Origin: a virus
DNA length: 64,000 bases
Reading direction: 5' to 3' (one strand)
Virus record (IMG/VR): IMGVR_UViG_3300045988_144754
Positions 1-64,000 of the stretch are shown here, one piece after another. The position numbers were made by a program, and so were the translations under genes. The notes beneath the pieces are model-generated. The model was given only the letters and a program-made list of their open reading frames with translations, searched no databases and was not told the origin of the DNA. Position 1 is the first letter of the stretch. Each line of letters begins with the position of its first letter.

Positions 1-191
1 GCACTGCCCGTCACATATACACGGGCTGTTATCACGTTTGGTTCACTCGACGAGTAGTTCGGAGTGTACACACCCGTGTCGGGGGTGTAAATCTGAGTCT
101 CGCCCTTAGAGCATTGTGTAAAACACTGAACGGCCTTGCCGTCATTGAGGTCAACGATAGTAATCTGACCATTAGCTAATACTTTTGCCAT
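1..191 (-). CDS. 5' part of a CDS that continues beyond the window start (structural protein, N-terminus MAKVLANGQITIVDLNDG)
   Basis: ATG at 189-191 on the minus strand, open to position 1. It directly follows the tail-fibre gene on the same strand. Confidence 0.35.
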   Translation of the reverse strand, partial: MAKVLANGQITIVDLNDGKAVQCFTQCSKGETQIYTPDTGVYTPNYSSSEPNVITARVYVTGS

Positions 192-215
192 AATCGTTTG
201 TTTGTTTTAATATTA

Positions 216-2531
216 TTATATGTTACTATTAATAGTCTTTGTATCTGATACGCACACACTACATCCGAATTGTGCCTGTCTGTCTACGTCGTCACGTGTT
301 ATAAGACAGTTCCGGCCAATCCCCTCATGCAGCTTATTCCATACAGCATCATCTTCGGCATCAGCCGATTGTCGCCACCACGACCATGAGCTGTTGCCCA
401 CGGTGTCGCTTATGTCCTCGCCATTGCGTAGCAGCGTTGCCTTCAGCGTCATTTCGCCCGAACCGTTAATCATCACCGTGCCCGTATCGCTCGTTATCAT
501 TATCTGATAAGCCACGCCGTCCTCGCCCTTGTCTCCCTTCTCGCCTTTGCTTCCAGATAGAACTTTTTTCCATTGTGTCGAGCCGTCAGAAGGCTCACCT
601 GTTACGTCCTCCTCTGAATTGGCAACACACACCCAAACGGCATTATTGTGATTTACTTGGTCGTTCTTATGATAGGTATTTCCTTCTACCCAGTCACCTC
701 TATAATTGATGATATTAATAGTACTGCCGTCATCCGAAATCAATTCAAAGTATGAGGAATTGATTTTCGTTCCACCCTTCGGTGAAGTCTCGAATACCGA
801 CAGAGATACTTCTTTGTTCTCGCCATTTACGCTTTTTGTGATAGTATGCTTGTACTCAGAGATATTAGCATAGCAAGCGATACGAGGAGCATAGTCGCCA
901 GTTGTCTCAAGGATAATCACGTTCTGCCTGTCCGTCTTGTCGTACTCAAGATTGCCATTACGATGTCTGTTGCCGTCCAGCACGATTGTGTCGCCCTCAG
1001 CAGGGTCTCCCTTTATCTCAACAGGCGCATTCTTCTCTGTATATCCGTCTAAGCCTTCGGAATGCTTGCCAACGACAATCCAAGCAAACGCCTGACCATC
1101 GTACAATTCCACCTGTTCTTCTCTCGTCTGCTCCTTACCAGCTTCGTCAAGATAAGTCTCCGTTTTAGTGCCGTATATCTTCTCATTTTGCGTAGAAACG
1201 CCACCATCAGGAATAGTACGCCAGTAACTCTTATTACTTGTATCACTATATGCTCCACCAGCCACAATCTCGCCAATAGTCTGACAGCGCACTTGGTCGC
1301 CCTCCTGCCAGTAGTTCATCGTGGCAGTAGTTCCGTTGTCAGCTAAGAGATAGCATTTCCAGCCAGCGCATTCTGCATCATCCGCAGTTGTTTCTACCCA
1401 AGATATAACACCGTCAGCAGATACCGATTCCTTGACAGGCACAACTTTGATAAGCTTGCTACCAGCTCCAGATAAACAGATGTTGCCTCCAGAATAAGAC
1501 AGCTTGCGTACATCTAATTCGTGGAATATCGCCTTGCCCCAGATGGTGAGGTTCGTAACGAAGGCGTGATATTTTCCGTTATCCTTCTTAACAGCGAAAC
1601 CCTGCTCTGCTTCGTTGTCGTAGTCGATGGACTGTAACGACTCAAAGATGGCACGTCCTGCCTCGTCTATCAACGCTCCTCCCTTACCAAAGTAAGCACC
1701 TCTGTTCAGCTTTACTAAAGCCTCGCTCACCAGTCCTTTGATAAAGGTAATCATGCCGTTTACCGTGTCATCATTCTTTTTGGATAAGAAATGGCGTACA
1801 CCAAACTGCCCAAGGAACTCAGGAGTAACCACTTTGTTGGCTGACGTATCATCGGTGTTTTCTGTCGCTACGCCAACGATTTTATGTCCATTCAAGAAAA
1901 GGGTGGCGATAGTGGCTGTCGCTGCCTTGAGCGTAGTAAATGCTGCCACAGAGATGGTCTTCAGGAACTTGATGGTGTCGTGTACTGACTCATATCTCCA
2001 CCACTGACCCTCGCCGCCGGAAGCTATCGCTTCGTCGGTGGCAAGAGAACCGTATTCCACAGTGAGAGTCCACTCACGATACTTTTCTATGATGTCCTGA
2101 TCGTTCTCATCCTTACCTACATTTTTGGTCAGGACCTCAGAGATTTCTCCTTGCAGATACACATAGTAATAGTCCTCGTTGCCCACCTGCTTGTCCGGAG
2201 ATGCAATAGACTTACCGTAGATGTCAATGCGCTCGCTGGGGAATACCACCATTGCCGTACCGTTGACGCCATTGCTGACGCGCGGAATGGCTACGTAAAC
2301 ATACTTAGCCTTTGCATCAGGAAAGAGAGAGGGATAAGCCACTAACGGCCAACGCTGATAGTTGTGCCCGGCATCGTAGCCCAGACCCTCAATGTCCTGC
2401 ATATAGCATAGAATAGAAGCACCACTCGCCACGCTACACTGGATGTAGTTAGGCTCACCCATTGCGTTGAGTTGGATATAGAGCGCACTGCTCGAAATCC
2501 AATAATTCGTAAGTTTGACTTCTGTTGCCAT
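216..2531 (-). CDS. tail fibre / receptor-binding protein with a collagen-like Gly-X-Y stretch
   Basis: 771-aa ORF with GSKGEKGDKGEDG near the C-terminus, which is typical of phage fibre proteins. It is the last gene of the minus-strand structural operon in the window. Confidence 0.55.
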   Translation of the reverse strand: MATEVKLTNYWISSSALYIQLNAMGEPNYIQCSVASGASILCYMQDIEGLGYDAGHNYQRWPLVAYPSLFPDAKAKYVYVAIPRVSNGVNGTAMVVFPSERIDIYGKSIASPDKQVGNEDYYYVYLQGEISEVLTKNVGKDENDQDIIEKYREWTLTVEYGSLATDEAIASGGEGQWWRYESVHDTIKFLKTISVAAFTTLKAATATIATLFLNGHKIVGVATENTDDTSANKVVTPEFLGQFGVRHFLSKKNDDTVNGMITFIKGLVSEALVKLNRGAYFGKGGALIDEAGRAIFESLQSIDYDNEAEQGFAVKKDNGKYHAFVTNLTIWGKAIFHELDVRKLSYSGGNICLSGAGSKLIKVVPVKESVSADGVISWVETTADDAECAGWKCYLLADNGTTATMNYWQEGDQVRCQTIGEIVAGGAYSDTSNKSYWRTIPDGGVSTQNEKIYGTKTETYLDEAGKEQTREEQVELYDGQAFAWIVVGKHSEGLDGYTEKNAPVEIKGDPAEGDTIVLDGNRHRNGNLEYDKTDRQNVIILETTGDYAPRIACYANISEYKHTITKSVNGENKEVSLSVFETSPKGGTKINSSYFELISDDGSTINIINYRGDWVEGNTYHKNDQVNHNNAVWVCVANSEEDVTGEPSDGSTQWKKVLSGSKGEKGDKGEDGVAYQIMITSDTGTVMINGSGEMTLKATLLRNGEDISDTVGNSSWSWWRQSADAEDDAVWNKLHEGIGRNCLITRDDVDRQAQFGCSVCVSDTKTINSNI

Positions 2532-2697
2532 GATGATTTTTGATTATTTATTTTTAGATGTAGCAAAGTTACCGAAAACACTTTTCTTGATAGGGACAAA
2601 GCATGACGGGAGGGTGACACTTAGATACAAAAAAACGAAGAACACAGCCCTAAAGCCGATGTCCTTTGCCAAACAAACTAAGAAAAAAAGTATTCTA

Positions 2698-3750
2698 TCA
2701 AAGTAAAAGCGAACCATTAATATCGATCACTACTTTAAACGACAAAGCATACATGTTGGTGTTGGTGTCATCCTGGATAGTGGTCTCGTCTTCCAAAAGA
2801 ATGGTGCATGGAATCCAAATGCCGTGCGATAGAATCCATGCGTGTTCGCTCATGGCAAACTCGTGCAGATACCAGTCGAGCCAACTCTCGTCGAGCGGGT
2901 CAGTAGTGAGATTCCAAGTTTCCTGATCATTCTGCTTCTTGACCGACGCACGAGAGAAGGAGTTAAAAGTCTCCTGCTTTGCCACAATATACGATTCTGT
3001 TGTAAGCGCCATCTTACGGCTGTAGGATTTCGGCAGACTGACACTCTCAAGTACACCAAACAGATTGATGAAGCGTATGGTGTAACGGTTGCTCGCCTCT
3101 GTAGCAGGAAGCGCATAGAGTTGGTGAGTACCGACGGTCTGCAGTCCTTCCTGCGTAATCTCCTTAGAGACAGACGTGGGAGGAACCAGGGTCGGACTGT
3201 TACTGAGCAGTTGTTCCGTCTCGTAGGGTGTAGTATAAATAAAGGTGTCACCCACAACGACGGGTTGCGGCAAAGTGTTCGGCTTTCGGGTGAAAGAAAT
3301 GACTCCCTTACTGGGTCCAGACTGAAGGCGCACCATATCAGAGAAAGCACCCGCAATGCAGCGAAGGTTCGTGTTGCCGGTTTCGTCGGGCTCTTGAGGA
3401 TAAAACACCTCGCCTACATTGGTAAATATCTCACCATTGTTATCCATATATTCATCGTAGGCATGGACGTACCAGCTCACGAAAGGATAGGTTGTCGGCT
3501 CGGGAGTATATTTATAGGAGTCGAGTGCCGCACGCAAAGCTGACGATACATCAAGCGATACATCAGTGCCCTCTTTGGTGACGGGTTCATTGAGTTTTAT
3601 GACATCATAGCTGCCGTCATTGTCGAACACGACCTCTACGACGACACGATGAAAAGAAGGCGTATTCTCAAAAGCTGACGGAGAGATGGTAAAAGTAATC
3701 GGGTTGCCAGCAAGGATTGAACCAGATGTAAGTAAAATTTTCTGTGCCAT
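2698..3750 (-). CDS. hypothetical tail-associated protein
   Basis: 350-aa ORF between the ACP gene and the tail-fibre gene, same strand, compact spacing. Confidence 0.45.
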   Translation of the reverse strand: MAQKILLTSGSILAGNPITFTISPSAFENTPSFHRVVVEVVFDNDGSYDVIKLNEPVTKEGTDVSLDVSSALRAALDSYKYTPEPTTYPFVSWYVHAYDEYMDNNGEIFTNVGEVFYPQEPDETGNTNLRCIAGAFSDMVRLQSGPSKGVISFTRKPNTLPQPVVVGDTFIYTTPYETEQLLSNSPTLVPPTSVSKEITQEGLQTVGTHQLYALPATEASNRYTIRFINLFGVLESVSLPKSYSRKMALTTESYIVAKQETFNSFSRASVKKQNDQETWNLTTDPLDESWLDWYLHEFAMSEHAWILSHGIWIPCTILLEDETTIQDDTNTNMYALSFKVVIDINGSLLL

Positions 3751-3813
3751 ATCTATAGATAAAACAGGAGATGAATGTATGTGCTGAGATTTTTCTTGGG
3801 GCTACGAAAGTCG

Positions 3814-4062
3814 CTAAGACATTTTTTTCTCTACGATAGCTGTCACATCAGACACAAGTTGTAAGTCTTTTGCCTCTTCGGGCGAAATCTTGATATGGAA
3901 CATGGTTTCGGTCTGAAGAACGAGATCGAGAAAGTCGATAGACTCAAGAGCGAGATCATCACGCAGGTTGGAGCTGTCGGTCACTTCTGCTGTCGATGCC
4001 CAAGGTGTGCGCAGGCCTTCAACTATATTGAACACCCGCTGGCGAATATCTTCTTTGTTCAT
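3814..4062 (-). CDS. acpP: acyl carrier protein
   Basis: 82 aa. The motif DDLALESIDFLDLVL matches the ACP phosphopantetheine-attachment region (DLGADSLDTVELVM). Its start overlaps the KAS stop (ATGA). Confidence 0.7.
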   Translation of the reverse strand: MNKEDIRQRVFNIVEGLRTPWASTAEVTDSSNLRDDLALESIDFLDLVLQTETMFHIKISPEEAKDLQLVSDVTAIVEKKMS

Positions 4063-5273
4063 AATGATTGGAATTTAGAAATGATGAATGATGAATTGGT
4101 GCCTCCGAAGCCAAAGGCATTACAAAGAATATGGTGTGATAAGTACTCGCGTGACTGCATGACGAGATTGAGCTGTGGAAAAGCATTCTCGGCTGTGGTA
4201 GCCGCACCGAAGATAGTGTCTGTGTTGAGCATCATGGCGGCTTGAACGGCCTGCGATACACCAGCCATCCAGCACTCGTGACCCGTCATACCCTTGGTGG
4301 CTACGATATAAGGGCTCTCGGGGAACACCTTTCCGATGGCTTCTGCCTCTGCAGCATCGCCCTGCTCCGTACCTGTGGCATGGGCGAGGAGTACATCTAT
4401 CATTCCGGCATCGAGTCCAGCCGACTCTATGGCCTTAATCATTGCCACCTCTTCCTGATAAGCATCCGGGGTACAGATGCTTGTGCCGTTAGTGGAAAAG
4501 CCGTAGCCTGAAAGTTCTGCCACGGGCGAGACTTCATAATCCTCGAAACGCAAGCTGTCGGAAGGCTCAAGAATAACACAGGCTGCACCACCCGAAGGAG
4601 CAAGACCATTGCGGGCTTTGCCGAAAGGCTGCACCTTGTCGGGCGAGAAAACGCCCATGGCATCAAACGACAGCATGGAGAAGGGACCAGTCTCCTGTGC
4701 TCCAACGACAATCACCATGTCGGTTTGGCGCGCATCAAGAAGCATCTTGGCAAGACCGATGGCATGACCTCCTCCGGCACAAGCCCCGCTGACGGTAAGC
4801 GAGAGTCCTTTCAGTCCGTAGATAGAGGCGAGGCTCATGCTGACGGTGGAATTGAGTGTGCGGAACACTGCACCTGCCCCTAAACGTCGGGTGTCGCGCT
4901 GTGTAATGGCAGTGGTCATTGCCTGATAGTTGTCTCCCGCCGTAGAGTCGTTGCTGACGATGACCGATACATTGTGAGACTGCAAGAACTCGGGAAGAAT
5001 ATTGGCTTCCACCAGAGCCTCGTTGACGGCAGATAAGGAATATAGGGTCGGTTCGGAAAGACATTGCCGTTGACCCCTGGTGAGTTTTGAAAACTTCCAA
5101 GGGTTCGGATCATTTATCTTTCCGCACAGGTCGGACTGATAACCTTTCTCGCTGCGCGCGGGGTCGTGGTGCAGACCGCACTCTCCATACGCCAGCTTCT
5201 GTGCGACGGAAAAGGTATCGTTGCCAAGACTGGAAACAATACCTGTGCCTGTGATTAATATTTTTCTATCCAT
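4059..5273 (-). CDS. beta-ketoacyl-ACP synthase (FabF/FabB-like KAS)
   Basis: Active-site region GACAGGGHAIG, His motifs HATGTEQGD and KGMTGHECWMAG, and C-terminal NAFGFGGTNSSFII all match KAS I/II. I trimmed the start to the internal Met (MDRKILITGTGIVSSLGN), because the upstream extension overlaps the preceding gene. Confidence 0.8.
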   Translation of the reverse strand: MDRKILITGTGIVSSLGNDTFSVAQKLAYGECGLHHDPARSEKGYQSDLCGKINDPNPWKFSKLTRGQRQCLSEPTLYSLSAVNEALVEANILPEFLQSHNVSVIVSNDSTAGDNYQAMTTAITQRDTRRLGAGAVFRTLNSTVSMSLASIYGLKGLSLTVSGACAGGGHAIGLAKMLLDARQTDMVIVVGAQETGPFSMLSFDAMGVFSPDKVQPFGKARNGLAPSGGAACVILEPSDSLRFEDYEVSPVAELSGYGFSTNGTSICTPDAYQEEVAMIKAIESAGLDAGMIDVLLAHATGTEQGDAAEAEAIGKVFPESPYIVATKGMTGHECWMAGVSQAVQAAMMLNTDTIFGAATTAENAFPQLNLVMQSREYLSHHILCNAFGFGGTNSSFIISKFQSL

Positions 5274-5302
5274 GATTATGTTTGTTTGATTAAAGAATAC
5301 TC

Positions 5303-8116
5303 TTACAAGGCATAGACGGTCAGTTCTACCTCTCCAATGCCTTCCTTGGCCGTGATAGTTGTATTCACCTTGTCGATAAGACATTTCACACCTCCGATGT
5401 TCCACCACGTCTTCCAGTGGTTAGGTATGTCGGCTATCTGTGCGACAGAAGCCGAACAGCGGATGATGTACTTCTTGCGGTTAAGCAGGAAATAGGCGTA
5501 GGGCAGAATGAAGGTATCGAAAAGACCGCGTGAGCGTATCTTGGTTATCACATTGCCGTTAGTGTCCACCTCGTCGGGGGCGCAGAGTGAAACATCCTTA
5601 TATTCAGGCTTACTGAGCCATGACGGCTCTTTGAAAGCACGTATCTTGAGCGAGAAACGTTCACCTTTGCCTCTGCCTTCCTGAATACCATTATAGTCGA
5701 AGACATTGCCCATCATGTCAATAGAGTCGCAAGCAAGAGCATATTCGCCTGCTGCCGTGCGCCACTTGGAAGTACCGAAGTGGTCGTAGTTATAGTCATA
5801 GGGCTCTGTAGTTGCATTCGTACCGCCGCCTCGCATCATGGCCAAGGCAAAGCCCCATCGTGAATCGTCTTGAAGAGGCGAGTTGCCGTCTTCGGTGTTT
5901 GACGGGTCGTAACTTTCGACGAGTTTCAGAGACTGCTGCATGTAGAAATCGCAGAAAGGCGAGGAGATGGTCTGGTTGATGATTTGCTCGACAAACTCAT
6001 GCTCCATGTCCTCATCGACATAGGCGCAGAGGATAGGCTGTCCTTCCTTGATAACGACACCATAGGTTGTTGTCTTTGAATCGTCATAGTACTTTGCCGT
6101 ATGAGAGCCGTAAGCAGCCTCTATCTCCTTGAAATAGTTGACATCATTGAACGGCACGGGGGTGAAGTCGATGGTGATGTCGTGGATGAAGTCTTCATTC
6201 TCCTCGCTGCAATCGCCATACTCCACACCCTTGTACTGGCCTACCTCGAAAAGTACAGGTTTGAGGTCGGCTGTAGTAGTGGCGTCGCCATTCACCTTCA
6301 CGCGATAGGCATTGCCCGTCTTCGGGTCGATGTAGCATCTTTTATCGCCAGAACTTAAATTATGAAAGAAGTCAACGTAATCTCGATCGTAAACCGTTTC
6401 GTTGTCTCCACTTCCCGGTTCGGGATAGTCGATATAGTCGTAGTCGGTAGCATAGCCCATATTTTTATTCTTGCGGCTGTCCTTGACGTTCTGCTGCTGA
6501 TCCTTGGCATCGCTCTCTTCGGAGTATCGCATACGTACACCCGTTATCTTCTCGCTGACGGGAATGATAGAATGAATGTCTGCGCGGAACGTGAGTGCTG
6601 GCTGTCCACTCTCGCGAAGCACGTCACGGATGAGGTAGGCCGTGACTTTCTTTTGCTCATAGTCGTAGGAGAACTTGATGCCAAAGGCGCTCTCCAAAGA
6701 TGAGATAATCGTGCTGACACTCTCATCAGGAAAGTTGTCGCTGTTGGCCACCATATAGAGCACGTTGGCCTGCACGTTGAACTTAGAGATTTGCGCCTCG
6801 ATGCTGATACCTGTCACCTTGCCGCCCTCTTTTGTCGTCTCTCCCACCTGTATGTGTTCGGAAGTTCCTTCGTTAGTGGTAAGGGTGAGCTCGTTGACCG
6901 TCTTGTCCTCTGCCTTTACGATGTTGATTTTTCCACCACAACCGCGCGACTCCAACCAGGAGTTGATATGATCTTGCTTCTTGAAATAACCTTCCTTAAT
7001 CTCGCCTTCCTTCTTTTTCTTGGCGATGACTTCGGGGTCGTCCTTCTTGTAGTATGTTCCGTGATGTGGATGCTCTTTGGTATCGTAGGCGCAAACGGTG
7101 GTGAAGAAACAGAGGTGCTTCATATCCTCTATCTGCATCAGTGCCGACTTGTCGAAGGTGACACCCAAGTGAGCAAACAGGCAGTCGAGAAAATAGAGTA
7201 CATAGAAACAAATGCCCGACTGCGGACGGCGTGCGTCCAACACCCAATAGGGATAAAGATCTTCGTTAGTCCACTTGCAATCCTTTGTGCTGATAATGTC
7301 GCTCGATGTGGTGCCATCGTCTGCCAGTCCGTGGTGCTTGTAGCAGATACGGGCATTGCAATAGGCTGCGGGACGGCCTGCGCCATCAGTCTCGCCATAG
7401 GCTGCCGATGTGTTGATATAGTCGCCATTCTTGGCGATGGCGGGCTCGTTGACTGTATTGCCGTTGGGGTAGGATCGTGACGACTTTCTCTTGGCATCGG
7501 CCTTCATGTGTAAAGGAGAAAGAATGTTGGTGGTGTACTCCTGGCACGATGCAGGATAGGAGAAGCCAAGAGCCTGCGGTTCGAGCACTTTACTCACGCT
7601 TACGTGCTCGGCATGAATGGTTCGGGTGACAGTCTCATCATCCTTATGCTTACCTCCCTCCACGAATACACTGACATTTACAACAGGGTCGCTCTCGATG
7701 TCTACCCTTACATTGCCTATCTTCTCGCCGATGATCAATTCATCCTTGATGGGGATGTCACGGCAGTTTAGCGAACCGATGAGGTCGCTGAAACTCTGTC
7801 TGCCTGCATTAATACTCATAGAGAGCGAGTCTTTTATCTCTTCAGCATCCTGCATGACGAGCGTACCGTTGCGGAAGGGCAGTCCGTCGGCATGAATGCG
7901 CGTAGGCAAATGCTCCATGTTGACAGCACGAAACGATGCCCGCACGTCATCGATGTTCTTTACCAGCCATCGGTTGCCGTCGAGCGGAATGGAAAACGGA
8001 TAGGCGAACATCTCGTTGTCATTGAACACAGGGTTCTGGTCCTCTATATCGATAGAGAAATCATCGGGCAGCGACACGGGGCGGTCGTTGATAAGTATGG
8101 TGAGATGTGAGTTCAT
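5303..8116 (-). CDS. large virion structural protein (tail or baseplate candidate)
   Basis: 937-aa ORF in the structural operon upstream of the ACP/KAS pair. No recognisable motif. Confidence 0.45.
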   Translation of the reverse strand: MNSHLTILINDRPVSLPDDFSIDIEDQNPVFNDNEMFAYPFSIPLDGNRWLVKNIDDVRASFRAVNMEHLPTRIHADGLPFRNGTLVMQDAEEIKDSLSMSINAGRQSFSDLIGSLNCRDIPIKDELIIGEKIGNVRVDIESDPVVNVSVFVEGGKHKDDETVTRTIHAEHVSVSKVLEPQALGFSYPASCQEYTTNILSPLHMKADAKRKSSRSYPNGNTVNEPAIAKNGDYINTSAAYGETDGAGRPAAYCNARICYKHHGLADDGTTSSDIISTKDCKWTNEDLYPYWVLDARRPQSGICFYVLYFLDCLFAHLGVTFDKSALMQIEDMKHLCFFTTVCAYDTKEHPHHGTYYKKDDPEVIAKKKKEGEIKEGYFKKQDHINSWLESRGCGGKINIVKAEDKTVNELTLTTNEGTSEHIQVGETTKEGGKVTGISIEAQISKFNVQANVLYMVANSDNFPDESVSTIISSLESAFGIKFSYDYEQKKVTAYLIRDVLRESGQPALTFRADIHSIIPVSEKITGVRMRYSEESDAKDQQQNVKDSRKNKNMGYATDYDYIDYPEPGSGDNETVYDRDYVDFFHNLSSGDKRCYIDPKTGNAYRVKVNGDATTTADLKPVLFEVGQYKGVEYGDCSEENEDFIHDITIDFTPVPFNDVNYFKEIEAAYGSHTAKYYDDSKTTTYGVVIKEGQPILCAYVDEDMEHEFVEQIINQTISSPFCDFYMQQSLKLVESYDPSNTEDGNSPLQDDSRWGFALAMMRGGGTNATTEPYDYNYDHFGTSKWRTAAGEYALACDSIDMMGNVFDYNGIQEGRGKGERFSLKIRAFKEPSWLSKPEYKDVSLCAPDEVDTNGNVITKIRSRGLFDTFILPYAYFLLNRKKYIIRCSASVAQIADIPNHWKTWWNIGGVKCLIDKVNTTITAKEGIGEVELTVYAL

Positions 8117-8781
8117 TGTTTCTTGATATTTACTTGAGCGTTGTCGTATATAGAGATAAACTGACGGGTGAAGGAGTTGACGACGGCATTACCGAAAGCA
8201 TAAATAGCTCTGTGCCCATGGTCGGTGAGTGTGCCTGCCGTGATGTTGACCACCGACATGTCATAACACTCGGCAGAGGCATTGGTGGTCAGTCGGGACT
8301 GGTTGCGTGCCACGGCGTGACCTTCCTTGACGGTGGCCCGTGAGAAGTCGCGCAACTCTACATGGCAGTCGGGATTCATAACCAGGGCAGAGGCAATGTT
8401 GTGCAGCACGACACGGGCGTTGCCCAGGATATAGGCCGTGTGGGCATGATAGAGGTGGATGGTCTCTGTGCTGTCGCCGATGAGCACATTGCCCGTAGGC
8501 GAGTCCTCGTTGTAGAAGATGCCGGCAGCATTTATCTCATTCTTATAGTCAGGATAGAAGTCCCGAAAAGCTGCCATGACCTGCTGTGGCACTTCGGTTA
8601 TCATGCCGTGCCAATACTTGTGCCACGCAGCGCACATCTGCTGTATGCTCTCCGTGCCACGGAAAGCAAGTTGCGACTCCTGGCAGTTGCCGCTCTGGGC
8701 AAGGATGGCGATACACAATGCCTTAAACTTTTCGGACTTCTCCATATCCTGACTCTTCTCTATTATCGAATTTCCAGTCAT
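8113..8781 (-). CDS. hypothetical protein
   Basis: 222-aa ORF with a 4-nt overlap to the downstream gene. Confidence 0.45.
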   Translation of the reverse strand: MTGNSIIEKSQDMEKSEKFKALCIAILAQSGNCQESQLAFRGTESIQQMCAAWHKYWHGMITEVPQQVMAAFRDFYPDYKNEINAAGIFYNEDSPTGNVLIGDSTETIHLYHAHTAYILGNARVVLHNIASALVMNPDCHVELRDFSRATVKEGHAVARNQSRLTTNASAECYDMSVVNITAGTLTDHGHRAIYAFGNAVVNSFTRQFISIYDNAQVNIKKQ

Positions 8782-8818
8782 TTCTGACTAAAATAAGCAC
8801 TAAAAACAAAACGACATC

Positions 8819-9895
8819 TTAGACTCCCGCTTCGGCGATGGTCTTGGTAAGGATGGCCTCGTAGCCGGTGAGTTCGTCTTCGGTTACGATGTCGGCATAC
8901 TCCTGGCGCAAACGGTCGATACGCTCCTTCAGTCCCTTAACCCTTGCCTTGGTACTTGGCTTGTCCTTGCGGATGATATACTTGATGATGGCATCAGCTT
9001 CGGCCTTGTGCTTGGCTGCCTTGTCGCGTGCGGCTTTCACCTCTGGGCGGTCGGCTGCGATTTTCTCTGCTATGCTGACGGCAAAGCGAGGATCACGCCC
9101 TTGTGCTTTCTCATAGAAGGGCTTGAGCTGGGTACGCAGTTCCTGTGGCGACAAACTGAAAGTCTTTTCCACATAAGCGATGTATTCAGGATCGCCATTG
9201 CGCTGATTCAATCGGAGATACACTTCGCCCATTTCACGGTCCACTGCCATGTAAATATCGGGCAGGATTTGGCTCTCTATCTCTGTGGCGCGGGTGGCGA
9301 GCAGCGCTATCTCGGCTTCAGTGTAGAGGATGCCCTTGTTCTGCTGTTTCGACTTCTCGTTGGCTTCTGCCATCGTCTTGGCTTGTTCGGCCTTGCTTGC
9401 CATCTCGTTGCGGAGGTCACGCACGGTATTGACGCGCTGTTGAAGGGCAGGACTGAGGAAGGGACGTATCTGTGCGAGGTTGGGCATGGTGGCGGCGATG
9501 CTCTCGCCGTTGGGGTTGGCCACAATGCCGCCGTAGGTGAGTGGCTGTACGGCCACGTTGGGCTTTATCTCGGGAAAGAGCGACTGGCGGGCTTCGTCGA
9601 GGGCTTTCTGCTTCTGCTGTTCGTTGTATCGTTCCTGCTCCTCCTTGGTGGGTCGGCCCACGTGGCGCTTGGCTTCGGTGGTGGCGGGTATGGGAATAAT
9701 CTGCAGACTGGTGATCAACTGGCGCACACGGCGGTGGTAGTCACGAAAACGATGTGAGTCGCGCACGAAAGCCTGTGCGCTGGGCACGCTTTCGAGCAGT
9801 GTCAGTCCCTGCTCGAAGGCTTCTTTCTGTTCGGCTGTCAACATTCGGGTGTTGAGTGCCGGCGTGAGTATCTGGATGATTTGCTCTTTGTTCAT
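8819..9895 (-). CDS. hypothetical protein
   Basis: 358-aa ORF in the same operon. Confidence 0.45.
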   Translation of the reverse strand: MNKEQIIQILTPALNTRMLTAEQKEAFEQGLTLLESVPSAQAFVRDSHRFRDYHRRVRQLITSLQIIPIPATTEAKRHVGRPTKEEQERYNEQQKQKALDEARQSLFPEIKPNVAVQPLTYGGIVANPNGESIAATMPNLAQIRPFLSPALQQRVNTVRDLRNEMASKAEQAKTMAEANEKSKQQNKGILYTEAEIALLATRATEIESQILPDIYMAVDREMGEVYLRLNQRNGDPEYIAYVEKTFSLSPQELRTQLKPFYEKAQGRDPRFAVSIAEKIAADRPEVKAARDKAAKHKAEADAIIKYIIRKDKPSTKARVKGLKERIDRLRQEYADIVTEDELTGYEAILTKTIAEAGV

Positions 9896-9925
9896 ATTGT
9901 TGTGTCTTTTATTGTTGTCGGGGTT

Positions 9926-11029
9926 TTAGAACATGAGTGGTGTGACGAATATCTTGCCGCCCTCCTGGTTGTTCTCGTAGCCGCCGGATTTGTCTGCAGC
10001 GGATGATGAGGGAGCGGTGGTGGAAGTGGAGGAGGACGCGGTGGTGTCGGCGGCTTCCTGAGCCTGCTTCTCGGCCTTGAGGAGGCGATAGACGGAATCG
10101 CGGAGCGAGATGGACTCGTTGTGCGCCAACAGTCGGGTAGCCTTGTCGAAGGAGATGACGGTGGTTCGCTCCACGAGGTAGGCAGTCATCAGTCGGCGCA
10201 CCTTGCGGAGGAGCTTGTCGCGGTCATCGGCGTGCTGCAGACGGGTGATGAGCTCGTCGCCGAACACGTCGGCTATGTATTCGTCCTGTATGTAGCGGAG
10301 GTCGGGCAACAGACGGATGAACTTGTCGCGGTTGTCGTAAACGTCGAGGTACTGCTGCAGGATGCTGCACGTGGGGATGAGGAGGTCGTGGTGCAGATAG
10401 TAGTACTTGCTCTCCTGCCACAACAGCACGATCTCCTCGATAGCTGCGAGGCGCTCGGTACTTTCGTCCTGTGGTATGTCGGATTTTCCGTCGTCAGGTA
10501 CTTCTGTACTTTCGTCCTTTGGTACTTCAGTACTTGCGCTGCCGTCTTTCGGGGCGGCTGTTTCGGCTGGCGTGTTGATGCTGACAGCCCAGTTTTCGAG
10601 AAGTATGAGGAGGTTGTTGAGCGACACCATGGCCTCTTTTTTATATCCCGCCACTCCCTTGTCGAGAAGTTTCTCTGTGGCTGGGTCATAGTCGGTAGAG
10701 GAGGCGATGTTGACGCCTGCGCCGTTGACCGAAAGGATTTGCTGGTAGGCGTATCGTGCCATAGCATCGTTGACCACCATACGCTGTGCGAGGACGAGGA
10801 GGACGCTCCATGGCTTCATGACATAGGTGCCGTCGGTCATCTGCTGATAGAAGCCGTCGCCGCCCAGGGTGGTGTAGTATTCGCAGAGCCGTGTGTAGAG
10901 CGGCTTACCCAACTTATCCTGCAGGAAGTCCTTCTCGCTGTTGTCGAGCACGCCCTGCAGGTTGGCTATCTCGTCCACGGCATTGCTGGGCAGGATGAGC
11001 CGGAGTTCTTGATTGGTGGAAAGTATCAT
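9926..11029 (-). CDS. hypothetical protein
   Basis: 367-aa ORF with an acidic Asp/Glu/Ser-rich middle region. Confidence 0.45.
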   Translation of the reverse strand: MILSTNQELRLILPSNAVDEIANLQGVLDNSEKDFLQDKLGKPLYTRLCEYYTTLGGDGFYQQMTDGTYVMKPWSVLLVLAQRMVVNDAMARYAYQQILSVNGAGVNIASSTDYDPATEKLLDKGVAGYKKEAMVSLNNLLILLENWAVSINTPAETAAPKDGSASTEVPKDESTEVPDDGKSDIPQDESTERLAAIEEIVLLWQESKYYYLHHDLLIPTCSILQQYLDVYDNRDKFIRLLPDLRYIQDEYIADVFGDELITRLQHADDRDKLLRKVRRLMTAYLVERTTVISFDKATRLLAHNESISLRDSVYRLLKAEKQAQEAADTTASSSTSTTAPSSSAADKSGGYENNQEGGKIFVTPLMF

Positions 11030-11100
11030 GATGTGTTGTGCTGTTATGTGCTGGGTGAAAAAAGATGTTGTTGCCAGGCGAAAGTCAGGGGAGGGGAGGG

Positions 11101-12894
11101 CTACTCCTGTCCCTGCTTCGTGACGCCTGTCTTCGAGTTGTCGAGGGTGGTAAGCACCTCACGGTCTATCTGCCATTCGAGGTGTGGGTCCCATTCATTG
11201 ATTTCGTCGGTTACCTCCAAGGCGCGGAGCATGAGCTGCTGCAATGGGGCAAACTGTATCTGCTTGACGAGGAAACGCTCGCGGAGGTCAGTGCCGCCCG
11301 ATGAGGTTGCGTCGCCTGGGGTGTTGCCAATGAGCTTGGAGTCGAGACCCATGGCGAAGAAGATGATGCTTGTGATTTCCTGCAGCTCGGTCTTCTCGGC
11401 TTGCGCTTGCGAGTTGGCCTTGCTCTCTATCTCCACAATCTCCCACGCCTTGTGCTCCTTGCCGTCGGTGCCGTTGAACACGGCAGAGATGAGCGCCTGA
11501 CCTGCATTGTCGGGATTGGAGAGCCACGTGTTGATGTCGCTGAACACCTCCTGCTGAAGCTGCGCCATGGTCTTGGTCTTCTTGTCGCCCTGCTGGGTGT
11601 AGAGGTTCTTGAGATATTCCTGGTGAATGTAGATGACGCGACCGATGATGTTGGAGTTGCGCTTACGGGTGAGTCGGTCGTCGACGATGGTGAAGGCATA
11701 CTCGTAGATGCTTCCGGCAAAGATGCTGTGCCAAAGGGCATCGGCATAGTAGGGACCGCCGTAGTCGCGTGGCGACATGATGAAACGGGTGGGGCGGTCC
11801 TTGCGGCTTACCCGCTGCTGACGGGCACGGCGCACGGCGGCCTGGAGGTCTTTCACTGCCGACACGGTGGGAAGATAGGGCACGGCGGCGATGCTCTTGT
11901 CGAGGTCGGCGAACTGAGCGGTGCGGTCTTGCGTGGGGTCGAGCCACTGGTTTGACAAGTAGGCATAGTTGATGCGATAGTTGGTGTCCTGTCGCTCCAG
12001 TCGGGTGGTGAAGATGCTGCGGTGTTTCAGTCCCACTACCTTGGGTGTCCACTGGCTTGTGGGCACGGGTTTGCCTTCGTCGGAGAGTTGTCGCTGGTTG
12101 AGTTGCAGCTCGACGAAGCATTGCGACATGAGCGCCATGTCGCCCGCCATGTTGAGGAAGGTCTGCATCAGGTCGTTGTCCTTCATGAATTTCTTCACCT
12201 CGCGGTTGGTCTGTTCCCACTTGGCGAGGGCGTCCTTCAGGGCTTTCATCTCGTCGCTGTCCTTGGGCTGGCCTTCGGTCTGCTGACTGACGGAATGCAG
12301 AGGGTCGTCGGGGTCGCCGCTGATGCCGTTCTGCTGTTGCTCCTGAAGGTCGGCTTTCTCCTGTGCCTTGAGGTCGGCTATCTGTCCGCGGAGCAGTGTG
12401 CCGGCCGATGCGTAGGGGATGTATTTCTCGGTGATGTTGCCGCCTACGTACTGGGTGTAGTGGTACTTGGGCGAGGGTCCGTGGCCTACGAGTATCTTCT
12501 TGATGAAGTCGACACCGGCTGCGGTGAAGGGCGACATTCGTGAGAGAATCCAGACGAGGTTGGGCAGTCGGTTGCCCACGCCCCATTCCATGTAGCCCAG
12601 TCCGGGTGTTCCCACGCCGTTGGGCTTGGCCTTGTTCTCGCCGCCGCTGGAGGCGAAGATGGTGGAAATCTGTCGTCGTGCTCCCGAAGAGGTGGTCGAG
12701 CTGCCCTGCGCTGTCATGCCGGCTGTCTCGAAGAGCATGGAGCGGACGTAATCGTTCCATGAAAAGACTTGAGCGCCGCTGTTGGGATTGATGAAAGCAG
12801 AGGGCGACACGGCCACATATCCATCGCGCTTCAGTTCCTCACTACGATCTTGGAACTGCTGTAAGTTGGTAACTCTGTTCTTGTTGCGTGACAT
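11101..12894 (-). CDS. hypothetical virion protein (portal-sized; assignment uncertain)
   Basis: 597-aa ORF. Preceded by a TAnnTTTG promoter-like box in the duplicated module at 12925..13010. Confidence 0.4.
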   Translation of the reverse strand: MSRNKNRVTNLQQFQDRSEELKRDGYVAVSPSAFINPNSGAQVFSWNDYVRSMLFETAGMTAQGSSTTSSGARRQISTIFASSGGENKAKPNGVGTPGLGYMEWGVGNRLPNLVWILSRMSPFTAAGVDFIKKILVGHGPSPKYHYTQYVGGNITEKYIPYASAGTLLRGQIADLKAQEKADLQEQQQNGISGDPDDPLHSVSQQTEGQPKDSDEMKALKDALAKWEQTNREVKKFMKDNDLMQTFLNMAGDMALMSQCFVELQLNQRQLSDEGKPVPTSQWTPKVVGLKHRSIFTTRLERQDTNYRINYAYLSNQWLDPTQDRTAQFADLDKSIAAVPYLPTVSAVKDLQAAVRRARQQRVSRKDRPTRFIMSPRDYGGPYYADALWHSIFAGSIYEYAFTIVDDRLTRKRNSNIIGRVIYIHQEYLKNLYTQQGDKKTKTMAQLQQEVFSDINTWLSNPDNAGQALISAVFNGTDGKEHKAWEIVEIESKANSQAQAEKTELQEITSIIFFAMGLDSKLIGNTPGDATSSGGTDLRERFLVKQIQFAPLQQLMLRALEVTDEINEWDPHLEWQIDREVLTTLDNSKTGVTKQGQE

Positions 12895-12924
12895 ATTCTG
12901 TTATCCTTTTTTAGGGTTAATATA

Positions 12925-13010
12925 TGTTGTTGCTTTTTTCGACTACAAAAGTAGGGAGAATTATTTTAATGGTACGGACATGAGTCAGAACAGCGAGAGC
13001 TGCACGGCTC
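12925..13010 (-). repeat. duplicated promoter module carrying a 3' relic of a PF01555-type methyltransferase gene (copy of 14822..14905)
   Basis: About 80% identity to the 3' end plus downstream region of 14877..15647. Encodes ...AVQLSLF* (compare AQLTLF*). Contains TACTTTTG, a TAnnTTTG -7 box. Confidence 0.55.
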
Positions 13011-13246
13011 GGTTGCCTCTTTCGGCGTACCGCGTCTGAGCGAAAAAACTGCGGTCCCGTCGGTTCTCCCTTCCCTTTTCCGCCCACTTCATAGAATTGG
13101 AAAGTTCGAGAGTGTTGGTAGTCTTCGGGAATGGAGCCGTGCGAGCCGCAGTTAATCTAACAATATGTTTCACGTTTTTGCATTATGGCCTATATCAAGA
13201 TGTATTCGGGGTGTCGTGTTGCGTCCGCCTACATATCGTAGTCGTA

Positions 13247-14065
13247 CTATCGTTTGATATTCCACATGTGCTCTGCAGGACCAACGAGCACGTCTATGTT
13301 TGCGCCCTGCTTCAGAGCCACCGTTTCCACCCATTTAAGCTGAATAAACTGCTGCGGGCTAAGATTCATCTCGCTCATATACGCCTTATCTGCCACAGCC
13401 TTTTGGCGCTCGGCCTTCTCGCGAGCCACCTGAACCTCATATTCACGTTCCTGCGTCTGCTTGGCCTGTACCATCTTTGCCGTTCGGTTCATTTCGGCAA
13501 GCTGCTCCTTGTTGGGTGTTGCCTTGCCGATGATAACGTCCTTGATGATGACGGGCATCGGCTTGTGCTTGGAGAGGGCAGCCACGTAATCCTGCATCTG
13601 CTTCAGAATCTTCTTGTCGATGGTGCTCAATACCTGACGGTTGGACATCAAGTCGAACGGACTGTACTGTGAGATATGGTCTCTGACAAGATTACAGAAA
13701 TAGTTGTAGAGGTTGGTGTCAAACCAGTCGCGTCCATAGTTCTGCAACAGCACGGGCGACTTGCCTTGCTCCACCTGAGTGACTATGACAGAATGGAAGT
13801 CGAGCGGCGTGTTATCGTCGGAGAAGATGTCGTCAAGAACAACCTCGTGGCGTACCGGAACAATCTTGAATGTTTCGGCATGAGTACTCAGGGCACACCA
13901 TGTCAAGCCACTCTGTACTGGGTCGTTGTCAACACCTCCGTGTCCGAAGAACCATGGTTTCTTCACCAACACGGTTTCCTCGTCGGCATCGGGCGACACA
14001 AAACGGCACGAGGATAACATCACTACTGCGACAAGCGCAAAAAGAATTGAAAATAATTTTTTCAT
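13247..14065 (-). CDS. lipoprotein
   Basis: Start trimmed to MKKLFSILFALVAVVMLSSC. This is a signal peptide with an LSSC lipobox. Confidence 0.55.
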   Translation of the reverse strand: MKKLFSILFALVAVVMLSSCRFVSPDADEETVLVKKPWFFGHGGVDNDPVQSGLTWCALSTHAETFKIVPVRHEVVLDDIFSDDNTPLDFHSVIVTQVEQGKSPVLLQNYGRDWFDTNLYNYFCNLVRDHISQYSPFDLMSNRQVLSTIDKKILKQMQDYVAALSKHKPMPVIIKDVIIGKATPNKEQLAEMNRTAKMVQAKQTQEREYEVQVAREKAERQKAVADKAYMSEMNLSPQQFIQLKWVETVALKQGANIDVLVGPAEHMWNIKR

Positions 14066-14135
14066 AATTGTTTTTTGTTTATATTGATTCATTAAAATCC
14101 TTATATATGACAATCGTACATTACACCCGCTGCCT

Positions 14136-14690
14136 TTACGACTCAATCTCGGGAGGGTTGCCACCAGGCTTCTGCTCGCCGCCACCCGTGGTGCCGGAAT
14201 CGCCTGTGCCGGGAGCTGCGGGAGCATCCGTTGCAGCAGCATTGCCCACTCGCTTGAACGAGCCGTGCTGTGCGAAGGCAGCGTTGAACTTCTTGGAGAA
14301 GTCGATGGCAACACCTGCGGTGAGGTCCTTTGTGGTGAGGTCGGCGGCGGTAATCTCTCGGTTCACGTCAACGTCCTCGCCTGCTGCCTTACGTGCTTCG
14401 AGCTTCGCCTTGAGCTGGCTCTGAGTGAGCGAGCCGCTGACGGTAGGACGTACCGTCATGCCCTCGGCAGACACCTGTACCTTGGTGCCCAGTGCCAACA
14501 GAAGCGGCAGCTTTTTCTCCAACTGCGTCATCACGGCCATTACGTCCGCTGCGCCTACTGTAGAGTCCTGCGCCATGTAGTCGCAAAACTCAGGAAATGA
14601 CATCTGCTGCAAGTCAACGATCTGTGCGCTTGCCAGCTTCTCCTGTGTGAGGTGGTTCACACGAACTGCAATTCTTGTTTTAATTGCCAT
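14136..14690 (-). CDS. HU-like DNA-binding protein (Bacteroidetes type)
   Basis: N-terminus MAIKTRIAVRVNHLTQEKLA...FPEFCDYMAQDSTVGAADVMAVMTQLEKKLPLLLALGTKVQV resembles Bacteroidetes HU-family proteins. Low-complexity Gly/Thr-rich tail. Confidence 0.5.
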   Translation of the reverse strand: MAIKTRIAVRVNHLTQEKLASAQIVDLQQMSFPEFCDYMAQDSTVGAADVMAVMTQLEKKLPLLLALGTKVQVSAEGMTVRPTVSGSLTQSQLKAKLEARKAAGEDVDVNREITAADLTTKDLTAGVAIDFSKKFNAAFAQHGSFKRVGNAAATDAPAAPGTGDSGTTGGGEQKPGGNPPEIES

Positions 14691-14762
14691 AGGTTATTTT
14701 TTGTTTGGGCGTTAATACTTTCCTCTCTATTTTTACCCGATTCTACAAAGAGGCTTTTTGCA

Positions 14763-14822
14763 ATGTGCTAACACTTTTCATCAAATGTGCTAACACTTTT
14801 CGTCAAATGTGCTAACACATTG
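14763..14822 (-). promoter_or_regulatory. three tandem 22-bp sites AATGTGctaaCAC (GTG-N4-CAC inverted-repeat cores)
   Basis: Three units at exact 22-bp spacing in the 5' leader of the operon starting at 14690. Same site family as 40356..40437. Confidence 0.5.
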
Positions 14823-14905
14823 CTTTTTTTCGACTACAAATGTAGGGAGAAAATTTTGAGCGGTGTGGACATAAATTCAGAACAGCGTGAGCTGTGCTTG
14901 CTCCA
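14822..14905 (-). promoter_or_regulatory. promoter module downstream of the methyltransferase gene (TACATTTG -7 box)
   Basis: Matches the Bacteroidetes TAnnTTTG consensus. Duplicated at 12925..13010. Confidence 0.45.
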
Positions 14906-15647
14906 ACTTGATGCGCTTGCAAGCCTTGTCGTAATACTCCTTGTTGAGCTCGAAGCCGATGAAGTTGCGCTTCTCTTTTATGCAAGCAATGGCGGTGGTG
15001 CCGCTGCCCATGCAGTTGTCTAATATGGTGTCGCCCTCGTTGGAGTAGGTACGGATGAGGTACTGGATGAGAGCGACAGGTTTTTGGGTGGGGTGGAAGC
15101 TGTTGTGAATATCCCTCTGAAATAAGACAATATCGGTTGGATATTTTTCGTCGGTTATAATATCCTTCACTTTGCCATAATTTCCGTAACATCTGTTGGT
15201 TTGCTCTTTCTCTTGCTTTCCTCTGCTGTGATTGCGTTCATGTGGAAGACATTTGCACATTTGTGGATGATAGGTGGGCTGTCCGTCGTAGAAAACGGAA
15301 ATAATCTCCGTTTGCTTTAGAGGCATCTTCTTTGTGTTCAAAAAGCCAGTTGTACGGCATTTATCCCACGTGATATTATAGCGCCACATCTTTTCATTGC
15401 TCATCATCAGTTTTGCCGTGAACATACCCTGTCCGAACAATATTATAGCCGCATTGGGCTTACTGATACGAAGATATTGCTCCCATAAAGAATCAAGTGG
15501 AATAATACTATCCCATCCTCCTCCTTCGCTCTGCTTATTGAGGACACCATACGGCAAATCACACACAATGCAATCCACGCTTCCGTCGGGAATCCTTTTC
15601 ATTCCTTCGAGGCAGTCTTCATTATATATCTTGTTCAGCTCTATCAT
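14877..15647 (-). CDS. DNA methyltransferase, N6-adenine/N4-cytosine (PF01555-like, beta class)
   Basis: CIVCDLPYG (DPPY-type motif IV) near the N-terminus and NCMGSGTTAIA (motif I) near the C-terminus. Paralog of 42701..43450. Confidence 0.8.
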   Translation of the reverse strand: MIELNKIYNEDCLEGMKRIPDGSVDCIVCDLPYGVLNKQSEGGGWDSIIPLDSLWEQYLRISKPNAAIILFGQGMFTAKLMMSNEKMWRYNITWDKCRTTGFLNTKKMPLKQTEIISVFYDGQPTYHPQMCKCLPHERNHSRGKQEKEQTNRCYGNYGKVKDIITDEKYPTDIVLFQRDIHNSFHPTQKPVALIQYLIRTYSNEGDTILDNCMGSGTTAIACIKEKRNFIGFELNKEYYDKACKRIKLEQAQLTLF

Positions 15648-15654
15648 TGTCTTT

Positions 15655-16689
15655 TTACTTTTTCCTTATCTTTTCCATTTCCTCATTCTCCACCGTCAGG
15701 CGTTCCAGGTGCTCCAGGACGAGGGAATAACTCTGGTTGTTCACCTGGTCCTCCGTCAGACCGGCATACTTCTGCATGGTGGCGGTGGTGGCGGTGTATA
15801 TCTCCAAGGGCGTGGAGGGCTTCTGCGACTTGATGGGCTGCACCTTGAACACATGGCGATAACGATGAGCGAGGGTGTGCATCACGCCCGTCCACCAGAA
15901 GAGTATCACCTGCCATGCCGTTTCGGGGAAATCGCGGAAATAGGACTGGTTCGTCTCCCACTGGTTCAACTCATAGTGGAAGTCGTGTTTCACCATGCCC
16001 GTGTTGCTGTCCACATAGTCGGTCGTGCCGTTGAAGATGGTGGCGAGAAACATCGTCCGGGCAGCGTTCACGTTCTTCATCTGCCGCTGCATCTGCTCGT
16101 CGGTGAAAGTGCCGCGCTGCTGCATCTTCAAGAGGCTGTTGCTCAGTCGGGTGTAGGTCTGCATCATGTCGGAGGCGAAGCGATACTGCGCCCACGAAAA
16201 TCCGTCGAGGTCGTTGGCGGGTCCGCTGAACACCTTCTTGCGTCGCCACCATGCGCGGCGTCGCCGGATGACAGGGTAGGGGAAGCGGGTGAGAAAGGCA
16301 CCGTTCTCGTTGTCTATCCAGTCGAGCAAGCCTGCTCCCTGAGCGATGTACTCTGCCGACTTTCGGGCGTCGGTCTTCGCCTTGGGCGTCAGCCAATAGT
16401 TGATCTGCCACAGATACAGCGGAAAGGTGTCGTTGTCCTCGTCGTCCTGCATACGGCAGAGGTAATACTGCTCGCTGATGTCGAGGCGAGAGTCGGGCAG
16501 CGCCACTATCTCCAAGCCCGACAGGGCGAAGAAGATCGCCACCTTCACGTTGCGCATGTCGAAGGGGTGGTATCTGTCCTGCCGCTCCACCTGCTCGCGT
16601 ATCACGTCGGCTATCAGCTCCAGTTGTTCCGTAGTGCAGAGATTCCAATGTCGGGGAAGATGTAAGTCTATTTTTTTTGGATTGTTCAT
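15655..16689 (-). CDS. hypothetical protein
   Basis: 344-aa ORF. Confidence 0.45.
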   Translation of the reverse strand: MNNPKKIDLHLPRHWNLCTTEQLELIADVIREQVERQDRYHPFDMRNVKVAIFFALSGLEIVALPDSRLDISEQYYLCRMQDDEDNDTFPLYLWQINYWLTPKAKTDARKSAEYIAQGAGLLDWIDNENGAFLTRFPYPVIRRRRAWWRRKKVFSGPANDLDGFSWAQYRFASDMMQTYTRLSNSLLKMQQRGTFTDEQMQRQMKNVNAARTMFLATIFNGTTDYVDSNTGMVKHDFHYELNQWETNQSYFRDFPETAWQVILFWWTGVMHTLAHRYRHVFKVQPIKSQKPSTPLEIYTATTATMQKYAGLTEDQVNNQSYSLVLEHLERLTVENEEMEKIRKK

Positions 16690-16704
16690 TTCTACAGAAT
16701 CCTA

Positions 16705-16895
16705 AGTTTTTATCCCAAAAATGCCAAAATTGGACTATTTTAGTACAGAAAAAATCTAAAATTGTACGATTTTATCCAAAAAACGACAAAATTAGACTAT
16801 TTTCGTACAGAAAAAAATCCAAAATTGGACTATTTTATCCCAAAAACGCCAAAATTGGACTATTTTTAATCCAGAAAAATCCAAAAATGGATGGG
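16705..16895. repeat. tandem array of about six 30-bp units (three ~60-bp units)
   Basis: ccaaaaatgccaaaattggactatttt is repeated with minor variation. Sits between the endolysin stop and the next gene start. Confidence 0.7.
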
Positions 16896-16909
16896 AAAGT
16901 TATCAAAAA

Positions 16910-17464
16910 CTACCAGGTGATTTCTCTCCCTCGGTTGTCGACGAGCGAGCCGTATCGGATGCCGTCGAGCCGACGAAGCCATCCGGCGAGGAACCGCTTC
17001 TGTGACGGTTTGTTCTTCGCCAACCGCTCGTAGTACAACTTGCGGCGAGCCTTGAGGCGAGAGAAGAAAGCTTCGGGGTTCTGTCGGTTCAGGGCGGCGA
17101 GGGTGTTCTTTCCCATGATGCCGTCGGCTTTCACACCCAGTATGGCTTGGGTGATGGTGACGGCGGGCGTACCACTGATCCACAGCCAGTCCACAAGGAG
17201 GTTGGCGATGCTCTGGTCATTGATCTCGTCGGCACGGCAGCGACGCCAGTAGCATCGGCGCAGGATTTCCGTAGCATCAGCATCTGAGATAAGTCGGAGG
17301 TCGCGCACGTCTATCCGTCCGTCGCCGTTCTTGTCGTACCCCTGCTGTCGCCATGTGCCGATGGTCACACCCTTGTTGGTGGCACCGCCACGGTCTTTCG
17401 GGTCGTTCACGAAACCGCCCTCAAACGAGAGAATGAATTTAGCTAAAGGTTCAATCTTTACCAT
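16910..17464 (-). CDS. endolysin (GH108 N-acetylmuramidase with PG_binding_3-like domain)
   Basis: ILSFEGGFVNDPKDRGGATNKGVT matches the GH108 signature. The C-terminal region resembles a peptidoglycan-binding domain. Confidence 0.75.
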   Translation of the reverse strand: MVKIEPLAKFILSFEGGFVNDPKDRGGATNKGVTIGTWRQQGYDKNGDGRIDVRDLRLISDADATEILRRCYWRRCRADEINDQSIANLLVDWLWISGTPAVTITQAILGVKADGIMGKNTLAALNRQNPEAFFSRLKARRKLYYERLAKNKPSQKRFLAGWLRRLDGIRYGSLVDNRGREITW

Positions 17465-17776
17465 AGTTTATCGTTTTCTTGTTCTGTTGTTAATAAATGT
17501 AGGGCAAAGATACGAAAACGCCATCCGTCGTGCGGGACAAAAATATCCCAGCTACTTTGTATGACAGACTGCGCACCGGGTTGACGCAGCCGGAAACAAT
17601 GGAAGCCGCAATGCTGCACTCTTCGTGGAGCAAAGCGGCTTCTGAAACGAAATGTTATCCCGAAAAGGCAAGACTACCATTTTGCTGACACCAGCAAAAT
17701 GATATTCGGCTCTTTTTACCTTTTTACTTTTTTGTCTTAGAAATCAGCAAGAAAACTCTTTTTACCTTTTTACTTT

Positions 17777-18280
17777 TCAAACATGGCTCATGTATTCCCA
17801 TACTTTCGTACAGTCGAGTACATCTGTGTCCTTCCAGTCGGCATCACAGAAGTAGAACAAGTATGCGGCCTTGATAATCTCCTCTTCGCTCATCTCGGCG
17901 CAGAGGTCAGCATACATGGCATTGAAGGCTACATACTTGTCCCAACAATTCACCTTGCTTGGGAAGTCGAAGTCCTTGGTGGCTTGCTCAATCTCCGATT
18001 TAGTCCAGTGAGCGCCCCTGCCCATAGGCACACCCTCATCGTCCAACTTGCTGTAGAGAAGTCGGTCGACATCATGATGGGCAAACATCTCGCTGTAGTG
18101 GCGGTCGTAGAGCACGGCATGTTGGTGACGGATTATCTTCCAGTAAAGTTCAGGATCCTCATTCTCCACCTTCATCAGGTCGCACGACAACTGCTCCAAG
18201 GCAGCATTGAGTTTTTTGTCTGTCATCTGTCCGTCAACACGGGCCTGGTTGATTAATTGATTGTACTTCATGATTTTCAT
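17777..18280 (-). CDS. hypothetical protein
   Basis: 167-aa ORF between the holin-like and endolysin genes. Confidence 0.45.
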   Translation of the reverse strand: MKIMKYNQLINQARVDGQMTDKKLNAALEQLSCDLMKVENEDPELYWKIIRHQHAVLYDRHYSEMFAHHDVDRLLYSKLDDEGVPMGRGAHWTKSEIEQATKDFDFPSKVNCWDKYVAFNAMYADLCAEMSEEEIIKAAYLFYFCDADWKDTDVLDCTKVWEYMSHV

Positions 18281-18427
18281 TTACTTTTTAAATAACTAAT
18301 GGTCTAACAATTAGGACAAGCACCACGGAAATGTGGAATGACGGGAAGCGCTTTCGCCTGTCCCGAATCGGGAAGAAAGAAAGAAACTTGCTTCAACTTT
18401 CTTTCTTTCTTATTTTCTTTTAGGTCG

Positions 18428-18754
18428 TCACTCGATGGTTCGGTCAGAGCCTCGGGCATGACCTTCACTTTCTTTTCTTTCATAATCGTATAGTCTTGTG
18501 AATAATCTTTGCAGCACAAGCAGCAAGAGCAAAAGCCAGTTGGAACAATAAGCTGCAAGAATGGACAACAGCGCAGCCCCGACGGGAGAACAACGCATAC
18601 ACACAAGTACGGCAAGCACACTCCAGAACGTAAGGCACTGAGGGCATGATGCCACCTTGCTCAACACCTGGGTTACGGCTTCTGCCAATCCCAGATGCTG
18701 AATGAGCGTCGCGGCCGTCAGGACTGCGAGGGTTACTAACAGATACTCCGTCAT
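18428..18754 (-). CDS. small membrane protein (holin candidate)
   Basis: 108 aa with three hydrophobic helices. One gene upstream of the endolysin. Confidence 0.4.
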   Translation of the reverse strand: MTEYLLVTLAVLTAATLIQHLGLAEAVTQVLSKVASCPQCLTFWSVLAVLVCMRCSPVGAALLSILAAYCSNWLLLLLLVLQRLFTRLYDYERKESEGHARGSDRTIE

Positions 18755-18766
18755 CTTCGTCAGAGT

Positions 18767-19198
18767 TTAAGCGGTCGCTGTGATGGTGAGGGTGAGAGGC
18801 GCATCGCACACAAAGGTCTTACTGCAGCTGCAACAAGCCACACGGGCTATGCCGTTCTGAATCGCACCTACCGAAGCCGATACGGCTGTAATGGCTGTGG
18901 CACTGAACACGGGAATGGTGAAGTCCTGGCTCACCACCTGGGAGCGGGTACAGCACGTGCCGCAGTTGCAGGGTACGTAGTTGATGACACCCTCGACGTG
19001 CATCACCACGAGATACTGCGAAGTACCTACCTTGACAATATTCTTCACCGAAAACTGGGGCACGAACACGGGGGTCTCGTCCACACAGGCAGGTGTGCAG
19101 AGCTGCTGCGTGATGTTCACATCATAATAAGGGGCAGTGGCTGTCGCACCTACTGCCAGAGTAGCCGTAATGACGGCTGGAATGGTTCTTTTGTTCAT
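18767..19198 (-). CDS. cysteine-rich secreted protein
   Basis: Start trimmed to MNKRTIPAVITATLAVGATATA (signal peptide). Ten Cys including CNCGTCC and ACCSCS. Confidence 0.4.
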   Translation of the reverse strand: MNKRTIPAVITATLAVGATATAPYYDVNITQQLCTPACVDETPVFVPQFSVKNIVKVGTSQYLVVMHVEGVINYVPCNCGTCCTRSQVVSQDFTIPVFSATAITAVSASVGAIQNGIARVACCSCSKTFVCDAPLTLTITATA

Positions 19199-19253
19199 AG
19201 TCTTTTTCTTTTTTAATAAAGCGACGCATCTTGGCCGCCGCATTTTTCTTACG

Positions 19254-19676
19254 TTAATGTTTCACCTGATAGCCTGTCGAAGACTCCACAGGTAGGTTCT
19301 TCTGCAGAAGGTCTGCCAGCTCGTCGAGGTCATCTTCGTCGAAGGTGATCATGCCCTCAAGGATAGAGAGCGACCCCTTGAAGCGCAACTGGTCCACCAC
19401 GTCGTGAGCCATCTGCGGAATGCTCTCGTCGGGAATGTTGCCGAAGTACTTGCATAGCAGCGGCGTGACGAGCGCATTCACGATGGGCTGTATCATGGGC
19501 TCCATGTCGGCCTGCAGCGAGTAGTTGCCACTCACCAATCCCATACTGCCGATGGTGGCTTGCAACGACTGGAGCATGGGTAGACGCATCAGGTTGCTGG
19601 CAGCAATCTGCGAAATGGCTGGCCGTGCCCACTCGGACACGACCGCCGCCAAAATCTGAGAATTGGTGTAATCCAT
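19254..19676 (-). CDS. hypothetical protein
   Basis: 140-aa ORF. Confidence 0.45.
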   Translation of the reverse strand: MDYTNSQILAAVVSEWARPAISQIAASNLMRLPMLQSLQATIGSMGLVSGNYSLQADMEPMIQPIVNALVTPLLCKYFGNIPDESIPQMAHDVVDQLRFKGSLSILEGMITFDEDDLDELADLLQKNLPVESSTGYQVKH

Positions 19677-19688
19677 ATCTCACGCCGA

Positions 19689-20201
19689 TTACTGGTTGCA
19701 GCCACAACCGCAGCCGGTCTGGCATACGTTGCTGGAAGGAATAAACACCTTGGTGACACTCGCAAGAGATGCCACCTGTGACTTCAGCACGTCGATGTTG
19801 GCATTGGCAGCAGCATTGTATGCCATCTGCTGTGCGTTGATCGCCTGCTGTGCGTCCTTGTTGGCATCCACCTTGTCTTCTACACGGCGCAACTTCGTGT
19901 CGAGATACTGGGTTACCTCTACCAACTTCTTGTCGGTGTAGTTCTCGCTCTTCTGGATGGCGAGTTCGGTCTTCAGAGTGCTGTTCTCCTGAATGAGGTT
20001 GGTCTCACTCTTGGTCACAAAACGCGCATCGGGGTCGGAAGGGTTGGCAGTAGCCGGACCGCCGTTTCTCGTCATGCCCAACAGCGAAGCACCACCGCCC
20101 AAAAGGCTGGTAGCCAATCCCGCAATACCAAGGCCAAGGGCTGTGTTGCCTAAGCCTTTGCTGGCAACATCATAGTTGCCGTCATTAGTTTTTACTTGCA
20201 T
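19689..20201 (-). CDS. Gly-rich membrane / coiled-coil protein with C-terminal CQTGCGCGCNQ
   Basis: Hydrophobic Gly-rich N-terminus, a coiled-coil middle, and a Cys-Gly repeat at the C-terminus. Confidence 0.45.
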   Translation of the reverse strand: MQVKTNDGNYDVASKGLGNTALGLGIAGLATSLLGGGASLLGMTRNGGPATANPSDPDARFVTKSETNLIQENSTLKTELAIQKSENYTDKKLVEVTQYLDTKLRRVEDKVDANKDAQQAINAQQMAYNAAANANIDVLKSQVASLASVTKVFIPSSNVCQTGCGCGCNQ

Positions 20202-20376
20202 AATGATTGATATTAATAAAATTCTTCCAATATCGGAATCATCTGCAAAAGTAAAGGGAAACAGACAAAAAGAAAAGGGAAGTCTATGAAGTGTTCTTAC
20301 AGAAAAACCAGGAAACAGAAATGCTTATGAAAACATAAACAGGCACAATATATAAAGGTATAATAACAATATCTTT

Positions 20377-21285
20377 TTATCGCATGGCTTCCTCAAGAGT
20401 TCTAATATAAGGTATGGACTCGTTGCGCACAATATCAAGAAAAAGTTGTGCCGACCGCTTCATCGGCACGTCCTTCATCCAGTGGACATTGCTCATCAGG
20501 TCGTGCTCAAGCCCCACGATGGGACGGACGGTAAGGGTAGGGTGGTTCTTTAGGTACAATTTAGGCATGAAAGTGACACAATGGGATTCTTCCACGATGG
20601 CAAGGTCCTCGTTGGGGTCGCTCACAATACATTTTACATTCAGTTTCATAAAATCGTATTTCAGATATTTCTGAAAGGTATTGAACACCCTTTCGCCTAC
20701 ATCGGGCATAATCACGTTGTGCCTTAACAAATCCTCGTATGACACCTTTTCCAGTCGGGACAAAGGATGGGTGTCCCGCATCATCGCATAGATACGGAAA
20801 GGAATACAGGGCTCAGACTCGATGCCCTCATTCTTGTAGGCAGTGTTCAGAGTAAAGGCGAGGTCGAGGGAGTGGCTTCTCAACAGGTGGTTCAGACTCG
20901 TCGCCTTGGTAAACTCGGCGTTGATTCTTACATTCGGGTATCGTTCCATGAAGATAAGTGCCGCCATCCGAATATAAGGTGCGATAAAAGAGCCTACACC
21001 TATCCTCAGCTCGCCCACAAGGCAGTTGTTGAGCGCGTTGATTTGTTCCTTGCAGTCGTCCGTCTGCTTCAGTATCTCCTTGGCGCGAGGCAAAAGCGCC
21101 TCGCCACTCTCAGTGAGCATAATGCTGTGCGAGGTGCGGATAAGCAACTTGCACCTCAGTTCATCCTCAAGAGCCTTGATGTGTTGACTGATGGCGGACT
21201 GAGTGACACAACAGCGCATGGCTGCAATACTGAACGATAAAGTTTCGGCTACATATACAAATGAGCGCAAATGACGAAGTTCCAT
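20377..21285 (-). CDS. LysR-family transcriptional regulator
   Basis: N-terminal HTH MELRHLRSFVYVAETLSFSIAA...QSAISQHIKALEDELRCKLLIRTSHSIMLTESGEALL is a canonical LysR substrate-binding-type regulator. 302 aa. Confidence 0.8.
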   Translation of the reverse strand: MELRHLRSFVYVAETLSFSIAAMRCCVTQSAISQHIKALEDELRCKLLIRTSHSIMLTESGEALLPRAKEILKQTDDCKEQINALNNCLVGELRIGVGSFIAPYIRMAALIFMERYPNVRINAEFTKATSLNHLLRSHSLDLAFTLNTAYKNEGIESEPCIPFRIYAMMRDTHPLSRLEKVSYEDLLRHNVIMPDVGERVFNTFQKYLKYDFMKLNVKCIVSDPNEDLAIVEESHCVTFMPKLYLKNHPTLTVRPIVGLEHDLMSNVHWMKDVPMKRSAQLFLDIVRNESIPYIRTLEEAMR

Positions 21286-21390
21286 AATAGTTAAATGTTA
21301 ATAGACCAATAATAAATTCATGCCGCAAATTTACACAAAATATTTAAAGATAACAGAAACCTCGCATTAAAAATGCTAATATTATAATAA

Positions 21391-21433
21391 CAAAAAACTC
21401 GGTATCATAGACTTATTAGTCAAGATACCGAGT
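21391..21433 (-). terminator. rho-independent terminator on the minus strand
   Basis: 10-bp stem actcggtatc / gataccgagt. On the minus strand it is followed by TTTTTT. Sits downstream of 21658..22272. Confidence 0.55.
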
Positions 21434-21657
21434 CTTTGAATTTATAGATTTTAAATTGTAAATGTTTTGTCTTACAATTTAGAGCGATCAATCATCATCA
21501 ATCAATGTACTGGCGGCGCTTGTCGGAGTTGTACTTGCGTCTGTCGGCTTCACACTTGCAGTGCTCGTCCTTGCTGCAGTCGTTCTCGCAGCCGCTTTCT
21601 TTGCTGCTGATGTTCCTTGATCGGCGGAATCAGTCTCGCTCTTATCAGTTCCGCCCG

Positions 21658-22272
21658 TTATCCCCCCACTGCCTTGGAAGCAAGGAGTGAATCCCAGCCA
21701 TCCGTAGTAGGATCGGTCACGTAGAGGTTAGGATAAAGTACACCGTTCAGTTTTGCCTCAAAGGTGGTTTTACGCTCGTCGCCACTCTTGGCACCAGTGT
21801 CGGTTTTGATGCCGCCATTGTCGAACTTCACCTTGATGTTAGGATCGTACATGATTTGCGTTCTGTCGCCACCCTTACCTGTTACGATGATGAAAACATC
21901 CTGGTTGTTGATAGCGCGGGCCAACTTGCCGCCTGTCTCACTCACAGAGTCGAGAGCAAAGTTAGTTGTAAGATCGAAGCCACCTCTGTAACCAGCCGAA
22001 GAACCCTGGATCTGCTGTGTGTCATCGCTGGCTTCAACCTTGTAAAGTCCCTTACCGCTCTTGAAGGTAGGAGTAGAATAAGTGCTGCCTGTGAGAGTCA
22101 GTGGCGCAGCCAAATCACTCTTCAGACCGATATACACATTATTGCCCATACCTGCGATATTCTCCAAGCACTCGTTTTCGTTCAGTACATCCAAGAGCTC
22201 AGGACATGTTGCTTTTTCTACCATAGTCGTATCTTGTTTTAATGGTTTAATAAAAAAGGCGACGACCGACAT
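21658..22272 (-). CDS. hypothetical virion protein (decoration candidate)
   Basis: 204-aa ORF directly downstream of the capsid candidate. Confidence 0.4.
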   Translation of the reverse strand: MSVVAFFIKPLKQDTTMVEKATCPELLDVLNENECLENIAGMGNNVYIGLKSDLAAPLTLTGSTYSTPTFKSGKGLYKVEASDDTQQIQGSSAGYRGGFDLTTNFALDSVSETGGKLARAINNQDVFIIVTGKGGDRTQIMYDPNIKVKFDNGGIKTDTGAKSGDERKTTFEAKLNGVLYPNLYVTDPTTDGWDSLLASKAVGG

Positions 22273-22334
22273 TTTCCGTCAGGTCAGCCGACCGCCGCCC
22301 GTGATTTTATTATTATGAGCAGTCGTGCCGATGA

Positions 22335-23621
22335 TTACTCACTTGCCTTGAAGAAGGCAGTAAGACCCATACTCATACCGGTAGCGGTGATGGTGATGGA
22401 CTTCTCCTTGCTGCCGTTGCTCCAGTGAGAGAACTTATCCTTTGTACCGTCCTTTGCCTCAAGAGTCAGGATCTGGTTAGGAGTGGTTTCTACGGCCTTG
22501 TCATATTTAGTACCGTTGACGGTTACTGAAGCGTCGGTAATCTCCTTGCCTTCAGTTTCTGCGATAGTCACTACAAGGTTAGAGTTGGTATAGTCGCCAG
22601 ATACAAAGTCAGTGCAGCGCAGCTCACCATCCGTAACAGCCAAAGCCCATGAGAATGGATTTTCGATACCGTAGCCCTGAATACTCTGACACTGGAACTG
22701 CAGGTCACGTGTATCGTTGTCAGAGCCGAGGCGTACATCGACGAAAGTCTGATTACCCTCTGAATCAACAGCGAACACGAGGTTGCCGGCAACAGAGAAG
22801 ATGATGCGGTCGCCTTCACCCATACCGTCTACAGGAGCGATAGTTACCTTTGGCAACTCAGGAATCTTGTAGTTACCATCTGCTACTACGTCGAGTTTGT
22901 GAGTACCGTATGACTGGAGAGCATAAGCATCAGAGATATTGATAGCAGTCTCTGTAGTCATATAAGCGAAAATCTGCTGACGACGAAGACGTGGATCAAG
23001 CTTCATGTAAGCATCACGGAAGTTCTTGTAAGCAGAACTATCTGTGGAAGACGTAGGAGCTGAGATGGCTTCACAATGAATGAGGTTATGGTTAGCCTCA
23101 CTGATCAAGCCGTCCTCGATGTCATGGTTGATACAGGTAATCCAGCCATCAGCCAAGCCCATAGCCTTCTCCTCTTCGGTAGCGCCCTCGTGATCGTTGT
23201 CGATGTCACCCCACCAGGCGTTGTTGTAGATGTCATCTGCATGGGTTTTGATTACGGCCTCTACAGCAACAGTAGAAAGAGGATAAGCACCCTGCGCGTC
23301 TGTACCATGGATTGTCTCGCAATATCTGTCGATATTATCAGAACCATGGAACCAAGTGAGCTTGGCAGTCAGTACACGCTCTTTCAGGAAGCCCACCTCG
23401 CTGTTCATCTTAGGATTGACATCCTTTCGGCGAGTGGTGCCACCTTTACGCAAGAAGATGTTAGTTGTACGCTGATACTGGATGCCACTGATAACTTTTA
23501 CTCCAAGACGCTGCATATCTTCAGGAGCTGCATACTGTGGTCCCATTACAACGCTTTTAAAAACTTGGTTAGCTACCTGCTGAAGGGCATCAATACCAAT
23601 AAAGTTTTTAGGTGTATTCAT
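22335..23621 (-). CDS. major capsid protein candidate
   Basis: 428-aa ORF immediately downstream of the protease-scaffold gene. Called on position and size only. Confidence 0.45.
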   Translation of the reverse strand: MNTPKNFIGIDALQQVANQVFKSVVMGPQYAAPEDMQRLGVKVISGIQYQRTTNIFLRKGGTTRRKDVNPKMNSEVGFLKERVLTAKLTWFHGSDNIDRYCETIHGTDAQGAYPLSTVAVEAVIKTHADDIYNNAWWGDIDNDHEGATEEEKAMGLADGWITCINHDIEDGLISEANHNLIHCEAISAPTSSTDSSAYKNFRDAYMKLDPRLRRQQIFAYMTTETAINISDAYALQSYGTHKLDVVADGNYKIPELPKVTIAPVDGMGEGDRIIFSVAGNLVFAVDSEGNQTFVDVRLGSDNDTRDLQFQCQSIQGYGIENPFSWALAVTDGELRCTDFVSGDYTNSNLVVTIAETEGKEITDASVTVNGTKYDKAVETTPNQILTLEAKDGTKDKFSHWSNGSKEKSITITATGMSMGLTAFFKASE

Positions 23622-23675
23622 AATACTTTACTTTTTAAAAATGTGAATGAAAGTTTGAAAAAAATAGAAATGATG

Positions 23676-25364
23676 TTAGAGAAGACCATTATCACGTTTA
23701 TACTTCTCGATAGCCTTCTTTGAGCCAACAGGATCTGAAGGGTTCCAAGTTGGGTAGGCTGTATGAGGTTCGGTTACCTGTGCGCCTTCTCCGTTGTTGC
23801 CTGGTGCAGTGCCTGCCGCAGGCTCCTTGCCAGCCTCTTCGGTAAGGGCGGCTATCTGGGCGTCCTTGTCGGCAATGGTCTGCTCGGCTGTAGCGAGCGA
23901 TTCCTTTGCGCCTTTCAGTTCCTCTTCGACCTTGGCTTTGTCGGTTGTCAGGGCAGCTATCTCCTCATCCTTTTTGGCAGTAAGAGTTGTCAGTTCCTCG
24001 TTCTTCTTGGCGAGAGTTGCAGCCGTTTCATCAGAAAGAGTCTTAGCTGCGGCGAGTTCTTCCTGAAGAGTATCAAACTTAGCCTGAAGGTCGGCGAGCT
24101 TTTGCTCTGCTGTAGTGGCTTTCTGCTTTGCATCGGCCACAGCCTGCTCGTTGGTGTTCAACTTGGTTTCGAGAGAGTCGAGCAAGGGAGCATTCATGAA
24201 TGTGCCTTCTGCATTGACTTCAATCTCGCCTTCCTTGATACCACAAGCAGCGCTAATCAATGGGTAATTTTTCATATCAATATGAGTTTGGTTAAAATTG
24301 TTGTTGTTATCCTTTTTTGAAGATGGAGCGGTTGTTGGCTCTTGTGCTGAACTGGCTACTGTAGCTGGGGTAGAGGCGTTCTTAGGCTCTTTTTCTGTGC
24401 CTTCGGTATCAGTACCTTGGTCATCAGTGGTGATTTCTCTCTTGATAGGCTTTGCTGTACCATTGTAGAGATCGAAGCATCGGTGGATGCAATCAAGGAA
24501 AGTAGATTGACCATCCACCAAAATACCCTTTGCCTCTTCTGCTGTGAATATCTTTCCATGCAGATGTTCCTTTTTAGCTTTCGGGCAAGCCTTCTTTACA
24601 TCTCTGCGGAACTCTACGCCCAGTTCGGCCAACTCTGCCACGAACTTCTCCGTATTGCCGTCGTTGGCAATATCACGGAAATCGCGATTCTTATCATAAG
24701 ACTCCGGGTCGTAAATCTCGTGATAAGTCTCGTTAGTAAACTTGTTGGTACTGCCGTCGGCCTCAGTATAAAAAGCACCCATCACACCGATGCAGCCTAC
24801 ACCGTCCTTGGGGTGCATGTAATATCGCTCATCGCAGAGAGAAGCGAGATACATACCGGCAGAATAGCAGTCACCATCGATGAAACACAGAACTGGCTGA
24901 CCAAGTGAACGTGCATAATTGATGGCCTGTTCATAATCATTCTTAGCCCATGCTGTACCGCCAGGTGTGTCAACGATAAAGATATGACCACGACACAAAG
25001 GATGATTGGCTGCATTAATCATCATGTTACGATGATCGACGGAACCATACGAGCAGCCGCCGCCATTACGGGTGATAGGACCATCAACTGTAAGGACAGA
25101 GACAAAAGGAAAATTTTGTGCATTCTCATCTTTGAGAGCCCACTGACTTCTCACCTGATTACCATCCTCTGAAATCTGATATTCCTCGGGATAGTAGACG
25201 CATCCGTTCTCGTCTATAGCAGTGACAAAACCGCAAGTCTTCTGAGGCTTCTCGAAAGCAGCATGAGTGTTCAGGTTCTGCTCTAAGGCCTTACGTATTC
25301 CGTGTACGAACTCGGGGTTGATCATCCACTCCTTGTTGGTCATAATTTCAAAAAGACCTTTCAT
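23676..25364 (-). CDS. prohead protease (S49/ClpP-like) fused to a coiled-coil scaffold domain
   Basis: IVDTPGGTAW...CYSAGMYLAS matches SppA/ClpP-type serine peptidases. The C-terminal 180 aa are Ala/Glu/Lys-rich coiled coil. Confidence 0.6.
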   Translation of the reverse strand: MKGLFEIMTNKEWMINPEFVHGIRKALEQNLNTHAAFEKPQKTCGFVTAIDENGCVYYPEEYQISEDGNQVRSQWALKDENAQNFPFVSVLTVDGPITRNGGGCSYGSVDHRNMMINAANHPLCRGHIFIVDTPGGTAWAKNDYEQAINYARSLGQPVLCFIDGDCYSAGMYLASLCDERYYMHPKDGVGCIGVMGAFYTEADGSTNKFTNETYHEIYDPESYDKNRDFRDIANDGNTEKFVAELAELGVEFRRDVKKACPKAKKEHLHGKIFTAEEAKGILVDGQSTFLDCIHRCFDLYNGTAKPIKREITTDDQGTDTEGTEKEPKNASTPATVASSAQEPTTAPSSKKDNNNNFNQTHIDMKNYPLISAACGIKEGEIEVNAEGTFMNAPLLDSLETKLNTNEQAVADAKQKATTAEQKLADLQAKFDTLQEELAAAKTLSDETAATLAKKNEELTTLTAKKDEEIAALTTDKAKVEEELKGAKESLATAEQTIADKDAQIAALTEEAGKEPAAGTAPGNNGEGAQVTEPHTAYPTWNPSDPVGSKKAIEKYKRDNGLL

Positions 25365-25569
25365 ACGGGTTTAAAAATTAAGATTGTAAATGTATGTTAT
25401 CCTGTAAACAATTCTTTTTACCAAAGAATGTACTATGTCAAATGTTTCTGTTTGCAAAGGTAATAGATTGAAGGTAGGCAAAAAGGACAAAAAAACGCCG
25501 CTATCCTCACGGACAACGACGTTGACAACTAAATACTATTTCTGATATTTAACGAATATATCTTAAAAT

Positions 25570-26058
25570 TTATTCCAACTGAATAGGAATAAAATCGGAC
25601 ATTGCTTTACAGGTGGCTGTTACGGTTCTCGTCTCCGAACTGTTTGTAACAGTCGACGATGTGGCAAGTCGAAAAGTATGAGCAAGCGTATAACAGAGCC
25701 AAAACGATTCGTCTCGCCTACGAAGTACTATATAATAGTCCTTACCCTTCATCTGTTTAGACGCTTCGCGTACATTTTTACCACCAGTCACAACATTTAC
25801 ACTCACCTCAAAGGTATAAACAGTTCCGTTTCCACCTTGCGATGGAGTTTCTTTGGCTGTAATACTGCTTGCCAATACCGTATGTTCTCCTTCCGACATG
25901 GCGATATGCAGCGCTGGCTCAGAAAAGTTGCAGTTGTTTATCTGCATAATCTGAGCGACAAAAGGCGGAACAGGGATGGAGGAATGTTCCACATCATGAA
26001 AGTAAACGTCGGTTACGCCATCGAGAAACGTTTCCCTACAATTATCTGGTATAAACAT
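25570..26058 (-). CDS. hypothetical protein
   Basis: 162-aa ORF. Confidence 0.4.
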   Translation of the reverse strand: MFIPDNCRETFLDGVTDVYFHDVEHSSIPVPPFVAQIMQINNCNFSEPALHIAMSEGEHTVLASSITAKETPSQGGNGTVYTFEVSVNVVTGGKNVREASKQMKGKDYYIVLRRRDESFWLCYTLAHTFRLATSSTVTNSSETRTVTATCKAMSDFIPIQLE

Positions 26059-26131
26059 ATATATCGAATATTACATTTAAATTTTTAACTTATTTTGCTT
26101 TTCTTATTAACACATTTTTAAAGGTTGTATT

Positions 26132-26863
26132 TTACAGCCATTGTATCTCGTCAATGTGCATACTGCTTTCTTTAGCATCGCCATACTGCATATCGAAACA
26201 CGAAAACGACTTATAATTGGCGTGTTCAGTACTCAACCAGCGGTTGACGATACGGCGAAGATTATCCTTCTCTTCGGTTGTCGGTTCTATGCCATATCTC
26301 ATTAAGTATCGCTCCTGCGCAGCAGCCCTGGAGCGGGCTATCAGCCGGCCTTTTGACGTGCAATAATCGAAAGTAGACAACGACCACTCTACAATGCTTC
26401 GCTTGAAGTCATTGTTGATGGATGTAAGCAGGCGACGCACACCATTGGTATCAATCGTCCAGGAAGGAGTAACCGACTTTACTACATCTACCATCTCCAC
26501 CTCATTTGGAAGTTTAATGCAAAGATAATCTTCATTAATGGTTTTAGCGTAATCAAGTTTACCATTCAAGTACTGAACTTCGCCATAAGAAAGATATTGG
26601 TGAACATCTCTCTTGATGACAATACTACCACCTAAAGGGTGTCTTCCCTGCATCATGTTTCGCCACTGCTGTTGCGAAAAACAGGTCATGTTGATTTGCT
26701 TACAATTAGCCACAGCCGGGGTCAGTGAATTGCGCAAAATGAAATGCTCCGGCATATAACTGTTAAAGACCAGAGGATCACACTTTGACAATACATGGTT
26801 AGAGTCTCGATTCCTGATAAACTGGCACCGACTCAACGGAAGCCGAAGATAGATATTTGGCAT
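26132..26863 (-). CDS. hypothetical protein
   Basis: 243-aa ORF. Confidence 0.4.
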   Translation of the reverse strand: MPNIYLRLPLSRCQFIRNRDSNHVLSKCDPLVFNSYMPEHFILRNSLTPAVANCKQINMTCFSQQQWRNMMQGRHPLGGSIVIKRDVHQYLSYGEVQYLNGKLDYAKTINEDYLCIKLPNEVEMVDVVKSVTPSWTIDTNGVRRLLTSINNDFKRSIVEWSLSTFDYCTSKGRLIARSRAAAQERYLMRYGIEPTTEEKDNLRRIVNRWLSTEHANYKSFSCFDMQYGDAKESSMHIDEIQWL

Positions 26864-26911
26864 GTTTTTTTATGTTTACTTTTACCTATAAATCAGCAAG
26901 AAAGTCTTTTT

Positions 26912-27898
26912 TTACCTTTTTACCTTTTTACTTTTTTTACCTTTACTTCTATGATAGTACAACAGAATAATATCTGTTACTCTAAAACAATAGTTGGCAG
27001 GATCTTTATCCGCTGTGACCATACATCCCGCCTCTTTCATCACCTTGTCGAGCCTTTCTGTCTGACTGGGCGATAAAGCTTTGACAAGCGATAAAGCATC
27101 TATATACGTTCCTCCACTTTCCGTATGCTTGATAAATTCCTTATCAAAATGGGTTTCATTGTAAAAAAACAGGTTAAGGGCTTCTACCATCTGCTCTGCA
27201 GAGTAGACTGGAAGCTGGGGTGTCAGTTTACGAAGATTTTTGCTGTAGGTGGTCAGACGCTTATTCAGATAGTCGTCGATGCTGTCAGAATAGTCGAAAT
27301 AAAGCTGCGCTTTGGGAGTGTTGTCATTTTCACCTGCAACAGACTTATAAAAGCCGCGAAGTTGCTGTATCATTTTAAGAACACCGTCAAACTGATGGAA
27401 CTCAGTAGTATTACCGAAGACTGCATACATATTCGACCTGACATCCTTCACGACACATTCCAGCATGTCAGAAAGAAACGCTACCTTATCAAGGTTGAGT
27501 GACAATGTATCTACTTTCTCTTGCATACCATCCTGAGAATAATCTACAAAATATCTCAGTAGAGTACCAAAGGAGAAAAAGTCGAAGGTAACGTTAGAAC
27601 GAACATTCGCCAACACAACGGAGGAATACATCGTATAAGCCAGCTCTAAATCGCGCTTCTGTATCTGCTTCACCAAATTTTGAATCTCTGAAGAACCTTG
27701 CTTCAACCTACTTGCCACCTTCGCGAGGTTATTGCGTTTCGTCATCAACTCATTAAAGTCAGGATCACGAAAGAGTAGGTCAAGCGACTCGGTATATTTC
27801 TCCAAAGGTACGTCTTTGAAGTTAATGTAATAAATGGTAGGCTGCGCATAGATGGCATCTATGCGCTTTGCCTCTTGTTGCTTTTTGCTTTTGCCCAT
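26912..27898 (-). CDS. hypothetical protein
   Basis: 328-aa ORF. Confidence 0.4.
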   Translation of the reverse strand: MGKSKKQQEAKRIDAIYAQPTIYYINFKDVPLEKYTESLDLLFRDPDFNELMTKRNNLAKVASRLKQGSSEIQNLVKQIQKRDLELAYTMYSSVVLANVRSNVTFDFFSFGTLLRYFVDYSQDGMQEKVDTLSLNLDKVAFLSDMLECVVKDVRSNMYAVFGNTTEFHQFDGVLKMIQQLRGFYKSVAGENDNTPKAQLYFDYSDSIDDYLNKRLTTYSKNLRKLTPQLPVYSAEQMVEALNLFFYNETHFDKEFIKHTESGGTYIDALSLVKALSPSQTERLDKVMKEAGCMVTADKDPANYCFRVTDIILLYYHRSKGKKSKKVKR

Positions 27899-27988
27899 AT
27901 TAAAATCTACTATTTATCATAACGTCCATTAACGCCCAAACGAAGACGCATCTTTAGCCATGATATATATATATGTTTATATTGATGA

Positions 27989-28885
27989 TTAAATGTCAAA
28001 CTCATCACAATACTGGCGCATACGCTCGATGATGATGTTGCGTATCTTTTCGCCAATAATCTTTGCATTGGGATGCGGCGTGCCCGTCTTGCCATGGAAG
28101 CGAAGGTCAAGAATATGGCTCCAGTCGGAAAGCGTGTAGGTATATGCCACAACGGTATAGGTGTCGAGAGGCAGAACACCTCGTGCGTCCTGCGGCTTCA
28201 AGCCGGACTTCAGAAGTCGGTTGTAGCCCCACTCACACACTCGACATACAAGGCCATACACAAAGCGCTGCCAACGACTGCCTTCTGCGTGCCAATGCGG
28301 ACGTGCTATCTGCACGCCTCCCTTCTTCTCTAAATTGCAATAGCGTGTACTCTGTTCGGCGATGCTGTTGGGCGACGTGCGGTTGAGCTCACGCGATGTA
28401 CTTATCTGCGTGGTTACTACCATCGTCATGCGGATAATAGAGAATGCCTCCTCACACTCGTACTTCAGTGCCTTCTCGATAAACTCGTCTTCGCTGACAC
28501 CATACTGACTAAGCGCATTCATCATGTCCTCGTGCTCAAGCGCAAACTGAGTATTGGTACTGAACCATACCTTATGATTCTTGGTGGCATAGTTGATGTA
28601 AGGCGATGCCTCCAGATATGCCCAGATGTGGTTAGGAAGACCCCTTTCGTTGGGCATAAAGAAATAGACTGTGCCGTGACGAAACATCGAGCGATGTCCG
28701 CTGTCCCAGAAGTCCTTGCAACGTACCTCGTCACGCGTCTGGATGAAATTTTTCACTTCCTCTTCGGTCAATCCTTCTCCGGGCTGCTTGCCCTTTGCCT
28801 TGTAGCATATTCTGCCCACTCTTGCTATATGTTGTGCAAGAGTAGTCTGCTGCCACCATTCTACTTGTGGTTCGATGAATTTCAT
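27989..28885 (-). CDS. thyX: flavin-dependent thymidylate synthase (ThyX-like)
   Basis: GHRSMFRHG matches the ThyX HxSVxEH motif. RTSPNSIAEQSTRY matches the RHRxxSxxxxSxRY signature. Confidence 0.6.
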   Translation of the reverse strand: MKFIEPQVEWWQQTTLAQHIARVGRICYKAKGKQPGEGLTEEEVKNFIQTRDEVRCKDFWDSGHRSMFRHGTVYFFMPNERGLPNHIWAYLEASPYINYATKNHKVWFSTNTQFALEHEDMMNALSQYGVSEDEFIEKALKYECEEAFSIIRMTMVVTTQISTSRELNRTSPNSIAEQSTRYCNLEKKGGVQIARPHWHAEGSRWQRFVYGLVCRVCEWGYNRLLKSGLKPQDARGVLPLDTYTVVAYTYTLSDWSHILDLRFHGKTGTPHPNAKIIGEKIRNIIIERMRQYCDEFDI

Positions 28886-28927
28886 TATGGATGAATTTTA
28901 ATTTGTTATTTAAAAGATAGTGCATTC

Positions 28928-29434
28928 TCATATTTCCCGAAGTTTACACAAAACTCGTCGCTTCACCTTGTCGCACAAACTTTCGAGCGAGCCGTTGTTG
29001 AAGATTACTGCATCGTAGAAGAACAAGGACAGAAGATTGCGCTGTTTGTCGCGGTCTAAGCGTTCCTGCGACACCCCTCGGCGCAGTCGGGGTGCTTCCC
29101 ATGCCGTCACACAAATCTTGAATAGCTCGATGTCGGGGAATTTCTCGCACAAGGCTCTCAGTCCGTCCTCGTCAATGACGTAAATAGCCTTGTCCGTCAC
29201 CTGGTCGATGGTGGTCCAATACTCATAGCCGCCATACTGGGTGTATGCCAACATCTTATCGTGCGGTACGTCGCACTTCTCTACAAAATAATGCTGCCAA
29301 CCGTCAATCTCGCCTTCGCGCTTCGGACGTGTGGTATAAGAACATATCACTTTATAGCCGCCCAAGTCGGACAGCATCTGAGCCACAGTGTCCTTTCCTG
29401 CGCCACTCGGACCAGTAATTGTTATCAGTTTCAT
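28928..29434 (-). CDS. guanylate kinase-like nucleoside monophosphate kinase
   Basis: P-loop ITGPSGAGKDT plus TTRPKREGEIDGWQHYFV, the guanylate kinase signature. Confidence 0.65.
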   Translation of the reverse strand: MKLITITGPSGAGKDTVAQMLSDLGGYKVICSYTTRPKREGEIDGWQHYFVEKCDVPHDKMLAYTQYGGYEYWTTIDQVTDKAIYVIDEDGLRALCEKFPDIELFKICVTAWEAPRLRRGVSQERLDRDKQRNLLSLFFYDAVIFNNGSLESLCDKVKRRVLCKLREI

Positions 29435-29600
29435 ATATTTTTTGTTTGAATTTTAACATTTGAGCAATCAGTAAACAATCAGTAGACATGAAGTAAATAC
29501 GCATAGGCTTCACTTTTTGCGAAAATCAGGGCTTTTTTGCCATTTTTTGAGTTTTCGATTTAACACTTGTGAAAAAAATGTTTTTTGTGATTACGACCCT

Positions 29601-30686
29601 TTAGCCATAGATTTCCTGCATATCCTCCCTCGAAAGTGTTACCTTGGCTCTTTTGCAAAACATGAAAAAAGTATTTGCTCTTACTCTGTCGTATTTTCCG
29701 AATGATTTCCAAGAAGCCACAAAGTCTGATTCACGGTGTCCGTGGTTGGCATCAAAGGGACGGAAACGAGAAACTCGCTTCCACATATCATAGCCTTCAT
29801 TCGAATCGATACTGTATAAAGACATTCCGCATTTAACCCAGTCATCATAGTTTTCCATAATGTCAACAGCATTCTGCTCTACCTTGCGTACAAGAACACG
29901 AGCTTTGCGCAAGATGATGTCGGGTGTATCATTCTCCCAATCACCAGTATAACCCGACCTCTGACCTGACGACGTATTTTCGTAATGCGTAGCGACTTTA
30001 GTTACAGGAATTAGCGATGGCAACACAGCCATATCTTCCAGTCCCTTATACGGCACCACATTTTCATTGATATATATATGTTCGGGATCATCCCATGAGG
30101 CGAAGCGCACACGTCCGATGTTGCTGCAAGCCTTGTCGAGCATGATGCCAATAGCGGCATATTCTTTGAGCAGAGCTTTGAACTGGTCTTTGTGTCTTTC
30201 GGGATAGGCCAGACGAACCAGACCGAAATAACCAGTACCAGAGCAAGACCGCATCATTAATCCTATCTCAGGACGAAAACGGGCAAGCTTAAATATACTT
30301 TCAAAATCAGTTATCTGAAGATTGTCCTGCAGATCAATGTCGATGGCGAGCCAGCCGGTGTGCTGTTTCAGGTGGCTCTCTCGTCGGCTAACCATGACGC
30401 GCTGCCCTGGATGGGTCAGACTGTCATCCTCGTAGAGAGCGAACAAGCCGCTAAGAGTTGCTCCAGGCAAATGCTTCTTGGTATCGATGTACTCGGGCAT
30501 CTTCTTTGCCTTGCTGCCAAATTCCTGACGCATAGCACGAAGGCGCTGCACATACGGCTTCCATCTGTCCGTAAGACAGAACTCGCGGATAGTCATCTGC
30601 TGAATGCACTCACCCGTCTCGCGGTCTACGAAACGACCATAAGCATCTTGGGCAGACTCATAAATAGAGCAAACTTCGTCAAACAT
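29601..30686 (-). CDS. primase-like replication protein (VirE_N / PriCT_2-like)
   Basis: ENYDDWVKCGMSLYS...EGYDMWKRVSRF resembles the primase C-terminal PriCT_2 domain. The N-terminal half resembles the Bacteroides VirE N-domain. Confidence 0.45.
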   Translation of the reverse strand: MFDEVCSIYESAQDAYGRFVDRETGECIQQMTIREFCLTDRWKPYVQRLRAMRQEFGSKAKKMPEYIDTKKHLPGATLSGLFALYEDDSLTHPGQRVMVSRRESHLKQHTGWLAIDIDLQDNLQITDFESIFKLARFRPEIGLMMRSCSGTGYFGLVRLAYPERHKDQFKALLKEYAAIGIMLDKACSNIGRVRFASWDDPEHIYINENVVPYKGLEDMAVLPSLIPVTKVATHYENTSSGQRSGYTGDWENDTPDIILRKARVLVRKVEQNAVDIMENYDDWVKCGMSLYSIDSNEGYDMWKRVSRFRPFDANHGHRESDFVASWKSFGKYDRVRANTFFMFCKRAKVTLSREDMQEIYG

Positions 30687-30710
30687 ATCTTAGTTATTAT
30701 ACTTAGTACT

Positions 30711-30790
30711 TTCGTTGCAAAATTAAGAAATAAAATCAAAATAACAAAATACCTGGGGTATTTTCCTGTATATTTAAGATATATTAAAAG
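30711..30790 (-). promoter_or_regulatory. conserved upstream module with palindromic operator aaaatacc-N3-ggtatttt (copy 1)
   Basis: About 85% identical to 63386..63472. Perfect 8-bp inverted arms at 30747..30764. Immediately upstream of the primase-like gene. Confidence 0.5.
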
Positions 30791-31580
30791 AAATTTAATC
30801 GAAATATCTCAGTTGTTTCACATAATAATAGGTATTTTTGAGTTATGAGAAGGAGAATAAAATAAAATGAGACCAAAATGAAGACTTTGGTCACATTTCA
30901 CAGTACAAAAGTCCCATTTTTCAAAAATGAGCCAAAAAGCAAAAGTCCACTCATCATATTTTTCTCCATTTTAGTCCCATGATTGTCCCACGATTATCAC
31001 CCTGTTGCCCACTTTTTTCTTGCTGTTACTTGCTTAATAATTAGCTTTTTATATTATTTTGGTCTCAAAATGATTATTTTTTTTATAAACTAATATGCGC
31101 ATAAGAAATAAAATATTTATCTAAAAGATATAAAATACAGCAAAATTGGCTCAATTCCGTCTTATGCTTTGCCCCATCTCAATCTTGTAAGTAACTTATT
31201 GTCTGATGTTTACGGCAAAGCCGTTAATGCTACTAACTTCTAAATTGGGGTTAGGGGCTTTTGATTTTAGGAGAATAAAAAAATTACCCAAAATTCTGAT
31301 ATAGTATGCTTAGGATTCATGAAAAATGCGACCAAGACCCCGAAATGCGACCAAAAATGCGAATAAAGTCCCAATAAATGAGTCAGTTATACCACTACCC
31401 TACCCTGTCACATTTATTTTTACGAAATGCGACCAGATTATTCGGATTTCGTACAGAGTATCGTTTGATTGTCGTTCATACCTCACAACGAAAGAAAAAG
31501 ACCGCCACGTTTCACAACGGAACGGTCTCATCAGAAAATACTAACTAATAAATAAGATAAAGAAAATAAAATTCGTAAAT

Positions 31581-34500
31581 TTAGCCCTTGCCTTTCATAA
31601 ACTGATTGGCCTTCGTCATACTGTCGTAAAGATTGCCACGGCCATACATGTCTATCTTTGCGTAGATAGGCTCATTCAGTCTGTCGAGGAGGGTCTTGAC
31701 GGCTTGCAGGAGAGCGGCTTGGCTGGCTGTGTTGTTAGCGATTACATTGTTGGCCGCTGGTGCGCCCAACAGAAGATTACCATTTTCTGCTGTAAAGCCC
31801 GCTGCTGCGTCCCCCATTGCGCTCGCAAGCTCGCCGACATTACCATTGTCAAATGCGCGTCTTGCTGCACGTCTGCCTGAATAGTTTCTGTCGTAGTTGA
31901 CGAGAGCCTTGAGGAGTGCCGGATTGTTCATCATCATGGCTTGCGTGGTTTCACGACCGATGACTATCTCTGGGCCATTCTCTGCTACAAGAGAAGGCTG
32001 ACCATTGATGGTAGTAGCCCTTGGAGTACTAATCATTTGCACGCCAGTTTTTTGTTTGCCGTCATCCTCTGTTGCCCAATAAATCTCGCCATTGTCGGCT
32101 ACAAAGGGCTTCAGGTCTTGCACGTTACCGCTGTCATACGTAAGCATACCTGAAACGAGCTTCGTGTTTTTAGATACAGAAGAAGATTTCTTACTGCTGC
32201 TGCTGAAAGCCGAATTAAGTGCCCACTGAAGCAAGCCCATCAGAGTAGCCATCACTCCTGCTGCAGCAATAGGGCCAGCAATAGGACCTAAGAACTCAAA
32301 ACACTTCGCCATTGCTCCCGCGATAGAGAATGTCACCTCTTGGTCGGTGCGGGCCGCGTCCGAGTTTGCCACATCCTGATTGTTCTGTTCTTTAGCTGCA
32401 AGATTGGTGGTCATAGCCGTCTGGGTCATATCAAGAATGGCATTCTGCGTTATCTCCGTACTCTTACTTTGCTCTTTATTGCCGGCATCGGTGATGTCAG
32501 TTATATTCTTGACACCTTGATGGGTTTCTTTCTCTCTATCCTTAGCTCCCTTTTTAACCTCTTTACTGAGTTCTTTCTGATGCTTCTTTTCTTTCTTGAG
32601 CTGCTTGGCTTTTTCCTTGTCGTCTCCAGTTTTCTTTGAAGAACCGCCAAGAGTGAATTTGGTATTCATCAAGTCACCCACAAGGCTGCCTCCGATACCG
32701 GCTACGGCATCGGACAGAGTAGTACCGCCTGTGATAGCACCAGCAGCGGCTGTTCCCGCTTGAGAGGCGGTATCAATACCGTAAGTCTCCTTGTTATAAT
32801 CATGGATAGTACCGTTTGGATGACGTTTCTTCCATGCAGCAGGAGGCTCAGTATTTGCGAGATTGTTGCCGTTGGCATCAATATACTGACCTCCTACGAC
32901 ACGTACCCACATCGGGTTTTCAGCCGTGCCCAGGTTGCGCCAATCCATATCAATGGTAGCGTTGGCGTTAGCATTGGCTCTCGCCGCATCAATACCAGGC
33001 TGTGCGTTAGCCTTACCTCGTTTGGCTCCGGCATCATTGATGGCTTTCCACATTTGGGTGTTCACGTCATTAAGCGCCATGTTAGCCCAAGACTCAATCA
33101 TAGACTTCAGGGCATTCTTGATACTTTCCTGTGCGCTTGACACGTCAGACTCCATCAGGGCGAAAGCTTTACCTACCTCTGCACCGAAGGTCTCAATAGG
33201 CTGCACGAGTTGCTGCATCTGCGAAAGGCGGTTCTTCATCGCCGTTGCCATCTGATTGGCATAGGCAAGCTCTGCCTCCTGACGAGCCTTGTCTGCTTCA
33301 TCGATGAGCTGCTTATTACGAGAGTTCTTCAGACAGAAGGCATAATAATCTTCTGCCATCTGCATCTTCATCTTCAGTAACTCCACCTCTGGGTCGGCGG
33401 TAAGGTCGGCAAGACCGAGGTTGGAGAGAAAGTTAGTGCGCTTGCCGAAGAGATTGCTTTCCTGCAGCATCTTGCGCAGCTTTGCCTGCTGATCGAGATT
33501 GCGTTTGTTGTTTTTCCAAAGAAAATCAGAAATCTTCTTGGATTCGTCGTATTCTTTTTTCTGTGCAGCAGTATATTCATCAACATATTGGATAAGCTTG
33601 TGATAGAATAGCTTTACATTCTGCTCAGTCTCGCCCATCAACGCAAGAAAGACAGAAGGCATCTGCATATAGTCTTTTCCAAATAAGAACTGAAGCAGCT
33701 TCTGCTTCTCCCCGTTTGTCTCAAAAAGTGCCGCCATTTGTGTGCGAGCCTTTTCCAAAACTTTTATAACATCAGCCCTATCTTTATTTAGCGTTTCAAG
33801 CGAAACGTCTGCAAAACGAGAACTTATTAATCCCAAGAAAGAATTTTGTTGAACTACGCCTGTGTAATCATGTTCAAGTAGCTCCTTCCGACGTTGCTCT
33901 ATGCGTTTTTGGATCACATTGCTTGAATCGTTCTCTTTTGATGAAGCATTCAGCCACATTCGGTCAAGATAAGCACGGTCGCGTTCATCTGACTTATAGC
34001 CGACAACTTGCCCTTTCTTAATTTTAGGCATTTGCTTTAATAAATCAGAACGAAGTTGTGCTACATTAGTATTCAATATGGCATTCTCAAGCATACGAGA
34101 CTGAGATTGTCCAAACTCATCGTCTTTTTCCTTGCGATATTTGTCTATTGATTTTTTAAATTTATCCCAAGTTTTATTTCCAAGGACAATAGACTGCTGC
34201 GCAGCTGCAAGGGCAGCATCCATTTGTATTTGAATGTCATTAACTGCCTGTTCCTGTAATTCTTTCTCTACACCCTTCTTTGAAAGATCCTCAACAGTAG
34301 CTGTCATTTGGCGCTTATAGAAATTCTTTATCTTTGTAATAAACTCAGATATGTTGTTGCGAGCATCATCTTCAGGAGTAGTTGTGTTACCTCCACCACC
34401 ACCGTTGCCGCCATAAACTTTTTGACCTACAACCTTTCCATCTCCTACATCAAGTTTAGCCCCAAACTTTTTTCGTAAGGCTTCTTCTTGTGCGTTTATT

Positions 34501-37500
34501 TCATCCAGTCTTGACTGAGCCTTATCTCGCTCGCGTTTCGCAGCCGCACGTTGTCCTGCCTGTCCGATTGCACCCTGTGCCTGCCCTGGCATCATAGCAC
34601 CACCAGAGGTCTGAATATATCTTCCATTAGGAGCGTTTACGTGTGTATTTGCATACGCATCTTCCTTTTTCTGCAAATCAAGAATAGCATCCACTTTCTC
34701 ACGACCCAATTCTGCCAACTTAGAACGAGCGCCCTCAAGTTCGTAGTAATCTTGTAGACGTTGAAAGTTATCCTCCCATGCCTTAGTGTTTTCCTTAACA
34801 ACACCCGTCTCTGTGTTAATTTTAGCGTTGAGGTTAGGAATAGCGCCATTCAATTTATTCATAGCTTCGAGGCGAAGATTCATTGACGCTGAAGTATCGT
34901 GCATAACATTATGCAGACGCTTCAACGATTCTTGTTCCTCCATAGCCTTGCGCTTACCTTCTTCTTGTACTTCGTTAAGCACGCGCTGTCCTGCGGATAA
35001 ACCGTTCAAAGAGGAAGAATATTCGGCAAGTTTTACGACCAATATACCCAATAATCCAATTAATCCTCCCATAATACCCGCCTGCTTGGCAAACGACAAG
35101 CCATTAAATGCAGCTTTAGTTTTGGCAACGACAGCACCCAGAGACAACATACCTCCTTCTAATCCCTGAACATAAGTAAGCAGTTTTGCAAAGCCACCCG
35201 CTAATCCTGCCATACTAATCATGGTGATCAACGTAGGAAGTATGCTCAATAGCATCTTTATAGAGGCAAAGAGCAGCGCTAACGCTACACGAACCTCTGT
35301 CATAAAACTCATACTGGTTGTAAGTTCCTTTACAACTTCAAACCAAGCTTTTGCTATATCACGAATAGGTCCCGAAGCCGCACTTGAAGAAACAAACTGT
35401 TTTTCAAGAAGGTTGTTAGCCCTCTCCATATACGCGGCTGCAGTTTCCTGCTGCATATTATACTCAACCGTAACAGCAGAACCTTCATTAAAAGCTTTAT
35501 TAGACTCCTTTACCGCTTTAGTAAGCATACCATTCTTGGCAGCCATTGTTACCATAGTTTTTACCAAACGAGCGCCATCTGAGCCTAAGTCCTTAAATAA
35601 GCCATCAAGAGCAAAAAGGTTTTTAGTTTCGCCCATTCTGCGGAAAATGGTTAAGATTGCATCCATACCTCTTCCACTCTCGATCATCTTCTTCAAAGAA
35701 CCAGAAGCTATACCGAGTGATTTTTCAATAGGGCTTGTACCTTTACGAAGCTCTACAACCAACTTTCCAAAAGCTGTTGCTGCAACTTCTGGCTCAAGGG
35801 CCATTGAGTCAACAGCCGCACCAAGAGCCAAAATATCTGGGGTTGTTAAAGCCGCCTGTTCGCCCAATGCAAGCATACGATTAGAGAAATCCACAATCTT
35901 TCCGCTTGTCGCTGTAGATGTAGATGCCAGTCGGAAAATCGCAGAGCCTGTTTTCAGCATAGCCTGCTCCACTCCATATTTATCCGCAAGACCCATCACC
36001 TCAGTAATCTTAGCAAGAGCCGTCAACGCTTCATCGCCCAAATCCTCTTTCAATGCGACGTTCACCTGGTCTGCGGCACGGACGAAGCCAGCTAAATTTT
36101 GAGTTGTAATACCAAGTTTAGCTCCCGCCCAGGCCAAGTTGTTCAGTTCTTCTATGCTTGTACGGGTATCGATTTTAGCAAGTTCCTTTGATAAATTTGC
36201 TACTTCGTCAGTTGTAGATAAAGCGACCTTACGAATATTAGTAAGCTGTTCGCTATACTTCATATTAAGACGAAACAAATCTATAAAGTACGTTTTAAGC
36301 TGATTGAACATCGCAAACAATCCGACATAAGCCGTAAGGTTCTTCAGTGCTGTCTGCCATGCGCTGCCATGCTTGTTGGCTGCACCCGTCGCCTCGTCGA
36401 TGTTCTTCTTCAGTTCTTTCATCGACTTCTGCTTGTCGGCAAACTCCTTGCTCTTGGTGTTAATTTGATTCAGTTCCTCCTCAAGCTGTTTGTAGGCACG
36501 GCGCAGTTCGTCGAGGGAAGCCTTGCCCTGCTTGCTACGAGTGAGAATGTCGTTAAGGGCACTCTGCGACATACGGGTGCCTTTGAGAGTCTGTTCGAGC
36601 ATGGAGTATTGGCGACGGAGGTCAGCTACATACTTGCTGCCAGCAGGGAGTTGCTGTATCTTCTGCTGTATCACTTCCATCGTGTGCTTGATGTCTTCGC
36701 CAGAAGCCCTGTTGGGTTCAGCCAACACCTGCTTCATCTGCTTCCAGCTCATTGATGCTTTCTGAGCCTTACCCGACACAGCCTCCAGTCGCTTCTCTAT
36801 CTCCTGAAGCTCTTTGTTGTATTGCGCAATGTCGCCAGTATTTCCTGTAGGAGTATTGTCGCGAGCCTCGGTAATAGTAGCCTTGGCTCGACGCAAATCG
36901 GATGCCGAAGCGTTTTGACTGGTTACGGTCTGGCGAGCTTCCACGATGCCCATCTTGCCCTTGCGTCTATCTTCCTCAGCTTCAAGCTGCTTCAATGTGG
37001 CGAGATTCTGCTGATAGCTGGCATCCGATTTTTGCAGCGAGCCCACGAGGTCGCGCTGTTGCTTGATAGCCTTGTCGAGCCACTGGTCTGACTGATTGGA
37101 AACGTTCTTTAGTCCGTCGGCTATCTTGACGTATTGACCTTCGATAAGACGCATTTGATCACCCACCTGCTTCATCTCGCCTCGTATCTGCTCTGCCCTC
37201 TTCAGGTCGGCATCCGATCCAGTGAGTTTAGCAAGAGCCGACTTGCCCGAACCCATAGCGCGGCGCAGGTCACGGAGCTTAGTATTGGTAAGGTCTTGCA
37301 CCACCTCACCCAGTCGCTTTGTGTCCTCGATATTGTCGCGCTGATACTGCGACAGGGCTTTTAGTACACTTTCCGATTGCTTACATTCGGCTGTGTTCGC
37401 TTTTCCTGCCGCCGTTAGTTCCTGAACGTGATTGGTATATTTCACGATAAGCTGGTCAAACTCCTCCATTACCTTTTTAGCGGTAGTGGCATTCGCAGTG

Positions 37501-37532
37501 ACGATTACTTTAGCTAATCTTTGGTTTGCCAT
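31581..37532 (-). CDS. tape-measure-like protein (1983 aa, coiled-coil with central TM segments)
   Basis: Very long Ala/Lys/Gln/Glu-rich coiled-coil ORF with hydrophobic segments around aa 740-830 and Gly-rich stretches. Its position upstream of the head genes is atypical for a tape measure. Confidence 0.45.
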   Translation of the reverse strand: MANQRLAKVIVTANATTAKKVMEEFDQLIVKYTNHVQELTAAGKANTAECKQSESVLKALSQYQRDNIEDTKRLGEVVQDLTNTKLRDLRRAMGSGKSALAKLTGSDADLKRAEQIRGEMKQVGDQMRLIEGQYVKIADGLKNVSNQSDQWLDKAIKQQRDLVGSLQKSDASYQQNLATLKQLEAEEDRRKGKMGIVEARQTVTSQNASASDLRRAKATITEARDNTPTGNTGDIAQYNKELQEIEKRLEAVSGKAQKASMSWKQMKQVLAEPNRASGEDIKHTMEVIQQKIQQLPAGSKYVADLRRQYSMLEQTLKGTRMSQSALNDILTRSKQGKASLDELRRAYKQLEEELNQINTKSKEFADKQKSMKELKKNIDEATGAANKHGSAWQTALKNLTAYVGLFAMFNQLKTYFIDLFRLNMKYSEQLTNIRKVALSTTDEVANLSKELAKIDTRTSIEELNNLAWAGAKLGITTQNLAGFVRAADQVNVALKEDLGDEALTALAKITEVMGLADKYGVEQAMLKTGSAIFRLASTSTATSGKIVDFSNRMLALGEQAALTTPDILALGAAVDSMALEPEVAATAFGKLVVELRKGTSPIEKSLGIASGSLKKMIESGRGMDAILTIFRRMGETKNLFALDGLFKDLGSDGARLVKTMVTMAAKNGMLTKAVKESNKAFNEGSAVTVEYNMQQETAAAYMERANNLLEKQFVSSSAASGPIRDIAKAWFEVVKELTTSMSFMTEVRVALALLFASIKMLLSILPTLITMISMAGLAGGFAKLLTYVQGLEGGMLSLGAVVAKTKAAFNGLSFAKQAGIMGGLIGLLGILVVKLAEYSSSLNGLSAGQRVLNEVQEEGKRKAMEEQESLKRLHNVMHDTSASMNLRLEAMNKLNGAIPNLNAKINTETGVVKENTKAWEDNFQRLQDYYELEGARSKLAELGREKVDAILDLQKKEDAYANTHVNAPNGRYIQTSGGAMMPGQAQGAIGQAGQRAAAKRERDKAQSRLDEINAQEEALRKKFGAKLDVGDGKVVGQKVYGGNGGGGGNTTTPEDDARNNISEFITKIKNFYKRQMTATVEDLSKKGVEKELQEQAVNDIQIQMDAALAAAQQSIVLGNKTWDKFKKSIDKYRKEKDDEFGQSQSRMLENAILNTNVAQLRSDLLKQMPKIKKGQVVGYKSDERDRAYLDRMWLNASSKENDSSNVIQKRIEQRRKELLEHDYTGVVQQNSFLGLISSRFADVSLETLNKDRADVIKVLEKARTQMAALFETNGEKQKLLQFLFGKDYMQMPSVFLALMGETEQNVKLFYHKLIQYVDEYTAAQKKEYDESKKISDFLWKNNKRNLDQQAKLRKMLQESNLFGKRTNFLSNLGLADLTADPEVELLKMKMQMAEDYYAFCLKNSRNKQLIDEADKARQEAELAYANQMATAMKNRLSQMQQLVQPIETFGAEVGKAFALMESDVSSAQESIKNALKSMIESWANMALNDVNTQMWKAINDAGAKRGKANAQPGIDAARANANANATIDMDWRNLGTAENPMWVRVVGGQYIDANGNNLANTEPPAAWKKRHPNGTIHDYNKETYGIDTASQAGTAAAGAITGGTTLSDAVAGIGGSLVGDLMNTKFTLGGSSKKTGDDKEKAKQLKKEKKHQKELSKEVKKGAKDREKETHQGVKNITDITDAGNKEQSKSTEITQNAILDMTQTAMTTNLAAKEQNNQDVANSDAARTDQEVTFSIAGAMAKCFEFLGPIAGPIAAAGVMATLMGLLQWALNSAFSSSSKKSSSVSKNTKLVSGMLTYDSGNVQDLKPFVADNGEIYWATEDDGKQKTGVQMISTPRATTINGQPSLVAENGPEIVIGRETTQAMMMNNPALLKALVNYDRNYSGRRAARRAFDNGNVGELASAMGDAAAGFTAENGNLLLGAPAANNVIANNTASQAALLQAVKTLLDRLNEPIYAKIDMYGRGNLYDSMTKANQFMKGKG

Positions 37533-37552
37533 TGTTCTGTTATTTTGTGTTG

Positions 37553-38080
37553 TTAAATTGAAAAGTGGATTTCGTTGTCCTCGAAAGCCTTGAGAAGCAT
37601 AGTCTCGCCCTGGAAACCATAGAAGTCAACGAGATAGTTTTGCATACGCGTTTGCAGGTGTCGAAGCTCCATCATAATGGCAGGACGCTGAGAGCGACCC
37701 GCTCCATAACGTTTCCATGAACGAATGTAACGGCGAGAGTAGTTGGCCTTTCGTGCACTATCCACATCGTCGTACTTAGTACCGAGACCTACACCCATAT
37801 CCACGAAGCGCATATAGTCGTTGTAGGTAAACTCGTAGGTCCAGCCTTCGGGAGTATCGTTTACAATCCTGCCTTGGAAAGAGTTTACGCCTACTCCTTC
37901 GGCGTGCCATTGACCGCGTGCCGCACGAGCCGCATTGACAGCTCTGAATCCGCTATAGATTTCCTTCGGATAGATACATTGCGTTTCGGTGTTAATCTTG
38001 AGCTGACGCAATACGTCGCCAAGATACCATTGTGCGGTGTCCTTGAAATCAAAGGCCGGGGCTTGTATTGGTTTTGGCAT
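37553..38080 (-). CDS. hypothetical protein
   Basis: 175-aa ORF. Confidence 0.4.
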   Translation of the reverse strand: MPKPIQAPAFDFKDTAQWYLGDVLRQLKINTETQCIYPKEIYSGFRAVNAARAARGQWHAEGVGVNSFQGRIVNDTPEGWTYEFTYNDYMRFVDMGVGLGTKYDDVDSARKANYSRRYIRSWKRYGAGRSQRPAIMMELRHLQTRMQNYLVDFYGFQGETMLLKAFEDNEIHFSI

Positions 38081-38086
38081 GATGTT

Positions 38087-38692
38087 TTACTTTTTATTAT
38101 CATCCGTGTTTTCGTCTTCCGGCACGATATACTTGCCGTTGCTGCCACACGCGAAGTTGTAGAGCGGTTGCAGGCTCTTCCAGTCCATGCCCACGACAAG
38201 CCATTGTCCGGCGTAGATGTCACCCACCATGCCGAAGGAGATGCTGCTGGTGTCGATACTTTGCAGCTCTGCCATCACCATGGCATCGTCGGCAAAACTG
38301 CGCTTTGTGACGGGACAGCGGCCTGTGCGCTTCACTTCGATAAGCCAGGCTATGAGATCCTTGCAGTAGTCGGTGAGGTCGTTGGCCGTGCGCTCTATCT
38401 TGTTGCCGTCGTAACGGCCAAGAGTCTGCGGCGTGTCCTTCACCTTAGCGAGAAACCACACCTGGTGAGAGACAGATGCCTTCTTTGCGTCAACGAGTTC
38501 GCCGGTGGTCAGTACGCTGTATAGCATACACGGCGAGTGAACGACGTTGGCGTTTCGGGAGAAAATGTTCTCAAGGTCGATGTAGCGGATGCGGAAGAAA
38601 CTCTGGTCTTCGAGGCGCTTGCTCTCGGGGTTGTGAGAAAAAGGCTTGTAAATGGAAGCCCAATGCTCAAGGATATTGCTTATTGTTGCCAT
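38087..38692 (-). CDS. hypothetical protein
   Basis: 201-aa ORF. Confidence 0.4.
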   Translation of the reverse strand: MATISNILEHWASIYKPFSHNPESKRLEDQSFFRIRYIDLENIFSRNANVVHSPCMLYSVLTTGELVDAKKASVSHQVWFLAKVKDTPQTLGRYDGNKIERTANDLTDYCKDLIAWLIEVKRTGRCPVTKRSFADDAMVMAELQSIDTSSISFGMVGDIYAGQWLVVGMDWKSLQPLYNFACGSNGKYIVPEDENTDDNKK

Positions 38693-38738
38693 TCTCTTTT
38701 CACTTTATTAGGGTTTATGGGCGGCGATACCCATGCTA

Positions 38739-39269
38739 CTATTCGGGGTCGGGGGATTTTTCTTTATTCATATCTTCCTCATCCCGCATGAGTTCCTTCA
38801 ACTTGATGTTGAAGTGGCGCTCGGTCTTGTCGGCCACTATCTTCTGCATCACTCGCGCCCACCCTGCTCCGTTGCAGGTGCTTTCGTTCTCAAGGATACT
38901 GACAAACTGGACTCCGCAGTAAAGGGCGGCGAGATAATTGGCGAGATGGAGCGGATTCATGTAGTCGAGTACGATGGTGTCGATGGCGGTGGCGAGGAAG
39001 ATGGCGAGGATGAGGACGGAGAAGTCCTGCACCATCTTGGTCATCTTCTTGGATTTCAGCTTGCCGTCCATCTGGCATTTAGGATTCTTCTTGATAGCCT
39101 CACGAAATCGGCTGTAGATACGGCGGTTGAGCCGCCATGCCGTGTAGCAATCCAGTAGAAGGGCGAAGAAGCATACACCGATGTAGTTGAGTGAGGGTTC
39201 GATGTAACACCACAGCAGACCTATTGCGGCTGCTATGAATCGGGTAATGTTGGGTAAGATCGTTTGCAT
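38739..39269 (-). CDS. membrane protein
   Basis: 176 aa with several hydrophobic helices. First gene of the minus-strand block. Confidence 0.4.
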   Translation of the reverse strand: MQTILPNITRFIAAAIGLLWCYIEPSLNYIGVCFFALLLDCYTAWRLNRRIYSRFREAIKKNPKCQMDGKLKSKKMTKMVQDFSVLILAIFLATAIDTIVLDYMNPLHLANYLAALYCGVQFVSILENESTCNGAGWARVMQKIVADKTERHFNIKLKELMRDEEDMNKEKSPDPE

Positions 39270-39433
39270 TGTTGTGTTTGATTTTTAATGTGTGATGTAA
39301 ATGTGAAGTGTTATCCTGTTTTGATTAAGATACGATGCAAAGGTAATGAAAGGAGAAAAAACGGGTGGGACATACTTTTTTCTCCATGCGGACAGGCAGA
39401 GAGGTATGTCCCAATCGTTTTTGGATGATTTCG

Positions 39434-39441
39434 TAACTTTG
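39434..39441 (+). promoter_or_regulatory. Bacteroidetes-type -7 box TAACTTTG
   Basis: Exact TAnnTTTG about 27 nt upstream of the ATG at 39468. It lies in the divergent region between the two blocks. Confidence 0.4.
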
Positions 39442-39467
39442 CCGACGTAACAAACAACATAAACAAG

Positions 39468-40274
39468 ATGAGTCAGATAACACAAGGCACATTGGCACGC
39501 ATCGACAAATGGTTGGCGCAAGGCATCAGTATCGAGACGATGTTCCCGAACCTGGAGCAGCGCTATCGTATGCAGATATGTGCGGAATATTACAAAAGGT
39601 GGGTGCAGAACAAGGACATCGACCCTCGTACCACCTGTCGCAACATTGCCCGACGTGACTACGAGTTGTTCATCAACCAAGCCGCACAGGGCAACAAGGA
39701 GGCTGTGGCGATGATTCAGGCTCTGGGCATCACGGTGGACGATGAGGGTAATGTGAAAAATCGCACCATCACGGAGCTCAACAACGACGTGGCGGTGTGC
39801 AATCATATCATCCGCTTCTTCACCACCGACGAGAGTCCGCGCCACAAGGCCATGTACCTCAATTCGGCAGAATGGTTGATACGCACGGGCAAACAGCAGA
39901 ACAACGACCGTGCCGTGGATAAGGGTATGCAGGCCTTGGCCAACATATACGGCAACTTCATCGAGGAGAAGGATGCTACGGACGAGATGCCGGACATGAG
40001 TCGCATTGCCATCACGCAGGACGTGAGCATCGTAAAGCGCGACCGCATCAACTACACTGAGGAGGAGAAGCTGCGTCTGGCCCGCAAGTATGGTCTTACG
40101 GCAAAGGATATGCGGGATATAGCCGAAGAGGAATCCCTGCAGGCTGTAGGCAAAGACACTGAGCCGGACTACTTCGAGTACATGGAGCAGAAGGACGAGG
40201 AGGATGTGATTAGACACGGGTACATGAAAGAAAGCGAATTGACGGATTCGGAAAAGACGGATGATGCGGAATGA
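39468..40274 (+). CDS. hypothetical protein with acidic C-terminus
   Basis: 268-aa ORF. It is more protein-like than the longer antisense ORF 39285..40412. Confidence 0.45.
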   Translation: MSQITQGTLARIDKWLAQGISIETMFPNLEQRYRMQICAEYYKRWVQNKDIDPRTTCRNIARRDYELFINQAAQGNKEAVAMIQALGITVDDEGNVKNRTITELNNDVAVCNHIIRFFTTDESPRHKAMYLNSAEWLIRTGKQQNNDRAVDKGMQALANIYGNFIEEKDATDEMPDMSRIAITQDVSIVKRDRINYTEEEKLRLARKYGLTAKDMRDIAEEESLQAVGKDTEPDYFEYMEQKDEEDVIRHGYMKESELTDSEKTDDAE

Positions 40275-40355
40275 GTGAAAATGAAACAGAAGTATCTGTT
40301 TGATGCAAACAATGGGCATCGTTTGATATAAACAATGGGCATCGTTTGAAAAGCG

Positions 40356-40437
40356 AATGTGCCGACACATTAAAACGAAGGTGTTAGCACTTTTTGCCAA
40401 AAGTGTTAGCACATTTTACCAAAAGTGTTAGCACATG
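40356..40437 (+). promoter_or_regulatory. four GTG-N4-CAC inverted-repeat sites at about 23-bp spacing
   Basis: aATGTGccgaCACATt, then three GTGttagCAC units, upstream of the PAPS-reductase-family gene. Confidence 0.5.
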
Positions 40438-40540
40438 GGAAAAACGGAGGTTCGGCTGATTTCGCCAAAAGAGTCGAACCTCGGCAAATATATAGTGCAT
40501 AAATGCGCTATAAAAACACTATAAAAAGACTATAAAAAAT

Positions 40541-41392
40541 ATGTTAAACGAACAACTGCAGAAAAAGGTAAAACAGTCGATAAAACTCCTGCAGAGTGTG
40601 CAGAAGCGATACGACGGCGAGATAGAGATAGCATACTCGGGCGGTAAGGACTCCGACGTGCTCCTTCAACTGGCGAAAGAGGCCGGCATCAAGTATCGGG
40701 CCATATACAAGAATACGACCATCGACCCGCCAGGCACGTTGGGGCACGTCAGGGAGATGGGAGTGGAGATACTGAGGGCCAAGACTTCCTTCTTTCATCT
40801 CGTGGCGCAGAAAGGATTTCCATCTCGCTTTACTCGTTTCTGTTGTGAAAAACTGAAGGAATATAAGGTGCTCGACAAAAGTATTATCGGCGTGCGCAAG
40901 GCTGAGAGCCGGAAACGAAACGAAATATACAACGAGCCGACAGAGTGCCGATACTACGGAGCGAAGAAAGAGGAAAATCACGTAGAACAGATTTATCCTA
41001 TTCTGGAATGGACCGATGAGGACGTGCGCGACTTCATTATAGACAGAAAGTTGAAACTCGCACCCATTTATTACAATTCGGGGGGGCAAATCGACGTGTC
41101 GAAACGTCTCGGCTGCATGTGCTGCCCTCTCGCATCAAGGCGCAAGCGCATTATCGAGTTTCAGAAATATCCCAAGATAGCAAAGGCGTATCTCCGTGCG
41201 GGGCAACGATTTATGGAAACGCATCCTGACAGCAAGGCGTGCCAGAGGTACGACAACGTTTACGAATGGTTCACCCGCGACGTGTTTTACAGCTCCAATG
41301 CAGATTGGAACAAGGTAAGCACAGGGCTGTTCGGTAAGCCGGACTTCAAGAAGTTCTTGGAGGATAAGTTCGGTATTGACTTGACATTATAA
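40541..41392 (+). CDS. PAPS reductase-family protein (phosphoadenosine phosphosulfate reductase / DndC-like PP-loop ATPase)
   Basis: PP-loop SGGKDS, a RFCCEKLKE motif, and ILEWTDEDVRDFI, the PLxxWTxxDVWxYI signature of the CysH family. Confidence 0.7.
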   Translation: MLNEQLQKKVKQSIKLLQSVQKRYDGEIEIAYSGGKDSDVLLQLAKEAGIKYRAIYKNTTIDPPGTLGHVREMGVEILRAKTSFFHLVAQKGFPSRFTRFCCEKLKEYKVLDKSIIGVRKAESRKRNEIYNEPTECRYYGAKKEENHVEQIYPILEWTDEDVRDFIIDRKLKLAPIYYNSGGQIDVSKRLGCMCCPLASRRKRIIEFQKYPKIAKAYLRAGQRFMETHPDSKACQRYDNVYEWFTRDVFYSSNADWNKVSTGLFGKPDFKKFLEDKFGIDLTL

Positions 41393-41413
41393 ACAACACA
41401 AAACAATAACGAT

Positions 41414-41743
41414 ATGGCAAAGATTATTTATTTCGGGACAGAAGGCAACGGGCAGGCAGGACACTACCCTATGGGTATCGACAAATACCTTACCCTCGAA
41501 GAATGCAAAATATGGACTGAATGTGACAACGAGACGTGGATCAATAACATCTACAAGAATCCCGGTCGTCACTTGATAAAACATCACGGTGTTGGATATA
41601 CCAACTATGCCGTGCCGTTCTCCGTAGATGATGAAAGGGGTATGTCGCATACTGAAGTATTTTGGGAAGGAATACACTCCGAGGAGGAAATGATAGAGCT
41701 TATTAAAAGCAACACTTTCTTGAAAAAACAATTCAAAATGTAA
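41414..41743 (+). CDS. hypothetical protein
   Basis: 109-aa ORF. Confidence 0.4.
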   Translation: MAKIIYFGTEGNGQAGHYPMGIDKYLTLEECKIWTECDNETWINNIYKNPGRHLIKHHGVGYTNYAVPFSVDDERGMSHTEVFWEGIHSEEEMIELIKSNTFLKKQFKM

Positions 41744-41749
41744 GCGACA

Positions 41750-42031
41750 ATGATAACAATAAAAATCAAGACATGGAAGGACTGGAAGAAGGACTTCATC
41801 GATTGGGTAAAGGAGCCAGGGCGCAAGACGTGCAAGGAGTATGTGGACTATATGGAGGCTTTACAAAAACAGACTCTCTACCAAATAATAGAGGACACTT
41901 GTGATAAATACAACAATATGCGTGAGGATCAAATCAAAGACATCACAGAAGCAGTAGAAAAATGCGTGGCTGCTTGTGCTGAAGAAACACGCAAGTTAAT
42001 CGATGAATGTCAGCCCGCAAAATTCTTCTAA
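41750..42031 (+). CDS. hypothetical protein
   Basis: 93-aa ORF. Confidence 0.35.
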   Translation: MITIKIKTWKDWKKDFIDWVKEPGRKTCKEYVDYMEALQKQTLYQIIEDTCDKYNNMREDQIKDITEAVEKCVAACAEETRKLIDECQPAKFF

Positions 42032-42072
42032 GACTGGAACTTTCATTATAAGCAACAAAAACTCTACACAAC

Positions 42073-42681
42073 ATGAATAACAACATAAAAAGAAAGGACT
42101 GGGTAGGCGGCTCGGCTGCTGTATTCAAGACGTTGGGCGCAAGCAACCATACGAATGCGGATAGACAGCGGGAGGATTACTATGCCACTGAGCCAAAGGC
42201 GACGGAATGGCTGTGTAAGCTGGAGAGGTTTGAGGGCAGGATTCTTGAGCCTTCGTGTGGCGAGGGTCACATGAGTAGAGTATTGGAGGCAGCAGGGTAT
42301 GAGGTGGTGAGCCGCGATCTTGTGGATAGAGGGTACGGTGAGGTTGCCGACTTTCTCTCTATTGACAATATGGAATGGGACGGCAACATCGTTACCAATC
42401 CTCCATACAAATATGCGCAGCAGTTTGTGGAGAAGGCTCTGAGCATCATCCCCGAAGGAAAGAAGGTGGCGATGTTCCTGAAGCTGACTTTCCTCGAAGG
42501 CAAGGGTCGACGCGCTCTCTTCCGTTCTACCCCACCCATTCGTGTTTGGGTAAGCTCGTCAAGACTGAAATGCGCTATGAATGGCGACTTCGACAAATAC
42601 GGCAGCAGCGCTGCGGCTTACGCCTGGTTCGTGTGGGAGAAAGGATATAAAGGCGAGACAACTGTGAAATGGTTTAACTGA
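42073..42681 (+). CDS. small SAM-dependent methyltransferase with NPPY motif (putative N6-adenine DNA MTase)
   Basis: LEPSCGEGHM (motif I-like) followed by NPPYKYAQQF (motif IV). Confidence 0.55.
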   Translation: MNNNIKRKDWVGGSAAVFKTLGASNHTNADRQREDYYATEPKATEWLCKLERFEGRILEPSCGEGHMSRVLEAAGYEVVSRDLVDRGYGEVADFLSIDNMEWDGNIVTNPPYKYAQQFVEKALSIIPEGKKVAMFLKLTFLEGKGRRALFRSTPPIRVWVSSSRLKCAMNGDFDKYGSSAAAYAWFVWEKGYKGETTVKWFN

Positions 42682-42700
42682 TAGAAAAAAACAATAGAGC

Positions 42701-43450
42701 ATGATAGAACTGAATAAGATATATAATGAAGACTGCCTGGAAGGGATGAAAAGGATTCCGGACGGGAGTGTGGATTGCATCGTGTGCGATTTGCCATATG
42801 GCACTACCGCTTGTGCTTGGGATAGCGTTCTTCCGTTTGATAAGTTGTGGGAGCAATACAGAAGAATTACAAAACGAAACGCTCCTATTGTTCTGTTCGG
42901 AAATGAACCTTTTAGCACATTTCTAAGAGTCTCAAATATTAAGTATTGGAAATATGACTGGATTTGGGACAAGAAAATGAAAGGGGGTTTCTTGAACGCA
43001 AAGAAAAGACCCCTCAAGCAGTATGAAAATATATCTGTTTTCAGTTATGGTGATTGCATCTACAATCCTCAAATGACTAAAGGTGTATTTAGAAACAAAA
43101 AGTCGTATAATAATAGAGAGGGAAATGGGGATGGCGTGTATCGTAAGTTTGGAAACATTGATGTAAAAAATGACATTTACTATCCTTCAAACATTTTGGA
43201 GTATAGCAATGCCGCACAGAAAGGCAAGATCCATCCCACACAAAAGCCCGTAGATCTCATTCAGTACCTCATCCGTACCTACTCCAATGAGGGCGACACC
43301 ATATTAGACAACTGCATGGGTAGCGGCACAACTGCCATTGCAGCCATCCGCGAGAAGCGTAACTTCATCGGCTTCGAGCTCAATAAGGAGTATTACGACA
43401 AGGCTTGCAAGCGCATTAAATTGGAGATGGCGCAGCCGACCCTCTTCTAA
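42701..43450 (+). CDS. DNA methyltransferase, N6-adenine/N4-cytosine (PF01555-like)
   Basis: The first 34 aa and last 60 aa are nearly identical to the 14877..15647 protein. Motifs CDLPYG and MGSGTT. Confidence 0.8.
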   Translation: MIELNKIYNEDCLEGMKRIPDGSVDCIVCDLPYGTTACAWDSVLPFDKLWEQYRRITKRNAPIVLFGNEPFSTFLRVSNIKYWKYDWIWDKKMKGGFLNAKKRPLKQYENISVFSYGDCIYNPQMTKGVFRNKKSYNNREGNGDGVYRKFGNIDVKNDIYYPSNILEYSNAAQKGKIHPTQKPVDLIQYLIRTYSNEGDTILDNCMGSGTTAIAAIREKRNFIGFELNKEYYDKACKRIKLEMAQPTLF

Positions 43451-43484
43451 CAACATAACTAACAATTAACACAAAAATCAACAC

Positions 43485-43715
43485 ATGAGTAACAACCGAC
43501 ACAAATACTTTAACAAGGTACCGCCGTTCAAGCCGGACCCCGAGCACTACACTCGCAAGCAGCGCTCATGGAAGGCGAAGGAATCCTACGAGACGGAGGA
43601 TGATGCTTGGGAATATCTCAATCAGAATCCGAAGCTACTGGCGCAGGGCATGACGGTGTACCGATGCAGGACGTGCAACAAATGGCATGTGGGGCATAAG
43701 ACGCACAGCGAATAA
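43485..43715 (+). CDS. small zinc-ribbon-like protein
   Basis: 76 aa with CRTCNKWHVGH. Confidence 0.35.
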   Translation: MSNNRHKYFNKVPPFKPDPEHYTRKQRSWKAKESYETEDDAWEYLNQNPKLLAQGMTVYRCRTCNKWHVGHKTHSE

Positions 43716-43745
43716 GAAACACAACACAAAATCAGGATAACAACA

Positions 43746-45740
43746 ATGCAGCAAGCACATAACATTTACTTAACCAAATTCCAGCAGCAGTCGCTATACA
43801 TGGGAGCCAAGGACGAGCGAGTGATTGCTGCCCGTCGTGTGGGTAAGACCGACGGACTGGTGGCTCCCTATGTCTGGACGGCATCAAACTCCATGCCTGG
43901 TATGCTGGGTGCATGGGTGGCGGTGAGCCGTCAGCAAGGCTTCGGCAAGACCATACCAAGCACCATGGCCGCCATGGAACGTATGTTCGGCTTTACGCAG
44001 GGCATACACTTCGGTTGGGGTCGCCCACCGAAACATGCTCGCGAGAGTATCTTCAAACCTAAGAACTACGACAACTACATCTGGTTTGCCAATGGTTCCG
44101 GTTGGGTGCTTATCTCGCTCTCGCAGACCGCCTCTGCAAACTCTTACACGTTCTCGGCCATGGTAGGCGACGAGGCGAGGTTCTTTCCCTATAAGAAAGT
44201 AACGGACGAGTTGATGCCGGCGCTTTCAGGACAGACGCATCCCTTGGGCGACATCAACTTCTCCGACCACAACCCGATGTATAAAAGTACACGCTTCCTA
44301 TCCGATGCCTCGCTCACAGCCAAAGGGTCGTGGCTGGAGAAAGAGGAGGAAAAGTTGGACTTGACGGTGGAGACGGGAACATACAAGGGCCATACCTACC
44401 GATGGGTGCAGGAGCAGTTGGAAGATTACGCCAACAAGGTGATACGCTACAACGACCTGCTGTATAACGCCAAGAAGACCAGTCACTCGGTTCATGTGGT
44501 GCCGAAGGAGTTGCGCAAGATGATCCGTGCCGTGGCTCTGAAGATGATGAAGCATGAGGGACAGTTCCGCATTATGCCCAACCATGGCCAACACGTCACA
44601 AAAGGCATGGTGGAGATGGCCGTGAACTATAAACTCATTTCGCAGGACGATGCCGAACTGATTTACGATTACGAATACCTTATCACGCCGGAAGAGGATT
44701 TCGAGATGCAGATGTTCCAGCGCTCGAAGAAATTCTCCGAAAACTATCTGCGTGAGCTGCGCCGTGTGGCTTTCTGTGTGCGCCGTGCGTCATCGCTCGA
44801 CAATGTGGACATTCTGGGTGAAGACTATATCCGTCAGATGAAGCGAGATCTTCCACCCTACACTTTCGCCGTTTCAATTCTAAATGTAAAGATTCAAAAA
44901 AGTAATGACGGCTTTTACTCCAACCTCGACATCGATCATGTCCACGGATATATCCCCGACGAGATAGACCCTTTATCGTCTGCAAAATTCACTACGCAAA
45001 AGGTATCGGGCATCATCGGTGGTAAGAAAGTCACGAGCGAGAGTTATCAACCCGACTTCAAGGAGTTGGGCGAGCGAAACGACTCGCGCCAGGATTCCGA
45101 CTGCATCAACTCCCTTCCTCTGTATATAGCCCTCGACTATAATGCCAATATCAATACGTTGGTGGTCGGGCAGATGTATGAGCGTGACGGCATGGAATGT
45201 CTGAACGTCATCAAGAGTTTCTATGTGAAGAACGAGCGCAAGCTGCGTGATGTGATAGCCGATTTCTCCGACTATTACGCACCGAAGCGAGCCATCAACC
45301 GTGACGTGACGTATTTCTATGATGCCACGGCAAAGCAGGGAGCGTCGTATGCTTCGTCGGACGAGCGATTCTACATGACCGTGATTGAAGAGTTGGAGAA
45401 GCACGGTTGGAACGTGACGGCCATAGATATGGGTGCTCCCGAAAAGCACGAGGTGAAGCACAAAATCATCAACGACGGCTTGGCTCACCTCTCCTACCCT
45501 GCCATCCGCATCAACCAACCGAACAACCCCGATCTAATCATTGCCATGCAGCTCTGTGAGGTGCAGATTTCGTACAAGGGATTTCACAAAGACAAAAGCC
45601 AAGAGAAGAAGCCCGAGAGCGAGGACACGCTGCCCTTGCAGCAACGTACCGACTTCACGGATGCCTTCGATACGCTGTACTTAGGTTGCAAGTTCTTCCG
45701 AGTCGGTGGCGGTTGGTTTGTGCTGCCGAGTGGCAGATAG
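43746..45740 (+). CDS. terminase large subunit candidate
   Basis: 664 aa with an N-terminal Walker A-like AARRVGKTDG. It is the last gene of the plus-strand block and is followed by a bidirectional terminator. Confidence 0.5.
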   Translation: MQQAHNIYLTKFQQQSLYMGAKDERVIAARRVGKTDGLVAPYVWTASNSMPGMLGAWVAVSRQQGFGKTIPSTMAAMERMFGFTQGIHFGWGRPPKHARESIFKPKNYDNYIWFANGSGWVLISLSQTASANSYTFSAMVGDEARFFPYKKVTDELMPALSGQTHPLGDINFSDHNPMYKSTRFLSDASLTAKGSWLEKEEEKLDLTVETGTYKGHTYRWVQEQLEDYANKVIRYNDLLYNAKKTSHSVHVVPKELRKMIRAVALKMMKHEGQFRIMPNHGQHVTKGMVEMAVNYKLISQDDAELIYDYEYLITPEEDFEMQMFQRSKKFSENYLRELRRVAFCVRRASSLDNVDILGEDYIRQMKRDLPPYTFAVSILNVKIQKSNDGFYSNLDIDHVHGYIPDEIDPLSSAKFTTQKVSGIIGGKKVTSESYQPDFKELGERNDSRQDSDCINSLPLYIALDYNANINTLVVGQMYERDGMECLNVIKSFYVKNERKLRDVIADFSDYYAPKRAINRDVTYFYDATAKQGASYASSDERFYMTVIEELEKHGWNVTAIDMGAPEKHEVKHKIINDGLAHLSYPAIRINQPNNPDLIIAMQLCEVQISYKGFHKDKSQEKKPESEDTLPLQQRTDFTDAFDTLYLGCKFFRVGGGWFVLPSGR

Positions 45741-45764
45741 GGGGGTGAGTTTTGAATAAAAGGC

Positions 45765-45802
45765 GAAGGGCAGGCGTTATCACAACGGCTGCCCTTCTTT
45801 TT
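45765..45802. terminator. bidirectional rho-independent terminator
   Basis: Stem gaagggcag / ctgcccttc (9 bp) followed by TTTTT, with an A-run on the other side. Sits between convergent genes. Confidence 0.6.
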
Positions 45803-45844
45803 GAATAAACAATTCAGGATATTTTGATGTAATATAATTAGATA

Positions 45845-46489
45845 TTACTTATTTCTTTGTTTACCATGACGATATTTGTGCGTCTTAAAAAGAGGACGAG
45901 TAAGTCTTGCGGAGACTGAGTAAGAAGACGGAGTATTGAATACCTCTGCTTTAAATCTTACCGTATAGCCCACCTTCTTTATATAGCCGTTGATGTGCTT
46001 CACATCCTCCATCGTGAGGGTCGCCATTATGTATGTCTCCCGTAGACACAAAAGCGCATACCTGCCGATAAGATTAAAGAAACCCATCGAATAGTCGCTA
46101 TATGGCATCGGCAAAGTATCGTCTGCCACATAGAAGGTCTCAACGTTGTTCGACTCGTGTATCAAAAAAGCATAACACATGACCATCTTTCCTTTCTCAC
46201 AGGGACTTTTCAAAATGGCAATAATATACGTCCCAGGATGTTCGGAATCTAAAAACTTGTAATATATGCCGTTAGCAGCATCATAACGGTCGCGGTCTCC
46301 AGGGGCAGCACTCCCCATACTAAACTCTATATTCTTGTTCCTCTCAGCACCACTGCCATTTGCGGACAACTGGCTTATGCGCTGTTCCAGCTCTTTAATG
46401 CTCTTAGCGTGCTCGTCGAGCGTGTCTATCACAGACCCCATATTGTCCATCAATGCCTGCAATAGTTTTTCTTTTAATTGTTTACACAT
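45845..46489 (-). CDS. hypothetical protein
   Basis: 214-aa ORF. Confidence 0.4.
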   Translation of the reverse strand: MCKQLKEKLLQALMDNMGSVIDTLDEHAKSIKELEQRISQLSANGSGAERNKNIEFSMGSAAPGDRDRYDAANGIYYKFLDSEHPGTYIIAILKSPCEKGKMVMCYAFLIHESNNVETFYVADDTLPMPYSDYSMGFFNLIGRYALLCLRETYIMATLTMEDVKHINGYIKKVGYTVRFKAEVFNTPSSYSVSARLTRPLFKTHKYRHGKQRNK

Positions 46490-46565
46490 ATCTTTTTATG
46501 TTTTAAAATTTACTCTTTTTCTTCCTTCAGCATTACAAATTGCTTTGTGGATTGGGATGTTATCA

Positions 46566-47192
46566 TTACAAGAACACTGGCAGTCTGCGCCACACGCCAC
46601 CATTCGGCTGAAACTCCTCCTGCCATTCCCGATATTCCACTTCAAACTTTGCACCATAAAAAGCCAAACCTTTGAGATGAAGGCTCTCGATGAATTTCTC
46701 CTGCTCCTCACGAGTCATAAAGTCATTAGGCATGAGGATGATGCGGTTGCTACGGACATGGATGAAGAACTCTGGCGCAAAATCTCGCTTCGTCAGCATC
46801 TTTTTAATCGCCGCATAGTCGCACTTGTTTTTAGGCGAAAAGTTTATGCCATCCACATAGGTAAAGAGTTGATTGTAGTGGACCATTACTTCCTCGTTGA
46901 GAAACATCCATCTACCAGAAGTGTAGATATATAGCTGCTTGATGTTAGGATAATCATGGCGCAGGTGTGAGCATATATCTATGATACCTGTCACATAGAA
47001 TGGGTCTCCACCAGTGAGCATAACGGTATGTGCAGCCTTCAGCTCCTCTACGGTAGCCACTGGCACCGTATCGAGGTCGTACTGCTTGTTGCAGCAAAAC
47101 GGACAAGAGTTACCACACCATCTGTTAATCATCAAATGAATGGCTCCCTTATCGGCTCCCGGCTCGTCAGTATATTTACGTTTTGTTTCCAT
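46566..47192 (-). CDS. radical SAM 4Fe-4S protein (NrdG/QueE/PflA-activase-like)
   Basis: CGNSCPFC is a CxxxCxxC cluster, followed by TGGDPF. Confidence 0.6.
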   Translation of the reverse strand: METKRKYTDEPGADKGAIHLMINRWCGNSCPFCCNKQYDLDTVPVATVEELKAAHTVMLTGGDPFYVTGIIDICSHLRHDYPNIKQLYIYTSGRWMFLNEEVMVHYNQLFTYVDGINFSPKNKCDYAAIKKMLTKRDFAPEFFIHVRSNRIILMPNDFMTREEQEKFIESLHLKGLAFYGAKFEVEYREWQEEFQPNGGVWRRLPVFL

Positions 47193-47218
47193 ATTATATA
47201 AATTGTTTAATTCAATCT

Positions 47219-47878
47219 TTAATCTTCCAATCTATTCCGCATCATCGACAGCCAGCTCACCACCGATTGATAGTCAGTAGAGCGAAAACGATAACGCTTG
47301 TAGTTGGCTGTTATCTCGCCGACCCAGCGGATGCGCTGCGACTTCACGAAGCCGATACCTCGGACAACATGACCTGCAGAGCCCCTGCCTTTCTGCTCGC
47401 GTCCTTTTGCGTCGCGCTGTATCTCCTGATAGATAGTGCCGGTACGACGGGCACCGCGTGAATGAGAGGAAATAATCGGCTCGTTCTGAGGGGCAAAATC
47501 TTTCATCATAGTTAGCATTTTATAAGCCTTTTCCCCTACTTGTCTGCGATATTCAGGCGATTTTTTTAATTTGTATTTATAAGCCAATCTCGCCAAAGCG
47601 AGTTCGCCTATACCCAAATATAACATTAACTTAGAATTTGGCATGGTGGCGTAATTGTCGCACAGCCATTTCACTTGACTGCCCGTAATTCTGTCGCCTC
47701 GCGCCCTCATCATTGCCATTGTAGCACGATCTTTTTCCCATCCATGCGAAACAGCAAGATGATGTAATCCGGCACGGCTAATATCATACTGTGAACAGAG
47801 CATGACATTCGCAGTAGTCGGATAAACCAAAGAGAGAGAATGAATCTCGTCTTCGGAAAGAGAGCTATAGTGTCGCAT
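47219..47878 (-). CDS. hypothetical protein
   Basis: 219-aa ORF. Confidence 0.4.
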   Translation of the reverse strand: MRHYSSLSEDEIHSLSLVYPTTANVMLCSQYDISRAGLHHLAVSHGWEKDRATMAMMRARGDRITGSQVKWLCDNYATMPNSKLMLYLGIGELALARLAYKYKLKKSPEYRRQVGEKAYKMLTMMKDFAPQNEPIISSHSRGARRTGTIYQEIQRDAKGREQKGRGSAGHVVRGIGFVKSQRIRWVGEITANYKRYRFRSTDYQSVVSWLSMMRNRLED

Positions 47879-47888
47879 ATCTTTTCTT

Positions 47889-48935
47889 TTATTTATTGTT
47901 TTCTTCCTTTACCGCACTGGTCGCAGGCTTCTCATAAATATCGAATTTGCGTTTGGTTGGACACCAACAGATTCCGGCGGCGTGCAGCGCATTGTCTATT
48001 GTGATTTCAGTCGCAAGATCGGCTGGAATGATAGACAGAGGGACACCATCTTGGCAGAGGTGGTCGAGATAGATACATGGACCAAAGTATATGCCGTCAT
48101 TAAAACCAATAAAGGTCATGCTGTACTCAAAACCTCCAATATCTTTGTTTTTCTTCACCATGGAATACAGGTGGACGGTTCTGTTCTCTACATCGTAGCA
48201 GTTGAAAATGGCTGCATAAGAAGCCAGTCCGCAGCCAGGCTTTGCGTAGGTAAGCTCTACGTACTGACCAGTCTCGAATGGCGGAAGGAGTTCAAAACCT
48301 TTACGACTGGAGAAAAGACGACCCGTGAATTTTTCGATTTTACGGTAAAACTCTCGGGTGTCTTCTTCGTTGAGTCTGCAGTAACTATTGACGGAAATCT
48401 TACACTTTTCGCCATCCGAGGTCTTGGGGCATTCCTTTATACTCTGGATGTCTGAATAACTGTCCTCAAAAACTTCCACCAGCGGGATAAAAGTGTTATA
48501 ATCATCATTGTTTACCTTATCGACAATAAAGAATGGGCCGTCGTATTCGTAAGGACGTCTCACTACCGTGCCCTTGCGCCACGTCAGCACGTCCCATTTC
48601 GCTTTACTTGGATTAGGATGTATCACACAGTCGGAACCTAAAAGGTCTGAGATTTCGATGTTTCCTACTTTGAGTTTCAAACAGCCCTCCTTATTGAACG
48701 TAAGGTAGGCGGTCTTGGGGTCGGCTTCTTTATCGGCGATGGCACAGAAAATCTCGTCATCCGTCACGTCTATCAACGTCATCCAACCGCACAGGTCGCA
48801 CCACACTTGCATTCCTGCCCTGCCGTATTGAAACAGAACCTCCTTCACGTTTTCTAAATTTCTCTGGCTCATAATATATACATTTAACAAATTGATTAAA
48901 CATTCTGTTCTCTTTACTGGTCGCTGTCCGAACAT
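47889..48935 (-). CDS. hypothetical protein
   Basis: 348-aa ORF. Confidence 0.4.
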   Translation of the reverse strand: MFGQRPVKRTECLINLLNVYIMSQRNLENVKEVLFQYGRAGMQVWCDLCGWMTLIDVTDDEIFCAIADKEADPKTAYLTFNKEGCLKLKVGNIEISDLLGSDCVIHPNPSKAKWDVLTWRKGTVVRRPYEYDGPFFIVDKVNNDDYNTFIPLVEVFEDSYSDIQSIKECPKTSDGEKCKISVNSYCRLNEEDTREFYRKIEKFTGRLFSSRKGFELLPPFETGQYVELTYAKPGCGLASYAAIFNCYDVENRTVHLYSMVKKNKDIGGFEYSMTFIGFNDGIYFGPCIYLDHLCQDGVPLSIIPADLATEITIDNALHAAGICWCPTKRKFDIYEKPATSAVKEENNK

Positions 48936-48968
48936 GAAAAACAGTCCACGAGTTTTAGTTCTATTTCA

Positions 48969-49619
48969 TCACTCATCGGCAGGAAAACTGACCTTTGCCT
49001 CTGCCATTCTGATCTTGCAGATCACACCAAGGCCTTCAATGACACCCAGGAATGAGCTACATTCATGACAGAGCTTAAAACCTACAACAGGACGGTCTTG
49101 TTCATAACCGCAGGACGATTCTTTTTTCATGTAGAGTTTTTTGTCCTCCACTAAGTAGTGAAATTCTTTTACAATCCTCTTCAGCTTCACATTTTCCAAT
49201 TCCAGTTCATTGCAATGGTCGCGCATCTGCTGCATCTCTTCCTGCGTCTGCTTCGACGGCGCTTCCACTTGTGGCGCATCCTTACTGCTCAACTGGTGAA
49301 CTACGTCATTGTAGTCGGCCGTGAGTTGATGCACGCGCTGCTCAAGTTCTCCGTTCTTTCTTTCCAGTTCGTCGCAATGATCACGCATCTTCAGCATCTC
49401 GCCAAGCGTCTGCTTTGACGAGTCTTCATCCTTGCGCTTCTCCAGTCCGTGCTGTTGGCGCACGGCTTCGTTGTAGTCATCCGTGAGCTGATGCACGCGC
49501 TGCGTCATCTCAATGTTCTCTGCCTTCAGGTCGGCTACGATATAGGAAAGAGCCAACATGCGTTTGTTTTCTTCTGTTGTCATTGTTTCTTGGGTTTTAT
49601 GTTTGTTACTCATATTCAT
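48969..49619 (-). CDS. coiled-coil protein with an internal ~50-aa repeat and a Cys-containing C-terminus
   Basis: ELERKNGELEQRVHQLTADYNDVVHQL is repeated at the protein and nucleotide level. Confidence 0.4.
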   Translation of the reverse strand: MNMSNKHKTQETMTTEENKRMLALSYIVADLKAENIEMTQRVHQLTDDYNEAVRQQHGLEKRKDEDSSKQTLGEMLKMRDHCDELERKNGELEQRVHQLTADYNDVVHQLSSKDAPQVEAPSKQTQEEMQQMRDHCNELELENVKLKRIVKEFHYLVEDKKLYMKKESSCGYEQDRPVVGFKLCHECSSFLGVIEGLGVICKIRMAEAKVSFPADE

Positions 49620-49779
49620 ATACTATATGCGGTGTGGTATTGCCCAGTCCGTCGCGAGGATCAGTAACACCCCCCGACCATTGAGGTTACGGCATGGGCT
49701 ATCAGCTTGCGCGGTCGGCTCTTTACGAGGCCCTTGCCGTCCTTGCCGCTGCGTACCCATCCGATGTAATACTTGTCAG
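49607..49779. repeat. direct repeat R1 (~175 bp, about 88% identical to 51678..51843)
   Basis: Shared sequence actatatgcggtgtggtattgcccagtccgtcgcgagg...ccgatgtaatacttgtca. Carries a small ORF. Confidence 0.7.
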
Positions 49780-49783
49780 TCAT
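49661..49783 (-). CDS. small repeat-borne ORF (MTDKYYIGWVRSGKDGKGLVK...)
   Basis: 39-aa ORF inside repeat R1. Its paralog at 51668..51846 differs mostly at synonymous or conservative positions. Confidence 0.35.
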   Translation of the reverse strand: MTDKYYIGWVRSGKDGKGLVKSRPRKLIAHAVTSMVGGCY

Positions 49784-50588
49784 CGGTCTGTGGTAAGGTC
49801 AGATATATTCGTTCGTTAGCCTTGCACGACTCCCCTTGCATTCTACCTGCCTCTAACCCTGCTTTCTTTAGAGCTTCGTCACGCTCATGCTCCAGTTTTA
49901 TGCAATATTCAGTTAGGCGATTGTATTCTTTCTGCAAGGCGTTGAAATCCTCGCGCAGTTGCTCGGGAGTGTGAATCTCTGAATCTAATGGCACAAGACG
50001 CTGCTTTCTCTTGTCCCATATTTTCCCGATTCTCTCCACGGCATTGTTGAGAAGTTTTTCTTCCGTAGGCGTGGCGTATCTCAGTTCGATGCTTACTTCT
50101 TCTGCGCATGTACCGAGAAGATCAAGATGGACGTTAGGAGTAAGTTCGTCGCTGTTTTTGCACAAGCAGGCGTATGTTCTTATCTTGGGATAAGAATCTA
50201 TAAATTCCACTTCGTTGAAAATCACAACGAAGGTCAGAATGTTGCCATCTTTATTCTTAATATCCATTGCCACGATGTCACCGGGCTGGAAGTTGAGCAC
50301 ATTCCAACTTCGGTAAAGATGCGATAGAAACAGCATACACTCTCCTCTTTCAAAGTTCGCTAAACGCCCATTGCAACGAAAAAGAATGTCGTATGCTTCA
50401 TCCTCGTCTGGATTAGGTCGGCCCATCTCAATGCCCGAAGCATTTGTTTTTTTCACATTCAGATAGCCGAACAAAGGTGAGTAAAGCGTGTCACCTTCAG
50501 TCAAACCGTAGAGGAAGGCTGCCATTTTTTCGATCTCGAAAAATTTAGCTTTTATCTCAGAGAAGCTTCTTGTTGCTCTTTGTTTCAT
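49776..50588 (-). CDS. hypothetical protein
   Basis: 270-aa ORF. Confidence 0.4.
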   Translation of the reverse strand: MKQRATRSFSEIKAKFFEIEKMAAFLYGLTEGDTLYSPLFGYLNVKKTNASGIEMGRPNPDEDEAYDILFRCNGRLANFERGECMLFLSHLYRSWNVLNFQPGDIVAMDIKNKDGNILTFVVIFNEVEFIDSYPKIRTYACLCKNSDELTPNVHLDLLGTCAEEVSIELRYATPTEEKLLNNAVERIGKIWDKRKQRLVPLDSEIHTPEQLREDFNALQKEYNRLTEYCIKLEHERDEALKKAGLEAGRMQGESCKANERIYLTLPQTDD

Positions 50589-50641
50589 TATGTTTCTATT
50601 TTAAATTATTACTCATATTCTATCTTGTGATGTTATTCATA

Positions 50642-50932
50642 TTACCCTTTTTCTACTAATTCCCATGTCTTTTCATCGTGAGAGGAATAGACGGTATAGG
50701 TAAGTTCACAACAGTTCTTGGCTGTCCTCACTTCATGCAACATTTCTCTCGTATAGAAGCAACGCTCCATAAGGTACGCCAATGCCTTAAACTGGTCTTG
50801 AGTAAGAAAGACCTCCTGGTCGCCACAAGTGATGCCTACGTTGTCAGTAATGGTAGAATAGAAGATCTTTACGTCCTCTTCCTTTCCTGTGTCCTCGTTC
50901 TTTACGATTATCTTTTCTGTATTAAAACTCAT
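50642..50932 (-). CDS. hypothetical protein
   Basis: 96-aa ORF. Confidence 0.35.
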   Translation of the reverse strand: MSFNTEKIIVKNEDTGKEEDVKIFYSTITDNVGITCGDQEVFLTQDQFKALAYLMERCFYTREMLHEVRTAKNCCELTYTVYSSHDEKTWELVEKG

Positions 50933-50948
50933 TAATTATTTCTCCTTT

Positions 50949-51062
50949 TATTTATAATTCAACAAACACGCAAATTCCACCACTTGCAGCGATCAGTGCG
51001 TTTACAAGCTTACTCCCATCCTCGCCATTCGAGCCGATGGCTAACGGGATGCACGGAAATGT
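50949..51062. repeat. repeat A+B (contiguous copy). A is the 3' end of a paralog of the 55063..55386 ORF, and B is its upstream region.
   Basis: A matches 55059..55122 and B matches 55447..55497. In this copy the ORF body between A and B is missing. Confidence 0.6.
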
Positions 51063-51076
51063 AGATGTGGGTCATG

Positions 51077-51538
51077 TTACTCTTGAAGATACTCGCCGTA
51101 TAGTTTCCACTCCTTATCATGGATGTTGCCGACAACCTCAAAGCTCTTCATCTTCTCTTGCAAGAGATCATCTGGGATGCCGTCTTCAAGACCACCTACG
51201 TCAGAGTAGGGATTTTTTACCGTAACGATACCAAAGCAAGCTTTCTTCTCACAATAATACACTACGGCATAGTAGTCGTCGCAAGTATTGTATTCGATTC
51301 TGCTATACGGATATTCGTTCGATCGCAATACGTCGCCTTCATAAATCTCCTTGCCGTTCTTGTCGGTGAAGCCAGTGAACTGGCATACAGTAGAGGGGTC
51401 AACAGCAAACGTAAAAACAGGCCGTCCATCACTGACTGGATTATTTTTTACGAGAGTTTGGTCACCCACATGGGACAAATCGCCGTAATTCCACTTCCCG
51501 TCCTCTATACTCTTACCCTTAAACTTAATTGTTCTCAT
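51077..51538 (-). CDS. YopX-family protein
   Basis: Start trimmed to MRTIKFKGK. CQFTGFTDKNGKEIYEGDVLRS is the YopX signature. Paralog of 56949..57389. Confidence 0.6.
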   Translation of the reverse strand: MRTIKFKGKSIEDGKWNYGDLSHVGDQTLVKNNPVSDGRPVFTFAVDPSTVCQFTGFTDKNGKEIYEGDVLRSNEYPYSRIEYNTCDDYYAVVYYCEKKACFGIVTVKNPYSDVGGLEDGIPDDLLQEKMKSFEVVGNIHDKEWKLYGEYLQE

Positions 51539-51667
51539 TCTATAAATCCTTTTATATTTAATTAGAAACCAAAGATACAACCTCCGACATATTTCTGAGC
51601 CATATAAACGGTCACAGGGATGCAACCATCATAGGCTTCTTTCGGGATAATTCTCAATTTCATGTCT

Positions 51668-51846
51668 TATTCAAATTTATATACTATATGCGGTGTGGTA
51701 TTGCCCAGTCCGTCGCGAGGGTCGGCAATACCTCTCCCGACCATTGTCGTCACAGCATTGGCTATCAGCTTGCGCGGTCGGTACTTTACGAGGCCCTTGC
51801 CGTCCTTGCCGGAACGTACCCATCCGATGTAATACTTGTCAATCAT
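51668..51846 (-). CDS. small repeat-borne ORF (MIDKYYIGWVRSGKDGKGLVKYRPRK...)
   Basis: 58-aa paralog of 49661..49783 inside repeat R1-prime. Confidence 0.35.
51678..51843. repeat. direct repeat R1-prime
   Basis: See 49607..49779. Confidence 0.7.
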
Positions 51847-52040
51847 ATTCTATCAATACAATGGTGTGCTGTCCGTGCTCGTCGTAGAGTCCTGCCCATC
51901 CGTCGTAGCGTGCGGACAGTGCGGTGGAGTACCCCCGGACGTGGGCAGAGATAGGATGTGCGTTGCACGAAAGGGATTTGTTTAATCATACGTTATCAAT
52001 ACCATGTTGTCTTTGCCAACCGAGGTGAGAGTGTTGGTTG

Positions 52041-52051
52041 TCCCCCCCCCC
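52041..52051. repeat. poly-C homopolymer tract (11 nt)
   Basis: tgtcccccccccccgttt, seen directly. Confidence 0.9.
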
Positions 52052-52137
52052 GTTTATCTCCATTCGCTGACAGAAGCGTCCGTTGGAGGGATGCTTGCGG
52101 TCGGACGGATTGTCGGGGTCACGGCCTCGGAAGGCTG

Positions 52138-52635
52138 CTATGCGAAAGTGTAGCATAGGAGGTTGTCTTTTGTTACTGTTGTTATCGAATTGCTCCACGC
52201 CCACGGACTTGGGCGGTGATACTTGTCGCTGTATTTGCACCCTCCCCGGTCGCCATGTTCACGACGGAAGGCTTTGGCTTCCTCGGTGCGGTAGTGGACG
52301 AGGACGGAACGATTAATCATACTCTATCAATATTTTCGGTTTATCCACGTCGTGACCTTTACCTCCCCCGGCTATGCACAAGGCTATGCCGCGCGGCGAC
52401 ACGATGATGCCGTTCTGCGAGGGGCTGTAGGAGCCGAGGATGATGGGGCGAGGGTTGTTATTCATATATTACAATTACGCCAGTGGCTTTGAAATTTGCT
52501 CCTTGGGTTGAAACGTCAAGAACATCGTATGCACCCTTCTTGAAATAATTGGCTTTGATAGTGCGTGATGTGCCATCGGATTCGGTGTTGAAAGGGAATG
52601 TCATAATTCTACTGCTACAAAGAACACGTCGCTGC
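52138..52635 (-). pseudogene. frameshifted fragments of a C5-cytosine methyltransferase C-terminal half (TRD, motifs IX and X)
   Basis: Three overlapping short ORFs in three frames. They carry SRTIKANYFKKGAYDVL (compare RTLTARYHKDGSEILI), SPRGIALCIAGGGKG (compare M.HhaI GISITLSAYGGG), and a degenerate TEEAKAFR...WSNSITTV (motifs IX and X). Confidence 0.45.
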
Positions 52636-52779
52636 AATCGGTGCGCGACATGATAGTTATTGCTATACCGTGAAATGCTCCGTTGAAGCGTTCTGCGCTG
52701 AACATCGAGGCAGGGCAGGTGAGCAAACTACCCCCCAATCATATCAGCTATGATACGGATTACACGGTCGGGTGGATTA

Positions 52780-54096
52780 TCAGTTCTCATTCTTCCTCTC
52801 CATATTCTCCTTGAACATTTCTCCGAAACCATCCCAATAATGAGCGTCCATCCATTCGGGCGAGGATAAAAACTGCTCATACATCATTGTCGCAGGTATC
52901 GTCCGTAGGTATTTCTCGCAAGCCTTAACGTCTTTGTCCCACAAATCCATCCGCTCCATTTCTATCTGAAAATACGTCTTGAGGAACATTGCCGCCTCAT
53001 GTGTCGGTGGCAGGTCGAATTGAAGGAATAAGGCATTGTCGGAGTCGTTTGCCTTGAGGAACTTGCTCACGGCATCGTCCTTGAGGAAATAGCGGTCAGA
53101 CACTTCCTCTTCGAGCACGTCTTCCAATCGGGTAAGCAGCTCGAAAGGTTCTGGGAACTGATAGTCGAATGCCACGTCTCGGCGCATGGAGAGGCAGAAA
53201 ACACGGTCGCGGTTTTGTGGCACACCGTAGTTCTTGGCGTTGAGTCGCGTCCAACGGCTCACATAGCCGAGCGACGAGAGTTTGTCGAGCCACTTCTGAA
53301 AGTCTGGCAAGAACTTCTGGCTTACCAGTGCCGCCACGTTCTCCTGCAAGAGATACTTCGGGCGAAGCACCTCCACAGCATCCGCCACACGCCAAAGCAG
53401 TGCGCTTCGGGTGTCGCTGCCCTCCTGCAAGCCCATTTGCTTGCCCGCCTGACTGATGTCCTGGCAAGGCGAGGAATAGGTGAAGAGGTCTACTTCGCGG
53501 CCTTCGAGCGAGCTTTCCACCTCGTGCCAGTCAATCTTGGTGATGTCGCCCAGGGCGCAGTCGGCAAACTGAGGGAAGACGAGGTTGTGCATCTGACAGG
53601 CGTATTTGTCGATGTCGCTCCATCCTATACATGTCCATCGGAAGTCGGGATGCCACTCGCGGAGCACATCGGCTGCCATAAGCTGCGAGTCGTAGCCGGA
53701 GAACGTGGTAAGGAATATCTTCTCCTCGTTCTTGTTGGCTGCGGTGGGCGGCAGGGCGGGTAATGTGTCTTCGAGGTCGTCGAAGAGCGAGAGTTGCTTT
53801 TGCTTACGAGGTTTGGGCGTAGGATAGAAAAGTTGCTCGTAGATGTGGGCCAACACGTCCACCACGATGCTGTTTCCGGCTTGCTTGTACTGCTGTGAGG
53901 CAGATATAGCCATGTCTTCGGGCTTGCCCTTGCCTTTCCAGTCGGGCAGACGTTCGGCTGCTTGAGCATTGCTGCTCTGCATCGTGCCGATTACATTGTC
54001 ACGAACGCCCATCAGACGAAAACACTCCTTGGGTGTGAGCTTGCGGATGGCATAGCTCTTGATGGTGCGGTCGGTGAAATTGAGTTTTGTAATCAT
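52780..54096 (-). CDS. DNA (cytosine-5)-methyltransferase with permuted motif order
   Basis: N-terminus carries motif IX (IRKLTPKECFRLMG) and motif X (QYKQAGNSIVVDVL). Then come motifs I (FSGYDS), IV (SSPCQDIS), VI (LQENVAAL) and VIII (QNRDRVFCL). Confidence 0.65.
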   Translation of the reverse strand: MITKLNFTDRTIKSYAIRKLTPKECFRLMGVRDNVIGTMQSSNAQAAERLPDWKGKGKPEDMAISASQQYKQAGNSIVVDVLAHIYEQLFYPTPKPRKQKQLSLFDDLEDTLPALPPTAANKNEEKIFLTTFSGYDSQLMAADVLREWHPDFRWTCIGWSDIDKYACQMHNLVFPQFADCALGDITKIDWHEVESSLEGREVDLFTYSSPCQDISQAGKQMGLQEGSDTRSALLWRVADAVEVLRPKYLLQENVAALVSQKFLPDFQKWLDKLSSLGYVSRWTRLNAKNYGVPQNRDRVFCLSMRRDVAFDYQFPEPFELLTRLEDVLEEEVSDRYFLKDDAVSKFLKANDSDNALFLQFDLPPTHEAAMFLKTYFQIEMERMDLWDKDVKACEKYLRTIPATMMYEQFLSSPEWMDAHYWDGFGEMFKENMERKNEN

Positions 54097-54267
54097 ATTG
54101 TTGCTGTTATTATTCGTATTCTATTAAAATTCCTGGAGCATGATTATCTGCCTTGACGCATCTATTTATTCCTTCTAACGGAGGTCTTTTATAGTCAGGC
54201 GAAACATTCCAATAAATGCTCGATATTGCATGAGCGTGATAGTCTATTGTGATGTTATTCATATTCT

Positions 54268-54642
54268 TCAATCAAAAGAACGCTTCAGATTGCAAGTCGC
54301 CAATATAACAATAACGCTGCACTTCGTATTCGCTGATAAACATTCGCCAATTCTGTTCGTCATGATCGAAATGTTCATGTACGAAGCATGTACACCGAGT
54401 CGCCAACAGAGAAGCGATCCTATGCAATGCGGTTGTTCTCTGGCTGGATGCCATAACTGAACGATATTACGATATTCGGCTCTTTTATCCGTTTCTACAT
54501 CGTCAGACAAGGAATCCTTAAAACTCACGCCTTTTTTGTCGGAATCGACAAAAACGCAATTATCCGTAGTCTGACTTTCCAACAAGTCGGTAGCATCCCT
54601 TGACATGAGTATCACGTCGGGCAGTCTGTATTCTCTTTTCAT
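54268..54642 (-). pseudogene. frameshifted paralog of 55509..55880
   Basis: The N-terminal 90 aa align with the 55509..55880 protein. The conserved C-terminus (DEQNWRMFISEYEVQRYCYIGDL) is in another frame, at ORF 54272..54454. Confidence 0.4.
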
Positions 54643-54671
54643 AAATCTTATTAGTTAAATGTTCTATAAGC

Positions 54672-55043
54672 CTATTCAGCTACTCTTTTTACTGTATTCA
54701 AATTATACAAGGACAAATCTAAAACGTGTTTGAACTCATACGATACGACATTTTCATAATGCGTTCCTTCACCATCGGTCATTATTACGTTGATATAATC
54801 TTTATTTACAGACGAAACAACCTGCTTGACATCCGAGGCTCTGTGCAAATCGCATCCACCACCTTTGGTAAACACACACAAGAAATACCCATCACAATTC
54901 TGATAGTCTATTTCTCTATCATTTTTTATCTCTGTCTTTAGCTTTCGCTCTGTCCACCAAATGTAAGCCATAAACAAAATTGTTACGACAAACGTAAACA
55001 ACATTGATGCGAGCCAGAGCCGCCAATCATTCGTTATAATCAT
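54672..55043 (-). CDS. small membrane protein
   Basis: 123 aa with an N-terminal TM helix. Confidence 0.35.
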   Translation of the reverse strand: MIITNDWRLWLASMLFTFVVTILFMAYIWWTERKLKTEIKNDREIDYQNCDGYFLCVFTKGGGCDLHRASDVKQVVSSVNKDYINVIMTDGEGTHYENVVSYEFKHVLDLSLYNLNTVKRVAE

Positions 55044-55062
55044 AATTTATTTCTCATTTTAT

Positions 55063-55386
55063 TTATAATTCAACAAACACGCAGATTCCGCCACTTGCAG
55101 CGGTCAGTGCGTTTACGAGTTTACCCCCACCGACTGTGCGGCTGCGCCTTAGAGCTGAAGACGGATAACTGAGGTCGGCTGCTCCTGGGCATGGGCAGTC
55201 GGTGTAGCCAAGTTCGGTGGCTTGACGTATGCGAAGAAACGTTGCGCCGTCTCGGTCCACCAACTGAAGGAACGGTCGGTCGGTGGTGGAGTAGATTCGG
55301 TAGAGCGATCCGTCGGGATAGCGGCCATACAGCTTGCCGTCCTTGCGGATAGTACCGCGCTTGTAGTGAGGATCAATCATATTCAA
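55063..55386 (-). CDS. small hypothetical protein (MIDPHYKRGTIRKDGK...)
   Basis: 107 aa. Its C-terminal coding sequence is repeated as a start-less relic at 50949..51012. Confidence 0.4.
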   Translation of the reverse strand: MNMIDPHYKRGTIRKDGKLYGRYPDGSLYRIYSTTDRPFLQLVDRDGATFLRIRQATELGYTDCPCPGAADLSYPSSALRRSRTVGGGKLVNALTAASGGICVFVEL

Positions 55387-55508
55387 TCATTATACAGTGT
55401 GGGCATTTGTGGTCGGTGGCTCGAAGAGCGGGCGAGAAGTTTTCCCCCCATCCTCGCCATTCAAGCCGATGGCTAATGGGATGCACCGAAATCTTAATGT
55501 CAGTCATA

Positions 55509-55880
55509 TCAAACGAACCATTCGGGTTCCAAATTAGAAATATAGCAATAACGCTTTATGTTGTTAGTGCTGATGAATAAATGCCAATTTTCATCGTCAT
55601 GGCTGTAATGGTTGTGTACGAAAAATTTTCCGTCTTGACACCAACAGAGAAGTTGACCTATGCAATGAGGCTTTTCTGTGGCAGGGGACCACAACGAAAC
55701 GATGTTGCGATACTCGGCTGTAATGTCCATCGTTACACCTTCCGAAGGTTCGTCCTTGAAACTTACACTTTGTCCGTCAGATTCAACGCAGATGCAAGCA
55801 TCCTGGGTTGAGTTTGACATAAAAGTGGATGCTTTATCCGACATTAACAGCACGTCGGGCAGTCGTTTTTCTCTTTTCAT
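55509..55880 (-). CDS. hypothetical protein (intact paralog of 54268..54642)
   Basis: 123 aa. Confidence 0.45.
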   Translation of the reverse strand: MKREKRLPDVLLMSDKASTFMSNSTQDACICVESDGQSVSFKDEPSEGVTMDITAEYRNIVSLWSPATEKPHCIGQLLCWCQDGKFFVHNHYSHDDENWHLFISTNNIKRYCYISNLEPEWFV

Positions 55881-55928
55881 AATTATTTGAGTTTTATAAT
55901 GTTAATCATTCGTCCGCTTCCACCACTT

Positions 55929-56480
55929 TCAACCCATGTCTTGCTGCTTCCGTTTCTGTCCTTCCTTGCAAACTATCTTGCCTCTGCCCTTCAGTCGGAG
56001 ACAGAAATATTCACAATTCCAACATGCGCAGCTATCCACTCTTACTGTTTCGGGATTATCTTTGCAGAACGGGTCCCCCATCTCCACCATATCGTGAGGA
56101 CATTCGGTGTTCTTGACGAAAGTGAATCCTTTTTCCTCAAGCAAGTCGATAAGTTTGCTGCACTCTTGCTTTAAGTTCACGTTCTCGCTTCGCATTTTGA
56201 CAAGCGCTTTTCTGAGGTTGTCGGTCTCACGCCCTTGCGCCATGTTAGCGTTGCAGACGTTGGAGTAAGCTTTATGCAATTTCTCGAAATTAGCCGTCTT
56301 CATGTCCAGTTCCACTAACACATCCTTATGCTTTTCTTCCAGATTGTGGAGTTTTTTTACTACCCTGTTATTGTCTCTGGCAAGACGATGAATTTTGAGT
56401 TCCATCGCCACATTTTCGACTTCCAATTCTCCCAAACGTCTTGCATAGGCAACACGATTTCTAAATTTCTGATGTTTCAT
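55929..56480 (-). CDS. coiled-coil protein with Cys-rich C-terminus
   Basis: 183 aa. C-terminus CPHD...CKDN...CACWNCEYFC. Confidence 0.4.
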   Translation of the reverse strand: MKHQKFRNRVAYARRLGELEVENVAMELKIHRLARDNNRVVKKLHNLEEKHKDVLVELDMKTANFEKLHKAYSNVCNANMAQGRETDNLRKALVKMRSENVNLKQECSKLIDLLEEKGFTFVKNTECPHDMVEMGDPFCKDNPETVRVDSCACWNCEYFCLRLKGRGKIVCKEGQKRKQQDMG

Positions 56481-56485
56481 TGTCT

Positions 56486-56914
56486 CTATTGTTTTATCCC
56501 ACGTAAAACTTTTCTTTTTCCTGCAAGGCCCTCCTCAAGTTGTCTGTTAAAATTTATCCAGTCCTGCAACTGCTCATCATATTCAATATCACCAAGTGTA
56601 TATATCAAACCGTAGGTATCGCATACTGGATGAGATAACGGTAAGGGTGCTTTTGGCTCACTATAACATATAATGGTAGTTCCATCGTTGTATTGTGCAG
56701 TTTTTTGCTCTCCGTATTTCAGCAAGAAGATCAAGCCCTTCTGCATCTCGTATTTCAGTTCAGACATAGAGAACCTTCGTCCTAAATATCCGTTCACAAC
56801 ATAACCTCCTGCATAATACTGGTAGGAAGCTCCATCGAGTTGATGGCGATAGAGGGTAAGTTTAGCTCGTGATAAGAGAGATTTAAGTACTCTGCGAGTT
56901 GCGAATTTTCCCAT
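56486..56914 (-). CDS. hypothetical protein
   Basis: 142-aa ORF. Confidence 0.4.
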   Translation of the reverse strand: MGKFATRRVLKSLLSRAKLTLYRHQLDGASYQYYAGGYVVNGYLGRRFSMSELKYEMQKGLIFLLKYGEQKTAQYNDGTTIICYSEPKAPLPLSHPVCDTYGLIYTLGDIEYDEQLQDWINFNRQLEEGLAGKRKVLRGIKQ

Positions 56915-56948
56915 AACTTTATCATTTATTTTTAAGGTTCAACTTCTC

Positions 56949-57389
56949 CTACCATTCTGGGTCGTGGATGCAGCCGACCAACTCACAGTCCTCAAGTTTC
57001 TGTTGCGTGATTTCGTCAGAGATGCCGTCAGAAATGCCACGCACAGCGGATTTCGGGTTTTTGACACAGGTGAGCAGAAACATCGCCTCTTCATCACTCC
57101 ACTCTATAATGCCGAAGTAATTATCACGCGCATCATCCTCCATGCAACTGAAGGGGTATTCGTCCGAGCGAAGAATATCGCCCTCATAAATCTCCCTACC
57201 GCTCTTGTCGAGGAAGCCGGTGAACTGGCAGACGGTATCAGGGGCAACTTTGTAGGGGATGTTTCTATTCAACATACATTCCTTTTGTCTATCCTCGATA
57301 ATGTAGGTGTTACCATTCTCCTTGTAGAAGAATCCACAAATCCATTCTTGATTATCAAGGCGTTTAGCCTTAAACTTAATTGTTCTCAC
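56949..57389 (-). CDS. YopX-family protein
   Basis: MRTIKFKAKRLDNQEW...CQFTGFLDKSGREIYEGDILRS. Confidence 0.6.
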   Translation of the reverse strand: MRTIKFKAKRLDNQEWICGFFYKENGNTYIIEDRQKECMLNRNIPYKVAPDTVCQFTGFLDKSGREIYEGDILRSDEYPFSCMEDDARDNYFGIIEWSDEEAMFLLTCVKNPKSAVRGISDGISDEITQQKLEDCELVGCIHDPEW

Positions 57390-57423
57390 TATTCCCTATA
57401 TTTTCGTTAATACTCATATCGTT

Positions 57424-57687
57424 TTATCTCTTTCTTCGCTTCGCCTTGCGTCGTTCTTGCAGATTGTGCCGCACAAGTGGCGTAATGGTAAACGATGGCG
57501 ACCCATCTGACATGATAAAACGGACAATCCTCTTTATATTGCCTTCAAGAAAATCGTCTATAGTATCCACTACAGCGCTGAGAATCTCGATTTGCGATTT
57601 CTTCTCACCAGTCTGCTGCTCATACAAATAACGGATATATTCCGAATTAACGGTCACAATGTATTGTCTTCCTTTATGTATCTTCAT
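57424..57687 (-). CDS. hypothetical protein
   Basis: 87-aa ORF. Confidence 0.3.
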   Translation of the reverse strand: MKIHKGRQYIVTVNSEYIRYLYEQQTGEKKSQIEILSAVVDTIDDFLEGNIKRIVRFIMSDGSPSFTITPLVRHNLQERRKAKRRKR

Positions 57688-57713
57688 TGTCCTCTATATT
57701 TTTGTGAATACAG

Positions 57714-58115
57714 TTATTTGAATTTTATGATAAAGAACTCGGTATCGAGCCATTTGTCGGGACACATACCTTTCTTAGGCTTACCGATGCTGATACTGTC
57801 AATCTCCTTTTCTACCTTTGGACTATCGTCATAGTAGCCGTTCTTGAAGAGAACGTGAGTGAATGGTACGAACTTCATTGTACCATTATTCAGTTTCTCC
57901 TTGATGGTATCGATGTCTATAAGCATCTCAAAAGTCTTACCGATATGAAGCTTATCGTACTTATCGAAATCTTTGCATTCCTCATCCTTGATAAGGAGAA
58001 GGCGACTCATCCAAAAGTCTTTAATTATCCGATACTCCTCGGTCTTTTCGCCAGTCACAATCATGTCGAACCATTGCTTGCTGACTGTGAGGGTAAGAAC
58101 CTTTTCTGTTTTCAT
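57714..58115 (-). CDS. hypothetical protein
   Basis: 133-aa ORF. Confidence 0.4.
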   Translation of the reverse strand: MKTEKVLTLTVSKQWFDMIVTGEKTEEYRIIKDFWMSRLLLIKDEECKDFDKYDKLHIGKTFEMLIDIDTIKEKLNNGTMKFVPFTHVLFKNGYYDDSPKVEKEIDSISIGKPKKGMCPDKWLDTEFFIIKFK

Positions 58116-58127
58116 ACGCTACTCTTC

Positions 58128-58913
58128 TTAATCTTTTGGCTTTTCAATCAAGAATCCGATGCTGGCATGAATGTTACCAAGCTTATACCACTTTTGGCTG
58201 ATAGTCATTACGTAACTGCTGAAGGCTTTATCTTCAATTTCCAATTCAAATTCCTCATCGGTATCAGGCTCGCCGTGTCTTACGTAACCTTTACCAGGAG
58301 TATAGATTAGACGATGATAACCACCATTCTGACAGAGATACAGACCGCTGTTCTCATAATCCGAACTCCAAAATTCCGGCTTATTTATATAGCAGAGCAT
58401 CACATCACCATCGTAGATAGGGATATGTGATTTCTTGCCTTCGTTCTCACCTACATACTCCCTGGCATCAACATAATCTACCTGTCGGGCGGTAGTCATC
58501 AATACATAGCCATTTTTTATCATTTCGGCTATCTCGACAAACGAAGCCTGACATTGCAGATCAAACTCCTTCTGGATACATTCATCACCTTTTTCAAATA
58601 TGGCAAGGATTCTTGAATTTCCATACGCACCAGAGGCAGAGGAATCTTTAACAAGACTATTCAGCATCTGTAATTTGCGAGCTTCCTGCGCCATACTTAT
58701 CATAGTGTGAAAATAGTCGTCTGATTTATCGTTGATACACCAATACAGCCCGGAAGCCACCTTGCGCAAATAGCCGTACATATCCATCGCCACACGCTCC
58801 GAAATGCCATGCTGCATACACACGAACTTGTATTGATCTGGATAAAAATGTTCTACCAAATTGCAGAATGCCTGCATATTTTTGATGGTGCTTACATATT
58901 CTTCTGTTTTCAT
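58128..58913 (-). CDS. hypothetical protein
   Basis: 261-aa ORF. Confidence 0.4.
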   Translation of the reverse strand: MKTEEYVSTIKNMQAFCNLVEHFYPDQYKFVCMQHGISERVAMDMYGYLRKVASGLYWCINDKSDDYFHTMISMAQEARKLQMLNSLVKDSSASGAYGNSRILAIFEKGDECIQKEFDLQCQASFVEIAEMIKNGYVLMTTARQVDYVDAREYVGENEGKKSHIPIYDGDVMLCYINKPEFWSSDYENSGLYLCQNGGYHRLIYTPGKGYVRHGEPDTDEEFELEIEDKAFSSYVMTISQKWYKLGNIHASIGFLIEKPKD

Positions 58914-58916
58914 ACG

Positions 58917-59312
58917 CTACTCATTTATTTTTAACTTCTCAAAATAGAACACTACAGGGGCATCAAATGCAGGAATAAGTAAACCGTATGCAATACTCAT
59001 GTTTACTTGAAATTTAGCTGCACCTCTCAGCAACCCTTCTGCCTGTTGCTTGATGGCATTTCTGAACTGCTCGACGCTCATATCACGTTTGCGAAAATTA
59101 CAGGCACGGCAAGAAGGCATATAGTTGCTGATTTTATCTTCTCCGTGGGAAACTATGAATTTCCCATCCTTAGCACTCCAGCGAGAGTAATAACCTCTAT
59201 TTTTGGGAACAATATGATCGACCTGCATGTCCTCGTACTTTATCGATTTTCCACAATAAGCACAATGACCATCATACATTTTGTAAACGCGAAGCCGTTC
59301 TTCTTTCTTCAC
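58917..59312 (-). CDS. HNH endonuclease
   Basis: CAYCGKSIKYEDMQVDHIVPKNRG...CRACNFRK is the HNH motif with its zinc-ligand cysteines. Confidence 0.75.
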   Translation of the reverse strand: MKKEERLRVYKMYDGHCAYCGKSIKYEDMQVDHIVPKNRGYYSRWSAKDGKFIVSHGEDKISNYMPSCRACNFRKRDMSVEQFRNAIKQQAEGLLRGAAKFQVNMSIAYGLLIPAFDAPVVFYFEKLKINE

Positions 59313-59315
59313 ACG

Positions 59316-59711
59316 CTATTCCTCCAACTTTAAAGAAGTACCGCTTATCTTGCTTTCTTTAATAAAGTTATTAACGTCTTCTTTTAAATTGTTTCCACAA
59401 TCTTTTTGCAACTCTGCTATCTTTTTGTAGCCGAACCCGGCTTCTCTACAGAGTTCTGCAGCTATCTGGTAGTCCTGGACAAAACTAATAACGTTCTGAA
59501 TGACTGACCACTGGCCTCGCTCAAAGTCGGTAATGCTGTCATTTTTAGGAATACCTAACGCCTTATTGCACAACCCGCATACTCTGACCATTTCTTTTTC
59601 AAGCTGTTCAAAAGAGTACTGCCTCCAGTGATATGTAAGATAGCTTGCACTACCCAATGCTTCTTTAACTTTTTTATCCATAACTAATCCTCCTCTTTCA
59701 TATAAGGACAA
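59316..59711 (-). CDS. hypothetical protein
   Basis: 131-aa ORF. Confidence 0.4.
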   Translation of the reverse strand: MSLYERGGLVMDKKVKEALGSASYLTYHWRQYSFEQLEKEMVRVCGLCNKALGIPKNDSITDFERGQWSVIQNVISFVQDYQIAAELCREAGFGYKKIAELQKDCGNNLKEDVNNFIKESKISGTSLKLEE

Positions 59712-59780
59712 GCAACTACCTTTCGATAGTACTTACACTTATCCTTGTAATCACAAAAATCGCAAAAACAATACGCCATA

Positions 59781-60188
59781 CTATTCAACTTTTACGCCAA
59801 ATGGAACTCCGTCAGCAAAAACAAATCTACCGAAAATCTCTGCGAAAGATATAACAGTTGGCGAATCATACGAAACACCAGTGGTAGCCACCTTTGTGAT
59901 ACTATCTCTTATATTATTAAGCCTATCATACGTATATCCAAACGGTTGATGTTTTTGCATTTCCTGCCAGCACTCTTCTGCATTTGCAAATGGGCGATAC
60001 TTTGGTTCTTGCTCTGGCTTGATGCGATACTCATGACCTTTCATATACCACAAATCTTTTACCTCAGTCCAATCATCCGAAAAACCAGAACCTTTTATAA
60101 AATCTGGTTTTAGCCTACACTTAATTACCTTTCCTTCAGCAAAAGCCTGCAGGATAGGATAAAATTCTTTTGCTTGATTTCTATCCAT
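59781..60188 (-). CDS. hypothetical protein
   Basis: 135-aa ORF. Confidence 0.4.
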   Translation of the reverse strand: MDRNQAKEFYPILQAFAEGKVIKCRLKPDFIKGSGFSDDWTEVKDLWYMKGHEYRIKPEQEPKYRPFANAEECWQEMQKHQPFGYTYDRLNNIRDSITKVATTGVSYDSPTVISFAEIFGRFVFADGVPFGVKVE

Positions 60189-60243
60189 AATTAATCATTT
60201 TTATATTCTTCCTATCCATTCTCCCATAAGGGATGATTAGTTA

Positions 60244-60456
60244 CTAAAACTCATCAAACTCTTTCCGAAATCTCTGTTCTGTTTCTGATACAAGTTGCGA
60301 GAATTTAGCGTTGAACTCTTTGTCGCATTTGAGCAAAACATCAAGACACTCTCCAAGTGTTATCTTACCAGCAGTTTCTGGCATTGTTAGCCTTTCCGCT
60401 TTTGGAATTAAACTTTTAGCTAAAAGATTAGCACGTTCTAATTGTTCTTTATTCAT
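60244..60456 (-). CDS. hypothetical protein
   Basis: 70-aa ORF. Confidence 0.3.
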   Translation of the reverse strand: MNKEQLERANLLAKSLIPKAERLTMPETAGKITLGECLDVLLKCDKEFNAKFSQLVSETEQRFRKEFDEF

Positions 60457-60487
60457 TGTTATTCTTTTTATGCCCGAGAGCGATTAG

Positions 60488-61252
60488 TTACTCAATACCG
60501 TATGCCTCTGGCAACTTCTTGATAATATCACCGCCATAAGCATCTTGCGTTAATTTGACGAACTCACGAACGGATGTCTTACCATCAAGGGATAACCCTT
60601 TGTTTGACATAAAAGCTTCTCTGCCCATACGACAGGAGCCGGTAAGCACGTGGTGATAGACGAACAAATCCATGTTGTCATACTTAACATCGTACTCAGG
60701 AAACTGCTTCTTGAAAGCTTCGATTCGTTCCTCTTCGGTGCTGTCGTCGTACAGCTTTTCCTGAAGAGACATGAAAGCATCTTTTAGAGTGAAGCCATGA
60801 GCAAACTGATTGTTCTCTTTGACAATATAGCAAGGTTCAAATTGTAGGTCATTTTTAACGATGAAGCCTTTCGCTATATTATTACGGATTGACTTAAATA
60901 TAGTAGGAATATCGTCTACCATATAGATTTCTTTACCATTAATTTCTTTTATGCCATCACCATAGCCTTTGCCAGAGCCTGTGCAATATAAGGATCCAGA
61001 GCCACAATCATTGCCATCGTCATAGGTGCCATAGGTGCTATAGTTAGAGCCATGACCTAAGCCAGAGTCAGAACCATAACCCATGCCATCACCAGAGCCA
61101 TCGCCATCTCCATCGCCATTTCCAGAGCAACCACCCCCAGAGCCTTTGCCATAGAAATCGCAAGAGCCATAGCCATCGCCAGAGCCATAGCCATCGCCAT
61201 AGCCAACATCAACAGCTAAGAACTTCTTAATTTTCTCCTCTAACATTTCCAT
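60488..61252 (-). CDS. protein with N-terminal Gly/Asp/Tyr/Ser low-complexity repeat
   Basis: GYGDGYGSGDGYGS...GNGDGDGDGSGDGMGYGSDSG, followed by a globular C-terminal domain. Confidence 0.4.
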   Translation of the reverse strand: MEMLEEKIKKFLAVDVGYGDGYGSGDGYGSCDFYGKGSGGGCSGNGDGDGDGSGDGMGYGSDSGLGHGSNYSTYGTYDDGNDCGSGSLYCTGSGKGYGDGIKEINGKEIYMVDDIPTIFKSIRNNIAKGFIVKNDLQFEPCYIVKENNQFAHGFTLKDAFMSLQEKLYDDSTEEERIEAFKKQFPEYDVKYDNMDLFVYHHVLTGSCRMGREAFMSNKGLSLDGKTSVREFVKLTQDAYGGDIIKKLPEAYGIE

Positions 61253-61536
61253 ACTTCAACATCCTCAATAGATTTGATTGCCTTGTCTGTACAAGGGATA
61301 ATCTCAATAGCATCTAAGATAGTGATGCTATCTACAGTTACCGTAAACTTGCAAGATGATGGATCCGTTGTTCCGTCCTTGGCAAGCTGAGACAAGGAAG
61401 CCGCTCCAGCCCAAAACCAAATGCGGCGAGCATCCTTCAAAGTTACCTCTCTACCTTTGTGTTCTACAAGTTCTCCAAACTCCACTCCGCTTTTGTCGCC
61501 GCGGATGATTACTTTCTTTCCGATATTTGTTTCCAT
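61240..61536 (-). CDS. hypothetical protein
   Basis: 98-aa ORF. Confidence 0.35.
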   Translation of the reverse strand: METNIGKKVIIRGDKSGVEFGELVEHKGREVTLKDARRIWFWAGAASLSQLAKDGTTDPSSCKFTVTVDSITILDAIEIIPCTDKAIKSIEDVEVWKC

Positions 61537-61560
61537 TATTTGAAATATTTTTTGATTAAT

Positions 61561-62178
61561 TTATTTTTTGTTGTTTTGACTGAAGACGTAAACAGGGAGG
61601 GCGTTGGGATGAGGAAGATACCATCCAGGCTTGTTAATTTCGCAACGAGTGAAAATTTCTGTACCTTCTCCTGTTGTATATACCCATAAATAACCGTAGT
61701 CAGCAGGAACCTGCCAACACAGCAATGCTATCGTCCAATATAACTGAACCTCCCAAGGCTTCTCGTTAGAGAAAGGAAAGGAACTCCGACAGACGAAGGG
61801 GATATTACTCCAGAAAGACATCACGTCGCTTGCCAACTTGCGCGTCCAGAAAACTGAATTTTCGCACGTCGCCTCAAGATGGAAACCTAAAGGGTCACAG
61901 TAATAAACACGGCGGTGGTGAGCCAGAGATATACTGTTATCAGAAGGCATGTCTAATTTTTGAGTGATTAAATCTCTTTTATCTGCTATCCACACGTCAC
62001 AGCCGAGTCCTGATGGTACTCCGTCTGCAGCGGTGTCCACGTCCACTTGAAGTCTCCTCCATGCTAAGTTCAGTTGTTCTTTATCATCAATGCCTCCTAT
62101 TTTCATTGCGCTGTCAATGAAGTCGGAAGGTAGGTCGAAAGTTTCCATCTCGTTAAAAAATACAGATTTCATATACAC
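61561..62178 (-). CDS. hypothetical protein
   Basis: 205-aa ORF. Confidence 0.4.
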   Translation of the reverse strand: MYMKSVFFNEMETFDLPSDFIDSAMKIGGIDDKEQLNLAWRRLQVDVDTAADGVPSGLGCDVWIADKRDLITQKLDMPSDNSISLAHHRRVYYCDPLGFHLEATCENSVFWTRKLASDVMSFWSNIPFVCRSSFPFSNEKPWEVQLYWTIALLCWQVPADYGYLWVYTTGEGTEIFTRCEINKPGWYLPHPNALPVYVFSQNNKK

Positions 62179-62804
62179 TCTGCCTGATCCTTGTTCAGTT
62201 CCTGGTACTCCTTCTCTTTCTGCTCCAACAGCTCTTCAAGCGACAGGGTGGTATTGACGAGTCGAGCAGTGATATCGTTGTATGGCAGACAGAAGCTGTA
62301 ACCTTCGTTGTCGGTAGTGCGGAAAGGATAATGGTCCTCACGGTCGTCATGCCATGCAAAGATGGCAGCACGCCATTCGGAGTTTCGGAAGTCGCGGACA
62401 AGCACTTTCTCGAAAGGATCAAACTTGTATGTCTGCATAGCATTCATAAAACCTCTAAGTTCTATCAGATAACGCTCGTGAAGTCGACGTTCCAGTTCTT
62501 TCTTCGTCTCGTCAAGCTCATTTTTTACATATTCCCCGGCAAAATCGCCGTTTTGATTATCGTCACTCTTGTTCAGGAAACAAGACAGACGGGAAACAGC
62601 AAACTTGATAATATCCATCACGAAGATGATGACAAACAACACATTGAATATTGCCACGCAGCATGAACGGTATATCGGCAAGTCCACGTCGGGGAAAAGC
62701 TTCACTACGAACATTTCGAATAAAACTACGGCGGTCAAAATCGCTGCAAATACTATCAGAGCTGTTACTAAACTGGCACTGATGGTTTTAAATATTTTCT
62801 TCAT
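62169..62804 (-). CDS. membrane protein
   Basis: 211 aa with two N-terminal TM helices. Confidence 0.4.
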   Translation of the reverse strand: MKKIFKTISASLVTALIVFAAILTAVVLFEMFVVKLFPDVDLPIYRSCCVAIFNVLFVIIFVMDIIKFAVSRLSCFLNKSDDNQNGDFAGEYVKNELDETKKELERRLHERYLIELRGFMNAMQTYKFDPFEKVLVRDFRNSEWRAAIFAWHDDREDHYPFRTTDNEGYSFCLPYNDITARLVNTTLSLEELLEQKEKEYQELNKDQAECI

Positions 62805-62861
62805 TTGATGTTTATTGATGTTTTTATTATTCTTTTTATATTAGTTGACATTTTCTCTTTT

Positions 62862-63251
62862 TCACTCTTCCTCTGGGAAGAGTGACGGATTAGCCAGCTT
62901 CCGCTTCGCCTCCATCGCAGCCATCTCCTTGATGCGTTCCGACCGCAGGCGAAACTCCTCGGCCTTGAGTGCTTTCTTCAGTTCAGCGCGATCGACTCGG
63001 TTGTTGGCCTGTACGACACGGATGAAACGCTCCCTGCCCAACTTTTTGTAAGATGGAATAAACTCGCTGTCTATCAGGTCGGCTGGCTCATTGGGCGGTA
63101 TGTACGTCCAGTTTCGGTTGCCCTCCTTGTTGACAACATAAAAGGTATGTTGCTTGCCATCGTCGCCTTTCACGACGATACCGCCCGTATGTCGGGCGAT
63201 GCTGAAGCAGGAAGTCATCCAACTCTCCTTGGTCATTAATATACTTTTCAT
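62862..63251 (-). CDS. hypothetical protein
   Basis: 129-aa ORF. Preceded by the conserved promoter/operator module at 63386..63472. Confidence 0.4.
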   Translation of the reverse strand: MKSILMTKESWMTSCFSIARHTGGIVVKGDDGKQHTFYVVNKEGNRNWTYIPPNEPADLIDSEFIPSYKKLGRERFIRVVQANNRVDRAELKKALKAEEFRLRSERIKEMAAMEAKRKLANPSLFPEEE

Positions 63252-63385
63252 GCCGAAAACTCCTCACATTTTTCTATCCGTTGATACTGCAGGTCAGACA
63301 AACGAGGCAAGACAATGAAGTCTGCGATAAGTTGTAGTGGTTTTTGTTTACCATATTGTAATATCTCGAATATGTTATTATTTAT

Positions 63386-63472
63386 TTCGTTGCAAATTTA
63401 AGAAATAAAGTCGTAATCACAAAATATCTCGGGTATTTTGTTGTACTTTTCGGTGATATTTAAGATATTTTT
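63386..63472 (-). promoter_or_regulatory. conserved upstream module with palindromic operator (copy 2)
   Basis: aaaatatc-tcg-ggtatttt at 63421..63439. Upstream of 62862..63251. Confidence 0.5.
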
Positions 63473-64000
63473 AACAATAGTCCGTTGATAAGTCAGAAAT
63501 GTGGTTAGCAGATATGTATATAATAGCAATACGCCCTGAAGGAGCAGAAGCTCTTACAGGGCGTACTGATTGTGCCCATAACAATCAAGGGCTAAGAGCT
63601 GCTGCCCTTTCAGGACGTGTAGGGAAGAACAACTTTATCACTACCCTTCTCGGTAGAAGTCGTCATTATCGCTAAACCGCGACTTGCTTGTGTCCTTCTT
63701 CTCGTCATCACCTGGCTCGGGCTTGCCGAACAGTGTGAGCAAACAGGCAATGACGAAAGTACACAACATATAGATAAAAAACAAATACACGATGAAATTC
63801 AACATACGCGTCCTAATCTTCGTCGCTGCCGTGGCTGCTCACGAGCGACGACTTGACATCATCATACATAGCCATTTCCAACTTCTCTCCGTCGTAATGA
63901 CCAACAGCCAAGAGCTGTCCGTTCTCCTCGGTGGCAGAGTCGGCGGTGGTAGCAGACGCACGGATGATGAGAATGTCGAACTCACGTATCAGATTAGGCA

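Follow-up and report, generated by a model that had tools for sequence, protein, structure and literature searches.

Read from its sequence and predicted fold, the gene at positions 52780-54096 of the window (the whole stretch of viral DNA analysed here, 64,000 nucleotides long) is a genuine, rearranged phage DNA-cytosine methyltransferase that lacks a DNA-reading domain of its own. The reading that we somewhat favour is that of a split multispecific methyltransferase, in which TRD subunits encoded by separate small genes act in trans and are individually switchable. For its detailed form we put the chances as even: a TRD-less permuted core would be programmed in trans by up to 12 interchangeable mini-proteins, with strand docking, poly-G switching and junction recombination as its means. 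The dozen or so separate TRD genes would probably let one enzyme protect the phage DNA against many bacterial restriction enzymes.

Measured from ATG to stop, the ORF occupies exactly 52780-54096 on the minus strand and encodes 438 aa. Its parts follow each other in the order N-terminal β-hairpin (residues 2-15), motif IX, motif X, linker, motifs I-VIII and helical tail, and the features are as follows:

52780..54096 (-): predicted catalytic core, a circularly permuted C5-cytosine methyltransferase without TRD, 438 aa
54007..54054 (-): motif IX region, residues 15-30, YAIRKLTPKECFRLMG, aligned to M.HhaI 271-288 and M.MpeI 333-367
53839..53904 (-): motif X region, residues 65-86, SASQQYKQAGNSIVVDVLAHIY, aligned to M.HhaI 294-315
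53725..53826 (-): Pro/Lys-rich linker, residues 91-124, from the former C-terminus to the former N-terminus (low pLDDT and alignment variability)
53683..53712 (-): motif I variant LTTFSGYDSQ, residues 129-138
53452..53478 (-): motif IV YSSPCQDIS, with the catalytic Cys211
53335..53346 (-): motif VI QENV, E252-N253-V254
53197..53217 (-): motif VIII QNRDRVF, Q294/R296/R298
52783..53001 (-): C-terminal all-helical tail, residues 366-438 (alignment, AlphaFold model and TRD-profile search)

The sequence-only reading had described a methyltransferase with motifs IX-X at its N-terminus, and the permuted order IX-X-linker-I-VIII is confirmed; the peptides it quoted (IRKLTPKECFRLMG, QYKQAGNSIVVDVL, FSGYDS, PCQ, ENV and QNRDRVF) are all found in the protein. 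Searched against Pfam, the core matched PF00145 in two stretches, with 170 bits (cut-off 22) and E 1.2e-49, and the tail matched no other Pfam family. Alignment by phmmer against PDB paired residues 17-34 with M.HhaI 271-288 (motif IX), 65-86 with 294-315 (motif X) and 156-331 with 35-199 (the motifs to VIII and beyond). Motifs IX-X therefore truly stand before I-VIII, and the N-terminal segment is motif IX/X, as had been supposed. Invariant in the alignment of permuted relatives are R18, K19, E24, R27, L28 and M29 of motif IX and G74, N75, S76 and I77 of motif X, while P210-C211-Q212, E252-N253-V254 and Q294/R296/R298 do not vary among 27 permuted relatives. Motif I, rightly called atypical, reads FSGYDSQ where the SAM-binding motif is FxGxG, the second Gly being replaced by Asp; its strand-helix is modelled confidently, and the FSGYDS variant is family-wide, also present in the normal-order relatives P0278 and P0296.

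The AlphaFold (AF2) model of the core reaches a pLDDT of 85.6 and contains the catalytic fold. Its best Foldseek matches are M.MpeI (4dkj), M.HhaI and M.HaeIII (E ~1e-15 to 1e-13), scores which leave out the permuted IX-X segment and any comparison of the small domain, as Foldseek depends on sequence order. The permutation point lies in the variable region between VIII and IX: the N-terminus is 14 residues ahead of IX and the C-terminus comes after VIII. By motif order, this is a circular permutation as in the natural permutants of the M.BssHII type. An origin by fusion of tandem copies, the other possibility raised earlier, is plausible, in that motifs X and I are connected by a linker rich in Pro and Lys (residues ~91-124), which is modelled with low confidence (pLDDT <50 at residues 104-110). 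If it was a fusion, it was an ancient one, since permuted relatives at only 41-46% identity have it too.

The core is carried by ~100-kb Prevotella-associated tailed phages. Its full-length architecture is kept in more than 120 protein clusters (86-97% identity) and 73 of 82 loci, the window counted in, have an uninterrupted ORF; an assembly artefact, or an ORF split by a sequencing error, is thereby excluded. Megablast of the 4.1-kb module against 50,697 GenBank phage records gave no match, and there is therefore no annotated close relative among those records.

The C-terminal ~140 aa had been presumed to be the TRD, which would make the protein a self-contained permuted enzyme (IX-X-I-VIII-TRD) with the surrounding small ORFs accessory or unrelated to it. 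Some 140 residues do follow motif VIII, and the post-VIII region is the TRD place in a 'Type J' permutant. The stretch of ~70 tail residues bounded by FDLPPTHEAAMFLKT and FKENMERKK is hypervariable and differs in a mosaic manner from one phage strain to the next; such variability is common in specificity domains. In two loci (L058 and L061, on contigs IMGVR_UViG_3300045988_177209 and _175279) the core is intact but the surrounding ±4 kb show no TRD minigene that could be recognised, and a back-translated C1 pattern, scanned for distant cassettes, matched neither contig. Isolated TRDs, moreover, failed to complement engineered cores (PMC5944983). The identity of the tail speaks against a self-contained enzyme: in the AlphaFold model motif VIII is followed by a single strand (355-359) and a helical bundle (366-432), and the acidic, all-helical tail is unlike the TRD small domains of solved C5-MTases. 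TRD profiles gave no match in any of the window-type cores, and the long tail is absent from the other permuted relatives in the alignment. Fused relatives (P0133, P0271, P0272 and P0166) have no such tail and carry their TRDs N-terminal to motif IX, in a segment missing from the window core, whose TRDs are instead separate flanking minigenes. Taken from alignment, model and profile search, the conclusion is that the tail is not a TRD. A self-contained enzyme would also leave unexplained 18 families of true TRD homologues under purifying selection beside the core, and we regard it as unlikely.

We have identified 11 TRD minigenes in the window, seven of them intact and four frameshifted; they are given below together with a deletion remnant and an 'empty' junction.

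55373..55507 (-): X4, intact, 44 aa, ...ENFSPALRATDHKCPHCIMIEYD; G6 tract 55444-55449 (+ strand)
55063..55380 (-): C2, intact, 105 aa, ends VFVEL
54110..54262 (-): C7, intact, 50 aa, ends ILIEYE, then a double stop
52601..52742 (-): X1, MIGG / SLLTCPASMF...VAVEL, frameshifted at G6 tract 52731-52736
52458..52604 (-): X2, intact, 48 aa, ...SRTIKANYFKKG...VIVIYE
52313..52465 (-): C1, intact, 50 aa, ...RGIALCIAGGGKGHDVDKPKILIEYD
52138..52320 (-): C3, intact, 60 aa, ...RTEEAKAFRREHGD...NSITTVTKDNLL...
51982..52156 (-): C8, MLHFRIAAFRGRDPDNPSDR... / ...TTNTLTSVGKDNMVLITYD, frameshifted at G10 tract 52042-52051
51839..51989 (-): C5, MIKQIPFVQRTSYLCPRPG / YSTALSARYDGWAGLYDEHGQHTIVLIEYD, frameshifted at G5 tract 51932-51936
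51667..51846 (-): C6, intact, 59 aa, ...LIANAVTTMVGRG...HIVYKFE
50955..51075 (-): deletion remnant, head of an X4 cassette (MTHIYISVHPVSHRLEWRGWE, stop) and tail of a C2 cassette (KLVNALIAASGGICVFVEL, stop); repeats D2, D4
50606..50643 (-): 'empty' cassette junction, C7-type head ATGAATAACATCACA against tail motif GATAGAATATGA; repeats D6, D13
49609..49783 (-): second C6-type minigene, frameshifted at G6 tract 49670-49675

TRD minigenes range in length from 33 to 105 aa. C7 lies directly upstream of the core ATG, in another reading frame. The frameshifted members have intact counterparts elsewhere: X1 is intact with G8 in a locus 99% identical to the window (L002), against G6 in the window, C8 is intact as a 57-aa protein in other loci, and C5 is intact in both L001 and L002.

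The affiliation of these minigenes with TRDs comes from full-length enzymes. The 528-aa enzyme of Dulem virus 39 (XCD07457) has ~5 tandem TRDs between its motifs VIII and IX, one of which shares 62% identity with C8 (E 8e-9). C3 matches residues 258-310 of P0296, and the pair C1 and C3 aligns, in the same order, with fused TRDs one and two of P0271. At least 18 minigene families exist; profiles of 13 of the 18 match full-length methyltransferases, and every classifiable match (296/296) falls in the TRD position. A strand-like C-terminal end, xIEY[DE] or V[FA]VEL, is conserved among the minigenes. In all 14 families tested, dN/dS is 0.08-0.25 when read in the minigene's frame, whereas the two alternative frames give ~0.3-3.6, with most values above 1; the minigenes are thus translated and selected.

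Across the 82 loci, cassette copies comprise 645 intact, 120 frameshifted (about 15%) and 25 partial ones, with a median of nine intact minigenes, and up to 12 minigenes in all, per locus, and 76 different intact repertoires occur among 80 loci. Cassettes flank the core on both sides, sometimes with unrelated genes between. The split layout recurs in a distinct phage (L084), in which a core only 43% identical (P0205) is followed by C3-type and C9-type minigenes. Where the core has a nonsense or frameshift mutation, cassettes are mostly intact (74/82); coupled decay of the cassettes was looked for in these loci and none was visible.

Coding-strand poly-G is ~10-fold enriched in the cassettes: 121 kb of cassette sequence contain 155 tracts of at least six G, and 620 kb from elsewhere contain 74 (p 5e-67), and four of the five coding-strand G tracts of at least 6 nt in the 64-kb window are inside cassettes. 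Frameshift breaks occur at poly-G tracts in 60 cases out of 67. Between loci with identical flanks, G-tract length varies in 56-92%, as against 6-18% for A/T tracts (6-7 nt), and sequencing or assembly error could account for part of the poly-G length differences. The traits of contingency genes are present, namely an over-represented homopolymer within coding sequence whose change of length between close relatives toggles the frame, and we infer that individual cassettes are switched by high-rate phase variation at poly-G.

Each minigene has its own ATG, and an 8-nt overlap (ATGAnTRA) couples the translation of most of them to that of the next ORF, the stop overlapping the next ATG in 361 of the 566 junctions scored. 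The 15-19-nt junction sequence serves as a direct repeat where cassettes enter or drop out as whole units, and the indels of cassettes have a perfect 19-nt junction repeat at their borders. A switch of the invertible or shufflon type was considered and rejected: the repeats are direct rather than inverted, and no long inverted repeats lie beside the cassettes.

Could the cassettes be only a reservoir, or what is left of a multispecific methyltransferase that was once a single chain and is now decaying, serving as recombination donors and nothing else? The frameshifted share of copies, the deletion remnants and empty junctions, the indels via junction repeats and the existence of hybrid and in-frame fused cassettes (P0418; P0410, which is C3-C8) are all in agreement with this. 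The low in-frame dN/dS (14/14 families), however, demands selection on a translated product; start codons are kept, as is their overlap with the stop, the split layout persists even at 43% core identity, and none of the 82 loci has a TRD fused to the core as an 'expression site'. A mere donor role is thus quite unlikely.

The cassettes might instead be joined covalently into poly-TRD proteins like P0271/P0272, if ribosomes, at the stop within ...TAT GAT TGA N..., shifted to the +1 frame and read on. The ORF after the conserved junction is in every case offset by +1, and +1 frameshifts, such as those of prfB and antizyme, classically take place where a stop codon in the A site is decoded slowly; in-frame fused versions occur naturally, in P0410 and in the arrays of P0271/P0272. 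Yet the cassettes keep an ATG of their own at the junction, and the P-site Asp codon would, from its sequence, be unable to re-pair in the +1 frame. The core-adjacent cassette has two stops, followed by 10 nt and a change of frame, and cassettes downstream of the core would be unable to fuse to motif IX, which together make recoding very unlikely. Stop-codon reassignment as a means of joining cassettes was rejected, as the cassettes do not share one frame and each of the three stop codons is used.

A core independent of TRDs, for example with relaxed or very short specificity, and TRD peptides acting as regulators, competitors or DNA-site blockers, would suit the intact catalytic motifs, the two loci without nearby cassettes and the cassettes left intact beside mutated cores, but is very improbable: we know of no precedent for free TRD peptides with an independent function, and both the co-localisation of core and cassettes in 80 of 82 loci and the conserved terminal strands that the cassettes have in common with the core N-terminus argue for a physical partnership.

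As a split multispecific methyltransferase, the system would work as follows. The core is permuted in such a way that both termini fall where a TRD normally attaches, and each TRD peptide would dock on it non-covalently and restore the small domain, the docking surface probably being formed by the N-terminal β-hairpin and the strand 355-359. Peptides of 33-60 aa may be unable to fold alone. One core would then methylate as many types of site as there are in-frame TRD genes, which would shield the phage DNA from many host restriction systems, and cassette gain and loss at junction repeats, along with poly-G frame toggling, would keep the repertoire fluid. The AlphaFold model of an artificial C7-core fusion says nothing either way on docking, because the alignment had no homologues for the cassette, which was left unmodelled (pLDDT ~25).

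C5-MTases are a textbook example of a specificity domain built into the enzyme. To our knowledge, permuted, split and multispecific members are known only as rarities, and in all of them the TRD is covalently attached to part of the catalytic framework. M.SPRI, M.Phi3TI and M.Rho11sI are reportedly multispecific phage C5-MTases, in an account said to be that of Trautner et al. from 1996; in such enzymes short tandem TRDs of about 40-60 aa serve one catalytic domain. The tandem TRDs of multispecific phage enzymes, those of Dulem virus 39, P0278 and P0296 included, are homologous to the window cassettes, and each presumably adds one specificity, giving protection from several restriction systems. 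They are, however, placed in frame between VIII and IX, whereas in the window each TRD is a gene with its own start and stop.

Natural circularly permuted C5-MTases (M.BssHII, M.Alw26I, M2.Eco31I, M.Esp3I and M2.BsaI; 27 REBASE sequences) are mostly of 'Type H', TRD-IX-X-I-VIII, with the TRD in the same chain (PMC5944983). Likened by motif order, they have motif X before motif I in one polypeptide, as has the window core; the latter begins just past the TRD position and is without TRD, whereas the natural permutants keep it in the chain. The fused relatives of the window core follow the 'Type H' order.

M.AquI (alpha/beta) and M.EcoHK31I (alpha/beta) are C5-MTases made from separately translated polypeptides of adjacent or overlapping genes (PMC3404938). 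They are a precedent for a multi-subunit C5-MTase, a condition which for the window system is suggested by the TRD-less core and the selection on minigenes. M.AquI has a single split inside the variable region, in normal order, with IX-X on the small subunit, whereas IX-X are on the large subunit in the window; in M.EcoHK31I only motif IX is supplied in trans. Both lack alternative subunits, a subunit made up of a TRD alone and a permuted core, unlike the window system with its proposed TRD-only small subunits. Engineered [IX-X-I-VIII] + [TRD] splits of M.MpeI and M.SssI, the topology of which is exactly that proposed here, gave no methylation in E. coli (PMC5944983). Compared with them, the window system has a possible extra interface in the N-terminal hairpin, the strand 355-359, the xIEY[DE] tails and the helical tail.

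An analogy of working, not of homology, exists with HsdS of Type I R-M systems, a separate and exchangeable specificity polypeptide that directs a common methyltransferase. In HsdS and phase-variable specificity systems the repertoire changes by recombination and simple-sequence-repeat switching, as appears to happen here. Type I enzymes are N6-adenine methyltransferases of the gamma class with a coiled-coil S subunit, and differ from the window system in class, fold and stoichiometry. The literature searched, which was mostly outside subscription journals, yielded no description of TRD-only genes for C5-MTases as an equivalent of HsdS.

If the split multispecific reading is true, the smallest specificity unit of a C5-MTase would be a peptide of ~40-60 aa working in trans, in a topology at which engineers failed, and programmable tools for cytosine methylation could be built on a scaffold and docking tag taken from nature. 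The system would constitute an 'HsdS-like' specificity-subunit system for C5-MTases, by which gut phages track the restriction repertoires of their hosts, and would account for the very large and fast-changing anti-restriction repertoires of some of these phages; nearly every genome examined has a different cassette set. Hundreds of small 'hypothetical proteins' in databases would gain a function. For annotation, the warning is that a permuted methyltransferase gene may be just part of an enzyme.

Past the cassette array, a 33-aa ORF (MKLRIIPKEAYDGC..., ~51560-51661) was first read as a degenerate remnant of motifs IX-X; this was rejected because its counterpart in L003 runs on into an unrelated 56-aa protein.

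The flagged C5-cytosine methyltransferase gene (52780-54096, minus strand) is an ORF of 438 codons from ATG to stop, whose product matches Pfam family PF00145 in two stretches (170 bits, E-value 1.2e-49); every core peptide quoted in the sequence-only reading was found in it. Phmmer searches against PDB sequences aligned residues 17-34 with M.HhaI 271-288 (motif IX), residues 65-86 with 294-315 (motif X) and residues 156-331 with 35-199, the top overall match being M.MpeI (4dkj/8c56). The catalytic residues (PCQ Cys211, ENV 252-254, Q294/R296/R298 and GNS 74-76) are unvarying across permuted relatives. From the M.HhaI alignments, the quoted peptides and these invariant residues it follows that the order first read from the sequence, IX-X-I-VIII, is real. 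In the AlphaFold2 model (mean pLDDT 85.6, pTM 0.81) a beta-hairpin (residues 2-15) lies ahead of motif IX, followed by a normal catalytic domain, a strand (355-359) and a five-helix bundle (366-432); Foldseek agrees, matching the catalytic fold to M.MpeI, M.HhaI and M.HaeIII at E ~1e-15. The window is a tailed phage, with tape-measure protein, head protease and tail fibres, and full-length matches to the core form more than 120 protein clusters (86-97% identity), mostly from ~100-kb contigs labelled Caudoviricetes or Prevotella. With these clusters, and the core ORF unbroken in 73 of 82 loci examined (window counted), assembly artefact was ruled out as the source of the architecture.

The location of the target-recognition domain (TRD) differs from what had been proposed. 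The ~140 residues after motif VIII, first taken for it, are modelled as strand 355-359 and the helical bundle. The centre of this tail is hypervariable and mosaic among strains, between conserved FDLPPTHEAAMFLKT and FKENMERKK:

52822-52974, minus strand: hypervariable tail centre (core residues ~375-425), at least five unrelated allele types among 82 loci

The window allele is net acidic, as counted from the sequence, and the region might serve for docking or be a host-defence target or decoy. An exhaustive HMMER search found that more distant permuted relatives are devoid of the long tail, and several permuted relatives carry TRD-like segments fused N-terminally, right before the position matching the window core start (four in P0272, three in P0271, two in P0133, one each in P0166, P0260 and P0148). 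Their TRD-IX-X-I-VIII order is the ‘Type H’ of M.BssHII, M.Alw26I, M2.Eco31I, M.Esp3I and M2.BsaI (PMC5944983). Relatives P0158, P0149 and P0205 start at ‘MIAQIN...’, equivalent to ‘MITKLNF...’ of the window core. The latter is a TRD-less, permuted catalytic core. That the enzyme is self-contained, with a TRD at its C-terminus, is improbable, given the helical tail and the tailless relatives with N-terminal TRD-like segments, even though in L058 and L061 no cassette (small separate TRD ORF) was recognised within 4 kb of the core, and an engineered M.MpeI or M.SssI pair of [IX-X-I-VIII] core and isolated TRD showed no activity (PMC5944983). The relative P0126 (329 aa) has motifs I-VIII and the same helical tail without the N-terminal IX-X segment; therefore other splits of the family may exist, with IX-X possibly encoded separately.

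Short same-strand ORFs around the core resemble TRD pieces, with a T-[LVI]-[TKS] motif and a C-terminus xIEY[DE] or V[FA]VEL. Across the window, L001 and 80 IMG/VR loci these cassettes group into 18 or more families, with lengths of 33-105 aa, annotated in public databases only as ‘hypothetical protein’. Verified coordinates give 11 cassettes in the window (X4, C2, C7, X2, C1, C3 and C6 intact; X1, C8, C5 and a second C6 frameshifted), one remnant and one empty junction. C8 is 62% identical (E-value 8e-9) to one of ~5 tandem TRDs lying between motifs VIII and IX of the Dulem virus 39 methyltransferase (528 aa, normal order), C3 matches residues 258-310 of the normal-order P0296, and C1+C3 are collinear with the two leading fused TRDs of P0271. 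For 13 of the 18 families the profile matched full-length methyltransferases; all 296 classifiable matches fell in the VIII-IX interval or, in permuted enzymes, N-terminal of IX, with none outside the TRD position and none to a window-type core. By homology, the minigenes are TRD homologues, each a separate ORF. In 14/14 families tested dN/dS was 0.08-0.25 in the own frame versus ~0.3-3.6 (mostly >1) in the other two, which makes a silent reservoir an even less probable role; the copies number 645 intact, 120 frameshifted and 25 partial, and the median locus has nine intact ones. Judged by their codons, the cassettes are translated genes under selection.

At 361 of 566 junctions scored, the cassette's stop codon and the ATG of the following ORF lie in an 8-nt overlap (...ATA GAA TATG AnT RA...), so that the next ORF is always in the +1 frame. 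The core-adjacent cassette has a double stop, after which come 10 nt and a change of frame; core and adjoining TRD are therefore separate polypeptides, and joining of cassettes by +1 frameshift fusion becomes very unlikely. Between the window and L002 (cores 99% identical) the upstream region is identical but for one 132-nt cassette, X3, flanked on each side by the perfect 19-nt repeat TTTTGATTGAAGAATATGA. The junction sequence doubles as recombination breakpoint and mediates cassette indels. Among 80 loci there are 76 different intact repertoires, and an in-frame fusion (P0410, C3-C8) and a hybrid (P0418) were found. The window retains:

50606-50643: ‘empty’ junction
50955-51075: head-to-tail deletion remnant

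Poly-G tracts in the cassettes are unstable. Sixty of 67 cassette frameshift breaks, across many unrelated families, occur at coding-strand G tracts of at least 6 nt, which usually have TA next and encode Gly-Gly(-Gly). Only five such tracts exist in the 64-kb window, four of them within cassettes, and over all loci the cassette sequence (121 kb) has 155 and other sequence (620 kb) has 74 (p 5e-67). Where the flanks are identical between loci, length varied at 56% of G6-7 and 92% of G8+ sites, and at 6% of A6-7 and 18% of T6-7. The pattern is a signature of simple-sequence contingency loci; the length differences may in part arise from sequencing or assembly error. Tracts of unrelated families are alike in the form G(5-10)-T-A (GGGGGGGTAC, GGGGGGGGTAA, GGGGGGTATT and others), a nucleotide-level likeness exceeding Gly-Gly coding needs. 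Examples from the window, of a kind found in cassettes of many loci, are:

52042-52051: G(5-10)-T-A tract
52731-52736: G(5-10)-T-A tract
55444-55449: G(5-10)-T-A tract

The core gene is broken in nine of the 82 loci (L024, L035, L050, L055, L056, L059, L062, L070 and L079). At least five of these interruptions read as in-frame point nonsense (CAA>TAA, TGG>TAG, TGG>TGA, TAC>TAA), and that of L062 and L070 is a shift at a C7 run. The first three changes are transitions (C>T or G>A), as expected from 5-methylcytosine deamination, a link that is speculation. Cassettes are still mostly intact (74 of 82) where the core carries a nonsense or frameshift mutation; this, and the cores of L058 and L061, would suit a TRD-independent core, to which we give as little credence as to frameshift fusion. 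In L008 a second, partial core 3′ end is apparently present at ~5650-5740, downstream of cassette X2 (a tblastn match ~420 nt beyond the ORF end and a matching reverse-strand ORF), followed by a 64-aa Cys-rich, zinc-ribbon-like ORF (5747-5941) inserted inside the cassette array.

We favour, at somewhat better than even chances, a split multispecific methyltransferase with TRD subunits acting in trans. The terminal strand is conserved on every cassette, and TRD peptides would bind the core non-covalently, in the simplest case by pairing of the C-terminal xIEY[DE] strand with the core N-terminal hairpin and strand 355-359. The TRD-unit joint in the fused P0271 (...YLLE-PSVL...) corresponds to the stop/start junction of cassettes (...IEYD-stop/MINRSVL...), and may be read as strand-turn-strand. 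If the peptides dock, each in-frame TRD gene would add one methylation specificity. The split array would allow single specificities to be switched or swapped with the enzyme kept whole, whereas a frameshift within a fused N-terminal array would wreck it. Given the inactive engineered pair, a natural split system would need an added interface; an AlphaFold fusion model of cassette C7 and core left the cassette unmodelled (pLDDT ~25), its alignment containing no homologues of the cassette, and so speaks neither for nor against docking.

Permutation is known from M.BssHII and others, multispecificity from the SPR and phi3T enzymes, and multi-subunit make-up from M.AquI and M.EcoHK31I; the flagged order is therefore not new in itself. 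Permuted and multispecific C5-methyltransferases carry the TRD in the same polypeptide, unlike the window core, and the M.BssHII-type option of the sequence-only reading holds for the motif order but not for the TRD. In the literature searched we found no description of a TRD-less core combined with a variable library of TRD-only minigenes that share a docking-like tail, have junctions prone to recombination and carry putative poly-G switches. Its working would parallel that of the HsdS specificity subunits in Type I systems.

The more divergent L063, L064 and L075 of the window's clade have their own cassette arrays. In L084, a different phage lineage, the core P0205 is only 43% identical, has the same start point and is directly followed by a 64-aa C3-type and a 43-aa C9-type minigene. 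Two further L084 genes were noted, the first of which may, from its motifs, encode another methyltransferase-like protein:

2909-3646: 245-aa protein (FFPC...ENP motifs) next to P0205 on its upstream side, overlapping it by 4 nt
5524-6246: N6/N4 methyltransferase, downstream of the core

In L082, Streptococcus phage Javan179 (MK448694), a normal-order C5-methyltransferase is annotated as two CDSs in different frames (573-1364, motifs I-VIII; 1465-1851, TRD and IX-X), which is explained by a frameshift or by a natural split of the M.AquI kind. Other genes in and around the window module are:

54268-54642, minus strand: ~123-aa gene (MKRE[YK]RLPDV...) among the cassettes
55509-55880, minus strand: its paralogue
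~51560-51661, minus strand: conserved 33-aa ORF (MKLRIIPKEAYDGCIPVTVYMAQKYVGGCIFGF) after the last cassette
51077-51537, minus strand: YopX-family gene
56949-57389, minus strand: YopX-family paralogue, on the other side of the module

In the window a frameshift interrupts the gene at 54268-54642, whose tail can be read as ORF 54272-54454; L001 and L002 have it intact. These two loci also share an identical 33-aa ORF, whereas that of L003 differs and is longer; despite a superficial likeness it is probably unrelated to motifs IX-X. The YopX genes occupy equivalent relative positions in L001.
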